DNA of 64,000 nt from Syncephalis fuscata S228 (taxonomy: Eukaryota; Fungi; Zoopagomycota): NCBI GenBank assembly GCA_025786725.1, contig JAHLTZ010000032.1:124001-188000 (forward strand). The letters run 5' to 3'. The translations under genes were made by a program, and so were the position numbers. The notes beneath the pieces are model-generated. The model saw only the letters and a program-made list of their open reading frames with translations, did no database searches and was not told the origin of the DNA. Numbering within the stretch: position 1 is the stretch's first letter; each line of letters begins with the position of its first letter. Shown here piece after piece: positions 1-64,000 of this stretch.

Positions 1-15
1 TTAACATTATTCATC

Positions 16-827
16 ATGAAATCAACTACTGGCTTTGTCATTTCTGCAATGATTGGCGTATCATCGTTTTTAGTCAATGCTATTCCATACCAAATTGCAA
101 CTTACCACCAATAACATGAATATTAATGGCAATAGTGGTACATATCCAAATTACAATTCAGTGGCGGCATTAATAGCCTTACTGGCTCTACAGTTGCTAC
201 CAATGCAGCTATGACGACGGGATATAACAATCCACTGGATAATTCCATGATGTACAGCGCAGGTGCTGTAAATGGTGTGCAAGATTACAATACGCAAGGT
301 TACAATACACAAGGTTACAATACGCAAAATATTGGCATGAATAGTATAGGAAATAATCTTAATTATATAGACTTGTCCTCATCTTTGTAGGTTTAAGTAA
401 AGCGATAACTTAGATTTACACTTTAATATATTTTTAAATTAATTTAGGCTAAATTCTAATGGCTTGGCTACCAATGCTAACATGGGCGGAAACTTGCCTT
501 TTGGCGCTACTTCAGACACAAGTGCATTTGGTATTGGAGGCACAGGCACATCTACCATTGGAGGCACAAATGCATTTGGTATTGGAAGTGCTGGTACATC
601 TAAACTGGGGCACAAATGCATTTGGTACTGTAGGCACAGCCTCGCCTACTACTGGAAACACAAATGCATTTGGTACTGTAGGCACTGGCTCATCTACTAC
701 TGAAAACAAAGGCACCGATTATCGCTCACTTTTGAATCATATAACTGCTGGCAGCTCGAATTCAAACGCTAATTCTAATCATGCTGGAACTACCGCTGGT
801 ACCAGTAATTTGCATTCCGGTTTTTAA
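16..827 (+). CDS. Secreted low-complexity Gly/Thr/Asn-rich repeat protein (frameshifted as assembled)
   Basis: ATG16 gives a signal-peptide-like MKSTTGFVISAMIGVSSFLVNA|IP. YNTQG x3 (about 286-330), probable intron about 390-447, four 16-aa TNAFGxxGT repeats, stop at 825-827. Frameshifts near 90-110 and about 605. Confidence 0.65.
518..707 (+). repeat. 48-bp coding tandem repeat x4 (second unit 46 bp)
   Basis: Units start acaa(g/a)tgcatttggta. The 46-bp unit explains the frame switch between ORFs 464..703 and 459..827. Confidence 0.9.
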
Positions 828-1226
828 TACTTTTGAAATGTCCAGCAATAAGCCAACTTAAACATATGGATAAGATCTGTTTGATTTTATTTAGTAGTAT
901 CAATTATTCGGTTATTTTGCGTTTACGCACTTTACACAATTATAATAGTTGAAATCATTCATATGATTATTTTAATTTTACGTGTATACGTAAAATAGCT
1001 ATATGTTTAATCAACTTTTACTAAATAATAAAGAATAGCAGTTTTTTTAAATAACTAATAATGGCATAGTTTACATGTTTAAACATTGTAAAAATATAGC
1101 CTAGCCAGCTCAATAAAACACATTTAAATATGTTATAGTTGCAGTATTGTTTAATAATAGCAATGAGTGGGTTTGAAATCGTCCATTTGTACTTTGATTA
1201 TTTTTTATTTTTTATTTTTAGTGATC

Positions 1227-4024
1227 ATGACCACACTTGCTTCAGAACAGACGACAGCTGCTGCCACAGCTGAACGTGACGCTGTTGCAGCAGGAACGCA
1301 ACTGGAGGCGCTGATAGCAAGTTATCTGCTCGACGAACGTACCGCAGAGTACCGCGTTGCTTTTATTAGCGAGCTTTTAGAAAGCAATGCATTGTTGCGG
1401 CGTTGTAGTGGGGAAACCAATGGCTCCAAAGTGCCTAGTGCTGCACTGGCTAAATGGTGCCTACGCGTCAGTGCACTACTGCAGTCAAAGATAGACGGTA
1501 CTAGGCTTGCGGGTATCCATTTAGTACGTCTTACAGTACGACAAGGTGTGCGGCTTGAAGCAAAGCAGGCCAAACTGTGGACCACCTTGCTAATGGCGCA
1601 ACTTAATGTAAGTATAGTGGCAGTTGAAAGCTAGCTAGTTATAGAAATAGTACTATTGAATGGTATACTAATTTTATTGGTAGACATTGGTACAACAGCA
1701 GCAACAGCAGCAGCAGCAAGGATTACAAATACGCAACGTAGCCAGTACTATACTGGAATTATTGCTGGTTTGTGTGGACATGACTGAACTACACAAAGAA
1801 CTAGTAACGCCACACGCATCAAAGTTTTGTGCACAAATGCTGATTTTTGCCGAAAATGTTGATGTATTTGTAAGTTGGAGCCAGTTAGCTGATTCACGCA
1901 ATTAACAACAGATGATGTGTAGCCATTTGTATTGGAAACAATTGCAGAAGTAGCACGACATTTCCCGGGACCGGCAAAATCGACCTGTGAACGTGCAGCA
2001 CGTTTATGTCTAAGTCAGATTGATCAAGAAAGTCTAGGAACTACAGAGTTACGAAAGCGAGCGGCCCGCTGTTTTCCGTCACTTTTAATAGCTAGTGGAC
2101 GCGTTGCTGATGAAGCAGATACATGGGCAAGTGTAGCGCGGCAGATTGCCGGTGCTGTTGAAGATGCATTGAATTTATTAACAGGAAAACCAATAGGCAA
2201 GTAGCTATATCATTAATTAGTTATCTAAACTAATCGTATACACGTAGAACATAACCGACAGCCAACACAGCTAGCACTACCAGCAATAGCCGATGATTAT
2301 CCGACTCGTATACCAGCAGCTATGCAATGTATCCGTTTCTTCCTCGACTGTTTAGCAGATATGCAAAGGTAAATATAAGCATTATGCATTTTATTAGACT
2401 ATAATGTATTTGTACAATAGCCGACCACGTACTGCCCCGGTTGAAGTCCCGCTTGATTGTTGGCTACAGTTAGGCCGTCGCTTAGTTAGCACGGATGCAG
2501 CGCTAGAAGGCCAACAGATCGATTGGCAGGAACGGCAGATGATTGCCAGTGTCTATTCATCGTTATCGGTTTTATCCTGTCGTTTGGTTGGTCATCTTAT
2601 TATATCGTAAGTATGATTTACTAAATAACAGGCGCTCACAAGTATTGCTAGATTCAAACAGCTCATGCTACCGTATATTGATCAACTGGCGACAATACTA
2701 TTGCGTACATTAACTCGTACGAATGACAGGTATAGATTAATGACTGGATTTATTACATATACGCTAATACAGCCCAATTGATTGTAGCCGTGGCCGACTT
2801 GCTGCTTATAAAACATGCCGACTAGCCTTAACAACATTTGGAGTTAATGCAGGTCAATTACTCGGTACTAAACTGATTAGTAGCGTACAACAGGATGTAG
2901 ACAAGTATCAACAGACTATTGCTACGATAAACAGCTTGGTTGAAGGATCGTTGGATGCACGGTCCAGCTATGCTATGACACGTGATCATCCACGACGTGT
3001 ATATGCTACAAGATCAAAACATGATACTTTATTTATGCGAAGCTGTCAATCCGGCTTAGACGCACTGCATGCATTATTAATGACCAGTGGCTGTTTATTA
3101 AGCACAGACACGCGACAACAACTTGATATGATACTATTTAATCAAGCGCTGGCCAATAATACTGCTTCGTTATTTATGGCTCATGGTGGCAGCGGAATGC
3201 GAGCAGCACATCTAAATCATGCTGCATTAAATCGCGTTACCGCCAGTGCCCAAGCCTGTCTATCCGCGTCATTATGCTCCCCATATGACAGCGTCCAAGC
3301 CAATGTACTATCATGTGCAACATCTCTATTTACTCATGGTCGAAATGCCGTACATGCATCAGTAAGTCGTACTGCATTAATACTAACCACCTGTTAATTC
3401 GTTATTTGTAGATACGCGATGCATCAAGACAAGGTGCTCATCAGTGTGCCCTTTTAGTCCAGCCGCGTCTACCGCCACTAATGCGCCCTACTATCTCTAC
3501 CACCAATAATGCTGGTGCGATGTCCAATCCAATGAATACAAAGCCAATTGAAGAGATTATGGCCATGACCACTGCCTATGACCAACTACCTAGTCTAACC
3601 AATTCATCAACGCTAATGACGGCTGATATACATCCATTGGCCAATGCTATGCAAATGGATATTTTCACTAATGGACCGACTGAAATATCCACCGCCACCA
3701 TAACAAGTTCCAAGAAACGACCATTAGATGAATCGGCCTCAATGGAATCAGAACAGATTTCTATAACAGAACAACATAAAGAACGTAAAGTGCTTGATGA
3801 AGCAACAGCCACCACCACCACACCACTACCACTATTACCAATACTTTAACTACACACAAAATAGTATTAATACCGCTAATAGCGATAACAATAATAGTAG
3901 TGTAACTACTAAATCATTAATAACTTCAGATAATCATTTAAACACGGCAAATCATCAAGAAGATGAAGATGAAGATGCAGCCATTCCCGATATTTGTTTT
4001 GATTCAGATAGTGACAATGAATAA
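1227..4024 (+). CDS. RIX1: Pre-rRNA processing protein RIX1/PELP1 homolog (multi-exon)
   Basis: N-terminal KWCLRVSALLQSKIDGTRLAGIHLVRLT resembles the RIX1 domain; helical middle; LLVQPRLPPL motif; acidic C-terminus DAAIPDICFDSDSDNE*. About 7 short introns and one frameshift near 3840. Confidence 0.8.
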
Positions 4025-4287
4025 ATGATGACTATTATTGTGTCATGAATAACTATGTAGTTACATTAGCTTAGTCAAATGTATTTAATTAATTTTAATG
4101 AAATAGTATTTGTTTTTTAAAATGTGTGTGTTTTATTTCTAATCTATACATTAGTTACTATTATTTAATTAAATAATAATTACAGCAATTACAATTATTA
4201 TGACACACACACAAACACTCGTGCATAGTTTCTGTTACTCATCCTTTTTTGCTGTTGATTTGCTTGTTAGAATCACTGCAACTCGTC

Positions 4288-6472
4288 ATGTCAAAACGTG
4301 TAGCGGATCATCAACTGACAAATCTTAATCAGCACGATACAAACAACGATACACGCATGGAGGTATGTCAATGACCATATGGTTGTGATCCATAGTAGAT
4401 TCATATTTATATAGGGCAATTTTCAACGAGCAAACGCCGATCAAATGTCAGGACGACAGTAAGTAATATTACAATAACGTGTATTGTTTATTCAGTATTA
4501 TGACAATAGAATTGCCCGACCTCGTCAACGACGTGGCGTAGGTGGCGGTGCCTCAAGAGGTATGATGGGCGGTGGTGCTGGTAGTAGCACACCTGCATCG
4601 CCATTTACTGGATTTAACTTTGGAGCAGCTAGCAGCAATGCAATGACGCCTACAAACAGTAATGCAGGCAATATATTTGGCAGTGGCATGTCTACCATGA
4701 ATAACGCGCCCAATGCACCAGTATTTGGACAGTCTTCTAACACTAGCACTAATATTAATAATACGGGTGGCATGGGTGGACCAGGATTTGCACCAGCAGC
4801 ACCTAGTTCGGCATTTTCATTTTCATTTGGTGGACCGTCAGGATCAACGGCAAATACATCGGCCAGTAATATATTTGGTACAGGCACTGCACCTACACCA
4901 GCCGCTATATTTGGCCAACCATCGACCCTTGCACCAACACAAGCGACTGGTGGATTTGGATCGGCCATGTCGAGTGATACTAATTCAATGGATACTGGAT
5001 TTGGTGGATTTGGACAAGCAGCGGCAAATGCAACTCAATCAGCAGTTACAGCAAGTAGTAATCCATTAGGTGGTGGTTTCAATTTCGGTATGACAGCCAG
5101 TAATAATGGTAATAATACGGCAACAGAATCAACATTTGGTCAACCAATGTCGGCAGAGAAAACGAGTCAACCAGCATTTGGTGGATTTCATCTGCCACCA
5201 CCACCACCAATACAAGTGCAGGTGGATTTAACTTTGGATCTACTGGTAAGTTGTATTTAATTATCAAATAGTACAGATAGCTGAATAGCTATAATTAGGT
5301 AATCCATTTGCCCTACACCAAAGGACAGTAATACAACAACTGGTATTGCTCCTAGTGGAGGATTTACATTTGGAATGAGCAAGCCACCGACTGCAGGTGG
5401 ATTTACCTTTGGCTCTACTACTACTACTACTACCACAGCCTCTACCGATAAACCGGCCAATCCATTTGCACTGCCAACTACATCTACACCTGGTCCGGCA
5501 GCTGATAAACCGGCAACTAGTGGTGGATTCTCGTTTGGTTTATCGGCCAATACAGCTAATACTGCAATAAATCCACTTGAACAAACAGGCGCTGAAACTA
5601 AAAAGTTTTCTGGATTTGTATTTGGATCAACACCATCTAAATCATTGGAAAGCGAACCAAATAGTCAAAAGAAGGCATTAACTGGACGTGGCTTTTCATT
5701 TGATCCATCTGCTACCAATGCTGCTAATACTGTTAATAGTTCAACTACTAGTACAACTACGAGTTCATCACTCTTTAGCTTTGCGCCAGCAGCGGATAAA
5801 GATACATCTAGTGTACCTAAGCCATTCACATTTGGTTCATCTAATCCAGTTGCAACAACCGATAAACCAAAAGAGACTATATCATTTGGTAGTGCAGCTA
5901 CTACCGTTGCTCCAACTACACCAGCAGCAGCAGCAGCAGCAACACCAACGCCAACTAGTACCGATAGTAATACTGGATTCTCATTCAAGCCCAGTACATT
6001 ATTTGGTACACCATCTACAACTACAAGTACAACTACGAGTACAACAAGTACTGTTGCTACTAATGATAAACCATTTGGTGTTTCAGTACCGGCATTTAAA
6101 CCACCCACCATTACCAATGTTGATACATCAAAGCAGCCATTAATTAAAACAGATAATAAACAAGAAGATAAGGAAAAGACTGAAGAAGTAAAGAAGACAT
6201 CTATGGGATTTGGTACAGTATCTGCACCATTAACCTTTAATATTCCTACAACAAAATTATCAACTGATACAACAACAACAGATACGGATAACATAGATGA
6301 AAAAGATCTGGAGCGTTATTATATGGAATTACGTGGATTAAATCTATCCTTCCTTGAACACATTCAATCAAGTATGAATAAGGATCCATTTATGGATCTC
6401 ACAGATGCTTGGACTATTTACCAAAAACATCGTCGTCTTATTGACTCATCTCATAATACATCGACAAGTTAG
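4288..6472 (+). CDS. NUP2: FG-repeat nucleoporin, Nup2/Nup50 family
   Basis: Spliced N-terminus MSKRVADHQLT...GNFQRANADQMSGRQIARPRQRR resembles the Nup50 importin-alpha-binding domain. Many FxFG repeats. LRGLNLSFLEHIQSSMNKDPFMDLT..W..YQKH resembles the conserved Nup2/Nup50 helical motif. Frameshift near 5190. Confidence 0.8.
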
Positions 6473-6499
6473 TTATTGTTTCTATGATTTTCTTCTATT

Positions 6500-6500
<1 letters not shown>

Positions 6501-6535
<35 letters not shown>

Positions 6536-6545
6536 TTCCACTACT
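6501..6545. repeat. (ACT)n microsatellite
   Basis: About 10 perfect ACT units followed by a degenerate tail, located between convergent genes. Confidence 0.9.
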
Positions 6546-6637
6546 TCTTTTACTTTCTTCTGTTTCTCAAATAAAGTAATGAGTTTATTTGTCCATTCGT
6601 TTAATAAAATGACTGATTAATCACCAGTTCAAAGGTA

Positions 6638-8205
6638 TTAAGCACATTTCTGAATGCCTTGAATAGTGGCTACCTTTTGTTCTGGCGTATCGGCAAAGAA
6701 GAAGAATGGTTCAGCGGCTGTTTAAACTCACCTTGAAACTATTAGGAATAAGTACTTCTTCTTGAGCATCGGCGACTGATTAATAATACCGCCCATTTCT
6801 AGACTGGCTACAGGTAATTTATCCTAATAAATAAGAATAAGCAATAGTTACGCATTGATCATTAATGTATTACCGTTTCATCGCGATACAAGAACATTGT
6901 CTTGCTCTTAATGACAAAGTAGCGACGTTTCCAGATCTATTGTATAATGTAAATAAATGGTTAATAAAATATTTACTATTATTATTACGATTAATTAATA
7001 GCTAATTACTTACGTAACAGCCACCGCCTTGTACGGTAATATAACCAGATAGTTGATCACCCTATAGAAATGATAAACTGTATAAATACGATAATTGTTA
7101 TTAATTAAACAAATAAACAAACCTTATTTGATTTATCGGCTTGTAGCATCTTTTGTTGAAGTTGTTCACGGCGTTGTCGTTCGGCTTCTTCAGCTAGCTT
7201 TCTCTGCTTCTCCGCCTCTTGATCCTCAATCTCCTCTTGAGTGGCAACAGCGGTTATCGTGGTGCGGGCCTGAGCACTGCCATTGGACACAGGTGGCGAT
7301 GCCGACTTAGCCGATACGGCCGGTGCATCAGCTGATTCAGGTAGAGCAGGGGGTGGATTTGATGGTGGAGGCGATGAAGCGGGCGGTGCCATAGCTGGTT
7401 CCGTATCAGATTCGGCCGCCGCTGATTCCGATTCGAGTTCAGGATCTGCTTCATCGTCAAGATCAGATTCAGGTGTGGCCGCTTCTACAACCGGTATTGG
7501 TACGGATGGTGAGGCAGGTGCTGTCGCAGTAGGTGATGTAGCATCGCTTGACAATTGACGTAATCGAACTCGAATGCCCGTTTCACTTAACTCGCCCTTG
7601 GATGAAGCGGGTATTTGTAAAGAACTCTAATTAAAGTAATAACTGTTTAATAAATTCCTTTTTGTAATTCTAGTTGTTGTATTCACCTTAAACATGCTGT
7701 TCACTGTACGGCCATGAACCAATGCACGTGCTGTATAATTAAATATTAGTATAATGGTGCTTATAATGATACTAATGATTTATTGCTGTTATAACCTACC
7801 ACGACGAACACCACTATATTATATTATATTATATTACATTAATCAATATTTACACTATTATTGTTGTTGTTACCATCAACTTACCTAACTTGTTCATTCA
7901 TATAAGTGAATAATACAACATGTTCATCGATTCTGACAAAGCCATAAAGCACTTCATCGGATAAATGCTGATGCAATTCTTCTAAGCCACCAGCACCTTG
8001 ATGATAAAGCGTAATAACATCGCGTGTATCACGATAGCCCATAATCATCCTATATAATACCATATTGAACAGTATACTAGTTAGTGACTAGCCATAACAA
8101 CAATAATAACATAAACATAAATAATAACAACCAATTAGTATCGCCTCCATTGGCAATATCATCATACGCTTCGCTGATTTTAATATCAGTTAGATCGCAA
8201 GACAT
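6638..8205 (-). CDS. ADF-H (coactosin/Abp1-like) plus acidic Pro/Ala linker, coiled coil and C-terminal PH domain protein
   Basis: MSCDLTDIKISEAYDDIANGGDTNW|MIMGY...GAGGLEELHQHLSDEVLYGFVR...SGVRRARALVH is ADF-H-like. The C-terminus LSGYITVQGGG..WKRRYFVIK...PNSFKV...FFFFADTPEQK is PH-like. Includes a 14-nt microexon at 7800-7813 and frameshifts in the last exon. Confidence 0.75.
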
Positions 8206-11150
8206 CTTAAAGTAAATAAGGTAGTTTCTGTTGAATTACAAAAGTTGTTGTTGAATATAAACGAGCAGGAGGTATTAGAAGGACGAAGACGAAGACACGA
8301 CGAGAATTGATGATGTATGCCAGTAGATATAGACACGTTACAAGTTTTGAGGTCTACGGCCCAAGGAGGTGTACGCGTGTACTCTACAGGAACGATGATT
8401 GGCCTACTATGAGTTCCCATACAAGGCAATCTCCCCCCGAAATTAGTAGTCGTTTTCTATTCATCAATAACGACATACCATTGATACTACATCCATTTAG
8501 AAAGAATTGGTATATGTAACCAATAGTTATAAGCAATAAAATAGCAATAATAACAAACATATTAATTAAGTTAAAAGAATAAAGCTTTGATTTATAGATA
8601 TAAAAATATAGAATATACAAAAAAGTTGAATCTAATATCAATTATCCTACTTTTTTATAGATTGCTATCTAAAAGTATATTAAACTAACCGACTTGACTA
8701 CTATTAAATACTAGCTTTATTAGTTCAAATCTATTAAGTCTATATTTAAAGTCTTATAGTTTACATTTATGTTATTTATACTATATTCTTTATAGTCCAG
8801 CAATAGCGTTTATATTAATAGCAAGTGTAACTTTGTTATTAGTACGACGTCAATTAATATAAATTCATTAATATCCGTTATAACTAAGCTAATCATAAAG
8901 GCTATAATCAATAGTAAAGGATAGCTATAGAATGATAATCATGTTATCCATTTACTAATATAAATAAATAAAACAAGAATAACAGTATTGATTAATAAAG
9001 ATTGCTCGGCAGAATATAATACAATATAAATGATATTACTTTTAAACTAGATAATATTCATTCTATTATACTAGACTAACTAGATTGGCACCCATTTTTA
9101 TTAATAGACATCATGTCATGCAGTATTTCTACACCAATCAGCAATGACAAACCGGTATTTTGACCAATCAGTGCCCTAGTCTACATGAATAGATAGGCGA
9201 CATAATAGCGTGGAGTAGAAGTAACAGTAGAAACAATATAATATAGTCATCATTGAATATTGAATAACAACAACAATATAATTAGTAATAGTGTTATAAT
9301 TACTATAAACATATATAATGGATATTAATAGTTTATGTATACAAAGATGGAAAGGATTGGCCATGGTCGTACGTAAAGTGACCCATTATTGTCGGAGTAT
9401 TCATTACATTGTCATTGGAAAAAGAATTATTATTATTATAATAGCACTGGCAGTTCCCAGTATCATGTGGCACTTGCCTTTTATTTAAGTAAAATAAACC
9501 ATTACTAGTTTATCAATATTGCTGTTATTATTATTATTGTAAGTTGTTGTTATTTAATATAATGATTTTCTTTTATATTTTCACAGACATCCTATTGTAA
9601 ACACCCATTTCTCCGCTCTCCTTTTCACCTTTCAGGCTTTTACCACTAACACCACTACTACTACTATTATTGACACCATCCTTTCTCTTTCCCTATCTGT
9701 TCTCACTCATTTTCACTCGTTCTTTGATATCGCTCTTTCTTTTGTTGCCGTTGTCTTTGACTGCAGCCATAATTACTTACACTTGGCGTGTCCGTATTTA
9801 TAAACAAGCCATTTTTGTTCTATTAATAATATTGCGTTTACTTTTGGTTTCTGTTTCGACTTACACCTCTTATACACATACACACGCACATATATATATT
9901 ACTATACTTGTTCATTCTAGTTTCTGTGTATTTCGAGGTATATATTCGTAGTAAGTACACTATAGTCTAGTATATTCATCATCTACTCAATTACGCTACA
10001 ACTACGTTATAACTGTTTGCTATTACACGTTATCTACTTCAAGGTAGAACATCGGTGAATTCACTTGTTTTTCTACATTCTTGTATATTTTATTTCATTT
10101 GTATTTATCTTAGCGGCCAATAACTGTAACCAGCTATACTTGTCCTACCATGACTAGTGGCTAGTAGAATGTTGTTGTAATACAGTTAGTTGTTATTCTA
10201 CAGTGACAACTGTGCCTATTACCACACGTGGTGACGATAGAAAGTTACTTGAAGGTTTGGTTTACACGTGTGTTGCGGCGTATATAGTGTCGCTGTTATA
10301 GATACATATGTATAGATACATATATAGATATAGATATATAGATACCTTTCTATATACGCCCCTTTCCGCCTCTCCACGCCTACCTTTCAGTCCTTTCTTG
10401 TCCTTTCTTTCTTCCTTTGCTCACTTACTCGCCCACCACTCTCCTACTCATTTGCGTATACTTTCTTTGTTCTCTTGGCACGACCTATGGCAATAGTATT
10501 AACGTTTATCTTTATAGCAACAACGTAGACGGCCGTTGGAAAGTAAAAAGTATATTTGCAACAACTCCTACTATATACATTGTTGGACCGTGGTGTATCG
10601 ATACACATCTACTTTAGCTCTATAGCTACTATAAACAGAGTAATATTGATCACCAACGGGACATTAGAGCAATAAGCATAATCAGGAATACTATAATAAT
10701 CGACATTATCGATTATTATTGTTGTTGTTGTTGTTATTGGTAAACAACAACTTTTGGATTCTGATTGATAGCAACGACAGCGACGACAGGTGTGCAGATA
10801 TTTACATTTAATTATTAATTAGTGCAGCTGGTGATTCATAATAGCACATATTACAGTATACACGTTGAATTAAATATCAATCACAAGACTCACTATTAAT
10901 TGGCCATTACAACGGTTATTACACTTATTATTGCGACTATAATACAATAGACGCATAGATACACTGGTGTTGGTGTGGGCGTGAATACACGGGTGGGTGT
11001 ATGAACGTTTGTTTCTTTCCCGTGGCCGACCGGTCATCTGAACGGGATACCGAGTCGGCCCACCAATGTGAACCTAGGAAGAAGAAGGAAGGGAATGTTG
11101 TCAAGACAAAGAGCGCAATCTATTTCGTTAATTCAACCTCTTTAATCAAT

Positions 11151-14100
11151 ATGTCGAGACAGATACTATTTAATTCGTTATTTCTACTATTGGCCAGCTT
11201 ATGCTTGACAGTTATCGATGGTACTGCTGCAGCTGATGCCAATACCACTGCTTCAGAAACAGAAACACATCCCGCACTTAGTCCATTGGATATTAAGCAG
11301 ATTGGACTACTTGGTGTTGTAGGCAAATTTGATGGCTTCTCTATACGTACAGAGCCAGTCGATACATCGCTTATTTCTTTGCCTTCATCGGCCACTGTGG
11401 CAAACAATCGGTCATTACCTGCCACATTAATACGACGTGCCGGAGCCAGTGTAGAGATACTCGGACAAACTTCATCTAATGGAACTATTGACGCCGTTTG
11501 CATTCTACCTCGTGGCAAGGGCGATTCACTATCATCTGGTGTTGATGTATTTGTAGGTGGCCGTTTTTCGTCAATTGGATCGTTAAAAACAAACAATATT
11601 GCTCGTTATGATCCAATTGAGCGAAAGTTTTTCCCATTAGAACGAGGTGTTGATGGACCAGTGCGTAGTCTATTGTGTGATCGACATCGACAAATTCTAT
11701 ATGTTGGTGGTCGATTCCGTGCACCTGTCCCTGAAAAGACACCCGACACCGATCCAGAAGCCGATCCTTTTACAGCTTGGGGTCGATTTGGTGGTGGTAT
11801 TGCCAAATGGCAGAATAATCAATGGATGTCTTTGCCATTTAAAGGTGTTGGCTACAATGCCACCAATATTAACGACAACAATCCGGCCAATGACCGTCGT
11901 GGTGTTAACGCTCTTGCTTTAAGTGCTGATGGTCGAACAGTGATTGTTGGTGGTGGATTTACGGGCACTGCTGACTCGGCTGCTTATCTTGCACCTAATT
12001 CACAGCCTATCAATTTAGGTTCAGCTCTTATATCGGCCGGTGCCACGTCCACTGATGCAGGTCAAAATAACCCACAGAATATTGTTTGTTCGGCTGAGGG
12101 ACAGCAACCATCCAAGGATCGTGCTTGGTTAATGCAAAATAATGCACCGGGTTATTGGCGAGCTCAATTACCTACCACAGCTACAATATCATTGTTAAAG
12201 ATTAAAAATACCCAAGTAACTAATCGAGGTGTTAAAACATTTAGGTAAGTATTTAGTAATATTGATTATAACAACCATTTATTAATCGGCATTATAACAT
12301 CTATTAGTGTTAATTCATTACCAGATAACGGACTTATTACTCTGTCCTATTTTGATGCCGACGCAGGACGTACACTTACTTGCAGAGAGAAATGTCCATT
12401 AAAACAGTCGGATAAATATCAATACTTTCACGTAGCAGCTGAAAACCAGATTGAAGGTCGTGGTATTAATTTTAATGTTATCGAATGGTACGGATTAGGT
12501 GGTGGACTAGCCAGTATAGAATTATTCCAAAAAGGTATCTATATTTATATTATTAATATTGACAATAATTTACTAATATCTAATATAGATGTAATGGCTT
12601 ATGCAGACAATCGATTCAACTTTCCTGCTTGCGCTAAAACACCCATTCGATCTGAATCAAGTCTAACGGGCACATGGTCCTCAGTGCAACTACCCAGTCT
12701 AACACGTCCAGTAATGCAATACACGTACACTGGTACATCATCAGGAGCAATTACCTTTAAGCCCAATGTACCCGAGGATGGCTTTTACGAAATATATTTG
12801 TTACAGCCTGGCTGTGATCTTGATCAATCATGTGAACGTCGTAATCTAGTTGATGTTTCTGTATTGGCTGTACCGCAATCAGCCACTGTCACAACCACGG
12901 TCGATCAATCCATTCGTGGTAATCGACGTGTTCTACTCTACACGGGATTGGTTGCGGCCAGTGCTGGTAATGGTGGATTTGCACCACAAATCACCCTTTC
13001 GATAGCCAAGGATGCTCGTGCATTAGCCAGCGGTGTTACAGGCAGTATTGTGGCTGATGCCATTCAATTTGTACGTCTTCAGACTATCAGCGAAGTCAAT
13101 GGCGTATTACTTGTATCAAACACTGCTGATACAGGCATTACATGGAATGCACTAAATGAACTACTACCTAGTGGATCCATTGTTAACGCTTTACAGCCCA
13201 CCGCGTCTGGTTCGCTATTTATTGGTGGTTCATTCCGTGATAATACGGCCAATTACACCAATATTGTCGAATATACCAACGATGCAACCATGCGATCATT
13301 ACCGGATGCCGGCGTTAACGGTCCCGTTAATGCACTGGCCGATACTGGTGACAATCTATGGATAGGTGGTGGATTCACGCATACTAGCGGTAATGCCACG
13401 GTACTACTGAACCTAGCGCCTTATTCATACGCTGCACGTCAATGGCAGCCTTCTCTGGGCGTTGATGGACCAGTCAGTATATTGGACGGCCATCAGTCGA
13501 TGAATCGTCTATTTGTAGCCGGATCCTTTCAAAGTGTATCCAATAATAATACGCGTCGCGAAAATACCGTCAACTATGCTACTTTGAATCTAACGAGTCA
13601 TCAATGGGATGCCAGTTTGCTAGCCTATGGTAATGGCAACCAAAGTGTTATTCAATCCTCATCAAGCTACATGGACATGGATAACATTGAGGTCAGCTAT
13701 ATTGGTGGTAGTCAACGGACAACCGTGCTTGAAGGACTACAATCTTCAAGTGCTGCTGCCATCAACCCTCGTGTCGAATCGGCTATTACCACGTCAGATT
13801 TACTGACCACTACTTCCTCTTCACGCCTGGCATCTTCATCGTCTGGTGTATTTTATAAGTCAGCCAACGGATCAACTGGAATGGCTATTGCCGGTCAATT
13901 CACGCCATCTGATCGTCGTATTGCCATTTGGGAACAGGGTCAATGGCATTCGCTGGCCTCTACACTAAATATCACATCTATTGAAGTATTGGATCATACC
14001 ATGATGATTGGCAGCACCAATGGCGTGGCTCTTTATCCGCTTAATAATGGTCTATCCGGATCTATTCCTTCACCATTATCCAATGGACCGTCTGGCACTA

Positions 14101-15452
14101 TTAATCGCTTGGTTAAACACTCGGACCAGTCAATGATTGTAGGCGGATCGTTTAGTGTGAATCAAAAGGACAAATGTCGCAATATTTGTCAATTTAATTT
14201 GAACGATCAAAGTTGGCACACACTGGGTGATGGATTGTCAGATACAGTCATTGATATGACAATGATACCATCGAGCAAAGATGTTGTAGCAGCCACATCT
14301 AACCAACAGATATCCATTTATAATAATGAAGAAGATAAATGGCACCTACTTGGATCGCACCACGACTCATTACCTGGACCGATTACGAGTATTACATTAG
14401 ATGGATCTACTGAACGAGTAATCATTGCAGGTCAACAATCAAATGGCAATACACACTATTTAATGCGATGGATCGAGGATCGTTATGAAGCATTTGGACA
14501 AGAGTTAAAGAGCCAAAGCAGTATTCGCCAACTAGCCATGGTACCTTTAACGGAGACCATGTCAAGTAGCCGTGAATTGACACCTAATTTTGCATTACTC
14601 GTGATTGGACAATTGTACATCACGGGATTGAATGATGGTAAAGATCAATTGCCATTAGATGCAGCACTATTTGATGGTAAAGTATGGCGTCCATATTTAC
14701 ATACGGCATCAACAAGTACTGGCACTGGTACTAGTACAGCATCAATGGCACTATCATTTATTCAACGTGTATTCTTTGAATTCCCTCCTTTGCCTACGGG
14801 CCCGCATTATTTGGCCATACCTTTAGTTATTCTTATTTCAGCGGCCATTTCACTAGGCTTTATTTCACTTATTGTACTGTTGGGTCTGTTAGTTATGTTG
14901 CTGCGTCGTCGTAGAAAGCTAAACCGTGAACCATTACCGCCCACTGCCCGTGAAGTGGCCACAACAGCATCAATGCATCCGGGCGAACATCAATCGTTTG
15001 CCGATGGCATGGCTATGATACCTGGTGCAACGAGTACACCACCCTTTGGACGGTCATTGACCGATCTACACCAACCAAATGTCCTGCCATTAGATGGTGA
15101 ACATCCACACCATAGTGCATCGATACCGCCATCATTGCATGGCGGTAATGAAAGTTTGTTATTGCCGGCCGATATGGCAGGCGCACTTACCTCGGCCGTA
15201 TTAAATGATGACATGTTATTAGACACGGCTAATTACATGGCCGTCTATGCTCGCTACCCCTTCAGTGCCACTGAACCGGGCGAGTTAGAGTTTAGAGCAG
15301 GCGACAAGATCTACGTGCTTGATAATAGTGACGACGTTTGGTGGATGGGTATGGTCGATAATGGACCTGGTGTCCCTCCATCACAAGGTGTATTCCCTGC
15401 GAGTTATGCCTCCGACACACCGCCTGATCCCTCACCGTGGAATTTCTTTTAA
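11151..15452 (+). CDS. RAX2: Rax2-like cortical polarity-marker membrane protein with cytoplasmic SH3 domain
   Basis: Signal peptide; repeated beta-propeller-type motifs (GVDGPVRSL, YVGGRF, IVGGSF); single TM segment AIPLVILISAAISLGFISLIVLLGLLVMLL followed by RRRRK; C-terminal ARYPFSATEPGELEFRAGDKIYVLD..DVWWMG...GVFPASY is an SH3 signature. Introns at about 12246-12307 and 12535-12588. Confidence 0.85.
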
Positions 15453-15590
15453 TTCACTTTTATTTGTTTTAATTAAAATAAAACTTGCAGTCGTTTTTAT
15501 AGTGTTATTATTGTTGTTGTTGGTGTTATTACAATGACCATTACAAGACATTAAATTCTATTTTTAATTATTATTATTATATAATAACTT

Positions 15591-15666
15591 TATTCAATAT
15601 CAATAAATACATTATTAGCTTATAGTTCCACATTATTTCTACTTGTCATGCAAGCTATTCAGTTTA
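15591..15666 (+). repeat. Dispersed ~75-bp repeat, copy 1
   Basis: caatatcaataaatacattattagcttatagtt...atttctacttgtcatgcaa..tattcag is also present at about 34161-34236. Confidence 0.85.
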
Positions 15667-15976
15667 GTCATCTAATTTGTACTTTCTTTAATTAGAAACA
15701 CAACATTATTACTATTACAGCCATTACAATTACAATTACTATAATTACTATTGCAAGTTTAAAATTTTAATTATCAATCATTTGACGTATATTAACAATA
15801 GCTATATCATCATCATATCGCGTATCTTTCCTTTATACTCTCGTTGGTATGTTGCTACAACAATATCGTGTGGAGTAATAAAGTGGTAGTTACAATGGAT
15901 AGGCGGCGCACATCGCCCATAGTAATAATGCTGATAATCATAGTCATACTGATAATTATACGTTAATGTTCGCTTC

Positions 15977-16302
15977 TTAATCGAAGAGACCGAAGCCCAT
16001 ATCGTCATCGGACTCCTCCTTCTCCTCCTCCTTGGCCTCTTCGGCGGCGGCGGCGGCACCACCAGCAGCGGCACCAGCGGAACCGCCAGCGACGGCACCA
16101 CCCGATGGGACGGAGGCGAGCTTGCTGGTACCCTCAGCAATCAATTCGGCAACATCCTTGCCATCGATGGCCTTGAGCAAGGCATCGACGCGCTCGCTGT
16201 CGGCTTCAATACCGACGGAGCTGAGCAAGTTGGTGATGTCAGAGGCAGCTGGGCTGCCTTACCACCGAGGTTAAGCAACAAGTAGGCAGCAATGTAACGC
16301 AT
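15977..16302 (-). CDS. RPP2: 60S acidic ribosomal protein P2 (1-nt frameshift as assembled)
   Basis: [14 protein letters not shown]...[14 protein letters not shown]...[17 protein letters not shown]. One base is missing near 16255. A 5'UTR intron spans about 16326-16644 (gtaagt...tag). Codons are strongly GC-biased. Confidence 0.95.
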
Positions 16303-17024
16303 TTTCTTTAGTTAATAGTGTTGACTAAATAAAGAAGAAATATAAATCAATTCATTAATTAATACTGTTTATAATGGCTATATATTATATTAATATGCTA
16401 TATTGATTTGCTCATCTATCCATCTATCCATCTAGTATTCCATATAGATTACTATTATTATAGATACTAGTAAATCAATATGGCTATTGCTAATAGACAT
16501 ATCCGTCTATGTAACCATCTATAACTACGCAATCTATACAATTACCAATTATGATCCATCCATCTCCATCTGCCAGCATATCCATCCATCATCCATCCAT
16601 CCATCTATATATTCATCTATTCATTTATTCTAATAGATACTTACCAATCGACGGATCGTGTGTCGTAAAGTTCTTTGAACTCGAAAGGGACACGAGGTAC
16701 AATACGCTCAAGCACGATCTTCACAAGTGAGGAAGAATAAAGGCGTATGAGAAGAGGAGGAGTAATCTCACTGTGTGGGAGTGGGTGAGTGTGGATAATC
16801 AAATGCCGATGTTGATACTAGTCAGTGTGTAATAACGAATGACGATTCATTATTAGACGATCAACAGTTTTAACTAGACAGTTTTAAAAGTCATTTACAC
16901 ACTTATTGAATACATCTTATCAAATACATCTTATCAAATATATTACTACACATATTACACCTAATTAAATGATTAAAGATTATTAATAGTATAGTATAGT
17001 ATATGTATTGATGATTGTACATCA

Positions 17025-17317
17025 TTAAAATAGTTTAAAAATTGGTCGTTTTTTACGTCTTGCCGCTAGTCTTTCCATTTCCAATCGTTCAAGTTCTGCT
17101 TCTCGTTCATCTTCTTCTCGAGCCACCCGTGTACTAATAATTAATAGAATCAATATACTATATACTATATACTATATTATACAGTTAAATATCACTTACC
17201 TATGAGTCTCTTCTCGTTTAATATCATAAATAGACGCTTCCATATCATCAACATCTGAATCTTCATCTCGATATCTAATAAAGTTATTAATAAACATAGT
17301 TATAGTCATAATATATA

Positions 17318-17350
<33 letters not shown>

Positions 17351-18800
17351 TTACCTTCGTCGATCATATCCAAATATATTCTGAATAACACTGGAGTAAT
17401 TATTTGAACCTCTATAATCATCGTATTCATCTTCTTCATCGTCATCGTCATATTCATCTTTCATATATCGTCGTGCTTTAGTAGCTGCTTGACTTGTTGT
17501 TGTGGTAGTAGTAGTAGGACGATGGTTTGCTTATTTGTTGTATTGACTGGTCGGTGACGTACTTCCTTAGATGGAGAAGGATAGGCAGATAAATGACGAT
17601 TCATCTTACTTGTAGGCAAGCCTATTGAAGAACGTGATGCTGTACTAGTATTTACACGATCTGTATTTACTTTAACCGGATTAAATCGATGAGAGGAGGA
17701 GGAAGAAGACGGCAATGAATGATTGGTAGTATTGTAGTATTGGTAGCTGTTGAAGCAGTCTTCCCACCATTACGTGGTGCCCATGGTGATGGAAAGCTGG
17801 CGGTATTTTGTTGACGAGTAGATGATGTCATTTTTGATGCTGTTGCTATTGGTGGTGCCCGTTGACTAGTTTTGTATTTAATTTATCTTGATGTTTTGTC
17901 GTAGATTTGTGTTCATCAGGCCTTTCAATATCGGCATACCAAATAAATCAATCATTTTGTCGCCATGTTCTTTTTTAATACGTTTTAGTGCACTTTCTCG
18001 TTCTTTTTCTCGTTCCATGTACAAATCTTCAATAGTGGTGCGGTCACGTCTATTCTGATCTAGGGCAATTAAATCATTACAAGCACTGGCCTGTGATGGA
18101 TCATGAACTACACGGATTTCATGTTCTTGTAACACTATCACACACACACATATATATATATTATTAATTAATATTAATTAATTAATATTGCTTATCATTA
18201 TTCTATTACCTTTATGATGTCCAGATGCTGTCACTCTTTGTTGATATCCATTAATAAGTAGTGAGTTGTTATTAGCTGCTGAATACATATCTGGATCATC
18301 GTCATCATCTTGATTATTACGCTTTCTACGTCGACCGCCACCACCACCACCGCCACCACCCCGTCCACCTCTTGATCGTTGACCTGATGTGGATGAACTG
18401 CTGCCCATCCATTGTTTGGCATTAACTCGACCCGCTTGATTCTGTCTAGCTCGTCGTTGACGTTCTGCTTCTTGAGTTCGCTCTTTCTGGGCTGATTCTA
18501 TTTGTTGTCGTTTTAATTCTCGTCGGCGTTGATGTTCTTGTTCCGATGCTGCCTGTTCACGTTTTAAACGTTCAAAATGCTCTTTCATACGGGTTTGTCG
18601 CTCATCACGTTCCCGTTCTTCTCGAAGAGCGGTGGCGCGGGTCTCTTGCTTTACTGATAGCTCGCGCTCTTTCTGGCGCTGCTCCAGTTTACTTAGTCTT
18701 TCTTGCGTCGTCTCATCGGCAATTCTCATCAACCGTTGGTACTACAAAGTAGTCAGTATAGTATGACTCATGCTATCAATTTACCCACCTCGCTACTCAT
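17025..18800 (-). CDS. SPT2: Chromatin protein SPT2 homolog
   Basis: MSSE|YQRLMRIAD start, charged coiled coil, and C-terminal YSSVIQNIFGYDRRRYRDEDSDVDDMEASIYDIKREETHSTRVAREEDERE matching the SPT2 domain. Several short introns. Confidence 0.85.
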
Positions 18801-19611
18801 TATGTAGTCAATTTAGGTGAATACTAACAAGAAGTGCTAGCAATATTACCACGTGGGCGTATAAGTTGCAAAGATGGAGTAAATTTGGAATAAGAACGGT
18901 CATATAGAATTAAATTGAATGGATCAACGAGATCACTATTATTAGGATTACAATTACTACAATCACTACAATGATTAATAGTTAATACACTCACCCCCAC
19001 AAACTATAATAATCTATGATATCAAATCATTTATTAACAACACAAATACTACAAACAATGATATCCATTAAATAGTAATCAACCAAATACCATTAATTGC
19101 ATATTAACTAATCAAACATTATTAATATCGATATCAATATAGATACTACTAACATTAAAGGTGTAGGTATCAGTCTACTCATTTGTGTTACATGAAAGCC
19201 ACGTAACGCCTATTTAACTGACAAGTGTCGTCGTCATTCTTCTAGTAGACCCTGTCTTTCTATCTCTCCTCTCTCTTATTCTTTATCTCTATCGCTCTTG
19301 TTCACATTCCCTTGCTTATATGTTACTATCGTTTATTCAAACCTTCTTGCTTTTATCTAAACCGCTCGTGTTTTCTCTTGCCTGTTGAGTAGTATTACTG
19401 CTTGTTGTAGTATCATCTCTTGAACTAGCCACACTGTCCATCTCATGCTTGGTTGCTTTCTTCATATCTATCGTGCTTGTCGCCTTCCATTCTCTCGTCG
19501 TTCCCGCCGGTATTCACTTGAAAGTTTGGGCAGTCAGTCAACACTAGCACCTTCAGTTGAACACTCTTTCCATCAGAGAAGAAACTTGCTGCTAACCGAA
19601 CTCTATCCACT

Positions 19612-21473
19612 ATGACTGCCTCTAATAGTGCTCAAGGCACAGCCAGCGCTATTTCCCACGAATCTTTGAGCCGCTACAAGTAAGTAAATTACATAGATAT
19701 GTACACATCTAATTCAGTACTAATATATGTATTGATAATAGCAAAAACTTTTATGCTCATCCAAAGAATCGACTAGCATTAAACGCTGTGGCTCGTGGTC
19801 GCATTCCTGATATTATTCTTAATCATGAGGTAGTTATACACGCTTACTAGTTAATATAGAATTAACCAGCTATTTGCAAATAGATTAGCCAACGTATTAA
19901 TCATCAATACTCTGACAAAATTGAGACAGAAGGTAATAAATGGTAAATTATTGGTTATTATCAACATTATTAACATTATTGCTATTATTATTTACTAATG
20001 AATAGGCAAGATCACTAATCAAAAATCCAGTGGTCGTTGCTGGCTTTTTGCCGGTCTTAATGTCATGCGTTTGAATACAATAGCCAAGTAAGCTTAGCTA
20101 ATACTTGTTATTATTAGCAACTTATCCTATCCATCTATAGACACAAGATTGAAGACTTTGAGCTTTCTCAAGGCTACCTCTACTTTTATGATAAAATTGA
20201 AAAGGCCAATTGGTTCTTGGAATCAATGATTGAATTGGCCGGACATGATTTGGAAGATCGCACTGTCCAGTTTTTGTTAAAGGACCCAGTTCAAGACGGT
20301 GGTCAATGGGATATGTTTGTAAGTCTTGTTGAGAAGTATGGCGTAGTGCCCAAAGCATTCTTCCCTGAGACGGCTCAAACTATCAATACGGCCCAATCAC
20401 GTACTTTGATCACTTCAAAATTACGTGAATTTGCTGAGCAAATCCGTAATCTGCATAGTGCTGGTAAATGTGTCAAGTAAGCTGACTAATAAACGTATAT
20501 TACCCGTAGATACTAACCAGTAGCATTATAGTACTATTCGTGCGGCCAAGGACGAAATGCTGGATGAAATCTATCGTATTATGTGTATTACTTGTGGCGA
20601 ACCGCCCAAGCACTTTACCTGGAGTTTCCGTGACAAGGACAAGAAGTTCCACGAATATGCTGATTTGACTCCACAGTCATTCTATCATGATCATGTTGCC
20701 TATAATGTAGGTCTAGAAATACTAATATACCGACTAATACTAAATAGGCCTATTGACACTAGGTAACCGAAACAGTATCGTTGATCAACGATCCGCGTAA
20801 CGAGTACTACAAGCTCTATACTGTTGCCTACTTGGGTAACATTAAAGGTGGTCATTCTATTCGCTACATTAACTTGCCAGTTGAAGAATTAAAACAACTG
20901 GGCGTTAAAACAATACAAAGTGGCAAGCCAGTGTGGTAGGTTTAAATGAAATCGTTTATAATTTGATCAATATATATATGTGTGTATATTAACGACATAT
21001 AAACAATAATCAATAGGTTTGGCTGTGATGTCGGCAAACACTTTGCACGACAAATCGGCGTATTAGAACTTAATTCACTGGATTGGGACCTCGGCTTTGG
21101 TGTCACCTTTGATCAAGATAAGGCCAATCGACTACGTTATGGTGAAAGTGCCATGACGCACGCTATGATGTTTACGGGTGTACACTTGAATGCCGATGGC
21201 CAGCCACAACGTTGGCGAGTAGAAAACTCATGGGGCGAAGATAATGGCGACAAAGGATTCCTTAGCATGTCAGACAAATGGTTCTCTGAATTCACTTATC
21301 AGGTAAGCTGTTTAGACATTTTAACGAACGAAACATGGCCGTTAATAGATTATGATACACACCAATAATAGATTGTTCTAGAGAAGTCGGATGTACCCGA
21401 TGAAGTGCTGAAAGTATTAGAACAAGAACCTGTTGTATTGCCGCCATGGGATCCAATGGGTAGTCTGGCCTAA
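19612..21473 (+). CDS. LAP3: Bleomycin hydrolase / cysteine aminopeptidase (peptidase C1B)
   Basis: Catalytic motifs NQKSSGRCWLFA (Cys), MTHAM (His) and WRVENSWG (Asn); VWFGCDVGK; terminal PPWDPMGSLA*. About 8 introns. Confidence 0.95.
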
Positions 21474-23298
21474 GTTATCGTTTTTTACTTTTAATTATTG
21501 ACCCGGCTACGGCCATTAATTCTGTTTATTATATTCTAAGCTCGATAATAGTTTATATGCAACAAGTGAACGAGGTAGACCCATAACTGACATACCGCGT
21601 TATTTTGCAGAAACAGAGTTAATAAAATAGTCAATATAGCTGTTACATTGTTTCAGTGTGATTGTATAACATGCTTATCTTTATAAAACAATGAAATTTC
21701 AATAGAAAACGGAGAGATAAAACGAGTAAACTCAAACTATGTACTACATTTGCAGTCTCCCTCCTCCGATATAACAGGTAGTGACCAATTGTTATATTAT
21801 ATTAAATACAGTAAACATAAGAAAGCTGTGGTTTATTTGTTACTCTTTTATTAGCATTTCATCCATCCATCATTACATTTATTTATTTGGTAGTCTAGCT
21901 GTAGTTGACCATATTGTAATAGTTAGTTATACTATTGATCCGTATACCGTCTATTATGCACAAGAGAGGTAAGTAATAATAAATGAAATGAGGGCGATAA
22001 ATATTTATTGTTACAAGTAGTTATTGTTATAATGTAACATGGTACTTACGAGTATTATGCGTAATTGATATTTAGTAATGTTAATCTATGACCACTCTGA
22101 TTATTTTAACAATTTTAATCATTGTATTCGTTGTCTATACTTACCTTTAAGTACTTATTTCCAAACATACCTGCATTGATACTACCGAATGTTACTGCTG
22201 CACGGCATTGCTTGATTTTTTATACTATGCATCTATCTGTTGTGCCACCACTACTACCAAGTAGTTCAATGGCTGCATTTCCTATTCTTTTATCATTATA
22301 TACTATTGCTATAATATACGCTAATGGCTATTGATTGAATAATATGTTTAAGTACAATGATTATAATGTATTGGCCATAAACAAATATTTAATACCACGT
22401 CATTAATAGCGATTGTTTAATCCGCACTTTTCCTTGTACCAAGGCGTGAATTATCGCATGCTAGTCCATGTGCTCATTCGTTGCACATGGCGCCAGTAGC
22501 AACGAGTATCAAAGTGGCTGTAATAGTATGTTTTGTGTGGATAATATATTCAAAAAAGGACGGGCGAATGGCGCGGCAATGGCACGAGCATGCTTATTTG
22601 AGCTATTTTGCCTGGCCTCGACGTGCTACACCTTTTTGCCTCTATAGTCCTTTTCCTTTATACCTTTTCTCTAGTTAAGCGGTATATCTATATATCTATA
22701 TATTTTCGGCCACAGTACTGCTACTTACGGCAGTCAATAACATTTGCCGTGTACTACTTATTGTTTCATTCCAGTGGCCTAGACGTTCCTTTTTATCTCC
22801 GCGCACGCCTCTTTAGTTTAAGAGTGGCGTCGGCCCGTTACTTTCATACCTTTTCCTTTCGTTAAATGACAATACCACGCTAACCGGCTTGACCAATAGT
22901 CCGCGTGCGCGTTTAATAAGCTGTATTCAAGTCATTCTTGTGCTCATCCGTCTTATTCTATCTAAAATAACATAATATTTGCTCTTGAGCCAGTTAATCA
23001 TTTGTCCTGTACGGCCCATAACGAACGTGGTGTCGCTAATCGTCTCGGTTACTATTTTGACCATTGACGCAGCGGTCTAGCCATTGTTCTGGCCCATTAC
23101 TTTTAATTGTGACTAAACTTAACTAAAATCACTTGTGTTGTTACTGGTTGCTGCTGCGCTGCTGCTGTTCTAGCCTGGAGCCTTCGAGTACGTCGCTTTA
23201 TTGACTTTACCCAATCGACTAAGTTTTCAAAGCGTAAAGTGTTTTCACCGTTGCCGTCACCATTGTCATTCTCCGTTGTCTATCCGCCACCTCCACCA

Positions 23299-25904
23299 AT
23301 GGAGCCTAGGTATGTTGCTATTTAAGCTCCTGTTTAATAACTAACGATAAATGATGATTACTAAATACAGCACACTTTCTATTAAAGTGGAAATATTCCG
23401 AGGTCAAAAACATGATACATTTATAGCATCTGTACCACTGGATACAACTGTGCGACAAGCCATTGAAACAGTAAGTAATTTAGACGTGATTATTTAATGA
23501 TATAGATTTAATGATTAATCATAATCAATCCATCTAGTGTTGTCATAAATTTGAAATTGTTGAAGATTGGAATTATGGATTGTAAGTGTATAGATTAATA
23601 CAAGTAATGTGTAAATTAACATAATTGATATACAAATAGTTTTAATGAAGTAAATACAAAATGGCTTATTGATTGGAGTAGACTAAATGCATACTCTACA
23701 GATATTCTGGTAAGTATAAATTATTAATTAAAAATAACGATTGGTTAGCATGAATTAATCTAAATTAATATAACAGAATGCACTAATGCTTCGTGTCAAA
23801 TCACCTGAATATCATGACCAAGAGGCACAAAGTATTAATAATCAAACACTTATGTACACCACTGGACGACCACCAATTATTACAGTACATCAACTGCCGA
23901 TGATTAATGAACATAGCGGTACTAATTCCAATCATCGATTTCTTTCATCCATTAGCGGTCTATTTGTTAAAAATGAAAAGCGTACATTAGATAGTAAGAT
24001 CCGTAATCGTCGCTTATATTTAGCGGTGCTATTATTTGCCGGTGATGGCCGTGTTTTAATTACTCGTGAAGGCCTTCTGCCTACAGTTTGCATTAATAGC
24101 AACAACGAAGCGCTATGTCGTGATTTGGAGTCTAATAGTGAGGAGTTTCGTTGGATGTTGCGTGATGCACTAGACTGGGAACGAGGTGTTGACAAACATC
24201 ATGGTATTAGTCTAATTCAGGCACAATCACGTCGTAGTCATCACCGTGCTACTCATTCGGCTCGAGTTATTACTCGTCGTCGTAAACTACAATCACTTGT
24301 TAGTAACAGTTTCAATGGATTTGGCGATGCAGCCAATCAGCACGATTTTAATACAGCAAATTTCAACAACGCAACAGCTACTAATGCCGAAGAAGCAAGA
24401 TGGCGCGATGCAGAACGTGCAGTACGCGAGGATTTTGCCGTTGCTGCTGCCGAATTACGTCGATTGTTAAGACTGCCCACTTTGGGTGTTATGCATGAAC
24501 GGCCCATTTCTATCAATTCTGGGAAGCTCATCTTCTACTTATGCTGCAGCATATTCCTACAGAAAGATTAAGCTTGTAGCACCAGATGCTGTCCGCACCG
24601 GTCTTTTACGTTGGCGAGATCGGGATCAAATGGATAAGAATATTTATGAGTGGCAAGAGGATTTATGGTGGCGTTATCAATGTGCCTACAATGGCCGTCT
24701 ATCTCGACTGGCGGGTGGTCTTTATGTGGCCGTTTTCTATGCAGAAATACGCTGCGTGGATTGAATGTACTTGTGCCACGGCGAAGACGTTCTTTTTGCC
24801 CGTCTTTAAAATTCGTAATAATACTTCGCTTACAAACGATGAGCTTGAATGGCTAGATAATCTATCGGGCGAATTGGACTCTATGCCTAATGAGGATACT
24901 GAGCCACTGGTTGCACCAGATAAATCAACAAAATCTGGATCAGCAAGTTCTAGTATAGCACAATCAAAGGAACGATCTGAACTTACATCCATTGCCGAAG
25001 AGAATATTGATTGTGTTGATTTCTGTTCAGCGTTTACTCGTTCCTATTACGGATTGCAGCGCGCTGTTCGAATGGGATGGCGTACCAAAGATATTTATCT
25101 TAAACGGTGCATTACTTTAGATAACGAAGGTAATCTGAAGTTTGACGATGATTTCCGCCGTTCAACTGCAGCCCGTGTTATACTTATCGTAAAACCGATG
25201 CGACCAGCTCAGAATCAATCGACAGAAAGTCATGAATCGGGTGATTTTGAAATGTTCCCATTGGCATTATTTGAAATGCTTCATCAGCAAACGTATAGCA
25301 CTGGTGAATCGTGTCAAGTGCGAGAGAAAACACAGAGTATTATGAGCAACTTGAAGAAAAGCGACAGATACTTCGACGATTGCTTAATGCTTCTAATGGT
25401 CCCTCTCCAGCACCACGTAACAATCCGGCACACCGGAGAAGAGCCACATTACCGCGAGACACGTCGGAATCATTAACAGATGATGAACAAATGGCCGAGA
25501 ATAATAGTAAAGCCGATAAGAATAACAAGAGCAACAACACTATAACGAAGAATGAAACTGCTTCATCAGATAGCATTAATAGTATTGCTAGCAGCAATAC
25601 CGCTACTCAGATAGCTAACATTGAATTGGCCATTGGGCAGTATGAAGAGGAATTGGCCACACTTCGTCGACAGACATCTGATTCACTATGGACACGACGG
25701 GTAATTACTTGGGATCGAGATCGAGCATTCCGTCGTACGATGATGCTGGCCAGTCCATCTGTAAGTAATGGCAGCGGTGGATCCGATCTTTCATACTTGT
25801 CGGGACCGCCATCAATACAAAAACTGCCTCTACGCAACTCGGTTAGCGCAACAATGTCTATGTCCATGACTCAACATTTACACATAAGCAAATACGCCGA
25901 CTAG
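23299..25904 (+). CDS. Uncharacterised protein: N-terminal ubiquitin-like FERM-F0-type domain plus ANKFN1/Wide-awake-like duplicated domain and coiled coil
   Basis: Four small 5' exons splice to MEPSTLSIKVEIF...LDTTVRQAIETCCHKF...NYGLF...KWL...RLNAY...LMLRVK. Then RRLYLAVLLF..GRVLITREGLLPTVCI...EEFRWM, GGLYVAVFY...GLNVLVPRRRRSF(L)PVFKIRNNTSLTNDELEWL and FEMFPLALFEMLHQQTY. About 3 frameshifts (near 24560, 24790, 25310). Confidence 0.7.
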
Positions 25905-26282
25905 TTTACTATTTGGTTTATTTTTGAGCATAACTACTACTTAATAGTCGAGGACAAGTCCATACATCTATCCCATTTGCTAAGTAACTATTGGACTTTC
26001 TAGCTTATCACCACAACTACCGTTGCAAATACCAATTTCTTTTATATCTGCATTTTAGCGTACTATTTCGGGTACTTTTGATTTGTTTACGAGCTTGCGC
26101 GCGTGTCTATTCTATTTTCAATTAATCTGGCATATTTGTGTTTCCTTTTTTCAATAACATTTATATATTTTCCAATATACAATTGTAACACTGTAATTGT
26201 GTTTATAACTTTATGTAAACTATTAAGTCAATTAATTAATATAAATATTGTTATGGATTTACATGCTAATATTTAGTATTGT

Positions 26283-26505
26283 ATGACTATATTTAATGAC
26301 ATCCAATTTATTGACCATGATGATGGGTGGTGAGTGACATCAATCATCAAATACTCATTATTGTAGATTTATTATCCAGTATGCACATGTTCAGTACACA
26401 TATAACTCTATTCATCTATATCATTAACAGTGTATGTCTATACTATCATATATCATAGAACGATATACTGAACATATTTTATTTATTATATGGTTTCACG
26501 TGCTT
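26283..26505 (+). repeat. Solo copy of the ~220-bp repeat forming the arms of the 60.26-60.85 kb foldback
   Basis: gtggtgagtgacatca.tcatcaaatactcattattgtagatttattatccagtatg is almost identical to 60309-60365; ttcatctatat..acagtgtat.tctatactatcatatatcat matches the reverse complement of about 60680-60730. Confidence 0.85.
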
Positions 26506-26873
26506 TAACCATTTTGCTCGTTGCGTTATGCAATTATTTATAGCATTATAATGCAAATAAAGTAGCAACTATAAATATATAAATGCGCAAAAATGTGAGT
26601 AAAATACAGTGTGCTAGTATGATAATAATACATGTAACTAGAGAAGAATGCTTGCCCATTATTTTACTTTGACTAAGCTGTTATCGAATCAATGTGTCAT
26701 TTTACCATTTCGTTATAAACTTGCCTAAGAAGTTGTAATAGCATGATTTGTATATAATTTTTAATAGAATATGTAGCCGAGCATTCTATCTTAATGATTA
26801 AATTTATAGAAATATGTACTAGCAATAGAAGAATAGAAAATTTATAATGCTATTAGTTATTAATATTTAACAA

Positions 26874-27819
26874 TTATACTGAGCAATTGCCCAAAATAGA
26901 ATTCAGCAGGTGGGCAGAGCGCACAATTGCTCGCGCAATAAATGTATCGACTCGTTCGGCATTGTCTCGATAGTAATCGATACTGAGGTCAAGTTTGTCG
27001 GTGGCATTTGCCGTTGTATAGGTAGGAAACACGTATCGGCAGTCAAAGTGATGCGCTGTGTTGACCCAGTTGATGGCACACGCGGCTATATTTATAGTGG
27101 GCGTTTTAAAGCAGCGCAGCCAATTGTCGTGCCACTTGGCAAACCGGCCAACTCGAATGTCTTGTTCCATTTGATCCAAGTATTTATCAAAGCTTCCGTT
27201 AAATCTTGTATCAATTGTCTTATCAATAATGTATTTATCCCAGACCATGTGCAAATTAGTCGACTTTGATTCCCAAAGGCAGTTTAAATCGTTGCCACCG
27301 TTAGCAAATCCACCCGAATGTAATGGTTGCGAAACATCTCCCAAAAAGTGCAATAAAAACTTAAGGGCTTCGGTGCGTTCATCGAATGGTGCATCGCAGC
27401 GAAGTCGATTGGTGTAGTTTTGTAAAGCACCGACGATGCAGCGATTGCCTGGACAAAATGCTGGCAAATAGTCGCGGCAGGTGTCGTCCGTGTGTTCCGG
27501 CCCCATATCAACAAAATGAAGGTCAAAAGACCATGCATAAGTTTTGCTTAATTTAACGGTGTCGGCCCAGTTTGCAGCCAGTCCAAAGTCGCCATGAGAA
27601 TAATCATCAAAATCGAGAAGCTGTTGAAGATTATTGCGCACATTATCTGCTAGTAAACGCTGGGTCACCAAGCCAATAGCAGCATGGCCTACAGTAAGAT
27701 ATTGGCGTTTAATAAATGTTTTGCACTTGCTACTTTGTCTTACCGTGTTCTTTCCATGCATCGACTATAGAAAACAGAAACACACTGCAAACAAAAAATA
27801 AAATGGTAGGCTTGAACAT
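26874..27819 (-). CDS. Secreted S1/P1 nuclease
   Basis: Signal peptide MFKPTILFFVCSVFLFSIVDA, then mature WKEHG|H across an intron (about 27690-27743); WADTVK, LHFVD, LKFLLHFLGDVSQPLH, GGN and NLHMVWD zinc-binding motifs. Confidence 0.95.
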
Positions 27820-28713
27820 TTCTTATTAAGGAGCGCAGAGACTTGGGAAATATAACAAGGCGGTTTGCTTGAAATTAATGCAATGCTGGATGGATGACGC
27901 GGCATAGTCATACGCAACACAGTAGTACAAACTGCCTCTTTATGGCATAAACTTAATTGTTATTGGATGCATGAAATACAGTTTAAAAAAGAAGTTTTAA
28001 TTGATAGCGTGGCATATATATATTTGTACTGAAATATAACGTTCAAGTGAAGTGATGTAACAATTATGAAACATTTGCGTAAATGATTTAGTAAAAGTTG
28101 GCTAATTTTCATTTGTTGTGTAATAGCTATTCAAGTATTTAGTCATCTATGAATAAAAAAACAGTATTAAGATATAAGTAAATTTATTTATATTTATAAA
28201 TTATGATAAATAATAAGAAAGAGCCTGATATTGTAAATTACAAAATACGAGTGCAATAACATTAAATGGTAGCTTAAAAAAGCAATAAAACAACCGACTC
28301 AACCTGTAACTATTTCCAACTATTTGTGTATCATGGTATAAACAGCAGGCCTTAATGTTTCATAGTCTTTGTCTTGTTGATACACATGTGGAAATCAACA
28401 ATGACGTTTTTTTTAAAAAGTCCATAAGCTAAGTTTGTTTCATTACGCTCGTACTAGAATACAAGCTGTACTTCAAATTCACGTCCGTCCATTGCCTTAT
28501 TTGACGATGTAGTTTCATTTAGGCTGCACATAAAACCTTGTTGCAAATATTATTTTATTATAAAATGGGCCAATCCATTGAATAGAAATACATTTTACTT
28601 TCACTTATCCGACTCTACAAACATTTCTTGAGTTTCCTTACGTATCGAAGCTGGTCTTCGTCAATATTATCACGTCCAACACATCCATCTTACGTCTATT
28701 ACTTTTCATTACA

Positions 28714-29452
28714 ATGACTCGTTTCTCCTACAGTCTACTTGTTGTGGCCGCTACGTTGATGCCATTGGCTCTGTTTGTCAACAATGCACCAACGGTTGTC
28801 GCTGCCCCCGTACCGCAGCAGCTTCCTGAGCATGGTATTATAAAGCTCAGCAACGGCGACATATACTCAATCAACAAAATTAACAATGCACCTAATATCA
28901 CCATCGACCAATTGACTAGCATGACTAGCACTACCAAGTCTGAAATGGCTCCAAAGAGACCGCTGACAATGATGTATCTCAAACCATTGTAACTAGTGAA
29001 TCCGAGACGACCAAGTCTATAGAAACTACTAAGCCGGCAGAAGATACCAAGCTAGCAGAAGTAGCACCAGCAACACCCACAAGCAATGATGCGCCCGTGG
29101 CCCCCATTACCGAAAGTACACCTGTACCTCCCTCCAAAACATCGTCTGTACCCATTGTTACCGACAATGCTGCCAATGAAAACTCGGGAAAAGGCACAGG
29201 CGGTAAATTAAAAAACATTGTCAAGGAAGTCCCAAAAAAGCTGCGTCATACTGTGCACGATAATGCGGATAAAGTTGGAATTATTGGAGGTGCTGCCGTC
29301 GGTATAGGAGTAACTTCTGCCACTGCTTCCGTCTTAGGCCCTGTTGCTCCTATTGCTGGCGGTATGGCTGAGGAAGCGGCAACAAAAAAATTGGCGCTGT
29401 AGTTAGCAAATGCACCGAAGATAATGCTAGCATTGCCTGTCTCAAAGCGTAA
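28714..29452 (+). CDS. Secreted protein with Thr/Pro/Glu linker and C-terminal glycine-zipper hairpin (paralog A; 2 frameshifts)
   Basis: Signal MTRFSYSLLVVAATLMPLALFVNNAPTVVA|APV; LRHTVHDNADKVGIIGGAAVGIGVTSATASVLGPVAPIAGG; the shifted frame ends IGAVVSKCTEDNASIACLKA*. Confidence 0.7.
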
Positions 29453-30717
29453 AAGACTGGCATAATAATAAATAATAAAATTAATGATAGACATCATATT
29501 TGAGTTCTATTACTGTAATACCGCTTATTAAGCTTAATCGTCATAAATGAATACAGTGTTGCAAAAATGAAACGACACCATTAAATGGTGTAACAATCGT
29601 GAAACTGAGTATTCATTTAGGTGATAAAAAGCCGTGACTAACAAACAATTTGGTTGAATTGTACTTTGACTTCCATATTATGAGTCCTCAAAGCAAAATT
29701 TGCTCCAATTCAAGTCACACTGCTATGTACAACAAATATAGCTATAATGTTTTTATTTGACTACTTTGAAATTCACGAGGCCAATCATTGTTGTTGTTGA
29801 CTATGCGTAGAAAGATTGATAGAATATTATTAAAAGCCATATGATTGCAATTCCACGTTATTCCACTGTTATTGTTATTGCTATTACATACAGCGTGGTT
29901 TCTTGCATCTAAATGGTCTCTTCTGTTTTCCAATCTTCTACTGTTGCATCAACATCATAATTAAATGTGACATTTTATTGTAAGTAGCATGAAATACTAT
30001 TTAACATTTATTAACACTGATATCAAATATTGAAAATTGTGCTGATTAATTCTCTAATTAATTCAATTGGAGTTGATGTGACACTGCTTCAACAAACCAC
30101 ACTTTTCAGCGGTAAAAGCTGATTGGCGGTTTACTGTTCAAGCTATGGATCTTTGTCCCCAGTTTAAAGCTAGGGGCTCAAAGTACAATAGCTTCTTTAT
30201 TATAAAATTACCCCTGTTTAAGAAATAATGATGTGTCATTTACCATGTACATTTGTTAAATGTAACTAATCATCCGCTATTACATAAATAAATAAGTACT
30301 TGAGTGTAATTGCTTTTAGCAAATATTAATATTTTTTTAAAAATTTTAAGTATACGCTTTAATCATCAATACTGTTCAAAATACGGCGTTTACTTTTTAT
30401 ACCTCTATTTAATGCATGGAAATTGCTATTTAATGTGTAACTTACACGGTACGTTTTGTATGTTTGTATCAGACTTGAAATGCATAAAGACCACTGGCTA
30501 AATCCTTGTCTGTTTCATATTACCAACTATGTATATTTACATTTGCAAATGTCATACGAGTATAAATGTTTGTAGAAATAACTTGCTTTACCAGTATTCC
30601 TCGCTCACAAACTTACTCACCTCATTCACTTCACTCACAAACATACTCAACGATAAAGAAGCAGGCCTTCTTTATAGGCATTTTAACGCTAACTTGATTT
30701 TACGATCTTTATACAAA

Positions 30718-31278
30718 ATGATGCAATCTTTCTCCCTTCGTTCTATTGCTATTGTCGGTGCGCTACTATCTGTAGTGCTGTTCAGCAACTCTCCATCCAC
30801 CGTTTCTGCCGCTCCAGTAATTGGTGATTTAAATTTTACTAGAATTGTAGGATTGTCTGTGAATGATCCAGCACCACTTAGCAAGGCTGAAAAGCAGGAC
30901 CAAGTAGCACTTCAAAAACGTTCGCCTAATGAAATAAATGATAAGTTCAACAATATCAAGGAAAATGTAGGAAACAGCATCAACAAGTTTGAAAATAAGG
31001 CCGGGGCAGCATTCAATAGTGTCAAGAATGAAGCAAGTGAATTTGGCAAGAAAGCACCAGGTGTGATGCGAAAAACAATAAACGAACATTCAGGTGCCAT
31101 CGGGGCAGCTACAGGAACAGTGGTAGGCACAGGTGTAACTGCAGCCATCGGTCCAGCTATGGGTCCATTTGGCCCAGTCGTTGGCGGTGCAACAGGCAAG
31201 GTTGTTGGAGACCATGTTGCAAAAGTTGCCAAGAAATGCACCGAGGACAATGCCACTAAAAAATGCCTGCTAGGATAA
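30718..31278 (+). CDS. Secreted glycine-zipper protein (paralog B)
   Basis: Intact single exon. Signal MMQSFSLRSIAIVGALLSVVLFSNSPSTVSA|APV; LQKR|SP dibasic site; 11-aa-periodic amphipathic helix; GAIGAATGTVVGTGVTAAIGPAMGPFGPVVGGATGKVVG; ends KCTEDNATKKCLLG*. Confidence 0.85.
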   Translation: MMQSFSLRSIAIVGALLSVVLFSNSPSTVSAAPVIGDLNFTRIVGLSVNDPAPLSKAEKQDQVALQKRSPNEINDKFNNIKENVGNSINKFENKAGAAFNSVKNEASEFGKKAPGVMRKTINEHSGAIGAATGTVVGTGVTAAIGPAMGPFGPVVGGATGKVVGDHVAKVAKKCTEDNATKKCLLG

Positions 31279-32243
31279 AATGACCGATTGGAAATGCAAC
31301 CATCATAACTATAAATTCTATAACGACAATACCATTTACTTACGATATCGTTGCAGATAATGACTTATAAATGCACGATAATAAACATAACAATATGAAT
31401 AAAATCTAAAATATTAACAAATTTTGTTTGTATTCACTACATAAAATCACTAGTGTACTATTTATTTATTTGTTAAAATAAAAGATAAATAATATAATAA
31501 TACTTGCTATTCCAGCAATTAGTTATATCTAATATAATTACACTATGCTATTTATGTAAAAAAACCCATCAATAGTTTAGTTAATTATTTCAATTATTAC
31601 TATTGCATATCTATGCTACTATATATTATTCAATCATATACCAACCCCATTTTATTTGTTATAAATTGCAATGTATTTTACAATTTCATTCATCTAATTA
31701 TACACACTACAACCTCGGCACTATTATTTATGCATTGTACTGTGCTCATGCATTCTCTTTTATATTTTTTACATTTTACTAGGCATGTTCTACTAATAAA
31801 TGCTGTTTTATATCGCTGTTCATATTCTATACAAGGTTTACTTGATTTAATCAGGCATACGCACACATGTTATGCTTTTATTATCATTATTAATTTACTT
31901 TATTTGACTATAATATAAATTCATATTACTTTGCTAGCTTACAGCTACATTTCTAGTATTAATAAAATGTATAATAATAATAGTTTAATCTTTACAAAAT
32001 GACAAACAATGACATAAGTATTAACGTATTTAAACATATTTTATTGAATTGGCTAAGTAATAGTTTTAAAAATATCTAAGCATATAAATTGTGCTGTCAT
32101 GGGCCGTTAACAAATAATTGCTTCTTGTTAGCTCTGGCCAATCAAATGTCGTATCGTTGTGTCTTGAGATGCTTAAAGTTTGTAAAACTTTTCCAATCAT
32201 TCAGATAAATAATAAACTTGTTTACCCATGTCTGGTGACTGCG

Positions 32244-33520
32244 TTATTGTTGTTGTTGTTGTTGGGTACCAGTGTTGCCTGTCGCACCATTAGCTCCAGC
32301 ATTAGCATTTAAACCTGCTGCACTATTAGCTCCAGCATTAGCATTTGAGCCTGTTGCCGCTCCATGAGTTGCAGCATTGTTGGTTGGGCCTGTTGTCGCA
32401 TTATTAGCTTCTGTATCATTCTTTGGACCTGTTGTTGCACTAGTAGCTTCGGCATTAGTATTTGTACCTGCAGTTGCGTTATTAGCTTCTGCAGCATTTT
32501 TTGGGCTTGTTGTTGCACTGTTAGCACCGTTGGCTTCAGTACTAGTGGCTGGAGTTGTTGTTGCGTTAGTAGCTCCAGTGCCAACCTGTTGCTGAAGATT
32601 GATGGTAATATTAACGTTATTTGCAGAGTTACCTGGAGTCGAAGAGTTAGAATTACCAGCAGCTGGAGCAGAGGCTGGAGCAGAGCTGAAGGAGCTCTAG
32701 TAGCTCCAGTAGTCCAGTAGTTCCGGTAGTTCCACTTGCGCTGTCCAAAGAGGAAGAGCTACTTGTGTCGCTTAATGAAGAGCCGCCCATACTTCCAATG
32801 AAGAAGAGCCGCCCATACTGTCCAATGAAGAAGAGCCACCCATACTGTCCAATGAAGAAGAGCCACCCATACTGTCCAATGAAGAAGAGCCGCCCATACT
32901 GTCCAATGAAGAAGAGCCGCCCATACTGTTTAATGAAGAAGAGCCGCCCATACTGTCCAATGAAGAAGAGCCGCCCATACTGTCCATGGAAGAGCCGCCC
33001 ATGCCACTCATACCCATACTGTCCATAGAGGAGCCGCCCATGCCGCTCATTGAGGAGCCACTCATGCCGCCCATTGAAGAGCCACTCATGCCATTCATAC
33101 CATTCATGTTGTTGTTCATAGTACCGCTTGTTTGAGGATTCATTCCATAAAGTATAGAGACATTAGGCATGACACTTTGCATTAATGATCCAGTATTGCC
33201 CATGCCACTCATACCGCTCATGCCCATACCGCTCATGCCCATGCTGCTCATGCTGCTCATGCCGTAAGAGTCGTAACCTGAACCACTCATACCGTAGCCT
33301 GAGCTGCCCATACCGTAGCCTGAGCTACCATACGTAGCTTGACTGCCATACCGTAGCTTGAGCTGCCCATACCGTAGCCTGAGCTACCCATACCGTAGCC
33401 TGAGCTGCTGCCATACATATCGTAAGAACTGCCATATGGATTTGGTACAGGGATAGCATCTGTTGTGTGTGCTAAAATGCCGAGTAAAACGACAACGTCA
33501 AGTGTTATTGTTGATTTCAT
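32244..33520 (-). CDS. Secreted Met/Gly/Ser repeat protein with Asn/Ala/Thr-rich C-terminal repeats (frameshifted as assembled)
   Basis: Signal MKSTITLDVVVLLGILAHTTDA|IPVP; GYGMGSS repeats; SSSLDSMGG repeats; about 13-aa ANNATTG-type repeats with NxT sequons; probable end TQQQQQQ* at 32244. The 3' end is uncertain. Confidence 0.7.
32776..33040 (-). repeat. 27-bp coding tandem repeat (SSSLDSMGG), about 7 near-perfect plus degenerate copies
   Basis: tgaagaagagccgcccatactgtccaa is repeated in tandem on the + strand. Confidence 0.95.
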
Positions 33521-34160
33521 GGTGGTGTATCGTTATTTGTGTGTTATAATTGATGTCTATCCAGTAGAAGAGAAGAAGGTTGGTTTAAGAATTTAGAAAA
33601 TTGCCATTACCATTAAAAAGCTCTGGCTGTTTCTGAAATCGGAGTTACTGCAATATAAAATGCTTTATAAGTAAATGGTATATTTCTTTTAGAATAAATT
33701 TCTATTTCAGCGATACGGAGAGCTTGTAGCCAAACAACAACTCCGACGCAAATTTGCCTATACAAATTAGTATGTATTTAATTGCACATATCCAACAGTT
33801 TGGTCTAATAATAAATACACTTATAAGTATCTTGCAATCAGAGCTATTGTTACATACTATTAACAATATACATATTGCTAATATTCTGATATTTTTGACA
33901 GGGTCTTGTAAAAGTATAACTTGAAATATACTATGTGGTTGGACAATATGCTAGTTGCATGTAATTGATCACAAGAATAAATACATATCGAATATCAGCA
34001 TAGTTACTAGCAATAGAAAACTATTACAGAAATGTAGACAGTAAATAATTGTTAAATATCAACAGATAAACATCCACATGGACCTATATGTTGGCTATAA
34101 TAGAATTTGAATGCCATGTGATATTTCATTATTGGTCATGTCTATTGTATGATACTAAAT

Positions 34161-34236
34161 TTATCCAATATCAATAAATACATTATTAGCTTATAGTTTT
34201 ATATCATTTCTACTTGTCATGCAAATTATTCAGCTT
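34161..34236 (+). repeat. Dispersed ~75-bp repeat, copy 2
   Basis: Matches 15591-15666 in the same orientation with a few substitutions. Confidence 0.85.
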
Positions 34237-34527
34237 ATTGTAGTTAAAACTATGGCAATTAATGACTAATGAAGAATAAATTTACTATCAACTAAATATC
34301 ATCCGCACATTGTATTCTAGGTGTTAGAGTGTTAGTAAATGTCAAAGAATAATGCTATAAAATAACATCAAGATAAGCCACTGTTTGGTCATCCAAGTTG
34401 CAATTTTTAAAATTATAAATGCAACAGTATACATAATAAGTTATATTTATTAATAAAAATAACACATATTATTCGTTTATCCATTTGAATAAAAGAGTAA
34501 ATAAACAAAATATATTATTAAGCATGT

Positions 34528-36662
34528 TCAATTTGCACGCTGTCGTTGAGCAGACGAACAGGAAAACGCCAGTAACCATTTAGTATTGGTGAGAGCGTAT
34601 TTGAGCGCACGAGTCCAGGTATCCTCATGGCTAAACCGCAATCGAATACATGAATCGCCAATACGATCGTTATCAATTCTAGTTAAAGGTAAGCTATTAT
34701 CGCATAAATTATTGCATATATTTTCCTACCGATATGGCAATTTCAAACTGTTATCTTGCTTTTCAGCATATTCTCCTAATTGACGTAGACAGTCAAGAAT
34801 GCCACCATACCTTGATCAAATCGACGATTCTGTAGTAGACGACCAAGATGAAATTCGCCTGATCCATATCTATGGATAATGTTTTTTATTAGTACAAGCT
34901 ATTTACATTTATAACATTGCAGTTTAGTAGCTTACAATTCATATTGTGTCTTTTCGTCTTCGATCATATCTATACGTGAAAATGAGCCTAATGGAACTAG
35001 TTTGTATCTATTTACATTATAAGAACACAAGTAAATACTAATTATCTGTAGAACCAACACACTATACTTTTTTAGTTGAAAATTAAGCTTGTTGCATATT
35101 GTTTGGAGTAGCAATACTGTCAGTCCCCAGGCTGCATTAATTTCCGTCCATTCAATCTAATAAAATACAATTTATTATCAAATATTTTTGGCTGTATAAA
35201 CTACTTACTGGCTGTGAAGAAAGACGTCCTAAACGAAATCCATTAATAGTACCAAATGGGCCGTCGTGACTAATGTGAAAAGCATCGTTAAATACATTTG
35301 TCTTTTGAAGTCGCTCCATCCAGTCAGAAGCCTGTTGCAGTGCCAACTCAAGACTGTCGCGTTCCGCGTCAAGTTGGCAAAGTTTCGTCTCGTATTCATT
35401 ATACTCTTCCCACCGACTAGTAATTCAGCATTAATTATTTAAAATTGCCAATTCTATCGTGTTCCTACCTTCGTTCAAGCACATCCAGCTCTTGCGTTTC
35501 TTTCTCAAGTATTTGAAATGCATCCCGTGTCACCGTTAATTGGTTTTCCATTTCTTGTATAGAGTCAAGATATGCTTGTTCTTCATTTTTCAACGCCTCC
35601 AGCTCTTTTTCCAAATCAGCAGTCGCAGCTGCATCCGGAAGGTCTTTATCGAGTCGTGCTAAAAACTCGGCATATCTGTCTCGTTCTGAGGTCAGTTCGG
35701 CAAGCTGTCTTGACATAATATCCAGTGTAAGATCTGTGCATCGTTGACATAATGGATGTTCTAATCGGCCAATAGCTTGATCGATACTGCTATCTTCGTT
35801 ATTTCCAGCTCGTTGGTTTGTTAGCTCTGTTAGCATATCAATGACTTTTAGTCGATGGCTGAAACTACCGCTTTCCGAAGAGTCAGCACCATTGCTATGA
35901 CCCGTCTTAACTGCGTTCTGTTGATTTGCTGAAGAATTTACTGACTGGCCATGGTCAGTACCTGGTTTAGTTGGATGAATACGTCCTGTAGTCGGTTGTT
36001 GTACACTAGTACCACCAATTTGAGGTGCTTTATTCATCAGTGTACTACCCTGTAGGCCAAATGGTTCACCAAATTGTGATTCTGTCAACATAACGAACGA
36101 TTCACTTGGTGCTAGCATAGGTGGTGCATGCACAACTCGTCGACCCATTTGAGGCACAGCATTCACAGGCAAATCTAGCCATCGATTATGATTTGCCATA
36201 TTGACCAATCGATGACTACCATTTCCACCACCTTCTGTTGCTATCAATGCTGCAGCCTCAGATCCATGAGATGTGTTTATATGTACATTTTGTGTTGAAT
36301 GATCATGTCGAGATAAAGGATGCTGTTCCCCTGACTCGACAGTATAATTGCATTGACCATGACTGCTACTAGAGTTTATAGATGTTGTTGTAGTTGTAGT
36401 TGCTGTTGCTGTTGTTATAGACGTTGCGTTGGTGGCGTTGTATAACCAGATGCACCTACTCCAATTCTGCTATAAGCTTCTCGTTCTAGCCAATAAAACA
36501 AACAACATTAACGATTAATACCAAATGAGTATATATATATTTATATCTACCTTGAAGAAAGTCAAAAGCACTTGCATTCAGGTCCAGCAGCGATTCATGA
36601 ACATCAAGAAGCTGGCCACAACGTTGACAAGCAATATCGTTGGCATCTAGAATGTGCGCCAT
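34528..36662 (-). CDS. ATG6: Autophagy protein Atg6/Vps30 (Beclin-1)
   Basis: CQRC at the N-terminus, ESFVML, HPLCQRC, coiled coil, LQKTNVFNDAFHISHDGPFGTINGFRLGRL, EINAAWG, PLGSFSRI, WTRALKYALTNTKWLLAF. Confidence 0.95.
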
Positions 36663-36893
36663 TATACAGATGATGAAAATACTCGGTAGGCAGTACAAAA
36701 GACGGTCATATGAAGGCCGACGTCATTCCACGAGAAAATTGAGAAAAGAGAAACCGAGAATAAATAATAATGATTAATTCATTAATATTAATAAATGTAA
36801 TAATTACACTACAGTTAGTATAACAGCTGTGTTTATATTTGCAAGTGAATATTTGCTTTTCTTTTTCTAGTTTGCATTCTTGTTCTTTAAACA

Positions 36894-38470
36894 ATGTCGG
36901 TGCTTCGGCCTACTATTCTGTTACGTAACTATACTCGGTGTACAGCAGTTACAACTCGCTGCAACTTAATACCGCGAATCAGTACATCGGCTGCTCGGGG
37001 AACGCGTGTTACTTTGGCAATTCAAACTGGTCGCGCCTTCTCGATTGCTAGTCTATTGGGCGGTCGTAAAACACAAACCAACAAACCGAGTAGCACGGCC
37101 AAGCCAGTATTGCAAGCCGATAATCTCTTCCACCCGCTTATTTCATCGCCATTTCGTGATTTAAAAGAACGCGGTGAAGCAGCGGCCGATCATGGTGTCT
37201 GTCCAGGCTGCCTAACCGAAGCAGGTCTTCCAGACGCTACGGGTATAGAAGCACACTGCGCATCGCGAAAGCCTTCGTTTACTTGTCCAGATTGTGGCTT
37301 TCCTACACATTGTTCTCATGAACATTGGGAAATGGATCATGAAGCTCACCAAAAGGTATGCAAAGCATTGCGGCAAGTAAATGAAGACGAACACGATTTA
37401 AGATCAGGTCGTCGTCTTTTGGAGTTTGAATATCCTGGACCACAAGGATTTGAAGAAGCCGTCAATTTATCTAACTGGGATACATTTTTCTATACGCGCA
37501 ACTTTCCAAGTTTAAATGAAGAACGTTTTCTTCGACATGCATCCAAGCCACTTACTTATCCAATTACCATAGCTTCAATGCTGCATGACACGTCGCCTTA
37601 TACAGTTAGCCGAGAACTAACGGGTGAAGGCATTAAATCGCTTACAGGTAACGTATAGTTTATTATTGAATATATATATTATAGTTTATTAATATACTGG
37701 TACATTACTATTATTATTATTATTATTATTCAATAGCATTACGAACAACACTGACCGCTGAAAATGCTTCCCAACAATCGTCTGAAGCAGCAGCAGCGGC
37801 AAAATTCCCGCGACCTGTTCGCATTATTATGTCAGGTGCACGCGCTGAATCCCAGTTACCGGTTGAAGCATGGATGCAACTATTGTACTTGTTCCCTAAT
37901 ACGACATTCCATTTACACTTTATCGGTCCTGAAGTCCGTCCACCGCCTGCACTTGCCAAAGAAATGAATAAAACGATTACTAATGAAGACAGAAATGCCA
38001 CCGTTGAAGATACTGCTGGTGAAGTTTACCACCCACCCGTCTCTCTATCGCCTACATCCAACCTAATCCTTACTTGGCACAATTCAGAGTATAATATGCG
38101 TGTCCATCAAGGCCTAGCACCATTCGATCCATACCGCGACGTATTCTTCTATTTCTGTCCTGGGTTTGGTCATCCTCAACAACGGGCCGGTTGGCATGAT
38201 GCTGTACGTATGGCTATTCGAACACAGTGTTCAATGTTTGCCACAGGCTTTGATGCTGCTGACATTCAACAAGATTGTGGCTGTCTAGCCGAGGATCACG
38301 GTGAAGAAATGGACTGGCTTATGCATCCAACGATTAATTGTTTCCGATCATTAAAACCTGACGTATTTCTAGGCGATGTTCGTCAGCATATTTTCACAAA
38401 TTGGAGTATTTACGGCGTACGTGGCAAACGATATGAAGTCAAATCATCGGAAGATGACGAAGAAGAGTAG
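36894..38470 (+). CDS. MSS51: Mitochondrial COX1 translational activator/assembly factor Mss51
   Basis: Arg-rich presequence; DNLFHPL..SP; CPDCGFPTHCSHEHW zinc finger; NEDEHDLRSGR; NWDTFFYTRNF; GARAESQLP; PFDPYRDVF; one intron at about 37648-37736. Confidence 0.93.
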
Positions 38471-38736
38471 TAAGACTAGCGAAACATTATCAATATTTAC
38501 AGAATATAAATCGTATCCATTCGTACAAGTATAATAAAAGCTTTTTATTTATATTTGTTTTGTCAATCTGTCATAGTAATGTTATTGCGTATTTGTTTGA
38601 ATTTAATTTAACAATTATTAATAAATGTAAATGTATTACTGTCATTACTACTATTGTTATTACAGTGCATTTGTTTTAAAATCATTTTCATGATTATTAT
38701 TTTATTGTGATTCAATACATAAGTTGAACAAATAAA

Positions 38737-41700
38737 TCACTCGCTCATATCAGAGGCTAATAGCTGGTCAATTTCATCGACTTCATCGGCTTGTACCGTC
38801 TTCTTGCCTTTACCCCTATATATTTATATTTATATTAGTATTAGTCTAGTAATTATACATCAACCTACTTTGATTTGCCCAGTGCTATTATTAATTAATT
38901 GATAGTAAATATTAATTAATATACAGGTTATTCATTTAGCGTTTTCTTTTAATCAGTACTTACCTCGCTTTTTAGAAACTGGACGTTGTGTATCTGGCTC
39001 TGATTCCGAATCATTAAGTAGAGCATCCAATTCATCGACTACTGGTGCCTCTTCGGTATCTGAGCTTACAGCTGATCCTTGTACGCCCGCTGGTAGCAGT
39101 TTAATAGTTGTCGTATAGAGCTTTTCTAGTGTACGTCTTGTGGCTGCATCACTTACTCGATTACTCTGGATATAACGATATAATAAGCATTTGTTGTATT
39201 TACACCTATTATCAGCTAATTTACCTCTTGTAATCGTTTAATTTGTGTGACTAATTGGGCCAGTACTTCTCGAGATGTCGTGTCGTCAATAGTCAGCTTA
39301 TTGGCCAATTGTACAAGGATTTTGCAGTTGGCTAATAATATTCATAAATACCAAGTATTTTATAACAGTGACTGTAGTATAATATACCTTGAGACTCTTG
39401 TAGAGCAGTTGATAGCAAATCAATTGCAAATTCACCAAAGATAGTCATGGCTACGGGTGGCTGTTCACCCTTTGTAGACGAACTAAAAAAGCATTAATAC
39501 TAATATCATTATACCGTCAGTATTTGTTCTTACCGAATTACTTTAACTGGATTCATCCAGTCAATTAATTGTTGGCCAATCTGTAATGGTGTAATCATTG
39601 CATATAGTAGTGTGGCGTCCAAGTCATCATGGACTTGAATCAATATAAGTAGGCATTGAATTGCCACCTATGCAAGAATAAATACCAAGTTTAATCATGA
39701 TAACCATAATATTATCAATGGCATACTTGCCTGTCTTAATGATTGTTGATTCTGGCTCTTGGCATAGCAGAATATTTGGAAAAAGTAGGATAGACACTGT
39801 CTCAATTCATTATTGCCATAAGTGCTTGGGTGGAAATAGAGTAGAATCAACGATTGTAATGTCTAATATGCAGCATACTAAATAAGCTACAAGCATAAAT
39901 ACTTATTAAACTAAATTACCTCAACATCTGTCAATACACCAGTCAATAATAGTTTGGATACGCCTTCCACAGCTACTGCTTGCATACTATGATCGGAATG
40001 CTCAGAACAATCGCTAATTAATGAAAATATATCGCTTTTCTATAAATAATCCGTTAGTAATTAATGCTGTATTTATGTATAAATGGCAACTTACATTTGA
40101 TAGCTTTTCGGTCATAGCATCCATGCCATAGATCATAATAAGATCGAATACCATCTAATATTCAATTTATATTATGATTCACATACTAAACAATGTTCAT
40201 CAGCTTACCCGTAATGATGTCAATTGCATTTCTGCATGTCCATGACGTACACCGTGAATAAACAGTGGCATGAAATCTACTGCTTGTGTCTGAATATTAT
40301 ACGTAAATATAACTACGTTTGTGTAACATCACTTTATTATAGCCTACCTGATCTAGAATGCAATACAAACCAAGACATTTAATGCCTGATTCACGAATAT
40401 CTGGCACAGTGGATTGAACAGCTGGATGAATAACTTCTCCTAATACAGCTTCCATTGGCGATTGTTCATCTAGATCCTGTAGTAACCAGTATGAATACAA
40501 AGTAGTTATATATACACAGTCGAGCTTACTTGGAGTGTTTCTAAAGCGCCACGAGCAATCGATAAACATTGAAGCTGTCTTTCTATAGCGTTGTCCTCCT
40601 AGACTCGTTATAAACAGCAATACTAAAGTTGCACCTTTACCATAACCTACCTCTTCTGTTTCATCTTCGGCTGCACCTCTTATTTCCGATATTACCTCAA
40701 CAATTACTCTATTAACAAATAAAGTGATTAGGTTGTGTTATTTTACAATAATTGCTAGTATTACCGAGCAAAGTCACGGTCATTTACGGTAAGTTTTCGA
40801 AGTACACTCAATACTAAAGTAATAGTTTGTTCATCAACCGATGGCAATAGCAATAAATCACCTAATATAAACGGTTAAGCATTATATTATTGTAGATTTA
40901 ATTAACCAATACACTTACGTAAAAGACCAAACATCTTGCGTCGACCCATTTCATCGGCATAGTCCAAATGCTTGGCAATCGTAATTAATTGGACTGTAAT
41001 AAATTCATAAGTATCCACTTCGTCTTCTTCTCCACGTTCCTCGGCTTCAGCCATACGGCGACTGTAACGTTGAATCTGCAATGTGTGCGCTGTTATATTC
41101 GGCAACAATGCTTCAAAACGATCCGGCTATACATATATCGATTATTATAGCATTAATTACTAATAATCAACTACTTACATCTTTTTTCTGGCAGTATTCC
41201 AGATAAACACGAAAGAATAAAACACCCTCTGGACTAAGATCTTCCCAGAATGCATCTATCATACAATATTCATAGTAATTAATATTTTATACAGCAGTCA
41301 GTTATGCTAAAAGTACACTAACCATTAAACTCTACACCTTGAGTAATTTCAGGATGTGACATAAATAGCTCTTCTAATACCTGACGCGCCACTACAGTAT
41401 TCATAACATCAAGTCGTTTAAGAAACTAGATAATATGAATTAATAAGTGTGCTATATTGCAATTATCTTATTATTGTTGCTGTTGTTGTTATTAGCCTAC
41501 CTCCAAAAGATTATTATCAGCATGTGGCAGCCATTGATAGAGTAACATTGAAATACAAGCATTTTTAACCGATGCATCTCTATTAATTACTATTAAATTT
41601 GTTAATTAACTCAATTCCAAATTACTTACCGTTCCGATAATCCGCTTTTAATCAACTGTTCACGCTGTTCAATTGATAGCATACGGAAATCACCAATATT

Positions 41701-42766
41701 AGACATTGGTTTAATAAAAGTAAATCGACGGGTAATTGCATCTATATCTCGACTACGTTTTAATAGATCAGTGTAGGTTGTTTCATCGCAGGCAAGATTA
41801 AGCACGGCCGCTCGTCGTACATCGCTGGAATATAATATGGAAATAAGTACAAATACTTTGCTATTTAGTCATAGATTATTTAAACAACTTACCTGCTTGG
41901 ATCCCGTTTCATTCGATCTTGAATTGCCAGTCGAATCAACTGGTCAACATCATCACCTTCGCCATTCTATAGAACATATGGTATTATTAATTGTCTATTA
42001 TATATATATATATATATACAACAATGCCATATTAGATACTCAATACTTACTTGTAGTTTTGCAAGAGCAAGTACTGCTTGTACACGAATCGACGGCTCCT
42101 TATCTCGTACTCGATCCAACATACCACGCAGAAACAATTCAAATAAGTCTTCGTCTAATTCTCCGACAAATCCGACTACCAATGCCAATAATTGACAAAC
42201 ACGGAATCGGACATTTTTATCTTTGGCATTCAGTCCGGGCAGTAGTCGTCGAATTAAATAAGCTACAAGACGTTCAGTAATTGTTTCTTCGGCTGAATCC
42301 TCAACCGCTGCCATGTTCTCGTCATGGTCGACATCCATCGCTTCTGAGTCAGCGCTTTTTCCACTACGTTGTGCATTATCTATATAAATAATTTAATTTA
42401 GTATTTGTTTGGTATACATATTAAGGCAAATAAAATAAGCCACCACCACTATTTACCTTTCTCTTGCGCGAATTGGAGAAAAGACGCGATAAATTTTATA
42501 ATTTTCTCAGCACATGGTTCGCGTCTTTTTAAAGGTAAGATCTGACTTAAACCGTGTAGAAACTGATCGTTAAATGCTTGTTCGCCCTGTTCGTCACTTT
42601 CGTCTTTAACGGCGGCACAATCGGTTTGCAATTTGCGCAGGGCCAGTACATTACGTCGATGTGTCGTTGATACCTTTTGAGAATCTTGGAAAAGTTTAGG
42701 CATAGCCGTAGGCAGTGAGGTTAGTACCCCGCCGCCTGTGGATAATCTGCCGTTGGATGGAGGCAT
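38737..42766 (-). CDS. YCG1: Condensin complex subunit 3 (CAP-G/Ycg1/Cnd3)
   Basis: HEAT repeats; GLNAKDKNVRFRVCQL, DRVRDKEPSIRVQAVLAL, RSRDIDAITRRF, LDYADEMGRRKMF, ELRQCLSYFF. Many short introns. Confidence 0.92.
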
Positions 42767-42992
42767 AGTATGATCGATGTAAGCAAGCAAATATATGCGC
42801 GTTCGTATATTAACCAAGTAGAAAAAAATCCAGCGGATCAATCGTTAAATAAACAAACAAATTTATTAGTTAATTAATTAAAATAATCGAATATTTGTTA
42901 TTAATGTGAATTAGCAGTTTACCATTATTCTTTATACAATTCCTAACAACACTTGTTGATTCTATTAAACTGAATTGAATATATTGCACACG

Positions 42993-43536
42993 ATGAGCAA
43001 CACAACACCATCTAAAAGTGATAAACAGCAAAGAGTTTATAGACTGGACCAGAACAACAAGGATTTACCAATTAATGGCCTGTGTTGGTCACAAATTAAA
43101 AGGTCATTTCCTATTCCTACGCATTACGCGCGCGATAGTCAGTTTAGCCAGCTACATCAATACGATCCATCTGTGGTGTGTACTATTGATCGCGATTGGA
43201 TTTGGGATCGTATACCAATTGAAGGTAGGAAATGGTTGGTTTATTGGTTAAATGGACGCGTTGGTGTAAATAAGCAATAAAATATTAAGCAGTATAGCAA
43301 TGAATAATAGATTTGGAGATACCAACAGAGCTGCAGCCATTTAATCCAGATGACGATGACGGTAAGTAATATGTCAATGTACTTGCAAACGCTTATTTAG
43401 CTGCTATTGTTTGATATCTTTTTAAATAGCTTTGTTAATACGACAAAGTGCACAACAAGCTGAGGAAGCAAAGCGATGGTCTGATTTGGATTTAGCGCGA
43501 TTTATGGCACCACAGCGCAAACGTGCTCGATACTAG
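42993..43536 (+). CDS. APC13: Anaphase-promoting complex subunit 13 (Apc13/Swm1)
   Basis: RDSQF...IDRDWIWDRIPIEDLEIP...KRWSDLDL matches the Apc13 pattern (D..W..D.LP.ED..IP...W.DL.L); two introns. Confidence 0.8.
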
Positions 43537-43764
43537 CTGCTTTAATGTGGCCAATTTGTATACATATACTAATTAATTAGTAATAAAGTCGATACACACA
43601 TTTGTTAATAAATACGATTGCTTGCTTAAAGACACAGCACAGATGTACTCAATACTAGTTACTTCAAACCAAAACAAACATATTTACTAGCGAATAAAGT
43701 TGATATACACATTTGTTAATAGTTAGAACGTGTTCTTCATTTGTTAATGAATATAGTTGTTTAT

Positions 43765-45423
43765 TCAAAGACGTAATGCTGGTACATTAACAGTGTAGCC
43801 TACGCTACCTACATGGTCTTCACGTTCGACATTAATCGTAAAGTTAAGACCGTCTTGGCCATCGTCGGTGACTGAACACCAGTTACGACGGTTAAGCAGC
43901 TTCTTTTGTTCAAGTGGTTGTTCATTAACATCATTTTCAAATAGTTCATACATATCTTCGACTGTATCCTGGTCAAAGTCATAGGTGGTGGCCGTGTAAT
44001 GCAATGCTGAAATGACTGTAGCTGGAGGTGGTGCATTCACAATGCCTGACGATGTAATTTGCGTCATATGACGGAAATCGACCTCAGTGGCCAATTCGGC
44101 AGTTGGCTTCGAGTGCAAGTAACCGGCGCCGCAGCAATGGACGTCACCAGCAATGAATGTGATGCGTACTGATCGTTCGCGTGAAATCATCTGCAATCGT
44201 TCAATAAATTCTTTACGCTCGTTCAAATGGCAATCGGCTGTCCAATGATCTGTTAAATCGTCGAGTAGTTCAGGTTGGCCAAAGTTATTGACCAAGTGTC
44301 CAATAACACCCCAGTTGCGCAGTACATCAGTAGCTGCCGAAAAGAGTGACGTCTCTTGAAGTTCTGAGATCTTATCAAGCGCATTCTCAACCATTGTCAA
44401 TCGTGGATATACAATTGGCACGCCAAGTACAACGATAAGGTGGCGTATACTTGGCGGCATATTGCTAAGTCGCGAGAAAATTGCGTCGTACGTCTCGCTT
44501 GAAATAATAGTTTGTTCAGTACGTTCGCATCGGCCATCTGGAACGAGTAGAGCCGTGCGTGGTCCCATCAACGACAAATAGCAGCGTGGCACTTCTCCAA
44601 AGAAGTCGTGCTTTTCTGCGTGGTGTTGCGTGGTGTGCTGCTGGAATAGCAAATAGAATCGCGTTGCGATATCACCAATACGCTGGATAACTGGCGATAG
44701 TCGTAGCGAATCCGGGTAGCTGCCAAAGCCGTCAAAAATGTCGTGGTCATCAATACCGTATGAGTATGGAATGATCTTCATTGCTTCTGAAAACTTGCCA
44801 TTGCCAAAGAATCGCAAATAGTTATTGAAGTAGTAGTGTTCGACTTCATCGGTCATCTCTTCTGTTACTTCAAATTGCTCCTTCTCTTCCATTGTTCCAA
44901 GTTCGTTCCATGTCTTGACTGATGGTGCATCGACAAATACGTCGTCGCAGTACAGCTGGTCACCACCGCCTACCATAAGATGGTATGGCTGGGCAGCGTG
45001 TCGCTGCAACACATCCTCCCATAGCACTTGGTCGCCGCCGTAGACCGCGTCGCGGTCTTCCATGGCAATGTCGTTTGAAAAGCCATTGCATGAGAAGAAT
45101 GCCCATCGCCACGTCTCTTCGAAGGCTGGCACCGTGAACGTGTAGGTGCGCGTACCTACAGTATAAGTGATGTCTTGTGCCCGGGATGTTTGCTCGATGC
45201 TGAAGCCGTAGCGGTAAAAGTGGTACTCTCTATAGCTGTCGAGGCGAGTGACCGATATGACATCGCCCTTCGACAACGAGAAGTGTATCGGCTCCTCGGC
45301 TGAGCTCACAACAAGGACGCTGGCAAGATAAAGACGGCGTTCAAGCTGGCAGTCCTGGAACTTGAGAAAAGGACCCAGCAAGATGCTTTGGTTGCCCGAC
45401 GCGGTATATTGATCGATAGTCAT
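43765..45423 (-). CDS. PhoD-related metallophosphatase (fungal PhoD_2 type), intronless
   Basis: 552-aa ORF with GPFLKF, FFSCNGFS, HLMVGGGDQLYCD, DDHDIFDGFGSY, DGRCER, LGVPIVYPRL, ELLDDLTDHW, FIAGDVHCC and RRNWC; no signal peptide. Confidence 0.85.
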   Translation of the reverse strand: MTIDQYTASGNQSILLGPFLKFQDCQLERRLYLASVLVVSSAEEPIHFSLSKGDVISVTRLDSYREYHFYRYGFSIEQTSRAQDITYTVGTRTYTFTVPAFEETWRWAFFSCNGFSNDIAMEDRDAVYGGDQVLWEDVLQRHAAQPYHLMVGGGDQLYCDDVFVDAPSVKTWNELGTMEEKEQFEVTEEMTDEVEHYYFNNYLRFFGNGKFSEAMKIIPYSYGIDDHDIFDGFGSYPDSLRLSPVIQRIGDIATRFYLLFQQHTTQHHAEKHDFFGEVPRCYLSLMGPRTALLVPDGRCERTEQTIISSETYDAIFSRLSNMPPSIRHLIVVLGVPIVYPRLTMVENALDKISELQETSLFSAATDVLRNWGVIGHLVNNFGQPELLDDLTDHWTADCHLNERKEFIERLQMISRERSVRITFIAGDVHCCGAGYLHSKPTAELATEVDFRHMTQITSSGIVNAPPPATVISALHYTATTYDFDQDTVEDMYELFENDVNEQPLEQKKLLNRRNWCSVTDDGQDGLNFTINVEREDHVGSVGYTVNVPALRL

Positions 45424-45798
45424 CGTAAGAACTTATACTGCCAGCACTAGCGGAATAACGGAAGAGTGGCTATAGAAACACAAGCGGGAAGTAGCTAGAG
45501 GAATAAAGCGAAAGAAATTAATGGTTACGTATATTTGGCTTTGATCGGCCTTTTATATCTGAAGTTCCGTGTTTGTGTACCTTTTTTGGATGAGCACGGC
45601 GCTGTTGCAAACAAAGGCGTCCATCTATTTACAGACATAATCTATTTTAATAACAGCATCAATGGTTTATTTAGTTGATTGTCTTATTTATTGCGTTAAT
45701 GTTGGTACAAAATATTAAGCAGTTTATTAACACTTAGCATGATTTGTGGGTCAAACGAAATCTAGTATTTTATTATAATTATTACTTTACTTTTAATT

Positions 45799-46005
45799 GT
45801 TCTACGATAATGAGCATTTTTTGGTTGTAAACGACTTATTATTCTTTTAATTGATTTTTTAATATATTCGCTATTATACTGAATATATGTTCTATAATAA
45901 TGAGTAGTTTTGGGGGGTAAAATAACCTTTATTCTTAATGCATTATTGCTTCATTTGGTGTTCTATGATGTACCAACATGTTGGGTAGATTGACTTTTAT
46001 TATTT
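45799..46005 (+). repeat. Three degenerate direct repeats of about 45 bp
   Basis: tgttctacgataatgagcattttttggttgtaaacgacttattatt / tgttctataataatgagtagttttggggggtaaaataacctttatt / tgttctatgatgtaccaacatgttgggtagattgacttttattatt. Confidence 0.55.
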
Positions 46006-47588
46006 ACACTCCATTTATCAATGAATTAAACTCGGCTGTTTACAAATATTGACTGACAGGCTCACATCTCACAATCTACGTCATCACATTCCCTTTCTCT
46101 TTCTTCACACTTGATAGCATATATCTATACATATACTTGTACACTCCATATATGCTAACTAGATAGTGTCAGTATTGACTGGCTACTAGTCAATTACAAA
46201 CACCTTCTACACTATGTCCTTGCATTGCTCTTTTGTAATCTGACCTTTATTACTCCAAACATTGGTATTGGCAGCTTTATTGACACGGTAAGTGCATTTT
46301 CGGCTTGTTTGTATGTTATTTTGAATATGTCTATGTTTAAATCTCACTATATGATTTGTTTATACTATGGATCACAATTGCAGATCATTTGGCAACAGCT
46401 TTGCAATCTCAACAATAACAGTACGATCTACTACTGTCGAGACTGTATAAGCAACTGCCAGTACGATTTACAGTGACTATCTGCAGTGGCGATTTATTGC
46501 AAACTAAAGTATACAGTGAATTTGGTAGCATATAGTCATCACAGTACTCTGTATGCACACAACCGCCAGTACGATGACTGTGTTGACTATATGCGCTGTT
46601 AACTTTTAGTCAATTATCTTATTTACACTCTTCTACCATTTTTGACAATCTCACTTATCAGTATTTTCTTGTATATAACCAATAATGATTGTAAGGAGCT
46701 AAAATGGCCTTTTTAATATTGTGCTGTTGTTCTGAATCAGTACTATAACTAGCACTAGACTTCATGGTTAGTTGTTGCTTGAGCATTCTCTGATTATATA
46801 CTTAGCCAGTCTACATTTTAAACGCGTCATTTCTTAAAAATCGTATGTAAACAGTAGTATGTTTATTGAATTTAGTATGGTTTTGCAAACGCAGACGATA
46901 TTATACAAATAGCTGCATGCATTCCTATCGCCAGCTGTTTGAGAATGGCAAGACAACTAGCATTAATATGCTATTTTATATGTCTATCACTGCTGTACAT
47001 TAAGCTTTTACATCTTGTTACTTCAGACCATCTATTATTTGTTTACTACTATTTCTGCCTAAATATTAGATATGTTATGTTAGTGCTGTTGTTTGTATTT
47101 ATCTCATTATATTTTATTTTAAATAATAATAGCTTTTGGAAAAAGATAAATATTCTTTTTTATTTTGCTAGAATGTAAAACGATATAAATCTAAACAAAT
47201 AATCAAAGTAGAATATGTGTATATGCTTTTATGCTTAAATAAACAAATTGAAATTTACAAATAATATAGATAGTAGCAAATAGACGGGTTCTATTAACAG
47301 GACGCAATAAATAATATATATATACGCACAAGATAATAAATCTAGCATTAATAATACTTACCACCTAGTTTTACGTTTAGCTAAACAAATATCTAGTCTA
47401 ATTACGCAAATACTATCAGATGTGGTCATTCAACCATCAATCACGTCAAATTGCTAATAAATTAACAACAAATTAATTCGCTTGTGTGACGACTAATTAC
47501 CTCACTATTATATTAATCATACCTTTCCTTGACTTACGCGTCATCATTCGTGTCATTGCTACAGTTTACTCTTATTAATAGCCATACT

Positions 47589-48897
47589 ATGGCTTCACCT
47601 GTGACTACCAATAAATGGAAAGATACCATGGCGGGCAGGTGAATTGCACTAAAATGTATAAGGAATCACTACCTAATGAGCTGTTTGCTTGTATGACAAT
47701 GTATAAACAACTGCTGCTGTATTATTGAAACAGTTTGGCAGGTATGGCCCAAGTAATTGTGGGCCAACCGTTGGATACGGTCAAAGTAAAGTATATTTTA
47801 GTAAATAAAATGCAATAGACTATTAATCCAATGCTATGTGATACATGTTGCTATTGTTATAATGATTAGGTACGACTTCAAGTAGAAAACGCGTCAAAAG
47901 GACGATTTCAAGGTCCATGGCATTGTATGGCTGATACTGTACGGCATGAAGGCTTTCTTGCCTTGTATAAAGGTAAATAAAGAAGTTGTGTACAGGTGCC
48001 GGATCAATAGCAGATAGTAACTGGTAAATATACCAATGTTGAACACATTAGGCATGGCTGCTCCGTTGGTTGGCATTTCGGCTGTTAATGCACTGCTATT
48101 TACTACCTATTCAACTCTAAAAGATTTACAGACAAGACAACTAGGCCTGCCAAGTACAGAACAATTGGGTTCACGACATATAGCACTGGCCGGAGCGGGT
48201 GCAGGTACTTAAAAATGCCACATCAATAGCTAATAGACTATTCATTTTATTATAACACGAATAGGCATTGTTAATAGTTTGTTAGCATCGCCAGTTGAAA
48301 TGCTTAAGGTGCGATTACAAGTACAGCGCTCGCTAGTTGGCATGTCGCACTCGCCAGCCATTTACCGCGGCCCCATCGATCTAGCTCGGGCGATAATTAC
48401 CACAGATGGTTGGCGCCACGGATTGATGCGCGGCTTTTGGATTACCGTCGTGCGAGAAATACCGGCCTACGCCGCATTCTACACAAGCTTTGAGCTAATG
48501 AAACGACGCCTAACTACTAGCAATAGTGCAGCAGATCAAACAAATGCAGTAGCCAAACCGGCCTCTGGCAGCTAATGCTTGCCGGATCAACAGCCGGTAT
48601 AAGCTGTTGGTGTGCGTGTTATCCGTTTGATGTTATCAAATCACGAGCTCAAAATAGTAGCCAGCGTCTTACACCCAACTATATTACTAAAATTGCACGT
48701 GAAATTTATCATAACGAAGGCATGGCAGGTTTCTGGCGAGGATTCATGCCTTGTGTTCTTCGTAGGTAAGTCAACAACCGCATTGCATTTCTGTACAATT
48801 AAGATAACATGTAATTTATTCTTTGATCTAATACAGTATTCCAGCAGCGGCTGCAACATTCACCACTTATGAACTAGTGATGCAATCGCTTCATTAG
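47589..48897 (+). CDS. Mitochondrial carrier (SLC25), carnitine/ornithine/YMC-like
   Basis: Three carrier signatures (GQPLDTVKVRLQ, SPVEMLKVRLQ, YPFDVIKSRAQ); REIPAYAAFY; RSIPAAAATF; frameshift near 48560. Confidence 0.9.
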
Positions 48898-48926
48898 ATC
48901 CAAAGAACAAATGCACTGCAAGCGGT

Positions 48927-50328
48927 TTAATAGGTAGATTCAAAGTATGCCTTGGAACCAGTTGGATCTGGGTTCATGGTCTTGCTGCCCTTGTTCCAGT
49001 TGATGGGGCAAACTAAAAGAATACAAATTATTATTATTCAATTATTAAACAAATAAAATTACTAGTATTGCTACAATAATCTAAGCTCATTTCTTACCTT
49101 CACCGTGCTCATCGGTAAACTTGATGGCTTCAACAAGACGAATAGCTTCATCAACGTTACGGCCAATTGGCAAGTCATTGACGTGCATGATGCGGAGAGT
49201 GCCCTTTGGGTCAATGATAAACAGACCACTGTAGTTTGTTATAGCAACATTAATTGAGCGTTAGTATGCTATAAGTATGCTATATATATATCAGTCTATA
49301 GCTTACCGAAGAGCAACGCTGTTATCCTCAACCAAGACATCATACTTGCGAGAAATTTCCTTCTTGATATCAGAGACTAGATGGTGTTTAGTGTTATTAG
49401 TATACATTGTATGATGCGTATAATAGAATGGCTTACCAAGTGGGATCCTAATTTAAAAGTAGTGTATGTTATCAAATTATTAATCATTATTAAATGGCAC
49501 TATTATTATTATTTACTTAAGACCGCCGAGACCACCTTCTTTTCTAAAGAAATCATCAGTACACATGCAATGGTTATAAACAATAAAATTACCTTGGAGA
49601 GTTACTATAGGGTAATAATACATATTATAAGTAAATTAGTAGCTGGTCTAACAATAATGTGCCACTAACAATGGCCATTATTATCACTTACTTCCAGGCC
49701 AAGTGAGAGTATTCACTGTCGACAGAGATACCGACCACATCAGCTCCAAGCTTGTTAAATTCCTCAATGCGATCGCTGAATGATATCAGTTAGTCTTGCT
49801 AACCAATCATACTTTGTGTATAATCTACCTGAAGGCAATAAGTTCAGTTGGGCACACAAAGGTAAAGTCCAATGGCTAAAGCCATAATGATCAATCAGCA
49901 TGCTATAGACAGCCAGTATTGGCCACTTACGTAAAAGACCATAACCAAGAAGCGGCCCTTGTAGTCGGAAAGGCTTAGATCCTTGAATTGGCCATCCACG
50001 ACAGCGGTAGCAGTCCAGGCTGGAGCTGGGCGCTAAAATGATAGAGCGAATTAATCAATTGTTTTGATAGACAAATAGCCGCCCATGTAGACGCGTATTG
50101 CAAAAAGTCGCCTACCTGAACGCGAGCAATTTCGTGAGATACTTGAGCAGTCATATTGTGAAGTTGACGGGTTGATAAACTAGCCAAAGGAGTGATTGTT
50201 CGCAATGAAGCAGTAGCAGAAATAGAATGCACAGGAGAGATACCGGTGTGGGCAAAAGAAGTGGGCGAGTGAACGCGCAGCCTTTTAGCTGGATTCATCC
50301 GGAAGATGGAGGAGCGGATTGCTTGCAT
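48927..50328 (-). CDS. Typical 2-Cys peroxiredoxin (AhpC/TSA) with mitochondrial-type presequence
   Basis: [62 protein letters not shown]. Nine exons including 11-, 12- and 27-nt microexons. An Arg/Ser-rich 58-aa N-extension precedes a second Met (MTAQV). Confidence 0.95.
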
Positions 50329-50798
50329 AAAGATAGTTGAAGACTTCGGAGCAAAACGGATAAATCCGGGTAATTACGTCGATAATTGGCTTAAAGAACA
50401 GTAAAATCGAAAACTTGCTAATTAAAACAGATACTGGACAAGGGGAAACAAGTTCTTATGGTCAATGAACAGTAGAATAATAGTTGTGGGAAATCGTGAT
50501 TAGAAGTCATCGTCGTCATCATCAGTGTTATTACTAATGTTATTATCAGTTTTACGGTGTGATGTGAGAGTATGTGTTAATTAATCGACATTATCAGTTT
50601 ATTTTGATTTGTGTGATGGCAACCCGCAAGTCTATTAAATCTATTAGATGTCTAAAGTTAAAGTAAACTTGAAATGGATAATTAGACGGCCACCATCATC
50701 CCAAGCTCATTGCCCACACACTCGGCCCGTTCGCCCTCTTTTCTGCTACATCGGAGTGCTTCCTTGTCTGCAAGCATCCATCCATCCATCCAGTCAAC

Positions 50799-51900
<1,102 letters not shown>

Positions 51901-52475
51901 ACGCATACACAATGGTGTAATCCTACGGGCGTGTATGTGTGTGTGTATGGTGCTTGTGTTGCCGACACATGTGACCGGAATAAACATTTACTTGCTGTCA
52001 ACGAGAACACTAACGAATGGCCAATTATTAATGTGCTATTAGTTTTTGTAGTTATGTGATGTATACTATTAGTTGATTTATTGGTACTATAATTATATTT
52101 TGTATTTTAAATGAGTAGTATTGTAAATTGTTATGATAAAAATTAAAGAAAAATAGTAAATACCATTATAAGCTGGTTAAAGTATTAGTTGACATTAATA
52201 ATTATAGAATCGACAAGCACTGCAAATCTCCAGTATCATTATCAGATATAATAACTGCTATTCTATATATATATATATATGCGATAGACTTTATAGGATA
52301 TGTACCCAGTATTGATACATAACAATATACAATGTTCAAGTAGATAAACCATTTTGATTATTTAAGCAACATTAAAATTTATTAATCTAGTATAACTATT
52401 ATTGTACACAGCAGTGAGAAATAGTTAAGCTAAAGACAAATTTGTATAAGTGTGATAGACTTAGTTGTATGCTTT

Positions 52476-53645
52476 TTAGTTGGTAGAATCGCTGGATTGT
52501 CTTGGTTCATAAAGCGGTAAAGGATCCGAACCACTATCCATAGAGTTTATTCTTTGTGGATAAGACGGGGGAGACATCGAACCACTACTAAACAAGCCCC
52601 TTCGAGAATTACTGCTGAGCTGGTCGTCTGATAGATAATCGTAATTGGGCGGATTCCTTGTTGGTAGCAACAAATCACTGTAATTGTCTTTAAAATGTTG
52701 TAAAGTTTCAGCACGCGATCGAGAGTAGATTATTGTATAAAGCCTTGATAAGTTGCTCCACATGTCCTCATTCGCTTTGATGATCAAGCTATCACTTCCT
52801 TGTTCAGAAGTGAGTTGTTTTATAGACCGCACATATTTATACTTGGCGAATACCATGTGGTTATTTGTGATACATCCACCTAATAAGCATATAAATACAT
52901 CTGCTAGTATAAACAATGAAAGCTTCAACTAACCATTATCAATAGCATCGCCAATCATCCATCCTTTTGCTTTCATATCACGTGCAACTATTCAATTAAG
53001 CATTAGTAATGTGTTACTGTAATGGATATGCACTCACTTTTTATATTTTCAGAGAATATAGAAAGTGCTATCTGTAAACTGGCAAAGCCGTTAGCTATAT
53101 GGTAAAAAAAGGAATGATTGCACTCTGGCATAGCAATCATGTAGCATTCATCTCCTTTTTTTGAGAAAACCTTCTGATAGCATGATAAAATGGACGTGTT
53201 GGAGAATCGTCTTTAGAAATATTATAATCCCCAGAATATAATGTCTATCGATAAAGTTATTATACCGAAAGTTTAAACTAATAGCAAATATACGTACATG
53301 GTAGAGGTTAAAGGGAAAATAATCACTCTGACCCTTTCTACATACAACAGTAGCATCAAGTTTACGGTTCTTCTCTGTGACGTATTCTGCGTTCGCAATA
53401 TATCCATCTTTTTCTTCATTCATACGTGAATAGATAGTAAGGCCCTTGATGCCAAATGGACCAGGCCGCTTTATTTCATATCCAAAAATAGGATCCACTA
53501 TTATACTATAATTATTACCATTGTATTACAAGTTCATAAAGTCTCTACCTTCTTTCTTAGTGAATAGGCCCGGCAATGCCATTACATCCTGACTGACTGA
53601 TAACAATACCAGTAGTGGTACAAGATGCTTGGTTCCAGGTAGCAT
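52476..53645 (-). CDS. Secreted protein with possible degenerate protein-kinase-like fold
   Basis: Signal MLPGTKHLVPLLVLLSVSQDVMA|LP. Spliced exons read DATVVC...GDECYMIAMPECNHSF...LSIFSENIK(I)ARDMKAKGWMIGD...HMVFAKY, followed by a Pro/Ser-rich tail. The kinase resemblance is by spacing only. Confidence 0.55.
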
Positions 53646-54301
53646 TCTTAAATTCTTATTTAGTATTTGTATTGTTTAATCTCGTAAAATGTTGCAGTCG
53701 TACAATAAGAATCAGCGGGAATAGAGTGAGTTTTGTGTAATAAAGCAATAAAAAAATTGACGAATTATCTGTTTATTTATAGTAAATCGCAACACAGTAA
53801 TCAAGCAGATTTATTGGTTAAAGATAGAGACAAAAGCCTAAATAGTGGCCATCATAAAAGTAAAACAAATCAGCTGAGCGATAGCTCAAAATGGACTAAA
53901 ATAATTACATATAAAGATTGAGAAGCTAACTGGCATTTAAATGTCATTGTCTTTTTTTATTATCTACTATCTGGTTTGCCAACATGGCAACTTGATACAA
54001 GTATAGTAACAAAAAAATTAACGTATTTAAAAAAAACCATCGAAATAGTAGTGAATAACGCAGCCGTCTATTTGTTTATCTTATGTCTATGATTACTAAT
54101 TATAAATGCTAATTGTTTGTAAGTAGCATTGTTGCTATTTTATTAATTCACTACTTTTATAACATTTATAAATTATAAACGTAGTTATTCTTTATTTTAC
54201 GTATAATAGCAAAAGTACGGCAATAATTATATTGAAATATACTTGTGGAGTGCATTTACTTTAATGAATTTAAAAAACAAAAGAGAATAAACAGCTAAAC
54301 T

Positions 54302-56038
54302 TTAGGCAAAAGCATCGTCATCATCAATAGTATATGATGTTGTCGAGTTGTTTGCTTTAGTATTTGGCCAAGCTTGATTATTTGACGCAATCGTTGATGC
54401 TTTCTCTTTGTTGGAGCGATACTCTGCAGCACTATCATCATCACTACTAATATAGGCTGTATATGCCTTTGGTATCGCATTGGCCCAGGTGTCAAGGGTG
54501 GTTTGTTGACGCGATGTCGGCACTTGGGCCACAGCTGTAGCTCCAATAGGCCTAGTTTGGCCATTGCCATTATCCGACGCGATGCCACGTCGTGATTCCG
54601 GTGGCTCAAGAGAGGATTTTGTGTTTCTACGTTTTCGTTTATTCTGTTGTGCCGATTCACTTTGATCGCTACATGATCGATCTTTATCGCTTTCGCCGTT
54701 CATTGATTCGACGTCATCAATCGAGGAGTTGATATTATTGTTATTACTATGGTCGCTGTCTATATTGTCGGTGTGTTGAATTTGATGATCATTTTCTGTT
54801 ATATAGTTGCTATCGTCTTCCATAATATCATCTTCGGCCGTTTCAAATTCATAGCGCACAACCTGTCTTCTAACGCGTGTTCTTGTCTCACGAATCTCCG
54901 TGCTATCTAATAGAGCAAGTGCACGTTCTCGTGCCTTTTCTTGTTGTCGGTGACGCTAATAAAATGGAATAAACTTTAGCTAGCCGTCGACAGGTTATAC
55001 GTATTTATTGTTACCTTTTGTATTGCCTCTGAGCGTGCTAATAGACGCTGCAATGCATTTTTAAGTTCTGATTCGGTGTTTAAAAACTCCATTCTAAATA
55101 CTTCAATTAAATCAAATAACTCGTCTATTGTAGTTGCCACCTAGTATACACGCATGTCAATTGAACGTAATTCAAATGATGCTTACTAGCCTACCACTTC
55201 CCACGTATCATAACTATATGGCTTATTAGAAGTATTCTTCTTACGCCGATAGACTCGTGGCCAATCTAAAAAGTATATTAATAAGCAATTTAGCACAGTA
55301 ATACAATACAGCTACTTACCACCAAAGAACCAATAGCTACGTTGTTGTTTATCAAATCCCACCGGCTGGCTACTTAGAATATTCAGTGCCGATTTATCCA
55401 TATTATGTGCCTTGCGTTGTATCTGGTCAATTTTGACACGAACATCTTTGTTATTTTGCAAATGCCAATCACATAGTAACCATAGCAAATCCAACTAATA
55501 AATCAAAATATTGGTTAGCAATTTAATTGATGAAAAATGCACGCATACTTTTGTAGTGGCCGGTAATAAATGATATGCCTCCGAGTTTTCTAGTGGTATT
55601 GGATTTTCGGTAAATGGATAAGCTTCTTCTAGACGAATATGCTTTGTCAATAGTCTTGATAGTGACTTCTCCCAAGGTTCATTGCTATTAAAAGTGTCAA
55701 CAATAAATACCAACATACTAACCATTAATTACTCCTTCTAACCTTTTACTAATAGATAACGGCTTGATCAATGCTCTATGTATATCACCGAGTAATTCAC
55801 CAGGCACTTTACGAACTAGTTCATGCTCCAGTATCTATCGTTGACGCCATTACTTATACTGTTGCTCTATTTTGCTTTTATGCCAAAGCTATATTGCTAT
55901 GAATCTACCTACCGCTGGGTCGACCTCAAGCTTATCAACACAGTCAGAGAAAGTATTTAGAAAGGCATTAAGGTAAACAAATTGCCATGCAGACCGAACG
56001 GCCAGAATCTTTGACGATACTTTGCCAGGCTCACTCAT
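54302..56038 (-). CDS. DDT/WHIM-domain chromatin-remodelling subunit (Ioc3/RSF1-like)
   Basis: VRSAWQFVYLNAFLNTF (DDT-like), YHLLPATTKLDLLWLLCDWHL (WHIM1-like), PVGFDKQQRSYWFFG..PRVYR (WHIM2-like), WEVVATTIDEL (WHIM3-like); acidic disordered tail. Confidence 0.75.
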
Positions 56039-56576
56039 AGCCTACGTCAAGTCGCAGTAGCCAATAGCACGGGTTGTATTTTGAACAATACAGCACTATT
56101 AAAATACTGCTATAATGGCGCAACAACAGATAACCAATAAACAACGGCAATTATAAATGAACGCGTAAGTTATCGTCAACAATAAAAGAAAAGGAGCGCG
56201 ACACGAGCAAAAAAATACAGACGTCTTTTTCTTTTCTTAGATAAACGTGCCTACCTATATTTACTGTGTATTTGTGTGTGTATGGATTAGTAACTAGAAA
56301 TCAAAAGATTAGTTAGTTATAGGATTTGTTAGTAATAAAATACATTGGGAACCAACGAACAGCTGCATACTCTTCTTTTCATTCACTCTATCTTGTTAGC
56401 CGCTTATCTGGCTTCATTACACACCGTGCGCACGCACCGGCAGCCTCGCCGCCCATTGGTGACAGCAGCTACTGCCCAATTCTTCATCTCTTTTAAATTA
56501 TCTTTGTTAGAAGTGGCTATTGTGTCATTCTACTTGCTTCAGTACTATACAGCCTGCTACGTCAATAGCCGTATCA

Positions 56577-58715
56577 ATGGTGATGACCGTCAGTAGCTGT
56601 TCTACCAGCAAGTTGTCGATTGACAATAGCAGCAATATTAGTAGCAACGGTGACCTAAAAGAAGCGGGAAAAGAAAGGCTTTTAAGCATTAATCTGTTCA
56701 ATAGTGTACAAGACGAGACGTATTTGCATGGTACCACGCCATTGGCGATGGTGACTAGTTGCACGTTAAATGAGAGTCAACAGCAGCATGAATTAGCAGT
56801 AGAAGAAGAAGAAAGAAAAGCGACATCCGTACCAACAGGACGTCTTGTCCTTGTTCTGGGAATGCTACCTTGGGATGCTCGTCGCTTAATACTTGAGCAT
56901 ACTGGCGCAGTTACGGTCGTTCGTTTAGGGAGAACTTGTCGTTTATTAAATGTGCTTGTGCGCAATGACGCTGGACTTTGGCAACAGTTCTATGAACAAT
57001 CGTTTCTTCGAGATGCACAGCGAGTTGAGCATGAGTTTCTTGAGTGGTGTAGTGAGGAACGCAGCAGTCACTTGAAAACTAAAATAGATGAGGCGCTATT
57101 TACTCGTAGTAATACCGATCATGGTGCCGGACAAGTTTTACGAAGTGGTGCATTTGCCGATGCATATGCACGATTAAAGTTGGAAAACGGCGGAATTACT
57201 GCACCAAACGAGGTTATTGATCAAAAGATAGCAGAGGAACGTAGTATGGATTGGTACAATGCTTATCGACGTAGAGCGGCCACAGAGGCCAATTGGTGTG
57301 CTGGCCGCTATGTGCGACATAATGTACCGGCTCCAGCGCTTGATGTACGTACAGCAGCTACGTTATATGCACTAGGTATTATCAATACACCACGAATGCT
57401 GGCCGGCAGTGCTGCGGGCCTATTGCTTTTACAAGCGGATCGTCTTTACTGTGTGTATCAGCCACGTAGCCAAGATGCATCCTTTTACGAATTGGATGAA
57501 TTGGATTTGGAAGCGGAAACAGCCGGTGTTCTACAGGTTCGTGCAGCACATATGAGCGGCCAATGGATCGTCGTCGAACTATACGATCCAGAATATCCAG
57601 ATGATGGCGGCTTGTTAAGTGCGTGGCGTATTGGCTGTCGCCAGGCAAGCTGTGCCGCTGAACTTAAAGAAGGCGGCGAACGAGTACAAGAGGTACGTGG
57701 TCGATGGGCATTACTGACACGCCGGCAACAAAGTGCCACTATATTTGCAGTTGTGGATCTTGAGATAGGTAAGCGAAGTATTGACGAATTACGTGTACAA
57801 TGCCGGTCGGCCGAGTTATTACATGTTGATAATGAGCATGTTCATTTATTGGTCAATGAACATGTTGACGGCCAACGGGATGATGAAGGCATTTACACTG
57901 ATCCATCACCGCCAATATCGTCTACGCAAGAGACAACAACAACAATAACAGCAATGGCTAGTATGGATGAAGAAACAGACCCATCTTTACCTTTGATTAA
58001 TAGTAATAATAGTAATAGTAATGATATTAGCAATAATAGCAATAATAGCAATAATAACAATGTTAATGCCAATGCCAATGCTAATACGAATGCTAATACG
58101 AATGCTAATGCCAATGCTAATACGACGAGTTCTTTGCCTGTAATTACTTGCGCCATTCATTGTCTTTCTTTGGATTCGCCGCCGAGTTTAGTAACATCAG
58201 TGAAATTACCATCTCCTAAACGTATGTTGTGCCGTTCATTGCGTATTCGAGTCGTGGATGCTTGTCGTGTTTTACTCGAGTACATCGAGTCAGGTAGTTT
58301 TGATGTGCGCGTTGTTGTACATCGATTAAATACATCATTGGCCAATAATTGGGCGGGTAGCCTACACGGCGTCCATCCAATGCTGACAATGAAGAGCATG
58401 CAATTGTATTGATTAGTTGGTATCGTCGACGACCTGTAGTGATTCGTGATTGCACGGCCGTATGGACTAAACTAAATGCTCATGACGCGGCCGCTGGCTA
58501 TTTAATATCGCCATCACTTGGTCGATCCGGCCTACTTTTCCACAGCGAGTATTTGAAGGCGAGGCACGCTTATGGATATGTCCACTTGGCAGCCGCTAAG
58601 TGATCTCGGATATTGGCCGCCAGCGGCCGGTCCTAATCTTGTAACACCGACATTTATTGCGCGAATGAAAGAGGCCGATGGTGGGCTTGAGATGTGGAAT
58701 TTTGCTGCTTGGTGA
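56577..58715 (+). CDS. F-box protein with degenerate beta-rich C-terminal region (frameshifted near the 3' end)
   Basis: MLPWDARRLILEHTGAVTVVRLGRTCRLLNVLVRNDAGLWQQFY is an F-box; WYNAYRRRAATEANWCAGRY is a typical post-F-box motif; Asn/Ala low-complexity insert; a shifted frame ends LEMWNFAAW* at 58715. Confidence 0.75.
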
Positions 58716-59047
58716 TACTGCTTGGCCAGTTCACAATGATTGTTGGTGATCAGTGTACTGAGAATGGGCGACAAGCGTTTCTTTGTTCTTTGTTGTAGAA
58801 ATATGCCTTTGCAGCAGTAATGTAATACTTTTGTTTAAATTTAAATATAATGTTTAAAACCAATTTGGAAGCATGCATTGTTGTCGTAATATCTCGTTAA
58901 GTTAGGTATGTTGATTGTGTCCAAGGCGATATATCCATTATAAACAGTTCGCATCCAAAATAAATTTGAACTACATCAATTATATCTTTTTCTAAGCATT
59001 ATTTTATAAGTAATTTATGCGTATTTTATTGAAATAGTCCGATAAAA

Positions 59048-60079
59048 ATGCATAGTTGGGAGGATGATGACAGCAATAGCAATATTACTATCAATACTAT
59101 GAATACTTTTACTAATAACATCAATGAGCATGATACTAGCTACTATATCTATGACTATCATTTGTCAATCGCTCAAACCTCTTTATTTCATATTCATTTG
59201 CATCTATTAGGCGCTATAGCTTTATTTAATTTATTCCTATATAATTTAAGATGTGCATTTGCTATTGTAAGTAAACAGCCATATAAAGTGTCTTCTTGGT
59301 GCTGTATCATTACAGCATCAGCAGGCATGGTCTTTTCAAGCGGCTTTCTATTGCCGTATTATCTATTTGGCACGCCATCTTGTCTTACATTGTATCGAGC
59401 AATGTTACTTTTACTAATGGTATCTACCATAGCTACTCATAGCATTCTACTTGAACGTGCTTACCTTGCCTATTCTCACAGTCGTATCATGCTTTGTTGG
59501 GGTATTTTAATGCTTTTACCAACATTTCTCTTTGTCTATATGGCTTGGCTTTATTCCTCTACGCTGGTCGTACAAATTGGTCCGCTATTGACTTGTAGTT
59601 TTACCACTTCGCTCTATATACCATATTTACGTTCACTTATCGATATTCCGGGCAATGTCATTTTCTCGTCCGCCTTTCTTCATGTGGCCTATCAACAATA
59701 TTGTCGCTCTGGTACTAAAACATGGCAGACTATCGCATATGACGGTACCTTTACTATGACATTGGTTATTCTGTCGCATCTATTTTGTGTATTTGGTCAT
59801 GTTTTCAGCTTATTAGGTGATGCTAATTTACTACTTTATGCAATAGACTGGTAAGTATAGTGATCGATGAAGTATAACCCGTGCTAATTGACTAATAGGG
59901 CAATAACATCTGCTTTGTTAATCCATAATACTTGGCGTATAGCCAATAGCCAGACAGCTTCCCAGATTGATAAAAAACATATTAATGTAGCCAACCGTGC
60001 TGCCTCGACTACCCGTTACGAGTCAAATGTAACTAATACTATGCTTAATATGTACTACTTTGATATAAAAATAAATTGA
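59048..60079 (+). CDS. Seven-transmembrane (GPCR-like) membrane protein
   Basis: About 7 hydrophobic segments, Cys in extracellular loops (TPSC, LLTC), LLERAY at the end of TM3 (DRY-like position), intron 59851-59898, polar C-terminal tail. Confidence 0.7.
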
Positions 60080-60257
60080 TACTTTTATTTGGCTATATAA
60101 TATATTATTATTATTAACAATCTAATGTAATATGCTGTTAAATAGCTATTTTAATAGCATTCGCGTAATTGAACTATACATTCAATCTATTGAACATGGA
60201 AACAAGTGATGAGTTTTATTTAATCATCACGCTATTACATTTGTTGTTTTGTTTAAG

Positions 60258-60847
60258 GATCAAATGACCAACATTTAATAACGCCCAATCTATTGAACAT
60301 AATGATGAGTGGTGAGTGACATCAGTCATCAAATACTCATTATTGTAGATTTATTATCCAGTATGATATATTTAGTATATATATCGTTCTACGATATACT
60401 AGACGTACTTTATTTATTATATGTCTCAATATACTTTACTCATTCCACTCATTCCACTATATGCACCATAACTTTAACATCGTTTTATATACTTTCTTAC
60501 CATGCATTAGCCTTTATATATATATCATTCTATACTCGCCTAACCTTCCTCTATTCAAAACAGTTTTTATTTTTGTTCTAGCTTTATTATTAATAAATCT
60601 CAGCCCATTCATCTCATTCAATTAGCAAGCTATATGTAATTGAAACCTATAACAATATGATGTATTCAGTATAGCATATAATGATATATGATAGTATAGA
60701 TATACACTGTTGATAATATAGATGAATACAGTATATATGCATACAAAATACTAAATCTATAATGATGAGTATTTTAAACTTTGATGGCACTCACCACTCA
60801 TCATCATGTTCATTAGATTGGACGCTATTCATTATAGTCATTTGACC
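60258..60847. mobile_element. Non-autonomous foldback/MITE-like element with ~200-bp imperfect inverted arms
   Basis: The left arm tcaaatgac...ccaatctattgaacataatgatgagtggtgagtgacatca is the reverse complement of the right arm tgatggcactcaccactcatcatcatgttcattagattgg...gtcatttga. A third copy lies at 26283. No ORF and no clear TSD. Confidence 0.65.
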
Positions 60848-61683
60848 ACCAAATTATACTAAATGTCTAATAAATTAAATTAAATTATATAATAATGTTA
60901 AATGATACACAATATGCTTTGTTATGAAAAGATTGAGTAAATAATAACAAAATAATAGAATAAAATGAATCTTTTAGTTAAAAATAAACAACCGCACATG
61001 TATCTGTGTTGAATGGATGCTATTTGCATATTACCAATATAAATATGACGCATATCTTTAAAGCTTATTGCCAATTAAACTTTTGGTTACAACTCACAGC
61101 AACATAATGATATTTACTATTGATACAGAACAAGCTTTATAATACGAATGTTTGTAGATAAATCTTATACTAAAACTGTTGTATATAATGCTATTCGGAC
61201 GACAGCAATAACCTGTAATTCTGTATACTACTGTCATATGTACAAACCTGCTACATTCATCATTACAATATCCAGGCACCTTGTACATGCAAGAGTGTAT
61301 CAAATAACACAAAATATAACATCTTTTGCCTGCAGCACAGCGTTATAAGGCCTATTCCCTGGGCAAACATGTGAATCGGATAAACTAACTGCATCTGTGG
61401 ATTAACTTAAAAATTATTTTATCGTCTAAAGCCACCAAACAGCGCTACGTAACTCCCTCGTATTTACGACTCGGCATTTCCAAACCGAAAGTACCAGCTT
61501 GATATAGCAAATTGCCAATTTGGACTGCTACCTATTATAAAATGATTCATTCTCTCATAATTAATTAACACTTTCTTTCCCTCCTGTTACTCACCTGATC
61601 CACCTACCTGTTCCATGATCAACTCTTCTCTTTTCCTTACTTTCAGCAACTAGTCTTTGTTAACAAAAACTTTATTCAACGCT

Positions 61684-63558
61684 ATGGCTCAAAATATCCT
61701 AACGTACTCCACTAAGGAAGAAATTAAGCAGGTAAGTGCAATGCCTGGGAAGCTGCTATTTTTGTCTGCTTCTGACGTAATCCGTTCAGTGCACGGAAGA
61801 CTTAACTGCTTCCTTTGAGTCTGGTCTTACCCAGCCACTTGCCTTTCGCAAACAACAATTGCGCCAGTTCCTTAAACTATGTGACGAGCAATCCGATGCT
61901 CTGCTTGAAGCAGTTCAGAAAGATATGGGAAAGCACCCGTGCGAAACTATGACTTGCGAACTTAGCTTAATACGAGACGAGATAGCCCGTGCACTGGATA
62001 ATTTAAGTAGCTGGGCCAAGACGAGCTACCCAAGTGTTCGTTTCACATTCATACTTAGCCGGCCACAAATTCGTAAAGTGCCGTTTGGTACTGTGCTAAT
62101 TATGGGAGCGTGGAACTATCCGTTGGTGCTATTACTGGCACCATTCGTAGGAGCCATGGCTGCTGGCAATACGGTTGTCATCAAGGTAGGCTGGCTTGTC
62201 GATTTTTGCGTTATTATTCAAACTAACTGGCTCAAAAATAAAAAGCCTTCAGAATTAGCGCCTCATTCGGCACGTGTCATTACGGAACTATTGCCACGTT
62301 ATCTGGACCAACGGGCCTATCGTGTAGTCAATGGCGCTGTGGATGAGTCCACTCAACTGTTGGCCACCAAGTTTGACTACATTTTCTACACGGGATCCAG
62401 CCAGGTTGGCCGCATTGTCATGCAAGCAGCCGCCAAAAATCTCACACCTGTTTCGTTGGAATTGGGCGGAAAGAGCCCATTTATTATTCATCGATCATGT
62501 AATCTATCCGTTACTGCCAATCGACTCTTTTTTGGCAAATACTTGAATTGTGGCCAGGTAAATTGGAAACCATTGTTATTTACAGTGGCTAACAAATGTA
62601 TTATTCTACACAACACTACAGACTTGCATTGCTCCAGATTACGTGTTGTGTCCACGCGATTTAATCGAGCCATTAACACAGGAGCTACGCAGATGTTATA
62701 AGAATCTTTATGATAGCAATGCACTTGAGTCTGATTCGTATGGCAGAATTATTAATGAACGTCATTTTGATCGTCTTATGAATTTGTTTGAAAAAGACAA
62801 GAAAGATGGATCTAAGGTCCTTTTGGGAGGAGCTAGCAATCGTGATGCCAAGTATATCGAGCCCACTGTAGTTCTTAGTAATCCGAATGCAGCTCTAATG
62901 AAAGATGAAATTTTTGGGCCATTTATGCCAATTATTGAAATGGACTCAGTCGACGATGCAATTTCATTCATCAATCGTCGGTAAGTGTTTAATTTAAACA
63001 TTAATCCATGTAAATATTCATTGTTTTTTATTTAAACATTAGCGATCAGCCATTGACTTTGTATTTGTTTGCAACGGATAAGAAGGTCATTAAGAACGGT
63101 GAGTTATGTTTATAAGGACAACAACGACAGCTATTAATGATTCAGCCATCTAGTGAGGGAATCAACTCGTTCTGGATCCCTATTAATTAACGATACTATG
63201 GTCCACTTTGGCAGTAAGTTTTAGTTTATATTTGTAACTTGCTGCTTATTTAGTCTCATTTATAGTTCCCCAAATTCCGTTTGGCGGCTGTGGTTCAAGC
63301 GGTATGGGCCGCTATCGTGGCAAGGCAAGCTTTGATACATTCTCGCACCAGCGCTCGATCCTCCATAGTGGATATGCCGACGAGCCTGTCCGCACCAGTC
63401 TATTGTACCCGCCGTATAACATGAAGCGAATCCCTATTGTTTTGTTTAGTTTGTCACGATATGCGCCATGGAGTTTGAAACTCAAAAAGGCATTTGTGTT
63501 AGTATTGGTATTAGTGCTGTTCGGATTTGTGGCAAAAGCGCGTGGGCTTTTGAATTAG
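61684..63558 (+). CDS. HFD1: Class 3 (fatty) aldehyde dehydrogenase with C-terminal membrane anchor, HFD1-like
   Basis: GAWNYP, AAGNTVVIKPSE, IFYTGSSQVGR, LELGGKSP, NCGQTCIAPDY (catalytic Cys), EIFGP, PFGGCGSSGMGRYRG; hydrophobic tail AFVLVLVLVLFGFVA. Confidence 0.92.
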
Positions 63559-64000
63559 TCGTCGTACTAAAGCCATGGCAACATGGCAGTTTTCTTAGTT
63601 TGTTTTTAATCATGTGCTATTCTTATGTTTAGATCAAAGCCATCAAACAAAAAAGAATGTTAATCAATTGCTATTGTGTGCGTTTTATATAAAACAGCAA
63701 TTGGCAGCTGTTAAATATGTTAGTCCACCAATAATTTGTATTTCAATATTTAATAATATGTCAATGCTATATAGATGCACTAATATTTGTCGGTCCAGCT
63801 TTGTCTCACCTAGACTATTACTAAAAATCAGATTACTACAGTATAATAAAATAATAAAAGTTTATAAATTATAAATATTTGTTACACGCCACACTATTAA
63901 TGCTATTTTTAAGTAATATATGTAAAAGCACGGTTTATATTATAAATACTAGCTTTTAAAGATATTATCTCCCGTAGTTCAAGGCTATCGAATGCTTTAA

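Follow-up and report, generated by a model that had tools for sequence, protein, structure and literature searches.

What does the locus at positions 23299-25904 encode in Syncephalis fuscata, a fungus that parasitises moulds, when an uncorrected mechanical reading of its sequence gives several overlapping open frames? A first-pass annotation, made from the letters of a 64,000-nucleotide stretch of contig JAHLTZ010000032.1 (hereafter the window), had proposed a relative of ANKFN1/WAKE, with a ubiquitin-like module at its N-terminus and neither ankyrin repeats nor FN3 domains. Animals need ANKFN1/WAKE for asymmetric cell division, for vestibular function and for behaviour related to sleep; to our knowledge, neither a fold nor an activity has been assigned to its most conserved part. 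The explanation that we arrived at, which we regard as very likely when taken as a whole, is that of an intact gene for an ANKFN1-type core that carries a beta-grasp head, with a predicted Nudix-like fold of the core and putative docking to a GTPase. Its component claims are not of equal strength, and they are graded one by one below.

Gene structure

The gene lies on the forward strand and comprises five exons, from an ATG at 23299 to a TAG stop codon at 25902-25904, exactly the span delimited by the first-pass annotation. Splicing out four introns and restoring five bases gives a single open frame whose translation is 785 residues long and contains all the sequence blocks quoted in that annotation. 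The evidence for this structure comes from contigs of the public run X1, which skip four GT..AG introns, carry five added bases and are otherwise identical to the window over 2.3 kb; as they lack the introns, X1 contains RNA. The 29.4-Mb genome has one copy of the gene, flanked upstream by a bleomycin-hydrolase-like gene and downstream, on the opposite strand, by an S1/P1-nuclease-like gene. Its features are as follows (positions in the window).

23299..23309 (+), exon 1: start codon, MEP plus 2 nt; RNA contig joint 23309-23371; the orthologues P0001 and P0002 begin there too
23310..23370 (+), intron 1: 61 nt, GT..AG; absent from X1 contig record 1
23371..23470 (+), exon 2: strands 1-2 and helix of the predicted beta-grasp head; X1 contigs and orthologue alignment
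23471..23537 (+), intron 2: 67 nt, phase 0, GT..AG; X1 contigs; position common to the Endogonales contig L003
23538..23581 (+), exon 3: CCHKFEIVEDWNYG..; X1 contigs; conserved in P0001, P0002 and P0003; left out of the public model
23582..23639 (+), intron 3: 58 nt, GT..AG; X1 contigs
23640..23709 (+), exon 4: remainder of the predicted beta-grasp head; X1 contigs
23710..23776 (+), intron 4: 67 nt, GT..AG; X1 contigs
23777..25904 (+), exon 5: interrupted in the assembly by five single-base gaps; X1 contigs
23299..23803 (+), predicted N-terminal beta-grasp (ubiquitin-like) domain: residues 1-84, across introns 1-4
24002..24187 (+), conserved ANKFN1 block D1: residues 151-212, beginning of the predicted Nudix-like domain 1; hhalign
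24422..24558 (+), conserved helix-strand block LG..HE.PI..: residues 291-336, within the predicted Nudix-like domain 1; aligns with animal ANKFN1; partly absent from the public model
24708..24855 (+), conserved ANKFN1 block D2: residues 387-436, with GLYVAVFY in place of the animal GLYLGYLK; BLASTP, hhalign and comparison by eye with PMC9210315 Data File S1
25171..25296 (+), conserved ANKFN1 block D3: residues 542-583, ..FPLALFEMLHQQTY; hhalign
25611..25736 (+), C-terminal helical block ..LW.RR.ITWDRDR..: residues 689-730; hhalign of P0001 655-701 with animal 798-844

Homology to the ANKFN1/WAKE core

ANKFN1/Nmf9 homologues were defined by ANK repeats, FN3 and three conserved 'non-motif domains', and those of unicellular organisms and invertebrates were reported to carry CRIB or RA domains (Zhang et al. 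2015, PMC4488434). The single fungal case in that study, from Mortierella verticillata, consisted of the non-motif domains alone, and horizontal transfer was suggested. Mortierella, Hesseltinella and Trypanosoma cruzi were later listed as distant homologues (Ross et al. 2021, PMC9210315; preprint 10.1101/2021.09.11.459924), and the supplement of that work documents the divergence of the domain-2 peptide in non-animal homologues, with GLYVGLYY in Mortierella and GLYLSVLV in Monosiga.

Invertebrate ANKFN1 sequences were obtained from a metagenome collection using the published GLYLGYLK peptide preceded by K or R, a pattern that excludes the vertebrate form, which has P at that position in the sequences of the PMC9210315 supplement; none of the contigs was regarded as human. 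Approximately 19 of the 40 loci collected are real invertebrate ANKFN1 exons or transcripts. Three of them harbour long open frames, L022 (1005 aa), L034 (1175 aa) and L019 (665 aa); all three have an RA-like C-terminus, L022 and L034 have Ank matches, and L022 also has an fn3 match.

Alignment of the fungal family profile (A3) with the animal profile (A4) gave an hhalign match at 99.1% probability, E 6e-19, over 395 columns that run from D1 to the C-terminal helical block, in agreement with the motif order on which the first-pass annotation had based its ANKFN1/WAKE assignment. The Thamnocephalis orthologue also matched the ANK- and FN3-bearing L022 in a direct BLASTP comparison (53.9 bits, E 2e-11, D1 through D2). 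Uncorrected pieces of the window behave likewise, as 23777-24520 aligns with the animal profile at the D1 position (hhalign E 4.7e-6, 33% identity, 73 columns) and 24793-25344 at the D2b-D3 position (E 6e-5), the two matches being collinear. Overall, fungal and animal sequences share 20-25% identity, and the domain-2 peptide of S. fuscata, GLYVAVFY, retains only GLY from GLYLGYLK. Visual comparison shows five collinear blocks common to the S. fuscata protein and the animal sequences, identity to Mortierella (PMC9210315 Data File S1) at approximately half of the positions around D2, and a Mortierella sequence that bridges the fungal and animal forms. On the strength of these alignments, residues ~150-730 are almost certainly homologous to ANKFN1 'non-motif domains 1-3' and the helical block that follows them.

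The lack of ankyrin and FN3 domains noted at first pass holds, as neither the window pieces nor any fungal member gave an Ank or fn3 match at E values up to 1; the DNA upstream of the locus is part of another gene. At the other end, low-complexity sequence follows the helical block, and the protein has no C-terminal RA domain.

The N-terminal head

In alignments of the spliced sequence, residues 1-84 form a compact domain conserved among the Zoopagales proteins. In an AlphaFold2 model of the Thamnocephalis orthologue (P0001), this region has pLDDT values of 62-70 and, by DSSP, a b-b-a-b-b-a-b topology. Its top structural matches are all beta-grasp domains, namely kindlin F0, FERM F1, Raf RBD, SUMO and UBX, which are tied, and Foldseek returned the kindlin-1 N-terminal domain, the Get5 UBL, the ELMO1 RBD, FERM F1 lobes, PB1 and ubiquitin. 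We therefore consider residues 1-84 very likely to be a ubiquitin-like beta-grasp domain, as modelled. Thus, the fold of the N-terminal module proposed at first pass stands, whereas its talin F0/SHANK SPN subtype ties with Raf RBD, FERM F1, SUMO and UBX. The head motif had been read as NYGLF; the spliced reading is NYGFF, the L having come from reading into an intron donor.

The identity of the partner of this head is the point on which an alternative fares best. The head might be a generic ubiquitin-like module of the Get5, UBX, SUMO or PB1 type that serves chaperone, p97 or ubiquitin-system partners rather than small GTPases, a serious possibility if short of a probable one. The Z scores of the Get5 UBL, the p47 UBX, SUMO-2 and ubiquitin variants differ by no more than 1 unit from those of Raf RBD and kindlin F0; because SUMO, UBX and the Get5 UBL score as well as these two, GTPase binding is a guess. 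Among the Pfam profiles, all of which score below their cut-offs, the best match of the head is TUG-UBL1 (20.4 bits vs 23.3, E 5.8e-4), and comparison with the animal RA domain profile gave no specific match (hhalign 16%). Against a generic module, RA (17.9 bits vs 21), RBD (15.3 vs 25.7) and Kindlin_2_N (14.8 vs 23) are likewise found among the sub-threshold matches, and the accessory modules on the ANKFN1 core of holozoan homologues are the GTPase binders CRIB and RA (PMC4488434).

The head is not restricted to Zoopagales. Two upstream exons of the Endogonales contig L003 encode the same kind of head, with a phase-0 intron at the equivalent position (EE-SCKHF in L003 and ET-CCHKF in S. fuscata, split at the hyphen); the Jimgerdemannia gene model appears to read through the head introns. 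The start of the curated Mortierella sequence resembles, by eye, the latter half of a head. Because of the Endogonales head with its equivalent intron and the partial head of Mortierella, the head-plus-core architecture seems to be ancestral in this branch of the fungi.

Predicted fold of the core

AlphaFold2 modelling of the Thamnocephalis orthologue from an 8-row alignment yielded a mean pLDDT of 43, the head being the sole usable part. Because the fungal orthologue folded poorly, we transferred the core fold through profile alignment from an animal model, that of the L019 core (420 residues), built with the mixed fungal-animal alignment A5 (mean pLDDT 75, pTM 0.66). This model superposes on ESM Atlas clusters named ANKFN1 with TM scores of 0.79-0.84 over 412-415 residues, an independent confirmation of the model and of the identity assigned to the metagenome sequence.

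A Nudix-like fold was returned both by Foldseek and by a structure search independent of it. According to the animal model, the first half of the core (domain 1, residues 150-345) probably folds into a Nudix-like alpha/beta/alpha sandwich that lacks the Nudix box. The second half (model residues 182-403) may also be Nudix-like, the pointers to NUDIX being weak Atlas rows alone (TM 0.23-0.27 by query). Model residues 333-391 form a helical hairpin, which matches many unrelated hairpins; in the animal model (m6431049d21cc, helices 334-404), the C-terminal helical block of the fungal protein has its counterpart in the second hairpin arm. The Nudix box, GX5EX7REUXEEXGU, was found in no fungal or animal member in either strict or relaxed form, and sequence searches revealed no similarity of the family to any Nudix protein. 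A literature search found no paper connecting ANKFN1 or WAKE with Nudix.

The two blocks that the first-pass annotation had described as similar turn out to be the opening strands of the two halves of the core. In a test for an internal duplication, their sequence resemblance did not exceed chance: the pairwise score between D1 and D2 was reached by 195 of 1000 shuffles, and comparison of one profile with the other gave a match probability of 8%.

Relatives in fungi and origin of the gene

An exhaustive phmmer search with a 184-aa in-frame piece against 1.84 billion representatives returned five proteins. The family members among them are RKP10595.1 of Thamnocephalis sphaerospora, with 49% identity and in a similar length class, KAI8054654.1 of Syncephalis plumigaleata, RKP14530.1 of Piptocephalis cylindrospora and the Logan contig protein P0005. 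The fifth, P0004, was rejected as a low-complexity false match. A word search with P0005 identified a Jimgerdemannia flammicorona (Endogonales) sequence at 74% identity, and a word search with the family alignment yielded at least three close relatives. The family thus occurs in Zoopagales and Endogonales.

Other searches were negative. No Pfam profile reached threshold for any window piece or any fungal member, and PDB sequence searches with pieces and profiles gave noise only. Two window pieces produced no usable match in a feature search of the ESM Atlas, and no relatives emerged from a first scan of metagenomes with the family alignment. A word-index protein search with the 184-aa region, a method blind to full-length relatives of fragments, found no match.

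The fungal genes might have been gained by horizontal transfer from a holozoan instead of being inherited from an opisthokont ancestor, which we consider unlikely. Zhang et al. knew of one fungal instance and suggested transfer (PMC4488434), and the distribution in the phmmer search, with members only in Zoopagales and in one Endogonales-like contig and no sequence match seen in Dikarya, also speaks for it. Nevertheless, the family is now found in two phyla, Zoopagomycota, with three genera, and Mucoromycota, with Endogonales here and Mortierellales and Mucorales in PMC9210315. The fungal proteins also have traits of their own that are absent from holozoan forms, namely the head with its common intron position, ENT following the GLY strand and the motif KPMR, and their identity to animal sequences is as low as stated above, just 20-25%. 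In addition, a similar core structure in MHYT proteins of Basidiomycota is hinted at by one row of the Atlas results. The core is thus spread widely among early-diverging fungi, at least two phyla of which have it in an ordinary gene that is expressed; its origin is thereby placed in the opisthokont ancestor or earlier, and the idea of a transfer to Mortierella is weakened.

Frame breaks and the public gene model

Approximately three indels had been assumed at first pass, whereas the X1 contigs call for five single-base additions, one each after 24522 (A), 24575 (C), 24745 (G), 24792 (T) and 25345 (G). The last of these bases is also present in X2, an independent soil-metagenome DNA contig; the evidence for the other four restoring bases comes from RNA-derived contigs only. 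The simplest reading is that five single-base deletions in the assembly cause the frame changes in a gene that is itself intact and expressed. Because the RNA-derived contigs carry the missing bases and an open frame results, we attribute the frame changes to assembly errors and not to decay. That the gene is a decaying pseudogene, with real mutations behind its frame changes and a mere relic behind its resemblance to ANKFN1, is extremely improbable, since the five breaks within 2.1 kb of the deposited assembly and the introns that the public annotation had to invent to bridge them are set against spliced transcript contigs (word depth ~190-300) that have the extra base at every break and are otherwise identical, against the independent soil DNA contig with one of these bases, and against the regained residues, which are those conserved in the orthologues.

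The consequences for annotation are visible in the public model, P0006, 'hypothetical protein BDF19DRAFT_450701 [Syncephalis fuscata]' (772 aa). Relative to the corrected protein, it starts 46 codons further upstream and lacks exon 3, and it is otherwise identical outside the jumps over the gaps. It crosses the frame breaks by invented introns, at the cost of 29, 11 and 7 residues (47 conserved residues in three jumps). In the public assembly of S. fuscata, single-base deletions thus corrupt gene models, of which P0006 is an example.

Proposed function and significance

In the mechanism that we propose, the beta-grasp head would tether the protein to a small GTPase in its activated state or to another reader of ubiquitin folds, and would be the counterpart of the CRIB or RA modules that choanoflagellates and invertebrates have on this core. 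The Nudix-like core, presumably without catalytic activity, and the hairpin would provide a platform that holds partner proteins or a nucleotide-derived ligand without hydrolysis, and the hairpin may mediate pairing. By analogy with these holozoan forms, a role as a GTPase-recruited adaptor can be suggested, but only tentatively, and the same holds for the Ras/Rap binding and the cortical position proposed at first pass.

A broader and similarly doubtful reading is that the ANKFN1/WAKE core is an ancient opisthokont module composed of two dead Nudix-homology domains and a hairpin, which would sense a ligand or hold partners and to which each lineage would have added its own GTPase-signalling parts: the beta-grasp head in early fungi, CRIB/RA in choanoflagellates and RA in invertebrates. 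If this were true, the fungal protein would be the simplest form occurring in nature for determining the function of the core. The fungal form offers a small architecture devoid of ANK and FN3, and the Nudix-like prediction covers the region around the essential GLY strand. That prediction would imply ligand binding and no hydrolase activity.

Fungal core-only homologues were already known from two Mucoromycota species (PMC4488434; PMC9210315). The present work adds members in Zoopagomycota (Zoopagales) and in Endogonales, proof of the gene at the transcript level, the recognition of the head with an intron position common to both orders, and a statistically solid link to animal ANKFN1. Also new is the prediction, from the model, that the first half of the core folds like a Nudix domain while lacking the Nudix box.

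Comparison with known systems

Non-catalytic domains of Nudix fold are known in the C-terminal domain of MutY/MUTYH and in the regulators NrtR and AraR. The family described here has no sequence similarity to them, and its fold is predicted, on an animal homologue. For the head, the closest systems are kindlin/talin F0, FERM F1 and Raf-type RBD; its sequence matches to these families lie below their thresholds, and SUMO, UBX and UBL domains match equally well. Unlike in FERM proteins, no F1-F3 lobes follow the fungal head.

Animal ANKFN1 (mouse Nmf9, Drosophila WAKE/Banderuola and CG45058) and the S. fuscata protein have in common the three non-motif domains and the helical block, in the same order. 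The shared stretches include the GLY strand, LVP..K.RN..S..E.EWL, DF...P...FE..H..TY and W..R..I.(T)..RD. Unlike its animal counterparts, the fungal protein is devoid of ankyrin repeats, FN3 and a C-terminal RA domain and harbours the predicted N-terminal beta-grasp domain in their place, and its blocks are separated by long low-complexity inserts. The homologues of Mortierella verticillata and Hesseltinella vesiculosa (PMC4488434; PMC9210315), compared by eye, have the same core-only architecture. They had been mentioned in isolation, either as a possible case of transfer or set aside for their distance, and a head was not recognised in them (SMART_RA 'none'). The S. fuscata gene comes from a different phylum, Zoopagomycota, than these two Mucoromycota homologues.

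Missing bases and gene models

Comparison with transcript contigs, which seemingly come from the same strain as the assembly, revealed that five single bases are missing from the assembly in one exon of the gene, within 0.8 kb (window 24522-25346). If this rate is typical genome-wide, many S. fuscata gene models would harbour invented introns or truncations. On either side of the gene, ORF translation alone suggested the following neighbours:

Window 20217-21368, + strand, upstream: bleomycin-hydrolase-type cysteine peptidase-like gene
Window 26874-27761, - strand, downstream and in opposite orientation: S1/P1-type nuclease-like gene

In Endogonales, two N-terminal introns have apparently been read through in the Jimgerdemannia flammicorona protein model (P0007, residues 1-125). 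A related Logan contig, L003, harbours clean exons at 782-904 and 976-1176 (region 782-1176), coding for a beta-grasp-like head.

Occurrence in soils

Contigs of 151 bases in two soil metagenomes, X2 and X3, match the gene within window 25293-25794, with one G>A difference at 25594. The matches suggest that both soils are home to S. fuscata itself or to a strain very close to it.

Relatives of the ANKFN1 core

Near full-length invertebrate ANKFN1 transcripts were found among public metagenome and metatranscriptome contigs (L022, L024, L034, L019, L039 and others). They contain the core together with ANK, FN3 and a terminus resembling RA, and they represent added diversity of use for the ANKFN1 family. 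In the Atlas fold search with the predicted structure of the animal ANKFN1 core, a cluster of Basidiomycota proteins named 'MHYT domain-containing proteins' (about 1018 aa) was superposed on the model over 340 residues, with a TM score of 0.61 by query. The cluster may represent a Dikarya relative of the ANKFN1 core in which a membrane sensor domain has been joined to it.
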